In this document: positions 1 to 64,000 of the stretch, one piece after another
Position numbering within the stretch: position 1 is the stretch's first letter
How the letters are laid out: each line of letters starts with the position of its first letter
Assembly: GCF_006345805.1 (NCBI RefSeq)
Contig: NC_042998.1
Location: forward strand, 130,572,001 to 130,636,000
Reading direction: 5' to 3'
Origin: Octopus sinensis
Lineage: Eukaryota
Length of the DNA: 64,000 bases
Translations under genes and position numbers: made by a program
The notes under the pieces: generated by a model
The model's database searches: none
Told to the model about the DNA's origin: nothing
Seen by the model: only the letters and a program-made list of their open reading frames with translations

Positions 1-351
1 GCGTGTCGCCAGATCAGAAGCACAGGCGTGCAGCTATGAACTACTCCCCCACCTCCCTACTCTCCTGACCTTGCACCCTCTGATTTTCACCTCTTCCCAG
101 CCATGAAGTTGTTTTTGAAAGAAAAGCGTTTCCCAGATGATGCAGCCTTGATTTCTGAAGTCACGTCGTGGTTGGAGGACCAAGCTGGGGTCTTCTACAA
201 AAACGGTCTCCAGAGCTGCATCAGACGAATGGAGAAATGCGTAACTCAGGGTGGTTCCTATGTAGAAAAAGACTAATAACTGTGCCAAGATTTGTTGCTC
301 TACTGCTATGGGAATTGGGTCAGGGACATTACTTATTGAACGCCCCTCGTA
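1..351 (+). mobile_element. Mariner DNA transposon, 3' part (transposase C-terminus plus right TIR), frameshifted
   Basis: Frame 1 from 55 reads PYSPDLAPSDFHLFPAMKLFLKEKRFPDDAALISEVTSWLEDQAGVFYKNGLQSCIRRMEKCVTQGGSYVEKD* (stop 274-276), the mariner YSPDLAPSD motif. A 1-bp frameshift lies just upstream (YELLPH/PY). Ends in TIR-like ACTTATTGAACGCCCCTCG followed by TA at 350-351. Confidence 0.92.
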
Positions 352-446
352 TGGTGATGGAATGAATATATAAACTTTATTTCGTGTAATTTGTATTTAC
401 TTTTACTATTTGTTCATCTAAACATGTATATGTATATATAAATATC

Positions 447-490
<44 letters not shown>

Positions 491-759
491 CGCGCGTGTG
501 TGTGTTTCTGTGCATGTGCGTGTGTTTCACGTTATGAGAATTTAGAAACTTTGGAAGATGTGAAATAATTCGTTTTTTTCCCCCTTTTTAACTGTGCAAC
601 TCCAAGTGGATAACCTATAAGTGTTAGACTGTGTATATCAGATTTAAAATGTTTGGAAGACCAAAGCTAACATGTGTCACGGGCCGGCATCTTCAGATTT
701 TTCAGTACGAACGGTTTTTTAAAGCAAAAACCTTTTCCATTTCGACTTTCACAGCTACA

Positions 760-1165
760 GCCATATTATATAAACGGACATACATACACACTTACATGTA
801 TACACACACACGTGGGCACACACATGCACACACACACGCACACACACACGCGTATATATATACATATATACATTCATGCACATTTACACCCATAGACATA
901 CATGAATTTCCTTAACACGTGTAACCTACATGTGCGCACACAATGTGTAACCAACATGCGCGCTCACAAAAGTATTACATGCATATTACATACACTTGTG
1001 TGAATACATACATACATAAATACATACATACATAAATGCATACATACACACATGCTTATAGGCGTACACTCATGCATGCGCATCTACACATATGCATACA
1101 CACATGCATACATGCACACATACATCCATACGTACGCACGTACATACATACACACATATATATCA
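760..1165. repeat. Decayed (CA)n/(TACA)n compound microsatellite
   Basis: Interrupted CA, TACA and TGCA runs. Confidence 0.8.
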
Positions 1166-1536
1166 TGAACCTACTGTGTATATAAATAGAAATATTTGTA
1201 GATGCACTGGGGATAAGTTGTGTTCGTAAGGTATGTATAAATGCTTATAATTACGTACGTTGAGTTATGTATTACTGATAACGGTAAAGGAAATTATACC
1301 ACTGAATTAGAAATCAATTGATGTATGGCTAAACCTTTTAAAATATCGTTTTTGTTGATTTACTTCGCTTTCAGCAAGTATCTATGTGATAAATAAGGTA
1401 GATATAATCATTTTACATCTACCATGTAGCTGCCCTTATATTTACTATAAAAAAATTGTATCCATTGTATTGATTGATACCTAAAAGGTTTTACATGCCA
1501 GCTGCCTGATAACAGTCGATATGGATTTTATCTTTG

Positions 1537-1538
<2 letters not shown>

Positions 1539-1609
<71 letters not shown>

Positions 1610-1627
1610 TAATATAAATAATAATAA
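1539..1627 (+). repeat. (TAA)n microsatellite
   Basis: Near-perfect TAA run directly 5' of the R4/Dong fragment. Confidence 0.97.
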
Positions 1628-1944
1628 TGGAATTATTATTCCTAATATCTACGAATGATAAAAATGGTACTGAAACCTATTTGCAAATGATACCAGGCTT
1701 ACCATCCCTACAGGAAGTGCAAAAAATCGTGTCAACTGAAACGACTGGTTTACTGAGAAGAGCATTATCACTGTGAAAACAACATCCATTCATGAATTTA
1801 TTTATTTATTTAGTTATTTTTTAAAATACATACTTTACCTGTGAATTTGCGTGTTATTCCTGTGAATGCATACGATGAGCTTCTCTGCCCTAGGTGTACG
1901 GAAAACACTCGGCGAGAAACGGAAGAAAATTTGAAGAAGGAAAG
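1628..1944 (+). mobile_element. R4/Dong-clade LINE 3' fragment (copy E)
   Basis: About 1655-1776 reads (MIK)/GTETYLQMIPGLPSLQEVQKIVSTETTGLLRRALSL*, matching the C-terminus of copy A (IPGELCLKEIQKIVLTSTAHILRKTLSM*). The 3' UTR carries the hairpin at 1881-1918 and is followed by TAA-like repeats from 1945. Confidence 0.85.
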
Positions 1945-3806
1945 TAATAATATTATTAATAATGATAATAATGATGATGATAATAAGAATAATAATAGTA
2001 ATAATAATAATAACAATAGTATTATATATATATTCGCACACACGCATACACACACACACAGACACACACATATATATATATATATGTATATATGGATATA
2101 TATATATATTTGTACATACATATACACTTGTGAGTGTCTCCGAGCAGATGAGATATGTAATAAACCATAGAAATACCGCGTAGAATTTGGAATAATTAAG
2201 AATGAGTTGAAGGGGATTTGGCGCTTATTCTACATTTCATATAGCGACTTATCGTTTGGGTAAAGGTAGGACAAATTCTTCGTATCACACTACTCAAGTC
2301 CTTTTGTATTAGTTCGTAGTTTGCTTATACAATATTATTGAGGGGAAATTGTAAGCTTATATGAAAGTAAAGAAACTGAAAACATCTAATCTAATCATAT
2401 TTAGTTTCATAAAATGAGACCTCGATCACATGTTTTTTCCCTTGCAATTCCTAAATAATCATAAACTTAGCAATCGTTTTAAACGATACGTTCTCGCCCA
2501 CATTATACAAAACTTTTTGTCAACTATGCAATGTCACACATTATGAGACACTGTATGCTCACACCACCAAACTTGCGCAATATGCATTTCCACCTTTATT
2601 ACAATCATGAATATAAACCCAGCAAAAGTAACTTTCAAATTTAAAAATTGAAGTAACTTATTGAAGGCTTCAGCACACCTTCATCCTACATTACACGTAT
2701 GGCAGTGTGAACCAGTTCCCCTCGAAATCCAAGTGAAGTTTATTACAGTTCCCAATGAATAAATTGTATTCACTTAGAAAACTTGAACGATGGATATAAT
2801 GATTAGAGACTCAAAGGGATACGGACGATATAAGTGCAAGGGTAACATCCTTGAAGCAGTCAATGCCACTGAAATGAAAAGATTCAGCAAATTCAACCTG
2901 TTTCATGGAATTTTAGAGAATATTTTCATTCAGTAAGATAATAAGAACATCAGTAATTCGACAAGCGGTAAGGAATTTTATTGGGTGAAACAGTTGGATT
3001 CTTCATTTCAGTTACATAAATTAAGAATTACAACATGAAACGTTCTTTCTATAAGTTCAGGTTATATACATTTCATAATTTTGTAACTTGCTACAGTACT
3101 AATATCTGAATTGCAGATATAAGAAAATATTTTATAATATATAAAGAAGTCCATATAAGCACTATAATTGGCGCCAACGTAAAGTTAGCCAACTTTCTTA
3201 GCCATCACACGGAATTTGTCCCGAGGTTAATATCTCGAAATTATAAAAACCAGACACATGCAAAAAGCAGACCAACCCCTCCTCCTCTATAATTAAATAC
3301 TTCGCAGATGACTTAAGAATCTATCTTCTGACGGGAGCCTTTTCAAAACGATTATCCTAAATTTTAGCGATAGAGTAACAAGATGTTAATCTAACGTGAA
3401 ACTAGTGAACAACCAACAGATCCCAAAACGAATACTACCGCCATAGCCAACACTACTCCACACCACTCTCTTAGCATAAGAAAACATTATGGATATAATT
3501 TAGCTGAATCCGCCGCTTAATCACCGGCATATACAGGAACTGTCTCACAGTAAGATCGTATTTCTGAACTACAGTGCAGTATCACAGGATAAAGTAAACA
3601 TGAACTGTTATTGTGTAAACCACTTTTTCCAGATTTCATAATTCAATTTGCAGCAAAAAATACAGCTAAGCGATATCTGCTGAAACCACTCAAGCCACCT
3701 ACACAGAGGATTGTTCCATTCTAATTCGCTAATATACAGATCAAACAAAGCGAATGCAGTTGGTAAAAATAAAAAAATATACGAGAGACGCACCAAACAC
3801 AATATT

Positions 3807-4161
3807 GGATGGAAGCACTCCGAATCAACGGAACAGCCTGCTCTTGAAATTAACGTGTAAGTGGCTGAGCACTCCACAGATACGTGTACCCTTAACGTAG
3901 TTCTCGGGGATATTCAGCGTGACACAGAGAGTGACAACGCAGGCCCTTTGAAATACAGGTACAACAGAAACAGGAAGCAAGAGTGAGAGAAAGTTGTGGT
4001 GAAAGAGTACAGCAGGGATCACCACCATCCCCTGCCGGAGCCTCGTGGAGCTTTAGGTGTTTTCGCTCAATAAACACTCACAACACCCGGTCTGGGAATC
4101 GAAACCGCGATCCTATGACCGCGAGTTCGCTGCCCTAACCACTGGGACATTGCGCCTCCAC
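3807..4161 (-). mobile_element. tRNA-derived SINE (type A), nearly complete, with 12-bp TSD
   Basis: Minus-strand head GTGGAGGCGCAATGTCCCAGTGGTTAGGGCAGCGAAC...GGTTTCGATTCCC (A/B boxes). Homologous to 20776-21118. Direct repeat AAACACAATATT at 3795-3806 and 4162-4173. Confidence 0.9.
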
Positions 4162-5098
4162 AAACACAATATTATAGCTATTATGTAACACAAAATAAGG
4201 GGTAAGTGAAGCTCCATTTTTCTGCCGAAATCTGTTTTATCATAGTAGTGTTCGGTGCAAGTACTTAAGTTAAACGGTGCAAGTGCATAAGGTAAGTCAA
4301 TAGCTGTGATTGCAACGTAACTTGTAGGTGGATTGCATGGTCGAATATACAAGTCTGTAATATTTCTAGGTAGACTATTTATACGTAAGGAATTTAGCGC
4401 CCACTCCAAGTTTTTTATCTTCTTCCTGTATACATTTTACTTGTGAGTATGCAATACACTTTTAATCTAATGCATTATACTGCAATATATTTATCATACT
4501 ACAACGTTGTGTGCTAGAAATATACCTTCCGCTTTATTACTGTATTTCTTAAAATAGGTTCAGTAATGTGTACGAAAAATATAACCGACAGGTTGCCCTT
4601 GATAGGTCTTAAGATATTAATAATTGTTCGGTTTGTTAGGTTAGCTGATCTTATTGTAGTTTCTGAATTGCTAATGGCTTATATATAGAAATAGGTGAAG
4701 TACATATATATATATATATATATATTGACTTTTACAATTACGTCTGAGACTAATGAGAAAAATAGATGAAGTTGAGAACAGATTAGATGTTTCGAATGCT
4801 TGTAGCAGAGCGACTTTCGTTGAAAGCACCCGAGGGCTAAGAGGTAGCATTAAACCATGTGAGTGATTAAATCTACCATCGAAGAACAAAAATAATCTTT
4901 CCATGAAACTATATACCCTTGTGATCATCAACACAATTGCAATAAGGAAATCACTAATGTTGCCTTCATTGCATGGGCGTTGGCCTGTGGTTCTCAGCTT
5001 AGTAACTAATAAGAAAGCAGCTGTCATATTACTACAGTGTCTTTGGCGCCATTGACAGTCAGTCACACCGCTCTCTGCAGTATTTTATCCTTTACTAT

Positions 5099-5196
5099 CA
5101 CACACACACACACACCACACACACCACACACACACACACACACACCACACACACACACCACACACACACCACACACACACATACACACACACACAA
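5099..5196. repeat. (CA)n/(CACAC)n microsatellite
   Basis: Direct reading. Confidence 0.95.
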
Positions 5197-6317
5197 ACTC
5201 CCAAAAGAATTGTTATTGGAAGATTATGTTCTCTATAGTAGCACTTCTGATAAAATCTGTCACAAGATGAGATCCAGTAATCTTTTTCCTGTTGTTTTTC
5301 TGCTTTAGAAATCGCTGTATTTGAATTATGGTAAACAAAGTAACAGTTCCATTAGTGTCACGTGGTTTCCATTTGGTCAGTTACCATCGTTACAAGCGAT
5401 TGATTAACAACAAATTGTTAGGACTACTAATAGTTGTTTCTATTTAACGCTTAAGAAAACAAATTCCAGAACATGGGTTAGTCCAATATATTGACACAAG
5501 CATTTGACTGATGCCTTATTTTATCTCACTTCATAAGGATTAAAGGCAAAGATAATCTCGGGGCGATAAAGAGTCAGAGCAAATACTACATAGCATTTTT
5601 TTGTCCGGCGTTTTAACGATTGTGACAATCCACTGCTCTGGGAATCCTTAATAGCAAAACATTGATTTCTCATTTTGACACAAAATCTCAATACCCAGAA
5701 GACGCAATGAAACCGCATGACACTATTTCAACTGCAGACATTATTGGTATATTATTGAATACCACTGAGCAATGTAAATCAAATGCATTCCTATAGAAAT
5801 TTCAGCATAGATCACACTTTTAAATCCTTAAACACACATGCTATCCTTCCTGGCTTTTCATTGCCCTAAGAAAGAAAAATACCACAGAAACAGTTTTTCT
5901 TACAGAATGAGCAACCAATTGGCCCTCAAATCTCGCCCAAATATCCCTTATTCGGAGGACAGTTTATATATTTTCATGTCGAGAATACCTGACAAATAAA
6001 AAGAAAAGGCAAGACTGAAACACGAAACTTCCGATAACAGATTTCGTGTAATCTTTTACACAGCAAGAGCAAACGAATTTCCTAACAGCAGCATGGAAGA
6101 TAAACGTTGAATATACGATAAAATGGTTTGCCTGACTTGCTAGAAGTCAAGACTTACCTGAATAGGGCCCCATCGTTCTAAGAACTAGGCGCTAGACAAT
6201 GTAATTCTAAACACATGTTTTCTGAAAAATGATTGCGGAATATAACTGCAATATTATTTTGCGTTCGGGTGGGTCATTATGCCAACACACCGATTCTATT
6301 TCCTTTTTTTAATCATT

Positions 6318-6433
6318 TATTTGTCAATTGGTTGTTAACTATTTAATCAATTAACTAGTCAGTTGTTTGACTACTCATTCGGCCAATGAATCAACCAGTT
6401 CAGTTGGTTAAGTAGTTAATCAATTGACAAATA
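6318..6433. repeat. Imperfect inverted repeat / small fold-back element
   Basis: TATTTGTCAATTG (6318-6330) and CAATTGACAAATA (6421-6433) are perfect complements. Inner arms ttaactatttaatcaa / ttggttaagtagttaa also pair. Confidence 0.7.
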
Positions 6434-6828
6434 GATAATAAAACGGTGAACAAGAATCAGTGAGTGTGTTTATTATTGGCATAATGCCTCTCAGGGGATT
6501 CAACAAAATATGTTTCAACACACGAATTTACATCAAGAATCTTGCAGACATGATAAATAGAAATAAAAGAAGTGCAATACTTTTGATCTTAGGTTTCTTT
6601 AGTTAAGGCTGAGATGAGCTTATTTTCAACAACGCTCCTAAATTATCGCAACTGAAATCTAATTTGTTCATGTAGTAAATGCTTAAGTTACAAGATCTTC
6701 TCAGAATAATACAAAATTAGAAAAATATATTCGCTAATGAGAGTTGTCAATGTATGGTGATTATTATTACACATTTTGCGTTACTTATAAAATGCTGTGT
6801 TAGTCACTATGTATATGGATACATAAAC

Positions 6829-6868
<40 letters not shown>

Positions 6869-7499
6869 TTATGAAACCAATGTCGGTTTTAAACAGTGGC
6901 AGCATCATTTGTACTTTTCTTTCGTCGATCGAGGATAAGCTTCGTTTATAGAAACATCACATCAGTGCTTTCTTTTTTTGGTATCTTTGATAACGAAGAC
7001 GTAGTGTGAAGTAAGTTGCTTAAGGATACAATAGACCACCTATTAATTTCAATGATATTGCTATTTAACGAAAAGGAAATCGAATCAATCACTTCCTTGA
7101 GATCAAATAGAAGTGAGGAGTAGAAGGAAATGACAGTAGAAAACGTACAAAGATGATAAAAATAACAATTAAACTAAGAAAAAGAACAAATGAAAACGGC
7201 AACAAAAAAAATGACAATGAAAGTGGTTATGACCAAGAATAACAGTAGAAACTAACAATTACCATCAATAAAAAAAATCGCTTGCTCACGCACACACACA
7301 CACGCACGCACACACACACACATAAACATACACATATTTGTATATGCACACGTGCACACGTACACACGCACACTCAGACAAGTACACATATATTTAAATA
7401 TTCTTAGCAGAACTAAAAACAGAAAGTCAATACAATGCAACAAATATTAAGTTCGCATATTGCATCTTCATCAGCAGTGTTATAGCAACAATATTATCA

Positions 7500-7980
7500 G
7501 CCTGCAATGCTTCAGTTGCAACAACAACAACAACAACAAAGAAATACTGCAACAACAAGAGCAACGACAAAATTAACAAGAACCTTCAAGATTAATAATA
7601 GCAACAATTATGTAGTGAAAAAAATAAAAGGATACAACAGAGAAGTGGCGAGTCAGATAAAAAGGATTATGCTGAGTATCAAGCGTAGATACGTGTGCAG
7701 TAATGATGCTGTAATTTTCCAGAGAAGTTAACTAATGGCGCCTATGATAACGATGCTGGCTGACGACGCCGAAGCAACGACGGCGATGACGTTGAAAACA
7801 ATGCTGAATATGAACATGACAAAAATCAAGATGATGACGATTATGATGATGCAGATGAATGTTATGTGGGTATTCTTGTGGATGGCAGTGGTGAGGATTT
7901 TGGTAGTGGTGATAGTGGTGCTGGTTGTTGTGTTGTCGATGATGATAACGGTGACGATGAGGATAATATTGTGCTATGGG
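7500..7980. repeat. Decayed trinucleotide repeats (CAA, GAT, GGT)
   Basis: Low-complexity triplet-phased sequence that produces the poly-Q, M-rich and V-rich ORFs. Confidence 0.75.
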
Positions 7981-8131
7981 TATTGTTTGTTACGTTGGCG
8001 AACGTTTCAAATACCAGAAGTGCATGCATGTTGTCGTAATAAACGGAATATATATGTATATTATTTTATGATATGCTTCTCAGCAGATTCAATTTTTGCA
8101 CGAGTCAAAACGTTAAGAATGACCTCAATCT

Positions 8132-8544
8132 TAATTCTTTATTGCCCACAAGAGGCTAACCATAGAGGGGACAAACAAGGACAGACAAAGGGATTAAGTC
8201 GATTATATCGGCCCTAGTGCGTAACTGGTACTTAATTCATCGACCCCGAAAGGATGAAATGCAAAGTTGATCTCGGCGGAATTTGAACTCTTGACGTAGC
8301 GGCAGACGAAATACCTATTTCTTTACTACTCACAAGGGACCTAACACAGAGGAGACAAACAAGGTCAGACAGACGGATTAAGTCGATTATATCGACCCCA
8401 GTCCGTAACTGGTACTTATTTAATCGACTCCGAAAGGATGAACGGCAAAGTCGACCTCGGCAGAAATTGAACTCAGAACGTAGCGGCAGACGAAATACCA
8501 CTAAGCGTTTCGACCGGCGTGCTAACGTTTCTACCAGCTCGCCG
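8132..8544 (-). mobile_element. tRNA-derived SINE (type B), head-to-tail dimer, with 16-bp TSD
   Basis: Two monomers with the GAGTTCAAATTCCGCCGAG B-box and central GCCTTTCATCCTTTCGGGGTCGATAAATTAAGTACCAG domain (resembles the Meta domain from memory, unverified). TSD AGAATGACCTCAATCT at 8116-8131 and 8545-8560. Confidence 0.92.
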
Positions 8545-8721
8545 AGAATGACCTCAATCTGTTAATAGTACGTATCTATTCATGCATTGCATGTATAAGA
8601 AAATCAAACACTGATTAGTTTGAGTAAAGAACTCTTGAATGACAAGAATATAAATGTTACTCAGTAGCATTAAAACAGGTAGTACAGCAGTACTAATAGT
8701 AATAGCTGTATTACTGTTGTT

Positions 8722-8930
8722 TTCAAGACGGTGATTTGATAGAATGGTTAGTACGCCAGACAAAAATGCGTACCGGCATCTTGTCCGTCTTTACGTTCCG
8801 AGTTCAAAATCAACCAAAGTTGACCTTTTGGGATGCGTAGAATAAATACTTTTTGAGCATTGGGATCGATCTAATTGATTAGCACTTCCTGTAAAATTTC
8901 AGACCTTGAGCTTATAATAGATATAACAAT
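8722..8930 (+). mobile_element. Degenerate type-B SINE
   Basis: gatagaatggttagtacgcc...tttacgttccgagttcaaa...gggatcgatctaattgatt aligns to the type-B copies. Confidence 0.75.
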
Positions 8931-10394
8931 TAATATTAGATAGAATGTAGACACATATATAAATACAGTGACAGATAGATATAAAAGAAAGTAAGAAAAC
9001 AGGTATGTAGTTTTATACAAAATTACGTTTGTTGCCTTTAGTCGAATGAAACTTTCTGAGCAGAAAAATAACAAGTGTCGTACAGTTTGTTATAAACTGA
9101 GATCACATGATTCAGAAGCAAACATCTTAAGCAGAATTTTATGCCTGCGCCTAAGTGATATGTGCTGTACCCAAGATATAATATATCGTTGTTACCCACT
9201 AAAATATTTACACGTTCATACACATATTTGAACATGAGCTTATTCAAGCAGAAATTGGCGTGATTAACATAATTGTATAATTGTTCCTACTTTGGTACCT
9301 AGATATTATTTCGAGTGTAAGGACTTCTATCAGAACTGAATGTTTTGTACTTGATAAACATCAAAATCACATTAATAAACAATAGAATTAACAATGACAG
9401 TAAATGTAACCCCATTAAAATTATCCCCATCATTATGAATAAAAAGATACGAAATGTAATTTAAAATCGAATCGATGATATTACTATCAATTGTCACAGA
9501 GACAGTGACAATTAAGAAGCAATAAATATCAATTAAATAGTTAAAAATTCTTAATGTCACTTCTCGATACAGAAATGGAATCTGTTTGCCACCTTGATCT
9601 ATCTTAATTGTATATCTACTACTAGAAGCAACGATGTCAATAATCTCTCAGTTGAACCAAAAAGTAAAACATAACGACTCATACATATACATATGCATGC
9701 ACACACGCACACATACATAGATACATAGATACGCATACAGGCACTCACATATGAATATAACCATGCTTCTGGAGTGGTTTCTACAACCAGAATCCGATAT
9801 AGGTAACAGTTTTTATTATATGTTGTTCATTTATATTACTTGCGTTACAAATTTTCTCTCTTTTTTTTTCCTCTTCCAATTGTTTAATATATATTCAGAA
9901 AGACATCTTTCACCCAAGAATCTGTAGTTGACATCTTACTTTCTGTGAAAATTTCTCAGAAAAACTATTTATGTAAAAATAAATAAGTAAATAATAAATA
10001 AATGCTAATAAAATGGTAAGCAAGACACAAGAATGCATCAGTGGAATTTCTGCATGGTATTCAGAAATGTCAAAAATGGAGAAAAGACAATGAAATAAAG
10101 AATGATAGAAAAATAGAAACACATAAAGAAAGAACGAGGGAAAGCTATAGAAACAGGGAGACAAAGGAAGAAATAAATAAATAGTCGACTCTTGTGAGAA
10201 TTTTGAGAATTTTGAGTAAAATATCAACATGTCTCGTTTCACTCTACTTGGAAAGAATTTCTGGAATGGAAAAGAGATATAATAAGTTGCTTAAATGGAT
10301 TTCAGATGGTTATTATATTTACTTTTCAATACGCAATAGTGCATACTGATATTTGTATGTACACACACACACACACACACACAGAGACTTATAA

Positions 10395-10428
<34 letters not shown>

Positions 10429-11192
10429 ATGATTTCATGTATTTTATGTATATACATTTGTATCTATATACTCTATGTATGAAAGCATATTTCTTTATAT
10501 CGGTGTAGAAGTACTGAATGTATATGTGCTTGAGTGAAGAGCCATAAAGCAAGTGTGTAGCACGTAAGGCGTATCATAATACGAATGCCACTACTATCAT
10601 TCGTTAAGGGCGAAAGTATGAATATCACAACATCTCGTTTCTTGCAACTGCGGAAAATGTAGAATATTTCCGAAGCAACCAAAACCGTTATGGTAGTGTC
10701 TGTGCATCGTTATTGATATAGAACGAAAGATAATATCATCACGTCATATACGCAGCTTTTCCGCCTGGGGGAGAAAGTTATGAATATCTTGCAATGCCAT
10801 TCTTATCTTTCCATAAGTGTGCCAAAGCTAAGAAATTAATATTCTCAAAGAGTACCATTGTCTATTTGTGTCTCCGTCAGTTTCTATATGTATCTGTGTA
10901 GGGCCATCTGTATAAGTATATTTGGACGGACGTAATATATTCCTTTCGATCTCAGAGTCACTACATTGAAACTGTGATTCCTTCCAGTCACATGACTTTC
11001 CGGAAATGTATGGAAGTTACAACTTCGAACGTTTTGTCGCAAGTTTATATTTTGTGTCTCCAGAAATATATTAGCCAATATGTCGTTCTTATATATATTT
11101 TTAATGGTAGGGGTGACTTGAGAAGGATTGAACTTCATTTTGTAGCAACTCCATATAAGCTCATTTGATGGTTTCATATTATATTAATTTCA

Positions 11193-11378
11193 AACTTTGG
11201 CACATGGCCAGCAATTCCGGGTGAAGGGTAAGTCGATTACATTGACCCGGTGCTCTGCTGGTACATATCTTTTCGATTCCGAAAGGATGAAAGGCAAAGA
11301 AGATCTCGGCGGAATTTGAACTGAGAAAGAAAAGACCGACCAAATGCCACTAAGCACTTTTTCTGAGGTGCTATCAAT
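11193..11378 (-). mobile_element. Type-B SINE, diverged
   Basis: Plus strand gaaaggatgaaaggcaaag...ctcggcggaatttgaact is the reverse complement of the type-B core. Confidence 0.85.
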
Positions 11379-11769
11379 TATATAGGTTCCATATATTAAT
11401 TGGAACTGGGAAAAACGTATCATAGATCATGTTGCACTACTAGGGTGCTGTGTGGGCTCACAAGCATAATAACGTAAGACAAAATGCAACTTATCCTACA
11501 CTGTAGTGAGAATTACCAAACAGAATAATAACGTAGTAATTTAGAGAGAAAGACTTGATGGACAAGACGATGTCAAACGGTAGATTGGAAATGACCGAGG
11601 GAAGTATTTTGCACAAGAAACAAGAAAGTTAAGTGTAGAGCAAATTGAACACAGAGTAGGGCAGGGGATGATAACGACGTTGGAGGCTCTAATGGGCCAT
11701 TCAACATCACATGAAATCGATTCTACTTCATATTCTAATAAATCAGTGTAAAAAGTTTTGACTGTATTC

Positions 11770-11806
<37 letters not shown>

Positions 11807-12149
11807 GCACTAACTAGCTATATATCTATCTGTCTATCTCTACCTACCTGTCCGTCTTTCTGTGTGCCCGCCTATCTTTCTATCTATCTATTTCACAGCC
11901 TCTATCTCCCTCTCTCAAATACACACAAACACGCACACATACAAGTATAGGAAATTTTGTTCTCTAACAGCTTTAAAGCAAAACCTTATATAACGATTTA
12001 TAACAACAGTTAATACGATATAAAATATTTGTTTGTTAACAGCCTATCGGCATCTTGACTTGTTTCATGAGCCACTATTTCTTACATAGCACTGTGATGT
12101 GTTCTAGGAAATGGAAGTTACTAACTAGGAGTTATCTGTTAAAGTTTTG

Positions 12150-13100
12150 AGACATATTGCTAGCACTCGTATATTGCTTATAGGTGTAAAAGCATAGAAG
12201 GATGAAATGGGAGGAATCATAAAAAGCAGGCTTAGTTAGGAAGAATATGCCTGGAGTGCTATTGAGTAATGTTTTTAATATCGACTATATTACAAATGGA
12301 AACTACAGAAAATCAAAGTGGTGTTTTATACGGATTTGAGAACTCAGTCTATTGAAGCAAGCGCAGACTTCAAAACAATATGGTTTACTTTACCAAAATG
12401 AGATGCAAAATCGACATACTCAACAAATACCTATCCTCCAGCATAGTGAAATATTGGATAATAGCATTAAAATCAAAACGGTTTTAGTTTAAATCTAAGC
12501 CAAACGATAAGATCTGAAAACAAGTGTAAAACATATTGATCAAAATACAGTATATATTGAATTTTTAAAAAATGCTGGAAAATATAGTTAGTGGTAACAG
12601 TTTAATGTAATAAGCAAGAACAATCCATTTAGAAACCTTTATGCAATTAGGTAAAAACTAACATTATTGTAATCATTCCAACAGTGCAGCAACCAGCTAG
12701 AGACATACTTCAGACCTAGATTCCTTCAATAAAATACAGACTTATCGTACCAAGAGTAATGAGGAGAGAATACCTAAGTACCCTCGCAATAGTATATAAG
12801 TGTTGGCAGAATAAAAAAAAATTCCATGCTCTGAAATTAGTTAAATAGAGACGACATCTGCAAGAAAAATAGTACTTCAGTCAGTGTCAACTCACTTATT
12901 CGTGTAAATATCAATTAGAAATATGGAGTATTCTGATACAAATGATAACATTTTTGTAAGAATAAAGTAGAGCACACCTATAATCTTTTGCTCAGGGCTA
13001 ACTCTCAAACAACTATTCTATTAAAATCACATTTTCTTTATCATTTACTATACGCTGGAAAAATTTGGAGTGAAATGTGTGATTCATTTTGATAATTAAC
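12150..13100 (+). mobile_element. Possible highly decayed L1/Tx1-like LINE 3' remnant
   Basis: Only fragmentary peptides (THLFV, EIWSILIQMI near 12890-12950) recalling the C-terminal cysteine-rich region; many stops. Confidence 0.25.
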
Positions 13101-13276
13101 TTGCGCGTATATTCCATATAAAACGTTTTGTTTATATGGAGATAAATAGCATCAAATCCAAACACTAAAAGTATGAAAAGCAGGCTAGAGATTTAAGGTA
13201 AGCACAAACTAACTATATAATATGAGAGAGTAGACATGCTTGTCTAACGCAATATATTAGTATTATTTAGCCAAAA

Positions 13277-13660
13277 GGCGGCGAGCTGGCAAAAAGGTTA
13301 GCACGCAGGGTGAAATGCTTAGAAGTATTTCGTCTGCTGCTACGTTCTGAGCTCAAATTCCCCTGAGGTTGACTTTGTCTTTCATCCTTTTGGGGTCGAT
13401 TAAATAAGTACCAGTTACGTACTGGGGTCGATGTAATCGACTTAATCAGTGTTTCTATCCTTGTTTGTCCCCTCTGTTTTTAGCCCCTTGTGGGTAGTAA
13501 AGAAATGGGTATATCGTCTGTCTTTATGTTTTGAGTTCAAATTCCGTCGAGGTCGACTTTACTTTTCATCTTTTCGGGGTCGTTGAATTAAGTACCAGTT
13601 ACATACTGGGGTCGATCTAACCGACTGGGCCCCTCCCCTTGTGCCTAGAGTAGAAAAGAA
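13277..13660 (+). mobile_element. Type-B SINE dimer with 16-bp TSD (1 mismatch)
   Basis: Head GGCGGCGAGCTGGC...GTTAGCAC; the second monomer starts after ...GTAAAGAAATGG. TSD TATTATTT(A/C)GCCAAAA at 13261-13276 and 13661-13676. Confidence 0.9.
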
Positions 13661-13676
13661 TATTATTTCGCCAAAA

Positions 13677-13850
13677 AGATGGTGAGCTGGCAGAATCGGT
13701 AGCTCCCCAGACAAAATGCTTAGCGGCATGTCTTCCGTATTTACGTTCTCAGCTAATACTTCACCGAGCTTGACGTTGCCTTGCATTCTTTCGGTGTCGA
13801 TAACATGCGTGTTGACAACTGGGATCAATTTAACTGATTAACAATCAAGA
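13677..13850 (+). mobile_element. Older type-B SINE immediately downstream of the dimer
   Basis: gatggtgagctggcagaatcggtagc...tttacgttctcagc...ttctttcggtgtcgataa...actgggatcaatttaactgatt. Confidence 0.8.
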
Positions 13851-13889
13851 ACAAAATTACTGTTTTGTGTATTGAGTAGAAAGGATTCT

Positions 13890-14070
13890 TATGGTGGAAA
13901 GATGGAAGAAACGTTAGCAGGCATTTCTGGCGACTTTACGTTCTCAGTTCAAATTCGCCAAGTTCGGCTCATCCTTTCGCGCTGGTATGTTTAAAGTTAC
14001 AGTCAAGTACTGGAGTCGGTATTATTGGACTAATCTTGCTGGCTGTGTGACAAAATTAGAAAGAATTGTT
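13890..14070 (+). mobile_element. Degenerate type-B SINE
   Basis: gaaacgttagcag...tttacgttctcagttcaaattc...catcctttcg...agtactggagtcg. Confidence 0.7.
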
Positions 14071-14754
14071 TCATGAAATACCAATTGCATTGGAACTAGA
14101 ATATGTAAATTGTGAATCAAACTATAAAATAAATGAATTAAACTATAAAATCATCTCAGCGCATTTGCATAAATTGTGAGACACTGTGGAATAGTTATAT
14201 AGTAAAGTGTACGTGAATTGATGAAAGATCAGTTTCGGGTTCGTTATACAAAATCCGAAAAAGAAAATATCTCTGCCACGGATTCAGGATGGGAAAAGAA
14301 AAACCGAAGCAGAATAAATGCAGGGGAATTAAACGAAGAGAAATCAAACCGTACATACCTACCCACAAACACGCACACACGAACGCACGAACGCAAATAC
14401 GAACAAACACACACACATACACAAACACACACGTGTGTGTGTGTATGTGAGTGTCTGTGTATATATGTTTGTGTGTGTATGTGTATGTGTGTGTGCATTT
14501 ATTTATATATAAGTATATACATGCAAGTATGTATGTATGCATGTTTTGTGTATCTGTGTATCTACATGCAAGTGACTTTTCGAATTCATACGAGTATTTA
14601 CATAATTCTAATTGATGTACACTCGCAACCGAAGATTGTCCTAATTTAACTATTACTTACACATGTAGAGAGCGCTATGGAATTGATTTGAACGACACCC
14701 ATATAAAATATGACATATATGAACAATCACCGTAATGAATATTGTCGTTTCATA

Positions 14755-14793
14755 TATATATCATTATAAATATATATATACATATATATGTAT

Positions 14794-14827
<34 letters not shown>

Positions 14828-14887
14828 ATATACAGAGAGAGAGAGAGAGAGAGAGGTTGACAGATAGATAGATAGATACATAGATAG

Positions 14888-14949
<62 letters not shown>

Positions 14950-14955
14950 GAGAGA
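14755..14955. repeat. Compound (TA)n/(AG)n/(GATA)n microsatellite
   Basis: Direct reading. Confidence 0.95.
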
Positions 14956-15282
14956 TAATCAAATGAATAATAACATACGATGGATAATTGTGAGCTGACA
15001 ATCATCCATCGTTTGGTTATAATACACCAAGGGAATTTACTACTTCCTGGACATCCTAGACTATACCAGCAACGTACTGATCAAGGTACCGCTTAATTTG
15101 GTCCAGCCCCTTAGGCGCTAAATACTAATAGGGTTGGGTTTCCTCGGCGTAAACAACCGAAATATCCTATCTGATATTTCAACTCTCACCAACCCTACCC
15201 CAGAACCACAAACATTACACAACCCTACCTGGTGCATAACTTTTCAAGCACCTGAATCTATCGGAATCCTTATCTTACGTCT

Positions 15283-15293
15283 TATATATGTAT

Positions 15294-15352
<59 letters not shown>

Positions 15353-15432
15353 TAATGTGTGTGTGTGTGTGTGTGTGTCTGTCTGTGTGTCTGTGTATTT
15401 GTGGGTGGGTGTGCGCATGTGTGTATACAAAC

Positions 15433-15463
<31 letters not shown>

Positions 15464-15489
15464 AATATTTATATAAGATACACGCACAT

Positions 15490-15562
<73 letters not shown>
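15283..15562. repeat. Compound (TA)n/(TG)n microsatellite
   Basis: Direct reading. Confidence 0.95.
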
Positions 15563-15564
<2 letters not shown>

Positions 15565-17065
15565 CTACTGATGTAGTTATATACTTCTGTATAATGTTAT
15601 GAATAGGCAAGTAAGTCTGGTTGTAATATGCTACACACAATAATGCGCGCGCACACACAAATACACACACATACATGCATACATATATATATGGCTTACG
15701 TAACTAATAATGTATTACTATTGCGCACATTTGAAATGTATGCATATTGTGGGTACTATATATAACAGAATACAAGAATAAAGACACGTTTGGTTGTATG
15801 AATTCATGTAGTAATATGCGAATGTATTTGTCTTTACTCATTGCATGTATTTGATCTTCTGTGTGCTTGGCTACGTACATATGTGTTTGCTGTCCTCACT
15901 GACTATATTAGTGTATACGTGTCAGCATCAGCTTGCAACATCCTGTGTCACTACTGGAGTCTTCGTCACTATGAACGATGTGTTTTTCAGCGGCTTGCCA
16001 ACAATGTGAACTAATGAGGCGCCATTTTGAGGACACGCTCTTCGATGCAGCTTGCGGCCATTAAACAAATGAGACCGACCAAAAGAATACTTCCGACGAT
16101 GGAATATGGAGTGAAAAAAAAGAAGCATTAATGAACACTCTTGTGCCTACACGTGTATAATATATACAAATTACATATATATGAAAGAAAAATATACATA
16201 TGTACGTGAAAAATATGCATATGTACATGTATATATATATATATATGTATGTATACATACACACATATATATATATATATATATAAACGTATATGTATAT
16301 ATATGTGTGTGGGTGAGCTTATGAATATGTGTGTGTTTATGCATATTCATAAATAGAGGTATGCATTAAAAATCTTACATGTATGTGCATATATATACAA
16401 ATGTATATATGTAGAGAAAATAAAGATGAATATTTTTATAAATAAATTAAGGTACATACACACACACACATATGCGCACACATACGCACACATATCTGTT
16501 AGTGAGCGTATGTATATGAGAAATGCATATATTATACATATAAGCATGTATATGTGAAAATGTAATGTGTTTTAGTCTGTGTGTAATTATACGAGTGTCG
16601 CTATATATATAATACTTTTCATTCTTTAATAAACTGAAAAATCATTTCTATATTCTTCTATTGAATTTTACATAGCGGTAGTTGCGTAGTACTGTGTAAA
16701 TATTACCGTTCACAGAGGGATATGAAATACATGTAATAACATATATTGACCCTTATGTTTAAATATGTACAAATAGTCTTCCATACCTATTCATTATATA
16801 TGCTCGTAGCACATATGTATACACTAAATATAAAGATAAATCTTATTCGCCATGTACAGTTCTGCAAACGTATAATTATAAACCGCTGTCAAGGATATAA
16901 AGAAACAGTAAATTTAACAAAAATTTATTCGCAGGGAAATATTAAATTTTAAGAAATAAACATACGATGCCCTTAGCATATATTGCTACAGAAAGATATC
17001 AACGCACGTACACTAAGATATTATACAGGATATGCGTTCGTATGTGTACTGCGTGAATAAGCAGG

Positions 17066-17066
17066 C

Positions 17067-17116
<50 letters not shown>

Positions 17117-17283
17117 ATCTGTAAATATATGTATATATGTGTATGTAAACATATATGTATATATATTATGTATGTAATAATAATATTAGGGAATAAATTT
17201 ATTATAATATATATGTATGTATATATATATGTATATATATATGTTTATATGTGTATATATATATATATACATACATACATACA

Positions 17284-17317
<34 letters not shown>

Positions 17318-17370
17318 CATACATACATACATACTACATACATACATACATACATACATAAACACATGTA
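17066..17370. repeat. (TA)n and (TACA)n microsatellites
   Basis: Direct reading. Confidence 0.93.
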
Positions 17371-18334
17371 GATATACATACTCATATTGCACAGAGGAAA
17401 ATCAATCTCGTGTACAAATTGGCTAAAATATGCACAATCACTTAGTCATATTTAAAGAACTTATACTAGCAAAATGGATTCAATGAGAAACATATGCTGC
17501 ATGCACAACACATGCATGCGCACACAGATAAACACACACACACACAACTTTATATGTATATATATATATAATCTAATACCTATACATGTGCAAACTATAA
17601 TATTCAACTGCATTTTTAAGCTCGAGTCTTCTGTTTTGAAGCGAATATACATGAGCGTTTACATATGGAAAATAGTTTCTTTGGGTGTACTTGTGGTTGT
17701 ATAGTTTACGCATGTTTAATACATTTCCTATGCAACACATTTTGACAAAGATTTGGTGGGTGTTCTGTTCACAAAGATATAAGCAGCACATACCTGCATA
17801 TGCACATTGTAAAAAATGCTTCTACGCCATTTATTTGCGGTAGAAATATCTATTGCACACCAGCCGTGATGAATTGACAACAATCAAAACTAGATACTCG
17901 ATTTAATGACGAATTTTGTCAGTATGCCGGTCGATTCTTTGGCGATAAAATGCTGAACTCAGTACTGTACACCATGAACCTAGTATTTTATACAAGTAAG
18001 TAGGTAAAAACCGATAATTATGCTGTACTCAGGCGAGTAAGTGTTTTAGTTTTGGAAATGATATTGCAGATATGAGAGAGAAAAGGTTTCATAAAACCTG
18101 CTCATTTTACTTAAGAGAAATGTACCCAATAATTCACCAATCTAAGAACCGGCGAATGCTACTAAATACCTAATCAACAGAAGAGACAATGAAGCCCTTG
18201 GTATTTTAAGATGCATCTCTAAATGTATGTTATGTTATATTTCTTTAGGAATACGTCAAACATGTAATTAGCACCTGCCCAAAAATGACATGAAGGTACC
18301 ACCTCCGTATGCGACATGTATATATATATGCATC

Positions 18335-18660
18335 GGAGACCCCCTTCGGTCAAGAATGATCATGGGATTGCACCTAGAAAGTTACCCTCCGAGGCACAAG
18401 TCTGGGCAAGGTTGTTTATGGAACACCAGCAGTCGCCCAGGCATTTTGGGCTCCCCTCTTCACGCCACCAGTGTTATCCAAGGGAAAGACAAAGGCCGAT
18501 ATAGCTTGGCACGTGTGACGTCGCAACTCATTCCAACACCTGAGTGAACTGGATCAACGTGAAATTAAGTGTCTTGCTCAAGAACACAACACGCAGCCCG
18601 GCCCGGGATTGGAACTCCTAACCTCACGGTCGTAAGTTCGACGCTCTAATGTGCCTTCAC
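18335..18660 (-). mobile_element. tRNA-derived SINE (type C)
   Basis: Minus-strand tRNA-like head (ttagagcgtcgaacttacgaccgtgaggtt...gttccaatccc; A-box partly deleted) followed by gttcttgagcaagacacttaatttcacgttgatccagttcactcag, a typical SINE central domain. Confidence 0.8.
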
Positions 18661-18774
18661 TATACACAAACACACACACAGATACATATATAAATATACA
18701 TATGTATATGCATATACGCACAAAATGTATATATGTATATATATATATTTATAAATGCTTATATATGTTATAGG

Positions 18775-18775
18775 C

Positions 18776-18848
<73 letters not shown>

Positions 18849-18885
18849 CATACATACATACATACATACATACATAGACAGACAT
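18775..18885. repeat. (GATA)n/(TACA)n microsatellite
   Basis: Direct reading. Confidence 0.95.
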
Positions 18886-18984
18886 ATACCTCCATATGTC
18901 AGAAGAGTATCTGACATATGAGGCTATTTTGTATCTTTACAAGTCCACACCTTCTCCTTGTATGGAATGTTGATGTTATATTTA

Positions 18985-19320
18985 GCCAGGTGAATCCTCT
19001 TGCTTCTTCGAAAGAAGCAAGTTTCTAAACTGGCTGATTTCTCTGTTGCTTCAACGTTGCAGCCCATGTCACTTCGAAGTGACGTTGTCAGTTTTAGTCT
19101 TTTCTATTGTTATCATAGTTTTAGTCTTTTCTATAGTTCCAGATCACATCTTGCTATCTCGCCTCGCTCGAGATTTACCACGTATTCATTCAAATAGTTT
19201 TGTGCTTCCAAGTTTAAGCATTTACCCTCAAAGTGCCAGGCTTTGGAATTCTCTTCCACCTCTTTCTAGTTTAAAGTATCTCCATTCTTTTCATCTTCAT
19301 TTTCCGCCTTCAATGTCGGC
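18985..19320 (+). mobile_element. CR1/L2/Jockey-type LINE 3' fragment, decayed
   Basis: Peptides ASTLQPMSLRSDVVSFSLFYCYH and ARLWNSLPP match the QPL.HRR....LFY and RLWNSLP motifs at the C-terminus of these LINEs. Confidence 0.7.
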
Positions 19321-19761
19321 TTCAGTAAGTGGCTTCACGCCTTATTGGGGTCTTTTTTCTTTTCAAATAAAAATTAGCAAAAGAAAAAAAGCGAAAAAAA
19401 AGCTCAATATTGCCGAAAAAAGTAGAAAGGCGACTAGTTCGAAATAATAGCACTCTAAAATAACGGAACTTCGTTTGCTTTTCAGACCATGTAAATATAA
19501 TTCAGTGAGTATAAATGCATACGTGTGTGGTAGTTCGTATAGTAGTTGAATACTTTTAAGTCCCAAGCCCACAATACACGAAACGATGACACTATTCTCG
19601 ACTCAAATTTGGAGAGATGAACAATGATGTCAAACATAATGGAGAAGTTATCCATACGCAAAGACAAGCAGAAAATCTATGCCAAACGGGGATGCACTCC
19701 TTGTAAATAATACCTCCTTTTAATAATGTAGACGAATACTTAACGAAAACTATATTATATA

Positions 19762-19987
19762 CTGGCAGCTGGCAGAATCGTTAGCACGTCGGGCGAAATG
19801 CGTAGCCGTATTTCGTCTGTCGTTACATTCTGAGTTCAAATTCCGCCGAGGTCGACTTTGCCTTTCATCCTTTCGGGGTCGATAAATTAAGTACCAGTTT
19901 CGCACTGGGGTCGATGTAATCGACTTAATCCGTTTGTCTGTCCTTGTTGTCCCTTCTATGTTTATCCCCTTGTGGGTAGTAAAGAAA
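19762..19987 (+). mobile_element. Type-B SINE monomer with 11-bp TSD
   Basis: Nearly complete copy; TATATTATATA at 19751-19761 and 19988-19998. Confidence 0.92.
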
Positions 19988-20632
19988 TATATATTATATA
20001 CATACATCCTGAAATTTGTTACACCGTACACAGGAATGGGAGAACTGCAGAGTCATATAATTCATTCCATTCACATTTCTGAATTACTGTATACCGCTAC
20101 TGGAAACGTCAATAAAGAGATTACTTATCATTTTTCCAAACTCACATGTTGATTATCATATGCAAAAACACATTCACACCACACCCTCTCACTCACCCTA
20201 ACATTTCGACACTCATGTTATTCCTTGTTTACACCCAAACTGATTTTCTAAACATATACAATTCTGCTTGTTAAATTGTCTCACTAGCTTAAATATAATT
20301 TGTAATTTAATATTCTTTATCATTCGAAAAGCACGGATGTTTGATGTGTGTTTTCCCATAAACGTTTCAGAATATATATTTTCTCGTTTGTCTATCCCGG
20401 ATATTAATATGGTGCGCTGTACGGTAGAAATAATTTTTAAAAGGAGTCACTTGGTTCATTTATGATTCAAAGTAATTCCATAATATATATTGAAGTAAAA
20501 CTAAACAGAAAGGGATGAGACTTTTAGTCGGATATCTTTGTTATTCATCAGAGAAACGTTTGAAGACGTGACTTTTTAAAATGTTTATTGAACTTCTTTC
20601 CAGAACTGAAGTTTATTTCTAAATAATACGTT

Positions 20633-20673
<41 letters not shown>

Positions 20674-20775
20674 ATCTATGTATGCATTTTACTTTCCTTC
20701 TTTGTTTCTTTCTTTTCTTTTCTTTCTTTCTTTCTTTCTTTCTTTCTTTATATATGTGTGTGTATATATATACAT

Positions 20776-21118
20776 TAGGGCAGCGGACTCGCGGTCGTAG
20801 GATCGCGGTTTCGATTCCCAGACCGGGCGTTGTGAGTGTTTATTGAGCGAAAACACCTAAAGCTCCATGAGGCTCCGGCAGGGATGGTGGTGATCCCACA
20901 ACTTTCTCTCACTCTTACTTCCTGATTCTGTTGTACCTGTATTTCAAAGGGCCGGCCTTGTCACTCTCTGTGTCACGCTGAATATCCCCGAGAACTACGT
21001 TCAGGGTACACGTGTCTGTGGAGTGCTCAGCCACTTACACGTTAATTTCACGAGCAGGCTGTTCCGTTGATTCAGATCAACCGGAACCCTCGTCGTCGTA
21101 ACCGACGGGGTGCTTCCA
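20776..21118 (+). mobile_element. Type-A SINE, 5'-truncated
   Basis: Homologous to 3807-4161. Lacks the first ~25 nt, has an internal deletion of ~17 bp, and retains a 3' segment deleted in the other copy. Confidence 0.9.
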
Positions 21119-21126
21119 TATATACC

Positions 21127-21161
<35 letters not shown>

Positions 21162-21221
21162 CTATATATATATATATTATATATATATATATATATATGC
21201 ATACATATATGTGTATATATA

Positions 21222-21286
<65 letters not shown>

Positions 21287-21290
21287 CATA
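21119..21290. repeat. (TA)n microsatellite
   Basis: Direct reading. Confidence 0.95.
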
Positions 21291-21776
21291 TCAACTTGCT
21301 TTATTATAAAAATATATCTCCCGACAAATGCATACCATTAATATCCGGAAGACGAACACGGGTAGATTTCCACTATATCTTTTCAATGGTTCAACAGAAT
21401 CCACAAAATTTAACATCCGTATGTTGAGAATGAGAAACGGAATAAGTATATTAAAGTAGTGAATTAATTTATCAAGGAACGCCTTTCAAGCTCTAACATG
21501 TACACATATAAATCTTTGTGTCTTTATTATTTTCCTCATATTCAGCTCTCTAAAATTGTGAGCATATCATTGAGGTTGATTTGAATTAATTTTCTCATAG
21601 ACACCACAACATATTCGCGCGCATGTCTGTGTATGTCATGTGTTTGAGGACTTGAAAACCACATAATTGTTACAATAAAACAACATACACAGATACATAG
21701 ATACTCGCACCTTTCCGAGCGTTAATCTAATACGCCTGTCTTCGTCTTTTGTTTTTCTGTAAATTTCAACAATGTA

Positions 21777-21838
<62 letters not shown>

Positions 21839-22164
21839 CGAGAGAGAGAGATGTTTATACATGTGCGCAGATACACATACACACGCATATATTAAGACAC
21901 AAAGGAATATATGTCCACACATACACACATATTCGATGCTTGGACAGAAAAAAATGTTAGCAAAACTAGGCATAACATTTTAACTGACTGAAATGTGACG
22001 TTCTAAATGTAAATGTTACTTGGGTAATGCTTCCTCGATAAAATTTTACTGGTCATCTTTATCTACATAACCACTATTATGTGCAAATTGAAAGAAATAC
22101 GTCATTTGATATAGTTTGTACCTGCATTTTCATAACTTCTGAGCGTCCCAAATTGCTATAAACA

Positions 22165-22328
22165 TGTATGTATGTATGTATGTATGTATGTATGTATGCA
22201 TGTATATTTATATATGTATATATACATATATATACACATACATACATACATACATACATACATACATACATACATACATACATACATACATACATACATA
22301 CATACATACATACATACATACATACATA
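22165..22328. repeat. (TATG)n then (TACA)n, opposing tetranucleotide arrays
   Basis: Direct reading. Confidence 0.95.
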
Positions 22329-22539
22329 AAGAATATAACTTAATATTTAGGTCCGTGAGTTTCGCGCGTTGACACTCGAAACTCTCAAACCTAGAGTCAC
22401 TCTTCTGCTTCACCTAAATATTTATAAAAATATACGTATGATCATATTTTGTTCTATTCTACCTGTTTGTGCCAGCATATCTATCTATCTATATGTATAT
22501 ATTTGTGTATTTGTGTGTGTGTATGTATGAAAATTTAGG

Positions 22540-23470
22540 AATTAATGTCAATAGTGCGAGCCATTTGTTCCAGAGATTGGAGGCTTGCAGACAAGAACAT
22601 CATTCTCTGAAACAGGAGAGGCCTTATGAAACTGAAGATACCCGGTTGATTAAAAAAACAACTTAATGATATAGAGAAATCCTTCTTGTAAGATGTACTC
22701 GTAGAGACCGATAATACACTCAGACTCTCCAATGAAAACGCAAAAAGTAGAAGAGTAATCAAGGTGGTGGAAAATATAAAAACTGATCCTAAATGCTTTT
22801 ACAACTTTGGTTGGTAAGCAAGCTACTTAGCACACAGCCACTCCTGCGCCTATCTATTATATAAAATCCGTTCTGTGTGTGTGTGTGTGTGTCTTCTAGG
22901 ATCTCGGGTATCCTCCATCCGATTACGCTCAAATTTGATATGTAGATACCGACATTATAAGAGCGTGTATAAGTCTTGAAAAAATTACAAAAATGGATTC
23001 CACGTGAGAATGCGATCGATAAAGCCCTGAGAATTTGCATTTGTACGCGTAAGTACATCAGCTGTGTCGTAGTACTGAGGGCTAATGTTTGAACAAACGA
23101 CTCTCTAACTGCAGACCTCAGGAGCATAAGTGAAGTGCTAAATATAGAATTCCAGAGTGTCTTTATCTCTTCACGGCGAAATAAGGGAACCTGGTGAAAT
23201 TTTCAATACTACCGCTCAGTATGGGAAAGAGGCAACCATCGACAAAGAAGAAAATAATGTAATATCGACCATTGATGAGATGAACACGAACTTACAAATG
23301 GACCCAGATAGAGTTCCGATTGTTCTTTTAAAGACTTGCGAGAAAGCTCTCACAAAAAAACATGCAGAATTCTTTCAAAGTTTCCTTGGGTCTGGTGAAT
23401 TCCCTGAAGTCTAAAACGAAAGCATAATCTGCCCAGCCCATAAATGAGGATGCCTCGCACATGACAGAAT
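22540..23470 (+). mobile_element. CR1/L2-type LINE ORF2 internal fragment (tether to start of RT), decayed and interrupted
   Basis: VIKVVENIKTDPKCFYNF, then SISEVLNIEFQSVF and MDPDRVPIVLLKTCEKAL...FFQSFLGSGEFPEV*NESIICPAHK, corresponding to the GPD..P..LK....L..LF..SL.SG..P..WK.A.I.P.HK RT-entry motif. Confidence 0.8.
22853..23040 (+). mobile_element. Non-autonomous Helitron-like 5' fragment nested in the LINE
   Basis: Begins A|TCTATTATATAAAATCCGTTCTG followed by (TG)n, typical of small Helitron 5' ends, and interrupts the LINE peptide. No 3' CTAG or hairpin found, so the end is approximate. Confidence 0.6.
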
Positions 23471-24199
23471 AATATCTTGGTACTGAAATAGCAGTTCAGC
23501 CACTCAAATGTGGATGTGATATAAAGCTTTGAATGTATGTGTAGAATATCTATATATTTTTCATGTATATCTACGTATATATATATATATATATGCATAC
23601 ACACACACATATATAACTGTGTTTGTGCGTATGTGCGTATTCTTGCTTGTGTATGAGTGCGCGTGTGTGTATCATTCTTAGGTTGAAAATAAAACAAGAA
23701 CACTGAAAACGAGAGATAAAAAGGTACCATCAAATGTCGTTTGTTCGTAGTCAGTTAGAACATGACAAAAGAAAAAATAAAAGAGAAGAAAAAAAGGAAA
23801 AAAATAATAAAAGGAGAGAGAAGTGCTTGTCATCATTTTCTTCATCTCCAAGCAGGGGCATGACACCTGTAATTCATGTGTTCCCAGAACACAAATTTTA
23901 GTGAGGTTTGAGTATTTTCTGAGAATTTGTACTCTGATGCATTTGTCAACAGTTAAAATCATTTGTGCAAAAATGGTCTGCTCGTTTCATCGAAGGAGTG
24001 TCATTGAGTGTGACGTCATACCTCTAAACATTAAAATATTGTTTCATTTTTCTGATGTTCGACCAACATAAATCAAGTTGTGTTGGGTGTATTCAGCAGC
24101 ATACACCGAATAAGAGTCGTTACATCTCCCGCGATCTGTATGAATCACAATATTTATTTTCGAATTTGTGATGAAATCGAATTGACTCATGAAGTTGCA

Positions 24200-24740
24200 C
24201 AATGAACAGAGCTTTCATCTTTTTCAGGGTTGATAAAATAAAGAACTAATCAATTACCGGGATCGTTGTTATCGATTAATGCCTCTTTTAAAATCCGTGA
24301 CCGTGTGTCAAAATTTGAATCTATAACCGAGGCAAGCTGGTAGAATTGTTAGCACGTCGGAGAAATGATTAGTGAAATTTTGTTTCGGTTCTTTCCCTTT
24401 CGAGATCAAACTGCGATGTAGTCAAATTTGTCTTTCATCTTTTCAGGTTCAATAAAATAAATAACAATTGAGCATTGATGTCGTTGTAATCGACTTAACC
24501 TCTCCCTATAAATGTCAAAACCGGGAACCAATATATGACAGCGAGCTGCAAGAAGCATTGACAAACAACGAACTGACAAACATGTTGGCGCAATGGACAA
24601 AATGTTTAGCAGCATTTCTTCAGGCGCTTTACATTCCAAGTTCAAATCGCACACTCGTCGAATTTCTTATCGCATTTTGGTTGTTGAAACAAAATGCTAG
24701 TCATGTATCGGCCTCGGAGCACAATTACAAAATTTCTATT
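24200..24740 (+). mobile_element. Three tandem degenerate type-B SINE monomers
   Basis: ctttcatctttttcagggttgataaaat (about 24212), gctggtagaattgttagcacg...ctttcatcttttcaggttcaataaaat (24335-24460), aaatgtttagcagcattt...tttacattccaagttcaaatc (24600-24650). Confidence 0.7.
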
Positions 24741-24749
24741 GGTTTTTAA

Positions 24750-25445
24750 TTAAAGCTCTCAGCTTACTTTGCTGGGTATGATGGAAAGTATCAGCTGTCC
24801 ACAGTCAGCAGACAAAGGTGACACGTGTTTACAGATCGCGCTTCAAGGACCCTGCAGAGAACTCTTGCAGTTCCAAGCAATGAGGACTTTTATAGATGTT
24901 CTATTTTTACATTTGTACCAATCATTTTCAGCCACGTTTGTAGTTGAGCGCTGATACTTCCTAGCGCTCCAATTACCACAGGTATCACGTCGACCTACTT
25001 CATTGCACACAACTTGCGTATTCCCCACTTTTTCTCTTTCTTTCTCTTTGTTCCTGTTGTAATCGGAACATTCTGTGTCAACTTCATACAACTTCTTTTT
25101 CTTTTTTTGTTCATCACGGTACTGTCCGATTCCCGATGTTTGATGTGATGGTAACACTGCATCATTGCTTCCCACAGGATTTTTTTTTGTTTTCATTTTC
25201 GGTAACTCCTGGTATACGATCATACCACGTCTTTGCTCTTTGTAGTACGTGACTTCTACAGAGCTGCCTATAGATCATTCTTGCCATATCGACATGTCGT
25301 CTTTTATAATCCTGTTGTGCCAATTTCGGGCATTCGCTAAAAATGTGCTATGTCTCTCTCACCACATCTTGCGTTTGTCGCTCTCAGTTTGTTGTCAATT
25401 TTGCGCTTCACATATTTCGTCCTTAACTAAAATCACCAGAGACAC
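24750..25445 (-). mobile_element. R4/Dong-clade LINE 3' fragment (copy G), decayed
   Basis: Minus-strand peptides LRTKYVKRKID, HIFSECPKLAQQDYKRRH, KTWYDRIP, DVIPVVIGALGSISAQLQTWLKMIG, KSSLLGTARVLCRVLEA; 3' hairpin at 24788-24824. Confidence 0.88.
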
Positions 25446-25449
25446 ATGA

Positions 25450-26190
25450 CTACATGAGCTAAAGGGTACACCCATCAGGAGGAATCACCCACCATCACTA
25501 ATTGATATAGGTTTTTAAAGTGTTCTACAATTCGACACACACGAATTAAGTCATCCCAAACTAAAGAACGAATTACAACCAAAAAGCCCTACCATACATA
25601 TCCACACACAACCCTCTAAAGAATGAGGCCTTCGACACCATCCTCCAGAACATTCCTTTACTAAAAAGGAACCATAGAATGAATCGAATCCTCCAAACGT
25701 ACACCATCATAAAGAGCAAAAGACAAGCCAAGACAATGAGAAGTATTCTTACACAAGCTCAAGTACATTCGGCATCAATATCGAAACCGACAGTAAAGAA
25801 ATGCGTTAGACCTAACTGTCGTATATGCGTCAAACTAATTTAGGGATTGGAGTTCCCCTTCAACCACATTCAATGTTTTACAGTGAAAAACAGCTTTACA
25901 TGTGCTTCGGAAAGCCTGATATACGTGTTAACTTGCTCAGGGTGTCGAAAGCAATACATTGGTGACGCTAAAATTAGTCTACGCCAGAGGATAATCGTAC
26001 ACAGATTAAAATACGGGAATACAGAAAAATGACATTAAGAGAACACATGGACATTTGCACCACTAATGAATAACGCAAGTTTAGAATTTTTCCCCTCTAT
26101 AAATTTAGGGACAATGCAATCTGTAATCAGCGCGTTAGTAAAGAATCATGTTATCGCAAAATATGAACCACCACCGATTACACTACTTCA
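25450..26190 (+). mobile_element. Penelope-like element, C-terminal fragment with GIY-YIG endonuclease
   Basis: LPYISTHNP, IKSKRQAKTMRSILTQA, KKCVRPNCRIC, FTCASESLIYVLTCSGCRKQYIGD...LRQRIIVHR; stops and frameshifts present. Confidence 0.88.
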
Positions 26191-26356
26191 AGGATCTTAG
26201 AATAATACCCACGCAAATATTAAAAAAGATGGATATATTGAGAACAGTTGCTACCCAAGAATTTATTCAGAACAGTTCCTACCACTATTTCTGCAACCAC
26301 AACCGGTCACATTTAGGTCCACGGACAGCCTGTACTACTGGACCATACCACTCCCG

Positions 26357-26535
26357 TCTTCTTCTTCTTCTTCTTCTTCTTCTTCTTCTTCTTCTTCTTC
26401 TTCTTCTTCTTCTTCTTCTTCTTCTTCTTCTTCTTCTTCTTCTTCTTCTTCTTCTCTTCTTCTTCTTCCTCTTCTTCTTCTTCCTCTTCTCCTTCTTCCC
26501 CTCCTTCCTCTTCTCCTTCTTCCCCTCCTTCCTCT
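26357..26535. repeat. (TTC)n microsatellite with degenerate tail
   Basis: Direct reading; source of the poly-L, poly-R and poly-E ORFs. Confidence 0.97.
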
Positions 26536-26635
26536 TCGGCGGCTGCTGCAATGAAACTTCAGAACGAAATATTTCTCTGCACCCATACACACTATTGTTT
26601 CAGATCAGCTACTACCTATCGAGACTTCACAAAAG

Positions 26636-26636
26636 A

Positions 26637-26668
<32 letters not shown>

Positions 26669-26749
26669 GCAGACAGACAGGCAGACAGACAGATAGACAG
26701 AAAGACAGATCGAAAAAAGGAGAATGTCCTAACTATTTGAAGACTATGG

Positions 26750-26790
<41 letters not shown>
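26636..26790. repeat. (AG)n/(GACA)n and (TA)n microsatellites
   Basis: Direct reading. Confidence 0.9.
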
Positions 26791-26792
<2 letters not shown>

Positions 26793-27794
26793 AATATATG
26801 TATATATGTATTTATGTGTGTGTGTATATTAATAAATGTTCATACACACAGAAGCGTATGCAATATATAGCTACACACTAAGCACTGTGATGATTCATCC
26901 TATTGTTTCTAAGCCTATCCATGTCATATACATTTCAATTGATTGAAATTCTCAGGCCACAGTTTCTGTGTCACCCCGTGTTGTGGTATATGAATCCTTC
27001 CTGAACGTGTCAAGGAAAGATAATCCGAAAACACCAGCCTCTGAACCTCTGATGTAGATAAAAAGAGTAACTTCCTAGCGTTCGTTAACATTGTAATATG
27101 CCAAAGTATTAGATCTATTACTTAAGCAGTTTAAAAAAGTAGTCATTATCTTGTATTATTTTCTTCCGTAGCTAAGCAAAAAAAAAAGAAAAGTAAAATG
27201 AGAGTAAATCGTATATTTCAGTATTTAATTAAATTATATTACATACTACGCATAGTTATGACTGCGTTATATAAGCCTTCTTAATCTAATGTAATCTAAT
27301 TTTGATCCTAACTTGAGCAAATATATGTAAACAATTTTATAAAAAAGCGGTAGATGAGAATCTGTATGCTAACACCACTTATAAGAAATGAGATCTGCAG
27401 TTGTGTGACTGTTAATAAACCCTATATTAATAATACTGTACGTAGTCATGGGCATATAACAAAATTTGATTCTGACACTTTATATGTCAAAACATAAATG
27501 AGTTATGAATAATTAAATATATTTCAGGCTACACCGTAATTACAGACAGAATTCTTCTTTTTTTATTAGATCTTTTATTACAACAAAGGAACTCTTCATA
27601 TATCGAAAAATTGTTATTTTTTTCTAATTTATTTATTTTTGATTTTTAATAAAGTTAACTTCAACAGCAAGTGCTTTAAAAATTGTGATATAATAAAACA
27701 ATAATAATCGTTTTTTAATAAAAGTTGTGCCATATAAAGCGTAAAGAAATAACTTTAACTGGAATCTATGGACGTACGTTTGTTTGTGTGCGGT

Positions 27795-27826
<32 letters not shown>

Positions 27827-27842
27827 TATATAGAGACGCGTA

Positions 27843-27958
27843 ACTTAGGGGTTAAGGTGTTGGACTGATGGTCGTAAGACTGTGGTTTTACGTTGCTCCT
27901 GTCAACTCAGCTAATTAAAATGAGTAAACCTGCGACTGACCGGCATTCCGTCCAGCTC
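27843..27958 (+). mobile_element. Internally deleted tRNA-SINE remnant
   Basis: ggttaaggtgttggactgatggtcgtaagactgtggttt (tRNA-like) joined to ttgctcctgtcaactcagct...aaaatgagtaaacctgcgactgaccggcattccgtccag. Confidence 0.6.
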
Positions 27959-28117
27959 TTCGTTCAGTATTTCCCCTGACCCACTTTCAGTTCTTCCAGG
28001 AAATGGAACTTGTACAGCCTTTATCATATATCGCACGACACGTCACATCGTAGATTGCAGCTGTCCACTAGTGTTCGAATGTCACTAACGGCTGCTGAAT
28101 TGGACTAAGGTGTTATT

Positions 28118-29005
28118 ATGAAGGCAGTTGAATGCAGATCAATGGCCAGGTTCTTATACTTGAAATGTCGTACACCAAAAGAGACTTTCGATGAGATGAA
28201 AGGGGGTTTACAATGGCGATAAACCATCATACGCCATAGTCAAGCACTGGCATTACCAGTTGAAATGTGATCGGACATCGGTGGAGACTGCTCTTATTCC
28301 TGGACGACCACATTCCGCCATTGATGCCGACATCATCCATAAAGTGGAAGCCGCATAACTATTCGGCAACTATCCCAAGAAGTGAAGATAAGTGTTGGGT
28401 CCGTGGAAAAAATCATTCACGACCATTTGCACATGCGGAAGTTTTCTGGACGATGGATTCCCCGGATAATCACTCATTTTCAGAAGCAACAACGAGTCAA
28501 TTACTTCCAGGATCTTTTAGCAATGTACCAAGAAAACGAAAAGAACTGTTTTGGCACACTTATCACACAGGACGAAACATGGATACATCATTATGATCCT
28601 GAGAATAAAGTCCAGTTGAAGAAATAGAAGCATGATAACTCACCACTTCCAAAGAAGGCTCGTCACCAACCCTCAGCAAGGTGATGCTCACAGTCTTTTG
28701 AAACCCTTGCGGAGTAGTGAGAAAGTTTTTTTTGGCGAAGGGCACCACATTTAACGGGGAATATGCTTTTCTGCAGCAGAAATTTCAAGACGCCATCAAG
28801 GTAGACATGCATGACATGCTGACCAAAGAAATTCACTTCTTCCAAGACAACGCCGCATGTCACAATGCGCATGGTACCCAAATGAATGCACACTGCATCG
28901 GCTTTGAAATCCTTCCTCATTCCCCTTGCGCTCCCGAACGCGCATCATCTAACTTCTATCTCTTTCCGATCATGCAGTCTTTTTGAAAGGAAATATTTTC
29001 CTGAG
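28118..29005 (+). pseudogene. Mariner transposase pseudogene
   Basis: MKAVECRSMARFLYLK...KETFDEMK N-terminus; HLHMRKFSGRWIPR (WVPHEL-like); ITQDETWIHHYDPE (first catalytic D); HFFQDNA (second D); FEILPHSPCAPERASSNFYLFP (decayed YSPDLAPSD); several stops and frameshifts. Confidence 0.93.
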
Positions 29006-29233
29006 ATTTCATACACACACATAGATACATGCATTATTTAACAAACACATCCTAAGAGTCTCATTCAGCTGTGCACCTAACCTAAAACAACATTTTAACA
29101 AGTACCTACAATACAAGGGAGGAGGTGACGTAGAAATTTTAAATTTTTGTCTTTATATAGAATCTGACGAGGAAAAGGCTTTGGATTTGTGGATGCAAAA
29201 CCTTGGGTAAAATTTTGTGGTAAATATATATAT

Positions 29234-29389
29234 ATATTTGCATAGTGTTCAATTACAAGTGGCATTTTCCTTGATTCAGCCTGTCTCTGTCTCTCTTGTT
29301 TACTATTGTGGGCTGGAGAACCAACAAGAGTGAACACGAGAGACAGTTACAAGGAAAATGCCACTTGTATTTGAACACTATGCAAATAT
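29234..29389. repeat. Long inverted repeat, 40-bp arms with one mismatch (fold-back / MITE-like)
   Basis: ATATTTGCATAGTGTTCAATTACAAGTGGCATTTTCCTTG (29234-29273) pairs with 29350-29389; inner ctgtctct/agagacag and ctcttgtt/aacaagag also pair. Confidence 0.88.
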
Positions 29390-30056
29390 TCTTTTAAAAA
29401 ACTTTTCTCTTAATTTTTCCAAAATTTAATTGCATTCCATACTTACAAGTGAAAACGTCTCAATGACTGAAACCGTTACTGAAATGTATTTTATAAAATT
29501 ATTTTAGAATTTTTTACCTTGCTTTATTCCATATATATCAACCATATATATAGGTCAGAGGAAAGTGCAACGGAGCGCTTTTCCCATTGTTCTACTAAGT
29601 CGTAAGAGCTAAGAAACTTACCAGTAAAATATATATTATACGTAACTCAAAATATTTTTTGTATCAGTCTGAAGAATAATATGCGTTGTGTATAGAACGC
29701 ATTATTTTCATTGACTTCCTTTCATAATGTATCTGCCAACCATCTAGCGGACAAATATTGAGTAAATAGTGAATGACTTTGATTTTGTTCCATAGATAAC
29801 GCGATAAATATGCAATCCGTAACTGAATAACAGAAGTCGCCATATATATGACGTATATGTCGTCATGATTATACAATCTAAATCACCATATTCTTTTTTT
29901 TGTATGTACTTAAATATGGACCATTGTTTATTAATATTGCAGACATGTTTTGTATTTATATTAATGGCTTGATACTCTTTTAGCAGTAATACTTTCCCTA
30001 TTTTGTTTTTTCTGTCCATCAATATCCCTCCCTATTCGTTTACACATAGGCGTCAC

Positions 30057-30099
<43 letters not shown>

Positions 30100-30353
30100 G
30101 TATACGCACTCATACACAAACACATACATATTTGTAATAAAATGTTGTTTATTACGCAATTCATTACAATATTTATACTTTCGACTCTAGTTGATGTAAT
30201 TTAACCAAAGAAGTAATGTGAGCTATTGCACTTTCTCCGTGTTTTTCTTCTTTCATTCATTATTTTTTCTCTTTTCGTTTATATTATATTGATGCGATAG
30301 AACAAAGAAAACGAAAATACGAAATAAGTAATAAAATTTAATTTATATCATAT

Positions 30354-30700
30354 TGGCGCAGTAGCTGTGTGGTAAGAGGTCTGCTTCTCGAGCACATGGT
30401 TTCGATTTCAGTTTCACTACGGCGGGCCAACCAAAGTTTTGTGAATTAATTTGGTAGAAGGAAACTGAAAGAAACTTGTCGTGCATGTATGTATGTATTA
30501 TGCAGGTAGGTATATGTGTTTGCATTTGACGCACCACTATGTCGGTAACTTAGCGGTTCTGCAAAGGAGGTCAATAAAATAAATACCCTTAAAGATAAAT
30601 AAATATGTACTGGGGTCGTTTCATTTCATCAAAGAAAATTCAGGTACGTGTTTCAGCAAAGCCGAAGTCTAAGGACTGAATAGAGATAAAAGAGAAGTAT
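30354..30700 (+). mobile_element. Degenerate type-D SINE
   Basis: ggcgcagtagctgtgtggtaag...cacatggtttcg...tttggtagaaggaaactgaaagaa...gtactggggtcg aligns to 37624-38026. Confidence 0.75.
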
Positions 30701-32087
30701 AAATTTCATTTAAACCTCGCATTAATAAGTTTCGTCATGATCATCAGTGAGAAAACAATTTATGAAATAACGTCGTTGGTGTTGTATCAAAGACCACAAT
30801 GTTGTTAGGAAGTTGAAACGAATCAAGGAAAAATAACTCGAAACGGAATGGTCTTTGGGAAAACTTAAAACCCACAACCAGAACAGTACTAAATTTAACA
30901 ATATGATTGTGTATATCGTACGTATTTCACAAATTACAGCTCAGTGTAGTTTCATGTTACAGTTAATGAAACATTTTAAATTTTGAAATTAAATAAAAGA
31001 AGTACAAAAATAAAAGAAGTGACTTAAACAATGACACATACAGACAAAATATATATTATAGATAGATAATAACATATAAGGTATGAAATGTAAACTGAAT
31101 TCTTATAATATATATTATAAATTATATATATTTCGTGATGATTTTTTTCTGTCTATTTATATTTGCTAATCACTAATTCTTATTATTATACATATACAAA
31201 TACATTTTGTCATATTGCATTATAAACATAGATATTCAGAGTATATATTAAAATACATATGACTACATGTATACACACAGGCAGACAAACATACACACAC
31301 ACTTAGACACATATACGTATATACATATATATATATATATTCAAGGAATATATAAAATCTTAATATACTCAGTATTATGGGCCTGCAAGCAATATATATT
31401 TCATTATATTAATGAATATGTATTTCCTATGTATGGGAGAAATCTTCGAGAAAGATTTTGTTATATAGCTCGAGGTTGACTTACATATAGTGGATAAAAT
31501 TAGGTGTATTAAAACGTGCTGAAACCGGACTAAAGAATTGTCGCTCAAATTCAAAGTGCAACATTGCCAAAATGTGTTATGTTGATTACTGCGAAAATTA
31601 CATTAAAGATACACGTTATCATCTTGGGAATACTCAGTCATAACCGCACTAAACAGTTCACTTTTCGAATAGCCCTAAAGTCTCAGGAAATTTTAATCAT
31701 AATCCATTTCATTAATCACATATACACACACAGTCACAAGCGTAAACACACACACACACACAGAATTAGACATACAAGCACGCACAATTAGACACACAGA
31801 CACAGACGTAAACGCAAACACGCACAATAACACACGCTCGAAAGTTTATATAACTCAAATTTACAGAGAACAGAAGACGAAAACAAGTGAGGGAACAATA
31901 ATCAAGTATATTAATATGACGCTCGGCGAGAATGGAAAAGTGTTTGACGTTTCAAGCCTAGGATCTTTGACGAAAAAGCGTTGAGAAAAACATATAGAGA
32001 GAAGGAAAAATGGAGAGAGAAGTGAAAGAAATAGAGAGAAAGAAAAATGTGAAAGGGTTAACGGTTAACATGATGAAATGACCTGAT

Positions 32088-32122
<35 letters not shown>

Positions 32123-32131
32123 TATATATAC

Positions 32132-32184
<53 letters not shown>

Positions 32185-32223
32185 TATATATATATAATAT
32201 ATATATATATGTATATATATATA
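32088..32223. repeat. (TA)n microsatellite with TAA interruptions
   Basis: Direct reading. Confidence 0.95.
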
Positions 32224-32609
32224 GGATATAACAGTTAATAATTTACAATAATGTGAGTGGCTATGATGAATAAAATAACCTTTAAGGCAAAATTAGCAAT
32301 TAATAATGAACGGTGCTACATGTAGCACCAGCATGCTAAAAATAGCAGTAAAAACAACTCAAAATCACAGATTTTTCTTGTTCACAAGGGCGGAATCGAG
32401 GAAGCGGGTAGTAAAATTTTAAGGCCCTTTCCATAGATGAAAAGAATTGAACATAAAATAAGACATACCCATATCACAGTGATTTCGAACTTTGTGGATG
32501 ATCACTTAGTTCTCATTAGTGAGTAATACTGACCCAGGGCCAAAAGTTTCGCCCTCGTGTACAAGTGAAAACTGTGGTCTTGAGTCGTTTTGACAGCTAT
32601 CTTTAGCGG

Positions 32610-32910
32610 TGATCGGGTTACCTTGAACGAGAGTTCAAGATAATCTAATCAACCGAACAACCTGTTCATGCAAGTGGCTGAGCACTTTACAGATACGCAT
32701 ACACATACGCAGTCCTCAAAAACATTCAGCGTTACATAGAGTGTGAAAATGTTGACCCTTTTATATACTAGTACTACTCACTTTTGCCAGTTCCGTGGAC
32801 TGGAGGAACGAGAAATTTATCGGGTTGCTGAAGGACACAATGCGCCGCCGGGAATCGAACTCGACGCTTCTCAAACGGGAGTCAAATACCCTAACCACTG
32901 TCACATAATC
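32610..32910 (-). mobile_element. Diverged tRNA-SINE sharing its 3' module with type A
   Basis: gcaagtggctgagcactttacagatacg...attcagcgttacatagagtgtga shared with type A; gggaatcgaactc is a reverse B-box; ccctaaccactg at the head. Confidence 0.75.
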
Positions 32911-33166
32911 CACTCAGGCATATGTATATATATATATATGTATTCATACACACGCGCACACGCGCAGATACATGTAGGACGAGGTACTTTCCGTATATAT
33001 ATATATATATATATGTTTAATTCTTCATAATTGAATTGATAAAAGGTGTTTTTTTCTAATTTATATATATATATATATATTATATTTTGTGATATTTGAT
33101 TTAGTATTTCTAAATTGAATTTTTCCCTGTAAGTTTGGAATAATATTCCCTCATATTATTATTATA

Positions 33167-33207
<41 letters not shown>

Positions 33208-33264
33208 AGTGTTTGTGTGTGTGTGCGTGTGTGTGTGTGTGTGTATATCATTCTGTTGTGTTTG

Positions 33265-33440
33265 TTTCCGCACCACCACTTTTGAAACCGGTGTTGGTGT
33301 GTTTGCATCCCCGTAATGTAAAGGTTCGTCAAATGAGATCGATATAATAAGTAGCATGCTTTAAAAAATAAGTACTGGGATCGATTCATTTGACTAAAAA
33401 TGGAAGGCTGTGCTACATCATGCCTGTGATTTAATGACAC
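33265..33440 (+). mobile_element. Type-D SINE, 3' half
   Basis: aaccggtgttggtgtgtttgcatccccgt...ggttcgtcaaatgagatcgatataataagta...aagtactgggatcgattcatttgactaaa. Confidence 0.75.
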
Positions 33441-33528
33441 CCACCGACACCCACACACACGCACACACGCATATATATAAATATGTGTGTGTGTGTGTTT
33501 ATATATATATATATAGATATATATAAAT

Positions 33529-33559
<31 letters not shown>

Positions 33560-34257
33560 CAAAAAAGTGTTCATACTCTGTATAATTTCAAGTATGTGTG
33601 TCTTCAGGCAATGTCTCGAATAATATATATATATATATGCAAGTATGTGTATGTGTGTATGGGCGTATGCTAATATATGGTGATATGTGAGCATATACGG
33701 ATATATGCATGTGTGTGTCTGGGTAAAGTGTTTTTAAAAGAGATTATTGAGTACGAGACATCGTAATTGCATACATCATAAATATGTGACCGTCTGCGCG
33801 TGAATTTTAAAATTTTAATAATCTTACTCCATAACACAAGTCAAGCATTCACAGTATTAGTTTTATTAGCTTGTATGTATTTTTTTAATATTGTATTACG
33901 TTCTTGTTGCTCTTTCCTTTTTCGTCTCTCTGTCCCTGTCCCTTCCCACGTCTCTCTCGAAATCTGTATTTCAGTAACCAATATTATTCTGTAATATCTT
34001 TTCTATTTATATACATTGATGTTTATGATGAAATATATAATATTAAGTTTATTATAAACTTTTCCAGCATTATATAACTTTCTGTACTGTATTGCACCAC
34101 ATCGTCCTTGCGTCACTAAGCATTACTGTGTCATAATATATTTTCTGATACATCAAAACAGCTACGTAGCTTTCTTTTTAAAAATCTCCTAACCTCATGT
34201 TTCTCAATTTCATGCCTTCTAACTTTATATAGCATTACCTGCCTGAAGATATATTTA

Positions 34258-34301
<44 letters not shown>

Positions 34302-34353
34302 GTCTGTCTACCTATCTATCTATCTATCTATCTATATATATATATCTACCTAC

Positions 34354-34429
<76 letters not shown>

Positions 34430-34447
34430 ATATATATATAATATATA

Positions 34448-34486
<39 letters not shown>

Positions 34487-34497
34487 ATCTATCTATC
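34258..34497. repeat. (CTAT)n/(TA)n array
   Basis: Direct reading. Confidence 0.95.
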
Positions 34498-34623
34498 TTT
34501 CTTTTCGTTTCTACGATCCCTTTGATCGAAAACCTACCCCACTTTTTTCTCCTCAAAAAGAAAAGCTCTACTTTGTAATTTGTCCTGTCTGTGACCAGCG
34601 TCGAGTGGTTAATAAAGAAACAT
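34498..34623 (+). mobile_element. Tx1-like LINE extreme 3' end (126 bp) inserted in (CTAT)n
   Basis: tacgatccctttgatcgaa...aaaagaaaagctctactttgtaatttgtc...tggttAATAAAgaaacat|atctatct, homologous to the 3' ends at 58830 and 59034. Confidence 0.88.
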
Positions 34624-34650
34624 ATCTATCTATCTATCTATCTATCTATC

Positions 34651-34695
<45 letters not shown>

Positions 34696-34698
34696 ATA

Positions 34699-34741
<43 letters not shown>

Positions 34742-34776
34742 CTATCTATCTATCTACCTACCCCCTACCTACCTAC

Positions 34777-34811
<35 letters not shown>

Positions 34812-34850
34812 CCTATCTACCTATCTATCTATATGTCTGTCTGTCTGTCT
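34624..34850. repeat. (CTAT)n/(TA)n array
   Basis: Direct reading. Confidence 0.95.
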
Positions 34851-35674
34851 TCTTTTTACTCCTGTCTCTCTTATTCTGTTTACGCATACATACCTACGCA
34901 CACATTTATTCATTTATCTATTCATATCTGTTTCATTTAATAAATATTTAAGCACAGAGTTCTTCAAATCATTAATTTAGACAATGAGTTTAATGAGATT
35001 GCCTTTTCAATAGCCGACAAATCTCCGCTGTAAGTGAGTGAGGTCTGCAGTTTGGTGTGTTTTGCTGGCGTAACTAATGTTTGAATATTATCATATATGC
35101 TATACACCGTTTCTGGATAGTCCAGGTAGGTCATTCCCAAACAGGTAACATATTTTTAATAAGGTATAACGTGGGAAATAATGTTCCTTTTTATCAGACA
35201 TGAAATATATCCTCCTTTCAATGAAGTTGTTACCTCGAGGTTGATTGAAATCACTAGAGAGCTTAAATCATTATATATTAGAATGTAAAGAAAGAGTGCA
35301 GCCAGCTACTCTGCTTGTAAAGTTATGGTTTAGGACCAATCCAGATCGCGAATAACTAAAGCGGTCCGCTATCCCAGCGATCTACTCTGCTGCTTCATGG
35401 CATAGTCTTACCTCCCAAGTCCACCGACTTGTCCGGGTTCTCTTTTCCTTTCGTACTACCATCGCCTCATATTCCTTTAGAATGTAATCGTCCAGCTGCA
35501 TATTCGTGGTGTCTGATACCATTACGTTACCGCCGTTCGCATCAGCCCCCACCCCCCAGCTCTCCCGTGTGCCAGCTCAAGGGATGAGACAGGACCTTCA
35601 GAACGTACTGGGCGCGCGATGTAAAACGGCTGCGTTGTCTGGTCATAAAATTTGTCTATCGACTACTACTACTA

Positions 35675-35714
<40 letters not shown>

Positions 35715-35844
35715 TCTTAAAGGAACTGAAAATCCCATGCAGGATTGATGTCTTGCAAAAATGACACAGTGCATATCTTAAGAAAAGTATTATCTGCCTG
35801 ATGTCCGTGTTGTGATTTGATAGATGACTAAATATTCCAGTGCA

Positions 35845-36034
35845 TTTATTATAGGCACTAGGCCAGAAATTTGGAAGAGGAGGAAAGTCGATTAACTGGT
35901 ACTTAATTTATCGAGCCTGAAAACATGAAAGGCAAAGTCGTCCTCGGCGGAATTTGAACACAGAACGTCGCGGCGGACGAAATGCCGATAAGCATTTCAC
36001 CCGGCGTGCTAATGATTCTGCCAGCTCGTTGCCT
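35845..36034 (-). mobile_element. Type-B SINE
   Basis: Reverse complement of the ggcaacgagctggcagaatcattagcacgccggg head and the core domain. Confidence 0.88.
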
Positions 36035-36039
36035 TTATT

Positions 36040-36326
<287 letters not shown>

Positions 36327-36841
36327 CCTACTCTGGTGCAGTAACAGATTCTGATCTTAAATGATTGGAAGTGCTATCATGTACACGTTTTTTCTTGGTA
36401 TAAAAGATGATCTACAATAAATATTCTGCTCGGTAGCACTGATTTGCTTGTCATTTGCTTGACCTTAACTAGTTGAGCATGTCCCTTGTTGGCTGACGAT
36501 ATGCGCATCTCTGATCACGAGCAGAATTTGTGGGGAGCATTCATAACCAAAGGAATTCTTTGAGGTGTGAATAATTCAACTCTGGAAATATGGGTGTTTC
36601 GCTCAACATCCTTAAACAACCGCTATTCGGGGACCTTTTGAATGGTATGGGTTACTCAACCTGAAGAAATTTTTAACTGGACCTCCACCTGCAAGATCAT
36701 GCGCTCTTTATCTTGAGGTGAGTTCACCATGTCCCGCACATATGATTATGTTGCATGTGCCTGGTGTACATTTATCAGATGGATTGTCATGATGGGTAGA
36801 CTGGGCTTCGTATATTTTATCCCATTGTCATTTTTGGTTTG

Positions 36842-36845
<4 letters not shown>
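36327..36845 (+). mobile_element. ~510 bp non-coding interspersed repeat between (ATA)n and (CTA)n
   Basis: Homologous along its length to the reverse complement of 43935-44842 (after removing the RTE insert); no tRNA head, TIR or ORF seen. Confidence 0.85.
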
Positions 36846-36873
<28 letters not shown>

Positions 36874-36882
36874 ACTACTACA

Positions 36883-36925
<43 letters not shown>

Positions 36926-37040
36926 TAGTTGTAACAATAATAACAATAGTAGTAGTAGTAGTAGTATTTGTAGTAGTAGTAAGAAGAAGAAGAAGAACAA
37001 CAACAACAACAACTGCAGCAGCAAGGACGACGATGACAAG

Positions 37041-37080
<40 letters not shown>

Positions 37081-37081
37081 G

Positions 37082-37116
<35 letters not shown>

Positions 37117-37170
37117 GTAATAATAATAGTAATAATAATAATAATAATAATATAATAATAATAATAATAA

Positions 37171-37201
<31 letters not shown>

Positions 37202-37400
37202 AAGAAGAAGGTGAAGAAGGTGAAGAAGAGGAAGAAGAACAAGAAGTAGGTGAAGAAGAAGAAGAAGAGAAGAAGAAGAAGAAGAAGAAGAAGAAGAAGA
37301 AGGTGAAGAAGAAGCAGAAGAAGAAGAAGAAGAAGAAGAAGAAGAAGAAGAAGAAGAAGAAGAAGAAGAAGAAGAAGAAGAAGAAGAAGAAGAAGGAAAA
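36843..37400. repeat. Long compound trinucleotide array (CTA)n-(AGT/AAC)-(AAT)n-(GAA)n
   Basis: Direct reading. Confidence 0.97.
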
Positions 37401-37623
37401 GAAGGAGAAAAGAAAGGAAAGTAAACGAAAACTTACGTACAGGAATTGCCATCCATGTAAATGGATAATGCTTATCAATGTCACTGTAAGTGACATACCC
37501 GAAACCATTAACAAAATAGCGTCTGGAAGAAAGTGTATGTGAAGAAATGAAGTATGAAACAGACAGCAAAATGTTATATTTATTGTATGTATGTGCATAT
37601 ATATATATATATATATATTTATA

Positions 37624-38026
37624 TGGTAAGTAGCTTGCTAACCAACCACATGGTTCCGGGTTCGGTTCCACTGCGTGGCATCTTGGGCAACTGTCTTCTG
37701 CTATAGCCCCGGGCCGACCAATGCCTTGTGAGTGGATTTGGTAGACGGAAACTGAAAGAAGCCTGTCGTATATATGTATATATATATATGTGTGTGTGTA
37801 TGTGTTTGTGTGTCTGTGATTGTCCCCCTAGCATTGCTTGACAACCGATGCTGGTGTGTTTACGTCCCCGTCACCTGGCGGTTCGGCAAAAGAGACCGAT
37901 AGAATAAGTACTGGGCTTACAAAGAATAAGTCCCGGGGTCGATTTTCTCGACTAAAAAGGCGGTGCTCCAGCATGGCCGCAGTCAAATGACTGAAACAAG
38001 TAAAAGAGTAAAAGAGTAAAAGAGAG
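37624..38026 (+). mobile_element. tRNA-derived SINE (type D, CORE-like) with internal TA/TG microsatellite and (TAAAAGAG)n tail
   Basis: ggtaagtagcttgc...ggttccgggttcggttcc (tRNA-like; first ~15 nt missing); gcatcttgggcaactgtctt resembles the CORE motif accttgggcaagt; tail repeats of gtaaaaga. Confidence 0.88.
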
Positions 38027-38070
38027 TATATATATATGTACGTATGTGTGTGTGTGTGTGTGTATAATAT

Positions 38071-38297
38071 AGAAAGCTTTTGGACGGAGGGTAGGAGATG
38101 AAACTTCGAAGTCCCTGTTATCCCTCACTTTCTAAAATCTTATAAATGTATGTGTGTATACATACAAACACACACACACATACACACACAGGCACACACA
38201 CACATATATATACACATATGTCTATTAAAATTTTAGAAAGTAAGGGATGACAGGGGCTTCGAAGTTTTGCCTCCTAACCTCCGTCCGAAGGCTTTCT
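38071..38297. mobile_element. MITE / fold-back element with ~70-bp TIRs and a microsatellite spacer
   Basis: 38071-38141 (agaaagcttttggacggagggtaggag...actttctaaaat) is the reverse complement of 38227-38297 with about 10 mismatches; the spacer is CA/TA repeats. Confidence 0.85.
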
Positions 38298-39095
38298 TTC
38301 AGGTATCATGCAATGCATCGCCTGTGGTAGTGGACATTGTTGTTTAATAAACCTCTTTTAACCTGATTACTGTAATCCTGGCTCGTTGTAAAGGTGTGTT
38401 TAGTTTTTAGCTGCCAGGACCCTGACTGTGCAGTCTATCTAGGTCAATCGTACACGTTACAAATGTGTGGTCTGTGTAGCTTATGATGTTGAAATGTGGA
38501 TAACCTGCGATTTCTCTGTTTACTTGTCTATAGAATACATCCACCTTATACGATCTAACTGACTCGATGATGTTTGCCCACGGTCATACTGACGCATTCA
38601 GCAATTCAAAGGCTTCTGTTTGTCAGTTAGAAGTGACTAAGTAGTTTTGTGAGGCACTTAAACCCACTTTCATGTCAGCTAGAACAACACACCCGTATCC
38701 AAGATAACGCTTCCGTCGCCCTCATACATCAAATAGCAAGACTTTACTGGGGAAAGTTCCAGGCATCTGAAGCTATCTGGCTGCTCTGCCCCAGTCATGT
38801 CATATACGGTGACTAGCCTAAATGACACACTGCTGATCAAACCCAGAAACACTAACTCAACGCCGACGCCCAGGAAGTTCGACTGCATTTCGAGGTCTAG
38901 GAACAGTGCAACCGTCTCACCACAGCATTTCATGTTCTATTCTGGAACGGTCATTTTTTTTTGTCATGCCAAATAATTACATGCACTCTGTATTCGTTCT
39001 TCACTTTATATTTATCATTGTTCTAAATTTTATGTTCGTTGTCTGGAAATCTTTCGTCACATTATGTTACCACTTCAACGTCTCTCCATCTCAAG

Positions 39096-39129
39096 TGTCT
39101 CCTCCTGTACTCCTGAACAGGAGGAGACA
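39096..39129. repeat. Perfect 13-bp hairpin
   Basis: TGTCTCCTCCTGT-actcctga-ACAGGAGGAGACA. Confidence 0.85.
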
Positions 39130-42100
39130 TGGGACGGAGACAAAGAATATAAGATAAGAAGTCTGAAGTGAAGAAAGAATACATAGTCCGTGTTTTTATA
39201 TAGCAAGAGAAAAGGATGACCATCCCAAAATATGACGAATTGTATTTAGATTCTGTTTTAAAATCATTCAGAGAAACCGTATTTTATGAATTTACCTATA
39301 CCCTGACCTGCTTGTAAACGTGGTACTGGCTTATGTTAAAAAGAAAAATGATAATTTAAGACTACTGCAATACACATAATTTGATGGACGCTAAATTTGA
39401 ATAAAACTGGTGCATTTATTTCCTGTTGTTAGCAATAAATAAATGTTGTTCCATAACCGAGCAACATTTTTGATGCTACAAACACATATTCTTGCAATAT
39501 CATCACTTTTAATGTAATATCGTATACGGTGCAGTAAACTTGAAATTTGTCTGTTAAAGTTAGCTACGGAATCAGTTATATGACTGAAAGAAAAAGCGTT
39601 ACAAGGTACACCGTGTGTCATGAACGCTGTATTAAAGTCAGCAATGTTAGCACGAATACCATAATATCTAAGTAGCAATCTGATTCAGTAAGCAACAGAG
39701 CAGTATCAGCAATACTATGATATAATGGCTACTGCAGTAGCTAGAGCAGCTGAAATATCTGCAGCAGTAGCAGGTAGGTGCAGTAGAAGCATATGTTTTT
39801 ATATAACTGTATTCAACTGATGCAGCGCACAGATTTTGCCGACCAATGGAACTACTATTAACATCGGTTTGCAACTGTAGCTTTAGCAATCGTACGATGT
39901 AGTAGTGGTACATAACATCCAATCTGACTCAACTAGACATTGGCATGTGGCTGCAGCCTAATTGATACAACTACCAGGGTAGTAATGCATTCATCGTCAG
40001 CAATTATAATGACCTAAACTTAGTGTAGTTGTATCTGAACCGATAGCATCTGCTACGATGACAGTAACGCTAATGACACGGCTCAGACCTATTAACTGTT
40101 TTTAATATTAGTCTTAATTTATTTTTTTAGTTCAAATCCCATCGGAGTTGATTTCTCTTATCAGTTCTTAGATATCGTTAAATATACCTTTTACTTGCAG
40201 CGGTGTTAATAATAAGTAGCAACGTATTATTATTTTCTTAGAAAATATGAAAAATAATCTTCGTTCCAAGTAATCATTATATGCACAAAGATATTAAAAT
40301 ATTGTAATTCATATGTTGCAACACTACCATTGCTTAATTATGCAGTTGCTAGGGTTACATTTTATTATTTCGACATGAAAACAACATTATGGCAGCAGAG
40401 TTAATATTAAAGGGGTTACATCACATTAAAAATGCATCAGAATACTTGATAGATCAAGAAGACCAAGGAAACGGACACAATTTTAAAATTCATTTCTTTT
40501 ATTTGTGATTGTATGCGGAAAGGTATTCTAGGGATTTTTGTGCCAAGATATTAGAGATATATACTTTATATTTATCGTAAATACAGTGTTGTAAATAGTA
40601 AAAGTAAGCAATATTACTGGTTACAAGAAGAAGAGGACAATGAAAGTGAAGGTTTTCATTGATATTCGTATAGTGGAATATCTTGAAGCCTGTAACCATC
40701 GCGACATATTCAAAATATTTCACACACACAATTAGACACACATGCCCCTGTATGTACTTTTTCATACAACAACAGCATGCATTATAAGATCTAAAATAAA
40801 TTTAATGAAGTTAAGCCTTACAAACTGTAGACTTAATATATAAAATTTATCTGTCTGACTGTCTTATCATCTATGTATACGCACACAAACATTCTCATAC
40901 GTGCTTTCAAGCATGCATACATACATACATGCATGTACACACACAGAGATAGACAAATGAATAAATAGTTAAATAGATATATAGATGGTTAAATATTACA
41001 TAAGTGCAGAAAAATCAGGGGTGTAAGTAAAAATTATGAGTGACTTTTTTTCTTTTAACTTTTTCTCGGTGATACAAATTTGCGCTGTAGTTATAAAAAT
41101 GAACCACTGCAGTTAAATCACACGGCTTTTAACTTCCATTTTTGTCACCTCAGAAATAGAGCTATTTGAAGATTTTCCTAATATATTATCGTATCATCAG
41201 TGATAGGTTACTCATTTCTTTTCATTGAGAGAATAGCAGTCTCTAGTTGCATTCACATAATGTCATACAGATCGAAAGGTTTTGTGTAATTTGCGTATAA
41301 ACGATTAATAAAATCACTACAGAGCAGTACTGTAAATAGGGATATCCGGTAAAATAACGAGTGCTTGTTTCGATTTAAATAAACGGAATTTTCGCGTTTT
41401 TGTACAAAACCACAATGTTTTCTTAGCACTGTCAAAAATATGTCTACCTGACTAGGTCAAACGATTATATTGATTACAGTCGCAAATTAAATAATCCAAT
41501 CTAATTGTGTTCTTGCTTGGTTTGCATAATACAAATGGGTATAACTGATATCCTCTCCGCTGGCAGAAATGGCAAAGTGACGCATGGTAAAGCGTTAACG
41601 AAAATAAGAAGCAATTCACGTCCTCACGCAGGAGAGAGCTAGCGAGAGAGAGAGAGAGAGACAGAGAGAGACAGGGAGAAGCAGACAGACAGCATTTATA
41701 ATATAGTTGAATCGCGTTGACTACTTTTTACAACGATGTTTGCAATAAACGTGCATATTTGCGTAAATTTTCCTCACATGACTACTCATCATAAAGCGAT
41801 GCACTGCATGTATTTATTAAATAATATATATTATGTGTCTATGCACGTTTATGAAATCTATGCAGGCCGATTTAGTAAGTTCTTAATTTTTATAATATAT
41901 TACGAACTACATGGTTCATGAAGAAAAGAATTTCAGTTTCCTGATGAGTAGTTTAGGGAACAGTGAAACTACATCAGTCAATCTTTTTTATGGAGGCATA
42001 AGTGAAAGACCGTCCTTGAAATATAGTACTCAGTATTTATTTGAAGAATATATACTTTTAAATTTTGCGTTTGCAGCTTTACTCACCCTACTGCTGTGTG

Positions 42101-42544
42101 GGGTATTTGTTAAATCATTGTCGTAAATTGTACTAACGTTCATCAGTATATGTAGCCCAAAATATATATTGAACCCGCTGATGACAACTATGAATAACTG
42201 ATCACTGATGAGACATCAACAATCTTCGAGACATGCAAAATTGATATAATAGTCTTGATGTAGAAATAACACCGCGATTTTACCATATCTGTTTTCAGAG
42301 AGGTGGAAATTTATTATCATGCAAAAATGAAGTAATAAGCTTCAAATTGTTAGTTTATTTAATATACTTCTACTTATCCCATCATACGATTGAGCTTCTA
42401 TAGAATTTTTAATACATGCTACCGATGCTTGTGCAATCTTCCTCTGAGTTAACATTTGTGAACCCACCACTTCGAATAAGGTTGCATATTGTAAACGTAT
42501 CTTCGAAATATATTTTTGATTCCTTTTAGTATATTCATTATACA

Positions 42545-43380
42545 TTTCACTTCAAAGAGATCTCATTTTCTCTTGCTATTTCTGTGAGAGAGGACAACAA
42601 CGTGTCTGACACAGTCTTCTTGCACTACACATGACATCCAAGTGCCAGTCTTAAAATCCTCGCTATCCCCAATAAAGCTGATTTTTTATCATGTTATCTT
42701 TATGTCCTCCCCGATTTCTCCAACAAACTTCTCGAACCTGATTCTTACTGTTCCTGATTTCCATAGAAACTACTTGCATGACAGCTACTTTCTTCGTTGC
42801 CCTGAATCTTTTCCAATTCATTATCATCCACTCGTACATTCTCAGGTATGGCAATATCTATGCTTTTGGCTTCCTCCATGATTTAACAACAACAACAGCA
42901 ATGCCTGTGTACAAGCAAAAATCACTGAATCACACTGGATTGTAAACTTCCATAAGATGTCATAATCTCGATGATACCTTCTAGTGTATACTCGTGCCAT
43001 TTACATGTCCTTGCAAGACCGTGTTATACATTTAATCTCCAATGAACATACATAACTATGTTATCATGCTTCCTTTTGTAACCCTTTTGCGCTAATTTGC
43101 TCAACTCACTCATGGTATGTGGGACTGATTCATTTTCCATGCTACAAGTCTTACAAAGAGGCAATTCAATACTCTATTTATCTTAGCTTGTTCTTGAGCA
43201 CTGCATTTCAAAGCCTCGGTGCATCCATTCAGACCACATTCCTTCCGCCACCTCCAAGTTTTATCTTGTCTTTCTCTTCATTCCTCTGAGGCATTGCCAA
43301 TTGTTGGCGTTCACTTTTCTGTTGTCAATCTTTGTTCTCCATCTTGCTTCTTGTTGTTAAGGCAGTGGGATTGCAGAAAC
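42545..43380 (-). mobile_element. R4/Dong-clade LINE 3' fragment (copy F), heavily decayed
   Basis: TEALKCSAQEQA, LCKTCSMENESVPHTMSELSKLAQKGYKRKHDN, VHWRL, KWHEY, ILWKFTIQCD, IDIAIPENVRVDDNELEKI, KSALLGIARILRLAL. Confidence 0.85.
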
Positions 43381-43499
43381 ATTTATGCGTCAAAAAAAAT
43401 CTAAGTCGTTAGGATAAAGTATCAGTCAAGGTTCAGGGACCCTGTATTAGATTTATCTCACTTGGAAACTGCTATCCATTTGAAAATATAGAAGCAATC

Positions 43500-43632
43500 G
43501 TTATCATTATTATCATCATCATCGTCATCGTCGTCGTCATCATCATCATCAACGTCATTATCATGATCATGCTCATGATCATGATCATCATCATCATCAT
43601 TATCATCATCGTTATTATCGTTATTATTATAA
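43500..43632. repeat. (TCA)/(TCG)/(TTA) degenerate triplet array
   Basis: Direct reading; reads ATA/ATG repeats on the element sense strand. Confidence 0.9.
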
Positions 43633-43889
43633 TTGCCTTTCCACAGCTTCTAACGCTAGAGATGTACTAGAGTGTCAGCTGTTCACTACCAGTGAACTAA
43701 GGTAACACCACTTATTTTTCGAGCACCTTCCCGAGTATTTGAGCGGTTCCAAGCAGGGCTGTTTTCTGCAAATGATCCACCCTTATTGCAGCCCCTATTT
43801 CTTACACATGCTTCTCGAACTTGCAGCCACTATTTGTTCCATGTATTTCTCGAGATTGCAGCACCTATTTGTTCCACGTACTTTTCAAG

Positions 43890-43890
<1 letters not shown>
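43633..43890 (-). mobile_element. R4/Dong-clade LINE extreme 3' fragment (copy C) with three 35-bp repeats at its 5' junction
   Basis: LEKYVEQIGAA...IRVDHLQKTALLGTAQILGKVLEK*; 3' UTR related to copy G; repeat units at 43786-43820, 43821-43855 and 43856-43890. Confidence 0.88.

Positions 43891-43934
<44 letters not shown>
43891..43934 (-). repeat. (TAA)n spacer
   Basis: Perfect TTA run on the plus strand. Confidence 0.97.
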
Positions 43935-44842
43935 GAGTGAGCGAGCAGTGAATGCCATCAAAGTAACACTGGGGTAAAATATACGAAGCCCAGTATAACT
44001 ATCATGACTATCCATGTGATGAGGGTACACTAGGTACATGCATCACAACAATATGTGCGCGACATGATGATCTCATATCAAGATAAACAGCACATGACCT
44101 TGCAAGTGAGGCCCATTTAGAATTTTCTTCTTGTCGTGTAACCCATCCCGCTCAAAAGGTCTCTGAATAAGGGCTGTTTAAGAATGTTGAAAGAAAAATC
44201 CATGTTTCCAGAGGTGAATCCCTCTTAACACATGGCTATGATTCTCCCCCACTACTTCTGTTCGTGATCAGAGGTGCACATATCGTCAGCCACTAAGGGA
44301 CATGCTCAACTGGTTAAGGTCAAACATCTGACAAGCAAATCTGTGGTATTGAGCAGAATATTTGCTGTAGCCCATCTTTTATACCAAGAATGATTGACGA
44401 ACGACTTCCCAAACAGATCTTCTACTCCCAACTCAAAGACGGCAAGCGTACAAAAGGAGGACAGAAGAAACGCTACAAGGACTCCCTGAAATCGAACCTC
44501 AAAAAGTGTGACATTGACTTCACCAACTGAGAGGAAACGGCAAAAAACAGACCACTCTGGATAACAACCATCCATGAGGGAACGGCGAATTTCGAGTCGA
44601 AAAGGTCTGCAGAGCTGGAGGAGAAAAGACGACGACGGAAGGAGCGCCAACAATAACCACGTGCGACTCTCCCTTCCGGCACTAGATGTCCGCACTGTGA
44701 CCGATCTTTTCGAGCAAGAATTGGTCTTATCAGTCACCTGCGGACTCACCAATCAATTTGCGCGAAGACCATCATCCTCGACCTTGAGGAATTGCCATAG
44801 ATACCAAGACAAAACAATGTACATGATAACACTTGCAATCAG
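43935..44842 (-). mobile_element. Second copy of the ~510 bp TAA-flanked non-coding element, interrupted by an RTE
   Basis: Reverse complement matches 36360-36845; the sequence resumes at 44810-44842 after the RTE; (TTA)n on both sides. Confidence 0.85.
44390..44800 (+). mobile_element. RTE-clade LINE 3' fragment with 9-bp TSD
   Basis: [43 protein letters not shown]...W...CPHCDRSFRARIGLISHLRTH (RTE C-terminus with zinc finger); two in-frame stops; ATACCAAGA at 44381-44389 and 44801-44809. Confidence 0.93.
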
Positions 44843-44863
44843 TTATTATTATTATTATTATCA

Positions 44864-44931
<68 letters not shown>

Positions 44932-44940
44932 ATTATTATT
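44843..44940 (-). repeat. (TAA)n spacer
   Basis: TTA run on the plus strand. Confidence 0.97.
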
Positions 44941-47071
44941 GTCATTTACTTTTAATCTGCATGTTTGATGCAATCACTTGCCGGGGCACACCCAGCGCCC
45001 TAGGGCAAGTGAAGGTTAAGAGTTGTTGAAATATAGCTGAAAGTTTGGGGAGGGGAAGTAGAGAAATATCTCCATGTAATACAAACACAAACATTTACAT
45101 TGATAGGGTTTTTCTAAGGATGTGGGCAGTACTTGTTAGCACAATCTTTTGGATTTCCTTGAGACATAGTTCTCCAGGGATATTGTCTAGGTGTTTCTGA
45201 CATCCCTTTTTTATCATACCTAGGCCACCTACAATAACAGGAACAGTTTTTGTTTTAAGATTCCACATATTTTGTATTTCGATTTCCAGGTCCTTATATT
45301 TACTAAGTTTGTCAAATTCCTTTACAGATACATTTTTATCAGTGGGGACGCTTACCTCTATTAGTCTGCAGGTATTTTCTTCCCTGTCTTTAACAATTAT
45401 GTCTGGTCGATTAGCCTTGATCGTTCTGTCAGTGTTGACTGGAAAATCCCAGAGGATGGTGACATCTTTACCTTCAACAACTGGCTGAGGATGGTGTTCA
45501 TACCAGTTAGCAGGAGTGTCGAATTTGTAGTATTTACATATCTTCCAATGTATATACTGTCCTACCCTATCGTGGCGATTTTTGTATTCGTTTGGTGTCA
45601 GCACAGGACATCCCGAAACGAGATGGTCTATCGTTTCGTCAAATGTGTCGCAGAATCTGCATTTAGGGTCAGTACCGTTTCGGAGAACATTAGCCTGGTA
45701 ATTTCTGGTAAACAAGCTTTGGTCTTGTGCTGCCATTATGAAGCCTTCAGTCTCTGCTTTCAATCCAGAGTTCTTCAGCCACTGATGGGTTGTTGCTTGG
45801 TCTACATCAGCATTTTGGCTTCGGAGAATATATTGTCCATGCAGGGGCTTCTGGCTCCACCGCCTCTCAATTTGATTCTGCCCGTTCTTTTTTGCAGTCT
45901 GCTTGATTCGCTTTGCTTGCTTGGTAGCAGTTGTTTCCGGCTCTTCATCTGATTCAAGGTTAATGTCTAGTTCTCTTTCGAACTTATAGGCTTCCTTGAC
46001 AATAGAATGCAGCTTTTTGCTGCTTTCGTGTTCGCACACAAGTCGCAGCATCCAGTCCTTTGTACTAGATAGGTACCTGTTCATTCCTACAGTAGAGGTC
46101 TTATAGCACAGCTCTAATTGCATCATTCCTCTCCCCCCGCTGCTTCTAGGTAGGTACAGGCGGTCTACATCTGCCTTAGGGTGGTGCATGCTCTTGGATG
46201 TCAGTAATTTTCTTGTCTTCCTGTCCAAGCGTTGGAGTTCCGTAAGGTTCCAGTTAATGATGTTAAAACTGTACTGGACTACTGGAAGCGCCAGGGTGTT
46301 AATCGCCTCAATGCAATTTTTGGAGTTGAGTTCAGTCTTCAGTACAAGCCTTATTCTCCTATAATATTCCTTTCTTATTTTTTCTTTCATAGTAGCATGA
46401 TATATTCCATCTTCGCTGATTCCTAGGTGGGTCAAGTTCCTTCATGGTAGTGTCAATATCTAATTTAACAGAAGCTGTTTGCCTGAGCTTGCCTCTTACA
46501 AAAGTTGCTTTAGCACACTTATCAAGGCCAAAATCCATTCCGATATCATTGCTAAACTCTTTAACAATTGTTAGCAGCCCTTCTAGTTCTTGGTCATTCC
46601 TGGCAAACAGCTTTAGGTTGTCCATATAGAAAAGGTGGTTTATTAACTTACTAAAAACTTTGTACCCATATCTGGTACTATCCAATTCGTTTGAGAGTGG
46701 GATCAATGCCATGCAAAAAAGTAATGGAGAGAGGGAGTCACCTTGAAAGATGCCTCGTTTGATGTTGATGCTGTTGGACTGGCTCATCCCATTACTATGG
46801 CTTAGAAAGGGACGTGTGTTCCACACGGTCATGCTATTCTCTAAGAATATTGAGACGACAGGAGAGATCTTGTATATCTCAAGGGCCTTGAGTAGCCATT
46901 TATGTGGGACACTGTCATACGCTTTCCTGTAGTCTATCCATGCCATACTCAGGTTTTTGTTTTTGCTCCGGCAATTCTGTTTATGAGCAATTGATCTTTG
47001 CACCCATAAGAGTTTCTTTTACAACCCTTTTGAGCTTGTGGAAGGATAGAGTTTTGTTCAAGGAAAGCGTA

Positions 47072-47072
<1 letters not shown>
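44941..47072 (-). mobile_element. R4/Dong-clade LINE, 5'-truncated within RT (copy A)
   Basis: ORF 46359-47003: MAWIDYRKAYDSVPH, GIFQGDSLSPLLF, YMDN (YxDD altered). ORF 45095-46435: CRFCDTFDETIDHLVSGC zinc knuckle, RHD, ANRPDIIV..LIEVSVP..K..KY (PD-(D/E)xK endonuclease). Frameshifts present. Confidence 0.96.

Positions 47073-47105
<33 letters not shown>
47073..47105 (-). repeat. (TAA)n spacer between copies A and B
   Basis: Perfect ATT run on the plus strand. Confidence 0.97.
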
Positions 47106-47108
<3 letters not shown>

Positions 47109-50100
47109 TAGTTTTATTTTTATAGCGTGCTTTCACTTCACTACCGAGCGCAGCTCTGTGTGCCTTGGGTATGTGCTGTGATTTGTTGTGATGCTCTGAT
47201 GGTTATTTTATGGAAAGTGTTCTGCGTAGGATGTGTGCAGTGCCCAGTAGTGCAATTTTCTGTATGTTATATGTGTTTGTAAGTCCTGGTGTTTTTGTTA
47301 TGTATTTGTCTGAATATTTTTTTATCATGCCTAATGCACCTACTATGATAGGAATTGTTTCTGTTTTCAGGTTCCACATTCTAGTTACCTCTATTTCCAG
47401 GTCTTTGTATTTTGAGAGTTTCTCCATTTCTTTTAGAGACACGTTGTCATCTGCCGGTACTGATACATCAATTAGAAAGCATTTGTTTTCTTCATGGTCT
47501 CTGACAACTATATCTGGTCTGTTGGCCTTAAGTTCTCTATCTGTGTGTATCGGCATATCCCAGAGTATGGTTGCTTTCTCGTTTTCTGTGACCTTTTCTG
47601 GTGTGTGCCTATACCATCTTTTTTCTGTTGTTATTCCATAATGTTGGCATAGCTTCCAATGTATGTAAGTTCCAACTCTGTCATGTCTGTGAATATATTC
47701 CTTCTTAGCCAGGACTGGGCAGCTAGAGATAATATGATTTATTGTTTCTTGTCCATCTCCACATATTCTGCAGTTACTTGTAATATTTCTTTTCATTACA
47801 TGTTTTTGGTAATTTCTGGTGGGGAGGCTTTGGTCTTGTGCTGCAATTAAAAATCTCTCTGTTTCTGCTTTGAGTCCTGAGCTTCTCAACCATTGCTGGG
47901 ATTTTTCTTTGTCTATTTCTTTTGCGTTTAGTTTAGTCCAGTATTTACCATGAAGGGGCTTTTCTTGCCATCGTTTTATCATGGTTCGTTGCTGTTCTAT
48001 TTTTAGTTTGGATTTCATTTTTTTTATAGCTTTTGTTGTTTCTTCATCTTCTTCTTCTTCTTCTTCTTCTTCTTCATGTTTATTAGGTGGTATGATTTCT
48101 TGTTTGTATTTGTCAGCTTCCTTAAATACTGAGAACAGTTTTTTGTTTTGCTCGTGTTTTGCCGCTATCTGGATCAGTTTTCCTTCCTTCTGAAGTAGAT
48201 ATTTTTGCAGTCCTATGGTGGTTATTTTATAGTGGTTTTCCAGCTGTATAAGGCCTCTACCACCTTCTATACGTTGTATATATAGTCTTTCTATGTCAGA
48301 TTTTGGGTGATGCATCCTAGATCCTGTCAGTATTTTTCATGTTTTCCTGTCTATTTTGGACAGTTCATTTCGTGTCCAGTTAAGGATATTGTAGCTGTAA
48401 CTTATAACTGGGACAGCTAAAGTGTTGATACCTATTATCTTGTTTTTAGCATTGAGCTCTGTGTTTAGTATTGATCTAACTCGTCTATAATATTCTTTTT
48501 TTATTTTCTCTTTCATTTGTGTGTGTTGTGTCTTATCTAGTTCATAGATTCCTAAGTATTTGTAAGTTTGGCTTTGGTCTAATTCTTTTATTTCATTTGC
48601 TTCATCTAGTGTGATGTTGTTACTCTTAACTAGTTTTCCTCTTTTCATGGTTACTTTGGCGCATTTTTCTAATCCAAATTTCATATCTATTTCTTTGGTA
48701 AATCCATGAACTGTCTTTAATAGTGTTTCCAGCTGTTTGTCATTTGCAGCGTATAGTTTTAGGTCATCCATATATAAAATGTGGCTGATCGTTTTGCCGT
48801 AACATTTATATCCGCATCCAGTTCTATTTAGCATATCAGATAGAGGTGACAGTGCCAAGCAGAAAAGGAGTGGAGAGAGCGTATCTCCCTGGATATTCCT
48901 CTTCTAATGGGGATGTCTTTGGTTTCCATGAGTCCCTCTTTTGTTTGGAGGTGTAGGACTATTTGCCATTTATTCATAGAGTGCTCTATGAATTTTATGA
49001 TTGTTGGTGCTACTACTTTGTTAATGGCTAGTGTTTCGAGGATCCATGTGTGGGGGATGCTATCAACGCCTTTTTGTAGTCACTCCAGGCCATACTGAGG
49101 CCTTTCTTCTTCTTTCTGGCTGTCTTCAGTTATGGCTTTATATCAATTATGTTGATCTTTACAGCCATATGAGCCTTTGCGGCATCCTTTCTGCTCTTCT
49201 GGGAACAGTTTGTATTCGTCCAGGTGCTTGTTCAGCCTTTGTGATATCACTGCAGTAAATGCCTTGAACATAGTAGGGAGGCAGGTTATTGGTCTGTAGT
49301 TTTCTGGTTTTTCTGTTTCATTTGATTTGGGAATTAAGATGGTTTTCCCCTTCGTGAGCCATTCAGGCATTGTCTATGGCTCTGCTAGTACGTTGTTAAT
49401 GTTTTCAGCCAGCTTTTTGTGCATTCCTGTTAGATATTTCAACCAGAAGTTGGGGATCTTGTCATGCCCAGGTGCCTTCCAGTTGCTTAGTCTTTGCAGT
49501 GCCTGGGTGACCTCTTCAGTTGTTATGGGGGTCCAAGTTTGTTCAGATGCCGAGTTTGTTATTTTGATACTCCTTTTTTTTGGTGGTTCGTTCGCCGACC
49601 ATATTTCTCCCCAGAATTCTTCCAATTCTTCTGCCGTTGGTGCTGCAGTGACTTCTATTTTATTTTTGCCCAGTTCTTGGTAGAACTTTTTGGGGTCGGA
49701 GTTGAACTTTTTGTTCTGTTCAAAGAAGCGTTGGCGTTTCTCGTACCGGCGGATCCTTTGAGCTTTGGCAAGGATATCTTACTTCAGCTTTTCTTTTATC
49801 TCCGGCAAATCTTTTTCTGTGGTGTTATATTTGCGGAGCATTTTTGTTCTCTTTTTGTTGCTCAGTAGCGTTGCTTGTTTGCTGATTTCATTAAGAATCG
49901 ACAGGTCTTTTCTATTTTTTTTTATTTTGTTTTGGATGTTTTTATCCCACAGGGTTTGTTTGGTGGGTGGTGGTACTCCTGTTTGGGCGGTTTGGGTGAG
50001 TATCCAGCTTCTTTTGTGGCTGCAGTGGCTGCTGCGTATATCAAGTCATTTAGTTCAGTGATATCACTTTTTTTTGTTTCAGTGGCTAGTTCAGTGACGG

Positions 50101-51052
50101 CTAGGTTATGGTTGTTTATAATTGGTGTCGTTATTGCGTGCGTTATTTTTATTCTTGGGAGGTATGGTCGGTGGTCCATTTGAGCTCTGTGGTTTTTAGT
50201 TCTTTGATTATTTTATTTTTTATATTATCATAATCATTAGGCTCCCCTTCGTTGTTTACATCGTGTTTGTTGGGAATGTTGCGTTTGTCTTCGTGTTTTA
50301 CAGTTTCAGTGTTTATATTATTGGGCATTGTTGTGTGGCTTCTATCTACATTTTCCTGGTGTATGTTTTCTTTTAGGTGTTCTATTTCTATTTCTGATAT
50401 TTTTTTTGTGTTGAGAATGTATCTTCGTACGTTAGCTAATTTATTAGGGTTCATTGCTGTATATCCAAGTCTAAATCTCTATTATTTTCCTTCCATATTT
50501 TATATGTATGTGGTTGTTGTATTTTCATTTTTTGGGTAGAGTACTGCTGTGAAGTATGCGTGTAAGATAGAAATGTATCCTCACGTGTCCATTTACGTCT
50601 TTTGGGTTTTATTTGCGGGACATGAGGTACAACGTCCGGCCCATTATTTTGACGGTCGTCATTTTCGTAGGGTACCGGTCCGTTTATTTCTGTTGTCACA
50701 TTATTTCGCACGTGTAGTTTTTTCGTACATTTTTTGTTGTAGGTTTAATGTACGTACCGCTCGATTGTTATTCTTGGGTTGAATAGTATCGGTGGCATTT
50801 AATTTCTTCGTAGTTCCTTTGTACATGGTGTTTGGGGTCGGAGATGATCGTGATGTTTCACGCATGTTTACATGGTGGAGATGATATCGAGTCAAAATAC
50901 ATCATTTCGTTTCGAAAATAGTAATAAATTTCAATTTGTATTACTTACTCGGATACAGTCCAATTCTTTGTTAGTAAAACTTTGGCTCCATAGGATGTCC
51001 TTGTTTTCGATGTTTGTGGATAGGTTTCGGAGCTCTGAATTTTCCTTCTTAA
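47106..51052 (-). mobile_element. R4/Dong-clade LINE, near full length (~3.9 kb), inactivated (copy B)
   Basis: Fragmented single ORF: N-terminal RRKWTRED...KLANVRRYI, NWKAPGHDKIPNFWLK, NYRPITCLPT, EQKGCRKGSYGCKD, LYMDDLKLY, CRICGDGQETINHIISSC, ANRPDIVV..LIDVSVP..EKLSKY, ALLGTAHILRRTLSIK*. In-frame stops (e.g. 48337-48339, 49374-49376) and 1-bp indels. Confidence 0.97.
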
Positions 51053-51563
51053 TTATCATCATCATCATACACTCATGAAATTTGTTTAATTTCGTTGAAA
51101 AAATTTCTTGTAAGTCTTTGTGAAAATAAGTAGGGACACTTTACCTAAGTACTTCGATATCATTGAATGAAGATGGGGACTGCATCATTTTGCCTGAAAC
51201 AACACATATTTGATTTCGTCGGTTTTCGCATCCCTCGTTTAGAATAGCAGTTGTGTTACCGCCCACTATCAAACTCATTGGTAAGGTATCACGGAAATAT
51301 TATCATACCACTCTCAGTTCCATAAGGGAACTGTTGCACGCGAATAACAATACCAAGGAATACAAGAAAAACAAGTACAATAATAGCAATTGTAACAGCA
51401 ACGATAGTAGAAATGATTTTAGCAATACAAGAGAAAACGATACGCATCAACTACAGCGGCAATAGCAACAACTACAAATACGAAAATGACAAAGTAAGTG
51501 GTATGAACAGTACCGCAAGCTGGCAGCAGTCTTTTACTGTTATTGGCAGTGATATCAACGCGC

Positions 51564-51566
<3 letters not shown>

Positions 51567-51627
<61 letters not shown>
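51567..51627. repeat. (CT)n microsatellite
   Basis: Direct reading. Confidence 0.97.
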
Positions 51628-51629
<2 letters not shown>

Positions 51630-52240
51630 TAAGCGACAAGTTGAGACGCTTGACTCAGGCGGAGCCGCTAATCAAGTGGAATAAAAAGGGAACACGTTAT
51701 CTCAGACGACGTTAAGTAGCATCTACAGAGTGTCACTGTATGCCGGCTAAACCACGTAGGCTAGGAACAACAGCACACGACAAGATGGAAACGTCCCTTA
51801 AAGAAATATGGGTGGTTATAGATCGTGTAACCTGGGTGAGGCAATGTGGGAGCGTTGAAATCTACCTTAAGAGTGAAGTCCTCGTACTAATGCATTCCAT
51901 TTCTCCCATATTTGACAAGTAACTCATCTTTTACGCAGCATATATAGCGGGAAGTACCATTTGCTCTGAGATAGAAAGTGTTCCACCTGGTTCGGACATT
52001 TGATGGCTGTTGGTTTGTGTTTTAGTGGAGTGCTGTGAAACTTCTAGACATGGACTGGAGATGGACTTTGGTTTGAGGCCTCTGTGAAAAACCTCGTCGA
52101 GACGAAATTTTTGGTGGTGGAAATGTTCCCAATTGAATGGAACTACGGTCGTGGACAATATGCTAAGATGTCACTTGTGCGGTGTGGTGTGTCACTGAAG
52201 CACTTTCTGTCCTCAAAAAAAGTGTGGGATGGGGAAGACG
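51630..52240 (+). mobile_element. Decayed LINE ORF1 (gag-like) remnant with a CCHC knuckle
   Basis: 52166-52213 reads RCHLCGVVCH*STFCP (CX2CX4HX4C) in GC-richer, coding-like sequence that starts right after the (CT)n; family assignment (L1/Tx1) is tentative. Confidence 0.5.
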
Positions 52241-52613
52241 CCCCTACGAATGTCGATATAACAGTCCCAACATCACTAGGGAACACATAATCGCAACAAC
52301 AGTATGGAAATCTCCACACCAACCTCAACCCTAACACAATACCATCTCAATATAAAGGAAACATACACCGAAGCAGCATCAGTAGACACAAACAAACACA
52401 ACGTTAACAAAGCATTCTCACTCTAAAGATTTTGCGGATAAGATGCAGAAAACGTTTTTAAAAAACTGATGTCCATAGAACTACAAACTGAATAAGCAAC
52501 CAGTTTCTGTTTCTTCTACTTCCTTTCTACCAACGTGGTATCTCTGTTTGTAAACAGGCAAATGACATTTTTTTAATACAGCTCGATTTTTGTTAGAGTA
52601 TTTTGTTGGCCAG

Positions 52614-52833
52614 TACGGGAGGGTTCAGAAAATTTCCTGATTTTAAGAATATTGCGAATGACCTAACTGAGGCCCAGCCTTCCGAGTTCTTTAACAAGGC
52701 TAAGAAAAACTGAAGGACAGCTGCAATACATGTATGAATCAGAGAGGGAAATATGTTGAATAAAATCATAATTTACTGATTCTCCTGTTTTTTCTTTCAT
52801 TCAAAGTCAGTAACTTTTCAGCACACCCTCGCA
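52614..52833. mobile_element. Mariner-derived MITE
   Basis: Diverged ~30-bp TIRs (tacgggagggttcagaaaatttcctgatttt / aaagtcagtaacttttcagcacaccctcgca); internal atgtatgaatcagagagggaaatatgttgaataa encodes the transposase tail remnant C.N.RG.YVE*. Confidence 0.8.
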
Positions 52834-54457
52834 GTTATGGCAGAGCAGAAGATGTCAATAGTTCAAAATGCTCGGCTGCACAGACCGTTAATTTGTGACC
52901 TGTACAGCCGTCACAGATAGACTTTTTAGCTCTAAGTAATGATGTAAATCCCTTTAAACTTTTCGAGGAAAAATACTGATACACCATCAGTTTTGAGGTT
53001 CGTTGTACTTCGATTCTATCACTAGCCCGTTCATTATATTGCATGAACTTTATATTGCAAACTTTCGTTGTCGAGGAAATACAGCAACTGGTACTAGGTT
53101 CAATTTAACCGACTGCTACTTTCCCACTAAATTCTCATGTGCGAATGAAGAAATTTTTTCTCTGTTTTTATTATCGGAAATCGGTTTCTTAGATGTGTTT
53201 CTCTTCGGATTTACTTATGTTATATTTAAGATGCGTAATAAGTTTTCGTTTAACTTCTAAATACACTAATAATTTGATCAATAGTGTCATGAAATGTCCT
53301 TAACTAACATTTGTTTACGTAAAATAACAAGAATGTTGTAACATATTTCAGAACAAAAAAAGTTCCATATGAAAGATATGAATGATCTTTATTGAAGTAA
53401 TTGCAAATATGCTGTTTTTTTTTTGTTTATCTATGTTTTCCTTCGTATAGGAATTACGTTTGAAATATGAGCGGGAGCAGATGTCATAATGCAATTTAGA
53501 GTAATGGGAATTGTAAATTTGAAAATAACCACATACACTTTTTATCATACATTTCCTGAATAAGTATTTTTCGCATATTTTTATTATTTTTTTAGACTTA
53601 TGTTATTGCTGATATGGATGGGTTCTGTGTTTATTTGTGCTGTTTATATAATTGTTTACGTAATATATTTCTTTATCTAATATATAATTTACCTATGTTT
53701 ATATTTTGGAATATTTTTCTTCAAAAGCTTATATGAACAACCGATGAAATATAAAATTGTATGGGAATACAAAGTCAGGAGAGCCCTAAATAAACCAAGT
53801 TTATGATCAGACACATGAACAAACTGAATGCCTTTGTAACCTGGATTACAAATTTTCCCAGTTCTTCTTTTTGAAGATGGTAATACCCAGTTTGAGGGGG
53901 ATTTGGCTACTATTTCATGTAGGATGAGAAAGGAAGTCATAAAATATTACATTTGTTGTTTTAGTCTTTACTTGTCTGCAGGACAAGGTAGAAAGTAATG
54001 TGGAGTGTAACATTCTGTTTAATTTTAAATTCCTGAAAGGTGTGCGTCCACTTCTGCGTAAAAAAGAAAGTATGTATGAAGTGGATATATCTTTAGTAAA
54101 GCCGGACATTGATCAGTAAGCGCAGGGTGTCATTCATTATGACGGACAATGTCATTTGGAATGTATGTTTCTAGCACATTTGACACATTGGAAGGAGTAT
54201 AACTAAATGATTTTTAGCAGAATCAGAAGTTTTATTCATATTCGACCATGATAGTTCCACTCTCGTACACCAGATGGTACTTGGTGTGGAGCCACAGAGA
54301 AGCAGTCTGCGGTGGGTGGAGGATGACACCAACGACCTTACTAACGTCCAAATACCTTTTTTCGGACAGCAGGTTAAGTGAGGCAGTTGGGGTTAATCTT
54401 TGAATAGAACAGACAATGACGACCTACGACCGATAGCGACAACGAAACACACACACA

Positions 54458-54490
<33 letters not shown>

Positions 54491-55290
54491 GCGCACAGAC
54501 ACGCATAGAAAGAAAGAAAGAAAGGGAGAGAGAGAGGGAGAAATGCAAGAAATGCATACACGGACAAATATAGACAGTATTTAGAGGTAAACAGCTTGTG
54601 AAACGTGAACGAGACAGTTGTAATAATGTATATCTACCAATGACTGTAACAACAAAACAACCTTATTATATAATACTTTGAATATCACTTTTGTAAGAAG
54701 TCTCGATTTACTCCCATAAAGAGCTGAAAACACACGCACACATACACACATAAAGACGCACAAAGACACAAACGCGCATGCGTACACAAGCACAACCACA
54801 CACATTACACACAAACACATATATAATGTATATATAGGGAATCTCATATTTTTATGCATATTTCTTTAAAAACATGAATTATATTTAAAGTTTGAACTTT
54901 TTTTAATAGAGATTTTTATATTTATTTATATATTTACTTACTTTTTTCAGTCGTAATGGATCACTAGAAATCTTCAATCCACAAATTCTAGTTCTTCATA
55001 CTTCATTTTAAAGAACTGAAATGAATAATTTGGCGTTTGTCATGTTTCTCTTATTTTTTAGCCGTAATCACCAAAAGATTTTTAACCGTTAGTATTATGC
55101 ATCAACAATCGCGCGTTGATTTCCTTGCTGCAGTCAAATAAGATATATAAGAAAGAAAACCTAACGGTCAAACTTTTACTCTTGCAATCAATTCAAAACA
55201 TGCTGATAGATGGTGCTAACAATCTAAACACTTTTGGCGGGGACGTCTACAGAAATTTAATCGGTGTGCGGCAAACAATACATACATACG

Positions 55291-55373
<83 letters not shown>

Positions 55374-55479
55374 ATAGTAAAAAGTGAAAAGACTACAGAA
55401 GGCTTGTTTTAAAAGGTTAAAAAATATATATTTGAGTCAATATGTCTGAAGAATGTTATAAATTTTTTTCATACAATGA

Positions 55480-55790
55480 CATAGTTTTTGAAGAAATGAC
55501 CGGTTTCGCGTTCAGCTTTTCAAATTTCTTACATCGTTATGTTTACGTTGAGAAGAGTTCCAGATAACGGGAGGTAATAAGTGATTTCTTCCGGTGTAAG
55601 GGAGATAATCGCTTAAAATTTCTTGCCTTTCTTTTGGAGTGAATTTCTCTGTATAATTATGTTGGAATGGTTAAGTTTGGGCTTGTATTTTTCAATGAAG
55701 AATGTTTCCTTGTTTAGTCTAATCTTCGAAAATTTGACTATGTAATCCTAGAAACGTTGGATATAGGTTTAGAAGCTCTTAGTTGTTAGC
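55480..55790 (-). mobile_element. Penelope-like element 3' fragment
   Basis: Minus strand IRLNKETFFIEKYKPKLN (end of the GIY-YIG domain) followed by a 3' region with gctgaacgcgaaaccggtc. Confidence 0.72.
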
Positions 55791-55929
55791 CATATGTAAA
55801 AGCTAATTAGAAAATAAATCTTAAATAAAACAGATAAAGGCCGATCTTTGCCGTGTATGTAATGAAAAATGCAAATTGCATATTTGTAAGCATATGTATC
55901 TATGCGCGCACTTAATGCGACCTACAAGC

Positions 55930-56672
55930 ATCAGTATGCTGACCGATGTCGTATAGTGAAGTTGTATTGTTACGTAGATTGTAGTTTTCATGCTTTAGGA
56001 ATGGTCACTTGTTGCTTGAAGACCAAGCTCATTCAGGGGTGAACCTACTGAACGAATGAAAACAACACAATAATTCATGAACTGATCTTTGAGGACCGTC
56101 GCCAAACAATTGATTGACAGATTCTTTTATATGACTGGTGTGTCCTAGCGATCCTGCCAACGAATTTTCAGCTGGAATTGCTATGCTGATTTGTTTCATC
56201 GATGCAAAAGGAGTGGTGCACACAGAATTTGTTCCTCCTCGTCAAACTGTTAACAAGACATTTTACTTGGCAGTTCTGAAGCGTTTGCAAGACGCTGTGA
56301 GATGAAAACGACCCGACTTGTGGCAAAGTGGAGAATAGTGGTTTGTTCACGACAATGCGCATTTGCACACTACCTTGCTCCTTGCTCCGATCTTGCTTCT
56401 TGCTCCATTCCTGAATGAAAAAAGACTTTACAAAAAGATAACGTTTTACAGATGTGGAAGAGGTAACGAAATAAAAAACTTAACGACGGAGATGTTAAGA
56501 AGCATCACTTCGCAAGAATTCCAAGAATGCTTTGAACAGTGGAAGACGTGTCTGTACCGATGCATTGCTTCAAATGGAAAATATTTTGAAGGCCACAAAA
56601 GTGTAAACATGGAAAATTAAGTGAATAAATCGATAATGCAAAATCCCGGTTCTTATGGGTACCTTCCCGCTT
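55930..56672 (+). pseudogene. Internally deleted mariner element (second family)
   Basis: FRNGH..LEDQAHSG, MLICFIDAKGVVHTEFVPPRQTVNKTFYLAVLKRLQDAVR*KRPDLWQSGE*WFVHDNA, FQECFEQWK..LYRCIASNGKYFEG; TIR-like aaaatcccggttcttatgggtacc at the 3' end. Confidence 0.9.
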
Positions 56673-56696
56673 ACACACAGACACACACACACACAC

Positions 56697-56742
<46 letters not shown>

Positions 56743-58515
56743 GTTCATGGTTCATGTAATTAAATAATCAAATCAGTAAACGTACTTGAAACAGAATTAA
56801 ATTAAACGCAACTACGTAGATCGCTTTTATAATATATATGCAAAAGTATTACGTCGCTATCTGAGAAACTTTTCAAAAACTCTTGTATGTTAAAAAAAAA
56901 CGTAACACCATACAGCAGGCTCAAAAGTCGCCTGTGATTCGTCAAGTACGGGGTTATGATCTCATTTGTTCTCCTGAGTGAGCAAAACAACCCCAGAGTT
57001 ACGACACAACGTTATTTTTCTTCTCATATAAAAATCTTTGTAAAGAAATCATTCGCTGACTGGTGTTAAGGTTAGTCAGATTAAGAATAAATCAATATAT
57101 GCAATTCAAAGAGCATCTGATCAAAAGAATGCGTATTTCATTTATAATGTACGTACAAATTTAGAACGGAAATACCTGTAACAGTTTATCTTGGAGAAAT
57201 TCCTCAGAGACATATTGGTTAAAAAGAAAGCCATAAATTTCGTTCAGAAAGAAGGCCGTCAGTCGATTGTTCCATCTGATTTGGACTCCCCAAGTAACGA
57301 ATAGTTTAATCGAAATACTCATCACGAAATCAATTGCGCCATTCTACGTGTGTATACAGATAAATGTTATAAACCTCGTTATTTTAAACTGGTCTCAATT
57401 TTAATGTAATGTTTATTTCAATCTAATGTGTTAAGTACGTATATTGAATGAATTTTAAACTCACCGTCTTTCCCAAAAGTCGTTGACTGGTTTGTTTAGG
57501 GATTTCTGTAACGGAAGAAATATTTAGATTTAGATCAGTGGGTATTTGTCCCTACTGTAACCGATTCCGATCGAATCACTTTGACAATTCGCCGACTACT
57601 TTCTCGGGTTTTTTTCTTTCTTAGTTTTTGTTAACACTTTTTGATAACTTTGGATAGTTTATCTGAGAGCAAAAGCTTTTCTGACCTTATACGTACATTT
57701 TAATTAATGTACACCTCGTTATTACACATATACTTATAAGCACACTGTCACCTATTAATTCATTAGATATTGGAATATTTTGTAACATTAAGATTGAAAG
57801 GAAACTTATACATTTATATGATTGTTTATCATTCACGTTTTCCTATCAAAAGAGTACTACAATTCTCTTTACTGATGTTATTTTAGAAAATAGGTACGAA
57901 ATAAATGAGAAGATTTTCACTAGCGTTCTATAGCAGAAAATATATCTCCTAGCTTATTTCCTCTAGAAACTATAAAAATTTTGTTGTTAAAACATTGTTT
58001 CAAAACAATCTAGAGCAACAAGAAATTGATCGTGGGTGAGAGAAAGACTAAGATTCACGTTGTAGTGTACATGTTATTCTAAATCGCATCATGATAAATG
58101 CTGTACTCCTTCGAGAAACCAGTATCAAAGCAGCTTCATGAAATAAAATTCAATTTTCCTGCTCATTATTTCTCTCACTTCTTCGTCATTCTCGATATAC
58201 ATTTACATTCTTGCTTATATAATCTTTGATTAACTATCACTCTCAAGAGAGAATGACCAGGTAGCGTGTACCAAGTTTTTTCTATTTGACTTTAGGTGCA
58301 TTTATTGTCACGAGAAGGTAGATTTTTATTCGATGCTGTCTAATGTCTTTGATCTAATTAAACCGATTTGCGATTTCCTTCGATCATAACGACATAGGAA
58401 TCCGGTAGCTAGAAATATGAACAATTCATTCAACATTGCGCAAACATATAAAGAATGATTTTCTAAATTAAAAAAATATACATACATATACAAATATATT
58501 CATATCTATCTATCT

Positions 58516-58516
58516 C

Positions 58517-58599
<83 letters not shown>

Positions 58600-58600
58600 T

Positions 58601-58686
<86 letters not shown>

Positions 58687-58713
58687 TATTGATTGATTGA
58701 TAGATATATAGAT

Positions 58714-58762
<49 letters not shown>

Positions 58763-58789
58763 TATTGATTGATTGATAGATATATAGAT

Positions 58790-58823
<34 letters not shown>

Positions 58824-58829
58824 TTAGAT
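58516..58829. repeat. (GATA)n array with a 76-bp higher-order duplication
   Basis: Variant block tatattgattgattgatagatatatagatagaaag starts at both 58685 and 58761. Confidence 0.95.
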
Positions 58830-58990
58830 ATGTTTCTTTATTAGCCACACAGGGCTGCACACAGATAGAACAAATTACAAGGTAGAGCTTTTCTTTTGAA
58901 GGTATTAAAAAAAAAAAAAAAAAAAAAAGGAAGGGGGAGGTTCGATCAAAAGGGATCGTAAAAGGAGAGAAAGAGGACAAAAATAAGGGA
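58830..58990 (-). mobile_element. Tx1-like LINE extreme 3' end (161 bp) in (GATA)n
   Basis: Identical outside the A-tracts to 59034-59235; GATA repeats on both sides. Confidence 0.92.
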
Positions 58991-59033
58991 GATAGATAGA
59001 TAGATAGCTAGATAGATAGATAGATAGATAGAT

Positions 59034-60472
59034 ATGTTTCTTTATTAGCCACACAGGGCTGCACACAGATAGAACAAATTACAAGGTAGAGCTTTTCTTT
59101 TGAAGGTTTAAAAAAAATAAAAAATAAAAAAATAAAGAAAATAAAAAAATAAGAAAAAAATAAAATAAAATAAAAATAAAATAAAAAAGGGGGGGTCGAT
59201 CAAAAGGGATCGTAAAAGGAGAGAAAGAGGACAAAAAAAAAAAAAAAAAAAAGGGGGGGGGGTTTAAAAAAAAGGGGGAGAGGAAAAAATTGATCAATAG
59301 GGATCGTTATCACAGAAATGTCAATATGAAGTGTAAAGGGGGGACAGGTGAGGTTTACCCGTGGAAAGAAAAGCCTACGGAAAAGACCACGGTAACCTCG
59401 GTCAATGAAGTCACATGTTATATTTCTTTTTTTTTTTTTTTTTTTTGCAAATAAGCAACTCTCTGTATTAATTTTTACGGTTCATAGAATCATAGTCAAG
59501 GTGGCTTCGTCATTCATACGTGCCATCCTTGCTACATTCACCCATCTTTTTTTAAAACATTCACTAGACAAAACTTGCCTCTCTACTCTCACTTTTTTCT
59601 TCAAGTGATACTTGAAGAAGTTGATGAGAGATTGACCAGAGAGGAAAGTGTTTGTCTCTAATCCTTTCAGACGCGTCCACCAGATACATTCTTTCGCCAT
59701 AGCCACAAGTATGATAAAAATAGCTCTTCCTTCCCGTTTGAAGGAAGGAGGCGTGACGATATTAACGATAGACTCGGCTGATAAACCGACACGTCCCACA
59801 CGTGACAGCAGTCGTTCGACATAAGCCCACAGGTGGGAAATTGCTGGACACTGCACGATTGCGTGCAGAGCGGTTTCGTCGCTCTGCCCGCATCTCGGGC
59901 AGGTCGGCCCCGTGTTTCTCGAGCCATGCCTATAGAGCTTATCCCGAACGGGTAGCGCTTCTCGGTAGCACCGCCAGGCCAGGGATCTCTGGAAGTTGTC
60001 CATAGGTCCCGGGCCGAAAGTCGTTTGAAACAGGCGGGTCAGGTATTCCTCGTCGACGCCCAGGTTTGCCCCGAGCTCGTCGTCGTACCTCCCCTCCACT
60101 AATCCCCTATAGAATGCTTTGGTTGTGTTGAAGTCACTCAAGGTCGACCCGGGACGGCAGAGTTGCTTGAGAGCAACGCGACACTCGCGGTGCCATTCGC
60201 CTTCTTCGGCCTCTTTTTGATCCACGACTGTAGTTCGGTCATGGAGAAGAGTTGCGGGAATGCGTGCCTCACAAACGGCGACCACACCTGTTCACCGTCG
60301 TCTACATAGAGCCGGAGATGTCGCAGTCTCAGCGCGTGTCTGCGCATCATCAACCACGGCATGCCCAGCCCTCCTTTTAACGGGTGTTGACAGCAAATGG
60401 ATCGCCTGACCATCGGGACGCATCCTTTCCACAAGAAGCGGAAGAGGATGCGTTCTAGTTTGGTGATGGTAG
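59034..60472 (-). mobile_element. L1/Tx1-clade LINE, 5'-truncated (1.44 kb), embedded in (GATA)n
   Basis: ILFRFLWKGCVPMVRRSICCQHPLKGGLGMP (FLW.G...GGLG motif); one frameshift near 60200; C-terminal CPRCGQSDETALHAIVQC (zf-RVT-like); stop at 59482; T-rich 3' UTR ending AATAAAGAAACAT|(ATCT)n. Confidence 0.93.
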
Positions 60473-60568
<96 letters not shown>

Positions 60569-60570
60569 CC

Positions 60571-60626
<56 letters not shown>

Positions 60627-60660
60627 AAGATAGATAGATATTTGGTAGATAGATAGTTGA
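60473..60660. repeat. (GATA)n array abutting the Tx1 5' junction
   Basis: Direct reading. Confidence 0.97.
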
Positions 60661-61376
60661 TCAATATGACTGTGTTGTGTCATAAATAATTAATGTAGTT
60701 CACTTCATAATCAACTAGAGTCGTTAGTTGTAAACTCATAAACCGAAGAAAGCAACTAATGGTGTCAACGCACCCACTATATACTTACGATCTTGCTTTA
60801 TGGCCCTTGATAGAATTTCTATTGCGAAAGTTCTGAAATAAAATGCAATGCACTTTAATGTTATCAGACAAATCTTTGCAAACAAATACAAGAATGTTTA
60901 ATTAATAAGATCCAATAAAAAAGCGGGATTAATATTAGAAAATAGAGTTGCTTTTCCTTTATCTTTACAATAATTGCATCTTTAACATTTCTTTTAAACT
61001 TTTTGCCCGTATTTAATTTTCGCCTCTTTCTTTTCCTTTCATATCATTTCTCATTATTGGCTTAAACTGATTATTCTGAAAGATTAATTATTTTTGTAGA
61101 GATGTAAAGGTGCGACTGAACACGCAATTCATATAGGATCGTACATTTTCCTTGGATTAAATTTGATTTAGAAAGCAGTTTTGTTATGAGATCTACTGAA
61201 ATTAGTACGTGAAGTTTTTTTTTTTTAATTCAAATTCGTTATAGAAGTTACGGCAGTTGAAGAGATTCGAAACATTTGTAGTGTATGTCTGCAAGGCATT
61301 CACCTTTAATTATACGAATACAGTAGAAGATATGTAAGTGCGCAAGTACGAAAGCAAACACAAGTATACGCTTCTC

Positions 61377-61427
<51 letters not shown>

Positions 61428-61581
61428 TTATCTATGTATATACAAGGAGCACTCCAGAGGTTTTGAGATTTTATTTAGGAGAGACAGTTACAACTGTGCT
61501 AGATCATTGTAATTCTACTATATCCATATATATATCTAATAAGCTGACCTGCACACTGCTGTTTTTCTTTTTAAAATTCAG

Positions 61582-61840
61582 ACATAAGGGGACCACTGTA
61601 ACAACACTTTGAACACACCTTACTAACATAGCTTGTCACAGCTGACGAGGTTGCAGAGTGCAGTCGGGATGTGAAGGCACTTTGAAATCTAGCTATGCAA
61701 TAAAGTTCTGTGCTAAACACGGCTAAAACGCTATAAGAAGGCTATAATAAGGGTCATGGATACCTTCACAGTGGAGAGCATCCATAGGACTTACCCGAAA
61801 TGAGTGTTGCGCTACAACAAACTTCCTTGAAGTCAAATAA
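61582..61840 (+). mobile_element. Mariner 5' remnant
   Basis: YAIKFCAKHG*NA resembles the QRYAIKFCVKLGKSA N-terminus of mariner transposases; TIR-like cataaggggaccactg upstream. Confidence 0.5.
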
Positions 61841-61948
61841 CCCTACCTAGGAATAGAAAAGAATTTGGTACTTGACATTACAGCATCTACTGAAAACGAC
61901 CCAAAACATCAGGAATGCACTTGTATAAGTATATACATACACGCATGC

Positions 61949-61986
<38 letters not shown>

Positions 61987-62163
61987 GTACATAATCCCCC
62001 CTACGAACATGTAGTAATAATAATGATGATAATCAATGGATGGAATTCATAAATAATTTAATGTATCAGTATATGCGTTTCCAGAAATCACGTTATTTCT
62101 GATGATAGTCTGTATTCGAGGAATAATTGCGGTACATTAAAATATTTATAAATTCAATCCACA

Positions 62164-62164
<1 letters not shown>

Positions 62165-62251
<87 letters not shown>

Positions 62252-62263
62252 TGATGATGATGA
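62165..62263 (+). repeat. (TAA)n-(TGA)n microsatellite
   Basis: Direct reading. Confidence 0.97.
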
Positions 62264-63174
62264 TATACATGCAATAAATTAAACTATTGGAAAAGAAATA
62301 TTCCTAGCATCGGGATACAACGAGTATCCTGAGATGCCTAAAACCCCACCAAGTGTTCTAGCTGTCCCTAATAACACTGGAGCTGTATTAAACTACGTGT
62401 TATAGCTATTTCCTCTATGCATATGTTGAAATGTTTCGAGCAAGTTTCTAATGCAGCTTATAATTACTGGGATACATTTCACTCGCACTTTCCTTAGTCT
62501 TTGTAATTTAAGTGTTACGTCCTGGTATTTTTGCTATTTTTTCTATACCTCCCATATTAATTTTTTTCATCATTTGGGACTGTAAAGTTAATTATGTGGC
62601 ACTTTCTATTGTCTTTATCTACTGCATCTACATCAGGCTTTCTAGCATCTATTACTCTGTCGGTCAGAATGTTAAAGTCCCACAATATCTTGTATTTCTT
62701 GCTTTCTAGTACTTGGCGAGGCTCATGTTCATACCATTTATCAGTATGTTCGAATCCTAGCTTTCTACATAACTCCCAGTGGATTACTGTCCCTAGGTTG
62801 TCATGTCTTCTCTTGTATTTCTGTGCAAGCATGATACATTCACTTACTATATCAGTAGGGATTTCCTCTTTTGATTTGAATAGCCTACATTAGGAATCTA
62901 TTTGGAATTTGTCGACCCTGGCGTTTATCCAATTAGTCCTTAATGCATGATTTTGTGCTGCTACTAACACACTTTTGTCTTCCTTTTTACCCTTCCTTTC
63001 TACAAACATAACCATGTCTCACTACTACTATTTACTGCAACTATCTTTGTGAACACCCAGCAAGGCCTTCTCCTGCCAGTTAGGTAACTTCTGTTCTTTT
63101 TTCGGGTTCTTATCTTCGTTTCGGTTCTTGACCTCCCTATGTCTTGCTGTGACTGTAGCCGCTTTTAATAATAT
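62264..63174 (-). mobile_element. R4/Dong-clade LINE 3' fragment (copy D), decayed
   Basis: WQEKALLG, LVAAQNHALRTNW, IVSECIMLAQKYKRRHDNLGTVIHWELCRKLGFEHTDKWYEHEP, ILWDFNILTDRVIDARKPDV, VLLGTARTLGGVL; hairpin at 62305-62340. Confidence 0.92.
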
Positions 63175-63189
63175 TCTTCTTCTTCTTCT

Positions 63190-63224
<35 letters not shown>

Positions 63225-63278
63225 TGCCTCCTCCTCCTACTACTACTACAACTACCACCACCACCACCAAAACCACAT

Positions 63279-63321
<43 letters not shown>

Positions 63322-63338
63322 AACTACTACTATTACTA
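63175..63338. repeat. (TTC)n/(CTA)n/(CCA)n compound array
   Basis: Direct reading. Confidence 0.95.
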
Positions 63339-63514
63339 CATTTATCTTTCATTATATCAACAGAGCTCATGTAATCATGAAAAACTACTGTTTTCACTTG
63401 CTATCATTAAGCTGTAGACGGCATAATAAAATAGATTTTATATGGATATACAGTAACGTTTCCCGTTAGCAATCTGAACAGATATTTGTATATATACACA
63501 CACCACCCACACAA

Positions 63515-63548
<34 letters not shown>

Positions 63549-63551
63549 GTA

Positions 63552-63603
<52 letters not shown>

Positions 63604-63623
63604 CATACACACATAGGCATATA

Positions 63624-63705
63624 TATATATGTATACTCTTTTACTCTTTTAGTTGTTTCAGTCATTTGACTGCGGCCATGCTGGAGCACCGCCTTTAACT
63701 GGAGC
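63624..63705 (-). mobile_element. 82-bp 5'-truncated type-D SINE tail with ~21-bp TSD
   Basis: Matches 37957-38020 in reverse complement; ACATACACACATAGGCATATA at 63603-63623 and 63706-63726. Confidence 0.88.
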
Positions 63706-63789
63706 ACATACACACATAGGCATATATTTATATATATAAGTATATATATATGCGTAGATATATATGTGTGTGTATATATAAATGATACA

Positions 63790-63796
63790 ATTAATA

Positions 63797-63853
<57 letters not shown>
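63790..63853 (+). repeat. (TAA)n microsatellite
   Basis: Direct reading. Confidence 0.97.
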
Positions 63854-63854
<1 letters not shown>

Positions 63855-63930
63855 TCAGTGGCTAGCATGCGTTAAAATCGTAGAGGTGAAAATTAATATA
63901 AGTCTATAATGATATGTAAATATATACAAA

Positions 63931-64000
63931 CTAGCAGTATCGCCCGGCGTTGCTCGGGTTGTAAGGGAAATAACTATAAAGCATTTTTAGAGAGTTATAG
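63931..64000 (-). mobile_element. Helitron 3' end (element continues beyond the window)
   Basis: Minus strand ...CCCGAGCAACGCCGGG (subterminal hairpin, 63943-63958), then CGATACTG, then terminal CTAG followed by T. Confidence 0.85.

What the first reader, a model, noticed from the sequence alone, without database searches (positions are those of the whole stretch)
42582..47175. Covarying stem / 3x1 internal loop / stem RNA element near the 3' end of R4/Dong copies from divergent families
Seen in sequence: each R4/Dong copy folds into the same shape on its sense strand, about 25-40 nt before its 3' end, although the stems share little primary sequence. A (44974-45012): TCACTTGCC-CTA-GGGCGC-tgggt-GTGCCC-C-GGCAAGTGA. 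E (1881-1918): TTCTCtGCC-CTA-GGTGT-acggaaa-ACACT-C-GGCGAGAA. B (47139-47175): CACaTACC-CAA-GGCAC-acagagct-GCGCT-C-GGTAGTG. D (62305-62340): TAGgCATC-TCA-GGATAC-tcgtt-GTATCC-C-GATGCTA. C (43672-43708): GTGTTACC-TTA-GTTCACT-ggt-AGTGAAC-A-GCTGACAC. G (24788-24824): GTGTCACC-TTT-GTCTGC-tgact-GTGGAC-A-GCTGATAC. F (42582-42614) has a weaker version: CTGTG-TCA-GACA-cgttgt-TGTC-ctctct-CACAG. Shared features are a 3-nt (mostly YYA or CWA) by 1-nt asymmetric loop and an inner stem that starts with G. Established: RLE-type retrotransposons such as R2 recognise a structured 3' UTR during target-primed reverse transcription. Inference: this is the cis-acting RT-recognition element of this R4/Dong lineage. 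I do not know of it being described, but cannot check.
Basis: partly seen in the sequence, partly recalled or inferred. Interest (0 to 1): 0.8.

Follow-up and report, generated by a model that had tools for sequence, protein, structure and literature searches.

The report
Conserved 3' hairpin of Dong retrotransposons
A 39-base RNA hairpin with a fixed asymmetric internal loop sits about 30 bases before the (TAA)n tail of Dong-type jumping genes in animals from corals to fish, and it is most likely the handle by which the element's own reverse transcriptase picks its RNA for copying.

Summary
All seven strings are at the stated coordinates. A covariance model built only from sequences outside the window ranks copies A, C, E and D as the four best hits in the whole window. 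B is weak but lies in the right place, G is doubtful, and F is not supported.

The same 39-nt element follows the stop codon of homologous elements (reverse transcriptase plus restriction-like endonuclease) in about 45 metagenome and genome loci. These include Penaeus, Oculina, Asterias and Nothobranchius. A (TAA)n tail follows after a median of 32.5 nt.

The stems covary: the inner helix is 92-94% paired, with all six pairs changed on both sides. C / GG.

Shape alone is common by chance. The conserved core, the position and the covariation carry the case.

The best reading, inferred and not tested, is a cis-acting recognition element for target-primed reverse transcription. It resembles the UnaL2/ZfL2 3' stem-loop and the R2 3'UTR core.

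I found no Rfam family and no paper describing it. I rate it a new member of a known kind, of moderate interest.

The parts
44974..45012 (-). Copy A hairpin: TCACTTGCC-CTA-GGGCGC-tgggt-GTGCCC-C-GGCAAGTGA. This is the best instance in the window.
   Evidence: Exact string. MFE -26 kcal/mol, z -4.8. Model R2, built without window sequences: 36.9 bits, E=7.5e-9. 0/100 shuffled regions fold as well locally.
44843..44973 (-). Copy A 33-nt spacer (44941-44973) and (AAT/TAA)n tail (44843-44940).
   Evidence: TRF array 44843-44940. Sequence read. Spacer length.
45095..47003 (-). Copy A ORF remnant, 5'-truncated: RT, thumb/linker, CCHC zinc knuckle and RLE. It carries one frameshift.
   Evidence: ORFs 45095-46435 and 46359-47003. 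Pfam RVT_1 and zf-RVT. Weak match to R2 proteins 9nl3 and 9dou. 703 homologs.
47137..47175 (-). Copy B hairpin, a degenerate instance: CACaTACC-CAA-GGCAC-acagagct-GCGCT-C-GGTAGTG.
   Evidence: Exact string. CM only 9.3-10.6 bits, E 2-4. It lies ~30 nt after the stop and 33 nt before the tail. 1/100 shuffled regions fold as well.
47073..47136 (-). Copy B spacer and (AAT)11 tail (47073-47105). Copy A's truncated 5' end abuts this tail.
47203..49625 (-). Copy B ORF remnants (RT to RLE), broken into several frames.
   Evidence: ORF list. tblastn. Pfam.
43671..43709 (-). Copy C hairpin, a variant with a C.C mismatch in the outer stem. It sits 3 nt after the stop of a ~20-aa ORF remnant.
   Evidence: Not in any seed. 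17.4 bits, E=0.02 with R1. 18.4 bits, E=0.005 with R2. Context.
43503..43670 (-). Copy C 40-nt spacer and mixed (ATA/GAT)n tail.
62303..62341 (-). Copy D hairpin: TTAGGCATC-TCA-GGATAC-tcgtt-GTATCC-C-GATGCTAGG.
   Evidence: z -4.3. R2 16.0 bits, E=0.029. 2/100 shuffled regions fold as well.
62165..62302 (-). Copy D 38-nt spacer, then (ATC)5(ATT)28 on the sense strand. This is the complement of the usual tail type.
1881..1919 (+). Copy E hairpin: TTCTCTGCC-CTA-GGTGT-acggaaa-ACACT-C-GGCGAGAAA.
   Evidence: R2 18.0 bits, E=0.007. 3/100 shuffled regions fold as well. The ORF C-terminus lies at 1660-1773.
1920..2018 (+). Copy E spacer and degenerate (TAA)n tail (1945-2018).
24788..24824 (-). Copy G hairpin, a doubtful member. 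It is about 79% identical to C's hairpin (identity estimated by eye from the strings, not computed), the invariant loop A is replaced by T, and no tail is visible.
   Evidence: Not reported by either CM at E<=10. z -2.9. 7/100 shuffled regions fold as well. The degenerate C-terminus runs into the hairpin.
42582..42614 (-). Copy F 'weaker version'. It is not supported as an instance of the element.
   Evidence: z -0.5. 74/100 shuffled regions fold as well. No CM hit. No core motif and no tail.

Best explanation
**What it is.** The element is a conserved 39-nt structured RNA motif in the sense-strand 3'UTR of a large lineage of (TAA)n-targeting, Dong-type non-LTR retrotransposons with a restriction-like endonuclease.

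**Anatomy, 5' to 3'**
- A variable outer stem of 3-9 bp. It always closes with C-G, C-G.
- A 3-nt 5' internal loop, C-Y-A, with the A nearly invariant.
- A 6-bp inner stem that starts G-G.
- A 5-nt apical loop, uGGuu.
- A single unpaired C (or A) on the 3' side.
- A spacer of about 27-40 nt.
- The (UAA)n tail.

**Proposed mechanism (inferred, not shown).** The element's own ORF protein binds the hairpin, probably reading the unpaired CYA/C internal loop and the GG of the apical loop. Binding marks this RNA as the template. It also places the RT about 30 nt from the (UAA)n tail. The tail anneals to the nicked (TTA)n strand of a (TAA)n microsatellite and primes target-primed reverse transcription.

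**What is shown.** The motif exists, it covaries, its position is fixed relative to the tail, its orientation follows the ORF, and it occurs across animal phyla.
For: **Independent detection in the window.** A model built without window sequences puts its four best hits of the whole window on copies A, C, E and D.

**Occurrence elsewhere.**
- 57 hits at E<=0.1 over 276 kb.
- All but two of the 54 hits in fetched loci are on the ORF-sense strand, mostly within about 80 nt after the stop. The two exceptions are inverted copies with their own tails.
- It is present after the stop in named genomes, at E 5e-10 to 3.5e-6: Penaeus indicus, Oculina patagonica, Nothobranchius furzeri and Asterias amurensis.

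**Covariation on a gapless alignment anchored by a sequence-only HMM (A6).**
- 78.4% of cells are paired, against 59.7+-1.3% in shuffles and 23-43% when partners are slid.
- The covariation score is 0.535, against 0.207 in shuffles (0/500 reach it) and 0.075-0.147 slid.
- The inner helix is 91.9% paired and all 6 pairs change on both sides.
- CM-fitted alignments agree.
- There are 37 inner-stem haplotypes, 24 of them fully paired.

**Selection on the motif, not on the UTR.** Information content is 0.77 bits per position in the hairpin, against 0.22 upstream and 0.32 downstream. Core positions reach 2.0 bits.

**Fixed architecture.** 40 of 50 distinct hairpins have a (TAA)n-type tail within 100 nt, and the median spacer is 32.5 nt. 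The distance from stop to hairpin varies from 0 to about 250 nt.

**Strand.** The inner helix has 31 G.U cells against 8 A.C cells, which favours the sense RNA.

**Precedents.**
- R2Bm needs only a ~40-nt core of its 3'UTR, with essential unpaired adenines bound by NTE-1 and the thumb (PMC10499050).
- UnaL2 needs a stem / internal-loop 'hinge' / stem with a GGAUA loop whose second G is recognised, next to a 3' (UGUAA)n repeat (PMC1636434).
- ZfL2 proteins bind only their cognate stem-loop (PMC4176376).
Against: - No binding, TPRT or retrotransposition data exist for this element. The function is argued by analogy.
- The outer stem is reduced to 3-4 bp in some sublineages.
- Sense and antisense folds are equally stable overall, and outer-helix G.U equals A.C at 29 each. 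The strand argument therefore rests on the inner helix and on context.
- Some copies whose proteins fall inside hairpin-bearing clades lack the motif: L002/L040, L009 and L011.
- Related (TAA)n-tailed lineages use other 3'UTR motifs. That fits lineage-specific recognition, but it also shows the hairpin is not indispensable for this lifestyle.
- A host RNA-binding factor would leave the same conservation pattern.
Confidence: 0.6

Rival explanations
1. The hairpin binds a host factor, or otherwise acts on RNA metabolism, rather than on RT recognition. Possible roles are 3'-end formation, stability, export or translation of an RNA that ends in (UAA)n instead of a normal poly(A) tail, in the way the histone mRNA 3' stem-loop works.
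For: - It is a conserved sense-strand 3'UTR structure at a fixed distance from the 3' end.
- It is conserved across phyla, as a site for a conserved host protein would be.
- Several spacers contain AATAAA (read).
- The spacer carries a second enriched motif, AAGCA.
Against: - Sister lineages with the same tail and lifestyle carry unrelated 3'UTR motifs. A shared host pathway would be expected to keep one motif.
- Every experimentally studied LINE 3' stem-loop of this layout is recognised by the element's own protein.
- There is no match to any Rfam family, including the histone 3' stem-loop.
Confidence: 0.15
2. The inverted repeat acts at the DNA or cDNA level. For example, a hairpin in the first-strand cDNA could prime or position second-strand synthesis, or a cruciform could be recognised by the endonuclease.
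For: - Sense and antisense strands fold equally well on average (-13.5 against -13.3 kcal/mol).
- Outer-helix G.U equals A.C, 29 against 29.
Against: - The inner helix shows 31 G.U against 8 A.C cells. Several changes between copies C and G are transitions to G.U that would be mismatches on the other strand (read).
- The conserved unpaired nucleotides and the apical GG look like an RNA-protein recognition surface.
- The target is the (TAA)n repeat, not the hairpin.
Confidence: 0.07
3. Nothing functional is present. The similarity reflects recent common ancestry or horizontal spread of one element family, plus chance hairpins in the more divergent copies.
For: - The generic shape is common by chance, ~72 per shuffled window.
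- F, and on their own B and G, are not significant.
- Many sequences in the alignment are close relatives, so cell counts overstate independent events.
- Proteins are unusually similar across phyla, 58-69%.
Against: - Flanking UTR is essentially unalignable (0.2-0.3 bits) while core positions are invariant.
- There are 24 different fully paired inner-stem haplotypes.
- Slid-partner controls, which keep relatedness, drop to 23-43% paired against 78-82%.
- The independent model recovers A, C, E and D.
Confidence: 0.03

Closest known systems
3' conserved stem-loop of L2-clade 'stringent' LINEs: eel UnaL2, zebrafish ZfL2-1 and ZfL2-2 (PMC1636434, PMC4176376)
   Same: - A ~36-40-nt hairpin in the 3' tail, split into lower and upper stems by a small asymmetric internal loop or bulge.
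- An apical 5-nt loop with conserved G residues: GGAUA there, uGGuu or GGA(u) here.
- A short tandem repeat at the RNA 3' end, where reverse transcription starts: (UGUAA)n there, (UAA)n here.
- Different lineages carry different cognate motifs.
   Different: - The host elements belong to another LINE group: APE endonuclease and two ORFs there, a single ORF with a C-terminal RLE here.
- Here a 27-40-nt spacer separates the hairpin from the repeat.
- I found no partner SINE.
- No functional data exist here.
- I did not test for sequence homology.
R2 3'UTR core, the 'R2 tag' of Bombyx mori R2 (PMC10499050)
   Same: - The protein architecture is the same (RT, thumb, linker, CCHC, RLE), and so, presumably, is the TPRT mechanism.
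- A ~40-nt RNA core is sufficient there, and the conserved element here is 39 nt.
- Unpaired adenines between two stems are the critical contacts there, and the nearly invariant A12 of the internal loop here is the obvious counterpart.
   Different: - The R2 core is assembled from two stems that lie far apart in a 248-nt UTR, not from one contiguous hairpin.
- R2 targets 28S rDNA and has no microsatellite tail.
- There is no Rfam or sequence match between the two.
- The proteins are only distantly related (E ~1e-4).
5' HDV-like self-cleaving ribozyme of R4 and Dong (PMC3774820)
   Same: It is the one structured RNA element already described for this clade. It shows that Dong RNA is processed from a co-transcript that includes (TAA)n.
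   Different: It lies at the 5' end, is a ribozyme, and has an unrelated structure. None was detected in this window.

Membership tests
R4/Dong clade non-LTR retrotransposon (the host element) | A single ORF with a reverse transcriptase, followed by a CCHC motif and a C-terminal restriction-like (PD-(D/E)XK) endonuclease. | tested here: met
   - Pfam RVT_1 and zf-RVT.
- CRFC...H...C and RPDI...D/E...K motifs are visible in the ORFs.
- The thumb-to-CCHC region matches R2 proteins 9nl3 and 9dou.
- Clade definition from PMC7998251.
R4/Dong clade non-LTR retrotransposon (the host element) | Dong-type target specificity: insertion into (TAA)n microsatellites. | tested here: met
   - (TAA/AAT)n tails follow A, B and E, and a mixed (ATA/GAT)n tail follows C.
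- C and E are also preceded by (TAA)n-type repeats.
- A is inserted into B's tail.
- 40 of 50 distinct relatives have such a tail.
- The (TAA)n target is stated in PMC7998251.
R4/Dong clade non-LTR retrotransposon (the host element) | RT phylogeny places the element with R4, Dong and Rex6, and not with R2, NeSL, CRE or HERO. | not tested
Only the distance from R2 is shown (E ~1e-4).
R4/Dong clade non-LTR retrotransposon (the host element) | An HDV-like ribozyme at the 5' end, as reported for R4 and Dong (PMC3774820). | tested here: inconclusive
   Rfam gives no hit in the window or at B's 5' side. However, all copies here are 5'-truncated or degenerate.
LINE 3'-tail recognition stem-loop (stringent type, UnaL2/ZfL2-like) | A conserved stem-loop in the sense-strand 3'UTR close to the 3' end. 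| tested here: met
   CM hits lie after the stop in ORF-sense orientation. Covariation is shown.
LINE 3'-tail recognition stem-loop (stringent type, UnaL2/ZfL2-like) | A short tandem repeat at the 3' terminus, downstream of the stem-loop. | tested here: met
   A (TAA)n-type tail begins a median of 32.5 nt after the hairpin.
LINE 3'-tail recognition stem-loop (stringent type, UnaL2/ZfL2-like) | It is bound by the cognate LINE protein and required for retrotransposition. | not testable with these tools
   This needs EMSA, TPRT or retrotransposition assays.
LINE 3'-tail recognition stem-loop (stringent type, UnaL2/ZfL2-like) | Cognate specificity: different lineages carry different tails. | tested here: inconclusive
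   Two other 3'UTR motif types (X and Y) precede (TAA)n in related lineages. However, the crude C-terminal tree does not separate motif types cleanly.
R2 3'UTR RNA element | Sequence or structure match to the described R2 3'UTR element. | tested here: not met
   There is no Rfam 15 match at gathering threshold anywhere in the window, and none at E<=10 around copy A.

The most novel reading that the evidence does not exclude
The 39-nt hairpin, the ~30-nt spacer and the (UAA)n tail together form a compact, portable tag. This tag would be sufficient for Dong-type RT to copy any attached RNA into (TAA)n microsatellites. Its hinge-plus-GG-loop design matches that of L2-clade LINEs because 3'-tail recognition of this form predates the split between RLE-type and APE-type LINEs.
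Probability: 0.12. Interest if true: 0.75.

Novelty: new member of a known kind. Interest (0 to 1): 0.55.

Why it matters
**Template choice.** How a LINE picks its own RNA is known in molecular detail for only a few elements: R2, and UnaL2/ZfL2. This result gives the R4/Dong lineage a short, sharply defined candidate element. It has an obvious mutational map: A12, the bulged C, the loop GG, and two stems with natural compensatory variants.

**Comparative material.** The motif is conserved from cnidarians to vertebrates, so many natural variants are already available.

**Annotation.** A covariance model of the motif finds the 3' ends of Dong copies, including copies truncated to ~200-300 nt that protein searches barely detect or miss. 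Copy C, for example, gave no tblastn hit.

**Engineering.** R2-based gene insertion relies on a minimal 3'UTR tag. An equally small tag for a microsatellite-targeting relative would be a useful comparison.

Tried and rejected
- **Shape-only descriptor** (perfect stems >=5 bp, 3x1 loop). It missed many real instances with one mismatch. It matches ~72 times per shuffled window and more than 1400 times in the real one, because of (TA)n and (TG)n repeats. I dropped it as evidence.
- **Fixed-geometry pair count.** It barely separates sense UTRs from reverse complements or shuffles. It was useful only for locating the core motif.
- **Copy F.** No support from folding, the covariance models or context.
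- **Copy G.** It resembles C but fails both models and has no tail. I kept it only as doubtful.
- **Marginal model hits** at 13618-13657, 17946-17990 and 39967-39986. None has an ORF or tail nearby, so I treat them as noise.
- **Rfam.** Nothing at gathering threshold, and only chance-level hits at E<=10.
- **Whole-hairpin strand test.** Sense and antisense fold energies do not differ (p=0.88). Only the inner-helix G.U excess is informative.
- **C-terminal protein tree against 3' motif type.** Too crude to show clean co-segregation.
- **Literature.** Seven full-text searches found no description of a Dong, R4 or Rex6 3' hairpin. The original Dong paper and the mosquito R4 paper are not held, so I cannot exclude prior mention there or in Repbase notes.

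Full report
**1. Is the observation in the sequence?**

All seven quoted strings occur exactly at the stated coordinates. E is on the + strand and the other six on the - strand.

A tblastn search with the two long ORFs of the region maps remnants of non-LTR ORFs that carry a reverse transcriptase (RT) and a restriction-like endonuclease (RLE). They lie immediately upstream, in the sense direction, of six of the hairpins. The seventh, C, follows a ~20-aa remnant of the conserved C-terminus...KTALLGTAQILGKVLEK* (read).

The ORFs carry RVT_1 and zf-RVT and the motifs CxxC...H...C and RPDI...D/E...K. They match solved R2 proteins weakly over the thumb-to-CCHC region.

Downstream of hairpins A, B, C, D and E a trinucleotide microsatellite begins after about 25-45 nt. 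G and F have none.

**2. Is it more than chance within the window?**

Folded alone, A, E, B and D give the drawn stem / 3x1 loop / stem as the minimum-energy structure. C and G deviate slightly, because the drawn outer stem has a C.C mismatch. F does not fold as drawn.

I compared the best 40-nt local fold in the ~128-nt region around each hairpin with the best in 100 dinucleotide shuffles of that region. Shuffles doing at least as well:

| Copy | Shuffles of 100 |
|---|---|
| A | 0 |
| B | 1 |
| D | 2 |
| E | 3 |
| G | 7 |
| C | 10 |
| F | 74 |

The bare shape is not rare. A '>=5 bp / 3x1 / >=5 bp' descriptor matches about 72 times per shuffled window. Shape alone would not carry the finding.

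**3. Relatives elsewhere.**

- Copy A's C-terminal ORF has 703 homologs at E<=1e-10. Named ones come from Penaeus, Oculina, Nothobranchius, Clytia, Exaiptasia and Asterias.
- The first locus fetched (L001) showed the same architecture with different stems: TTGCTGACC-TTA-GGTCAC-aggg-GTGATC-C-GGTCAGCAA, then 32 nt, then (AAT)n.
- A scan of metagenome contigs with an alignment of the RLE region returned 80 more loci.
- Inspecting their 3'UTRs revealed a recurrent core...RCC-CYA-GGnnCA-uGGuu-UGnnCY-C-GGY....

**4. Models and independent recovery.**

A 20-sequence gapless seed (A2) gave model R1. Over the window plus 81 loci it found 53 sites at E<=1. Of the 49 sites in fetched loci, 47 are on the ORF-sense strand, mostly just after the stop.

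To remove circularity for the window, I built model R2 from 26 sequences, none from the window. With filters off, its results in the 64-kb window on both strands were:

| Copy | Bits | E-value |
|---|---|---|
| A | 36.9 | 7.5e-9 |
| C | 18.4 | 0.005 |
| E | 18.0 | 0.007 |
| D | 16.0 | 0.029 |
| B | 9.3 | 3.8 |
| G, F | not reported | >10 |

- A, C, E and D are the four best hits in the window.
- The zones where a hit was expected make up under 1% of the search space. Four top hits all falling in them is not chance (my estimate).
- The next hits have E of about 1 and no ORF or tail nearby.

**5. Covariation.**

A sequence-only HMM finds the same sites in the same register. On the resulting gapless alignment of 45 distinct sequences, which is not fitted to any structure (A6):

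- 78.4% of cells are paired, against 59.7+-1.3% when partners are shuffled and 23-43% when partners are slid.
- The covariation score is 0.535, against 0.207 for shuffles (0/500 reach it) and 0.075-0.147 slid.
- The inner helix is 91.9% paired, and all six pairs change on both sides.
- The three pairs of the outer helix nearest the loop are 89-96% paired. Pair 7 alternates G-C, A-U and U-A.
- The distal outer pairs are paired in only 42-67% of sequences in a fixed register. Some sublineages keep just 3-4 outer pairs.

CM-fitted alignments agree. There are 37 inner-stem haplotypes, 24 of them fully paired.

**6. Conserved nucleotides.**

Frequencies among 43 gapless distinct sequences:

| Position | Base | Frequency |
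|---|---|---|
| 8, 9 | C | 100% |
| 12 | A | 95% |
| 13 | G | 91% |
| 20 (loop) | G | 86% |
| 21 (loop) | G | 95% |
| 31 | G | 93% |
| 32 | G | 95% |

Information content averages 0.77 bits per position in the hairpin. It is 0.22 bits in the 30 nt upstream and 0.32 bits in the 30 nt downstream. Selection therefore acts on the motif, not on the UTR as a whole.

**7. Architecture and distribution.**

- Forty of 50 distinct hairpins are followed within 100 nt by a (TAA)n-type tail. The median spacer is 32.5 nt, and most fall between 27 and 40 nt.
- The distance from the stop codon varies from 0 to about 250 nt. The element is therefore positioned relative to the 3' end, not to the ORF.
- It is present, each time followed by ~30-35 nt and (TAA)n, in these assemblies:

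| Species | Group | E-value |
|---|---|---|
| Penaeus indicus | crustacean | 2e-7 |
| Oculina patagonica | coral | 5e-10 |
| Asterias amurensis | starfish | 9e-9 |
| Nothobranchius furzeri | teleost | 3.5e-6 |

- Other related lineages, mostly in termite-gut metagenome contigs, have different conserved 3'UTR motifs before the same tail.
- A crude protein tree does not separate the motif types cleanly.

**8. What the host elements are.**

- RT plus a C-terminal RLE, with insertion into (TAA)n, is the published description of Dong within the R4/Dong clade (PMC7998251; PMC4640811).
- In the window, A's truncated 5' end abuts B's tail.
- C and E are short 5'-truncated copies flanked by (TAA)n-type repeats.
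- I did not place the RT in a phylogeny, and I found no 5' HDV-like ribozyme. Clade membership is therefore consistent but not fully tested.

**9. Mechanism.**

Shown:
- a conserved, covarying RNA hairpin in sense orientation;
- a fixed distance from a microsatellite tail that matches the target.

Inferred:
- The element's protein binds the hairpin, probably through the unpaired CYA/C and the loop GG.
- This selects the RNA and places the RT near the (UAA)n tail.
- The tail anneals to the nicked target strand and primes reverse transcription.

The inference rests on three precedents:
- R2Bm needs only a ~40-nt 3'UTR core with essential unpaired adenines (PMC10499050).
- UnaL2 needs a stem / hinge / stem with a GGAUA loop, next to a (UGUAA)n repeat (PMC1636434).
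- ZfL2 proteins bind only their cognate stem-loop (PMC4176376).

The inner helix shows 31 G.U against 8 A.C cells, which favours the sense RNA. The outer helix and the overall fold energies are neutral.

Rivals are a host-factor or RNA-metabolism element, a DNA- or cDNA-level hairpin, and mere shared ancestry. The last is largely excluded by sections 5 and 6.

**10. Novelty.**

- No Rfam 15 family matches.
- Seven full-text searches found no description of a 3' hairpin in Dong, R4 or Rex6.
- The only structured RNA described for the clade in what I could read is the 5' ribozyme (PMC3774820).
- The original Dong paper and the mosquito R4 paper are not held, so I cannot exclude earlier mention there or in Repbase.
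- The kind of element, a LINE 3'-tail recognition stem-loop, is well known. This looks like a new, unusually widespread member for an RLE lineage.

**11. Caveats.**

- Many aligned sequences are close relatives, so cell counts overstate independent events.
- Model E-values are rough.
- The hosts of most metagenome contigs are unknown.
- The window's own organism was not identified.
- No step of the proposed function was tested.

Noticed in passing
window 42582-50800, - strand: Four Dong-like copies lie in the same orientation. A's truncated 5' end abuts B's (AAT)n tail at 47073-47105, and F's ORF remnant follows C's tail. This looks like repeated oriented insertion into the tail microsatellite of an earlier copy.
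   Followed up: partly
window 62165-62302, - strand: Copy D's tail reads (ATC)5(ATT)28 on its sense strand. That is the complement of the (GAT)n(AAT)n tails seen elsewhere. It may reflect a lineage that inserts in the opposite orientation, or a tail-to-tail arrangement. L082 and L084 also switch from (AAT)n to (ATT)n after their tails.
   Followed up: no
L036:2169-2330, L043, L045-L048, L060, L067, L068, L072:2163-2260 (type X); L028, L034, L038:2112-2200, L081 (type Y): Related (TAA)n-tailed lineages lack the 39-nt hairpin. They carry other conserved 3'UTR motifs right after the stop: type X, GATCTGGACTTACCAGAAGAC...CACCTAATAACTAATAGGCG, and type Y, AGCCTGAGCGGTGGGGATCACCGCTGGTTCAAGAG.
   Followed up: partly
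Spacers after the hairpin, e.g. window 44941-44973 and L018:2219-2245: The 27-40-nt spacer is enriched for AAGCA: 15 of 30 distinct spacers against about 4 expected, with 0/300 shuffles reaching this. Several spacers also hold AATAAA. This may be a second, single-stranded part of the element. Relatedness among the sequences inflates the count.
   Followed up: partly
window 8135-8499 and 13500-13617: A 184-nt unit is repeated in tandem at 8135-8499. It shares the string CGACCCCAGT..GTAACTGGTACTTAATT..CGACCCCGAAA with a - strand segment near 13.5 kb. This is probably an unrelated SINE-like repeat.
   Followed up: no
whole window: The window is very rich in microsatellites, with 89 TRF rows in 64 kb and 35% G+C. 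The closest named homolog of copy A's protein is from the shrimp Penaeus indicus (69%).
   Followed up: no
L002, L040, L009, L011: These copies have C-terminal proteins that fall inside hairpin-bearing clades, yet they lack the hairpin after the stop. L002 and L040 have an A-rich stretch there instead. Secondary insertions, rearrangements or assembly artefacts are possible causes.
   Followed up: no
window 43785-43892, - strand: Three copies of a 35-nt tandem repeat sit inside the short copy C. They lie between the upstream (AAT)n and the remnant of the ORF C-terminus.
   Followed up: no
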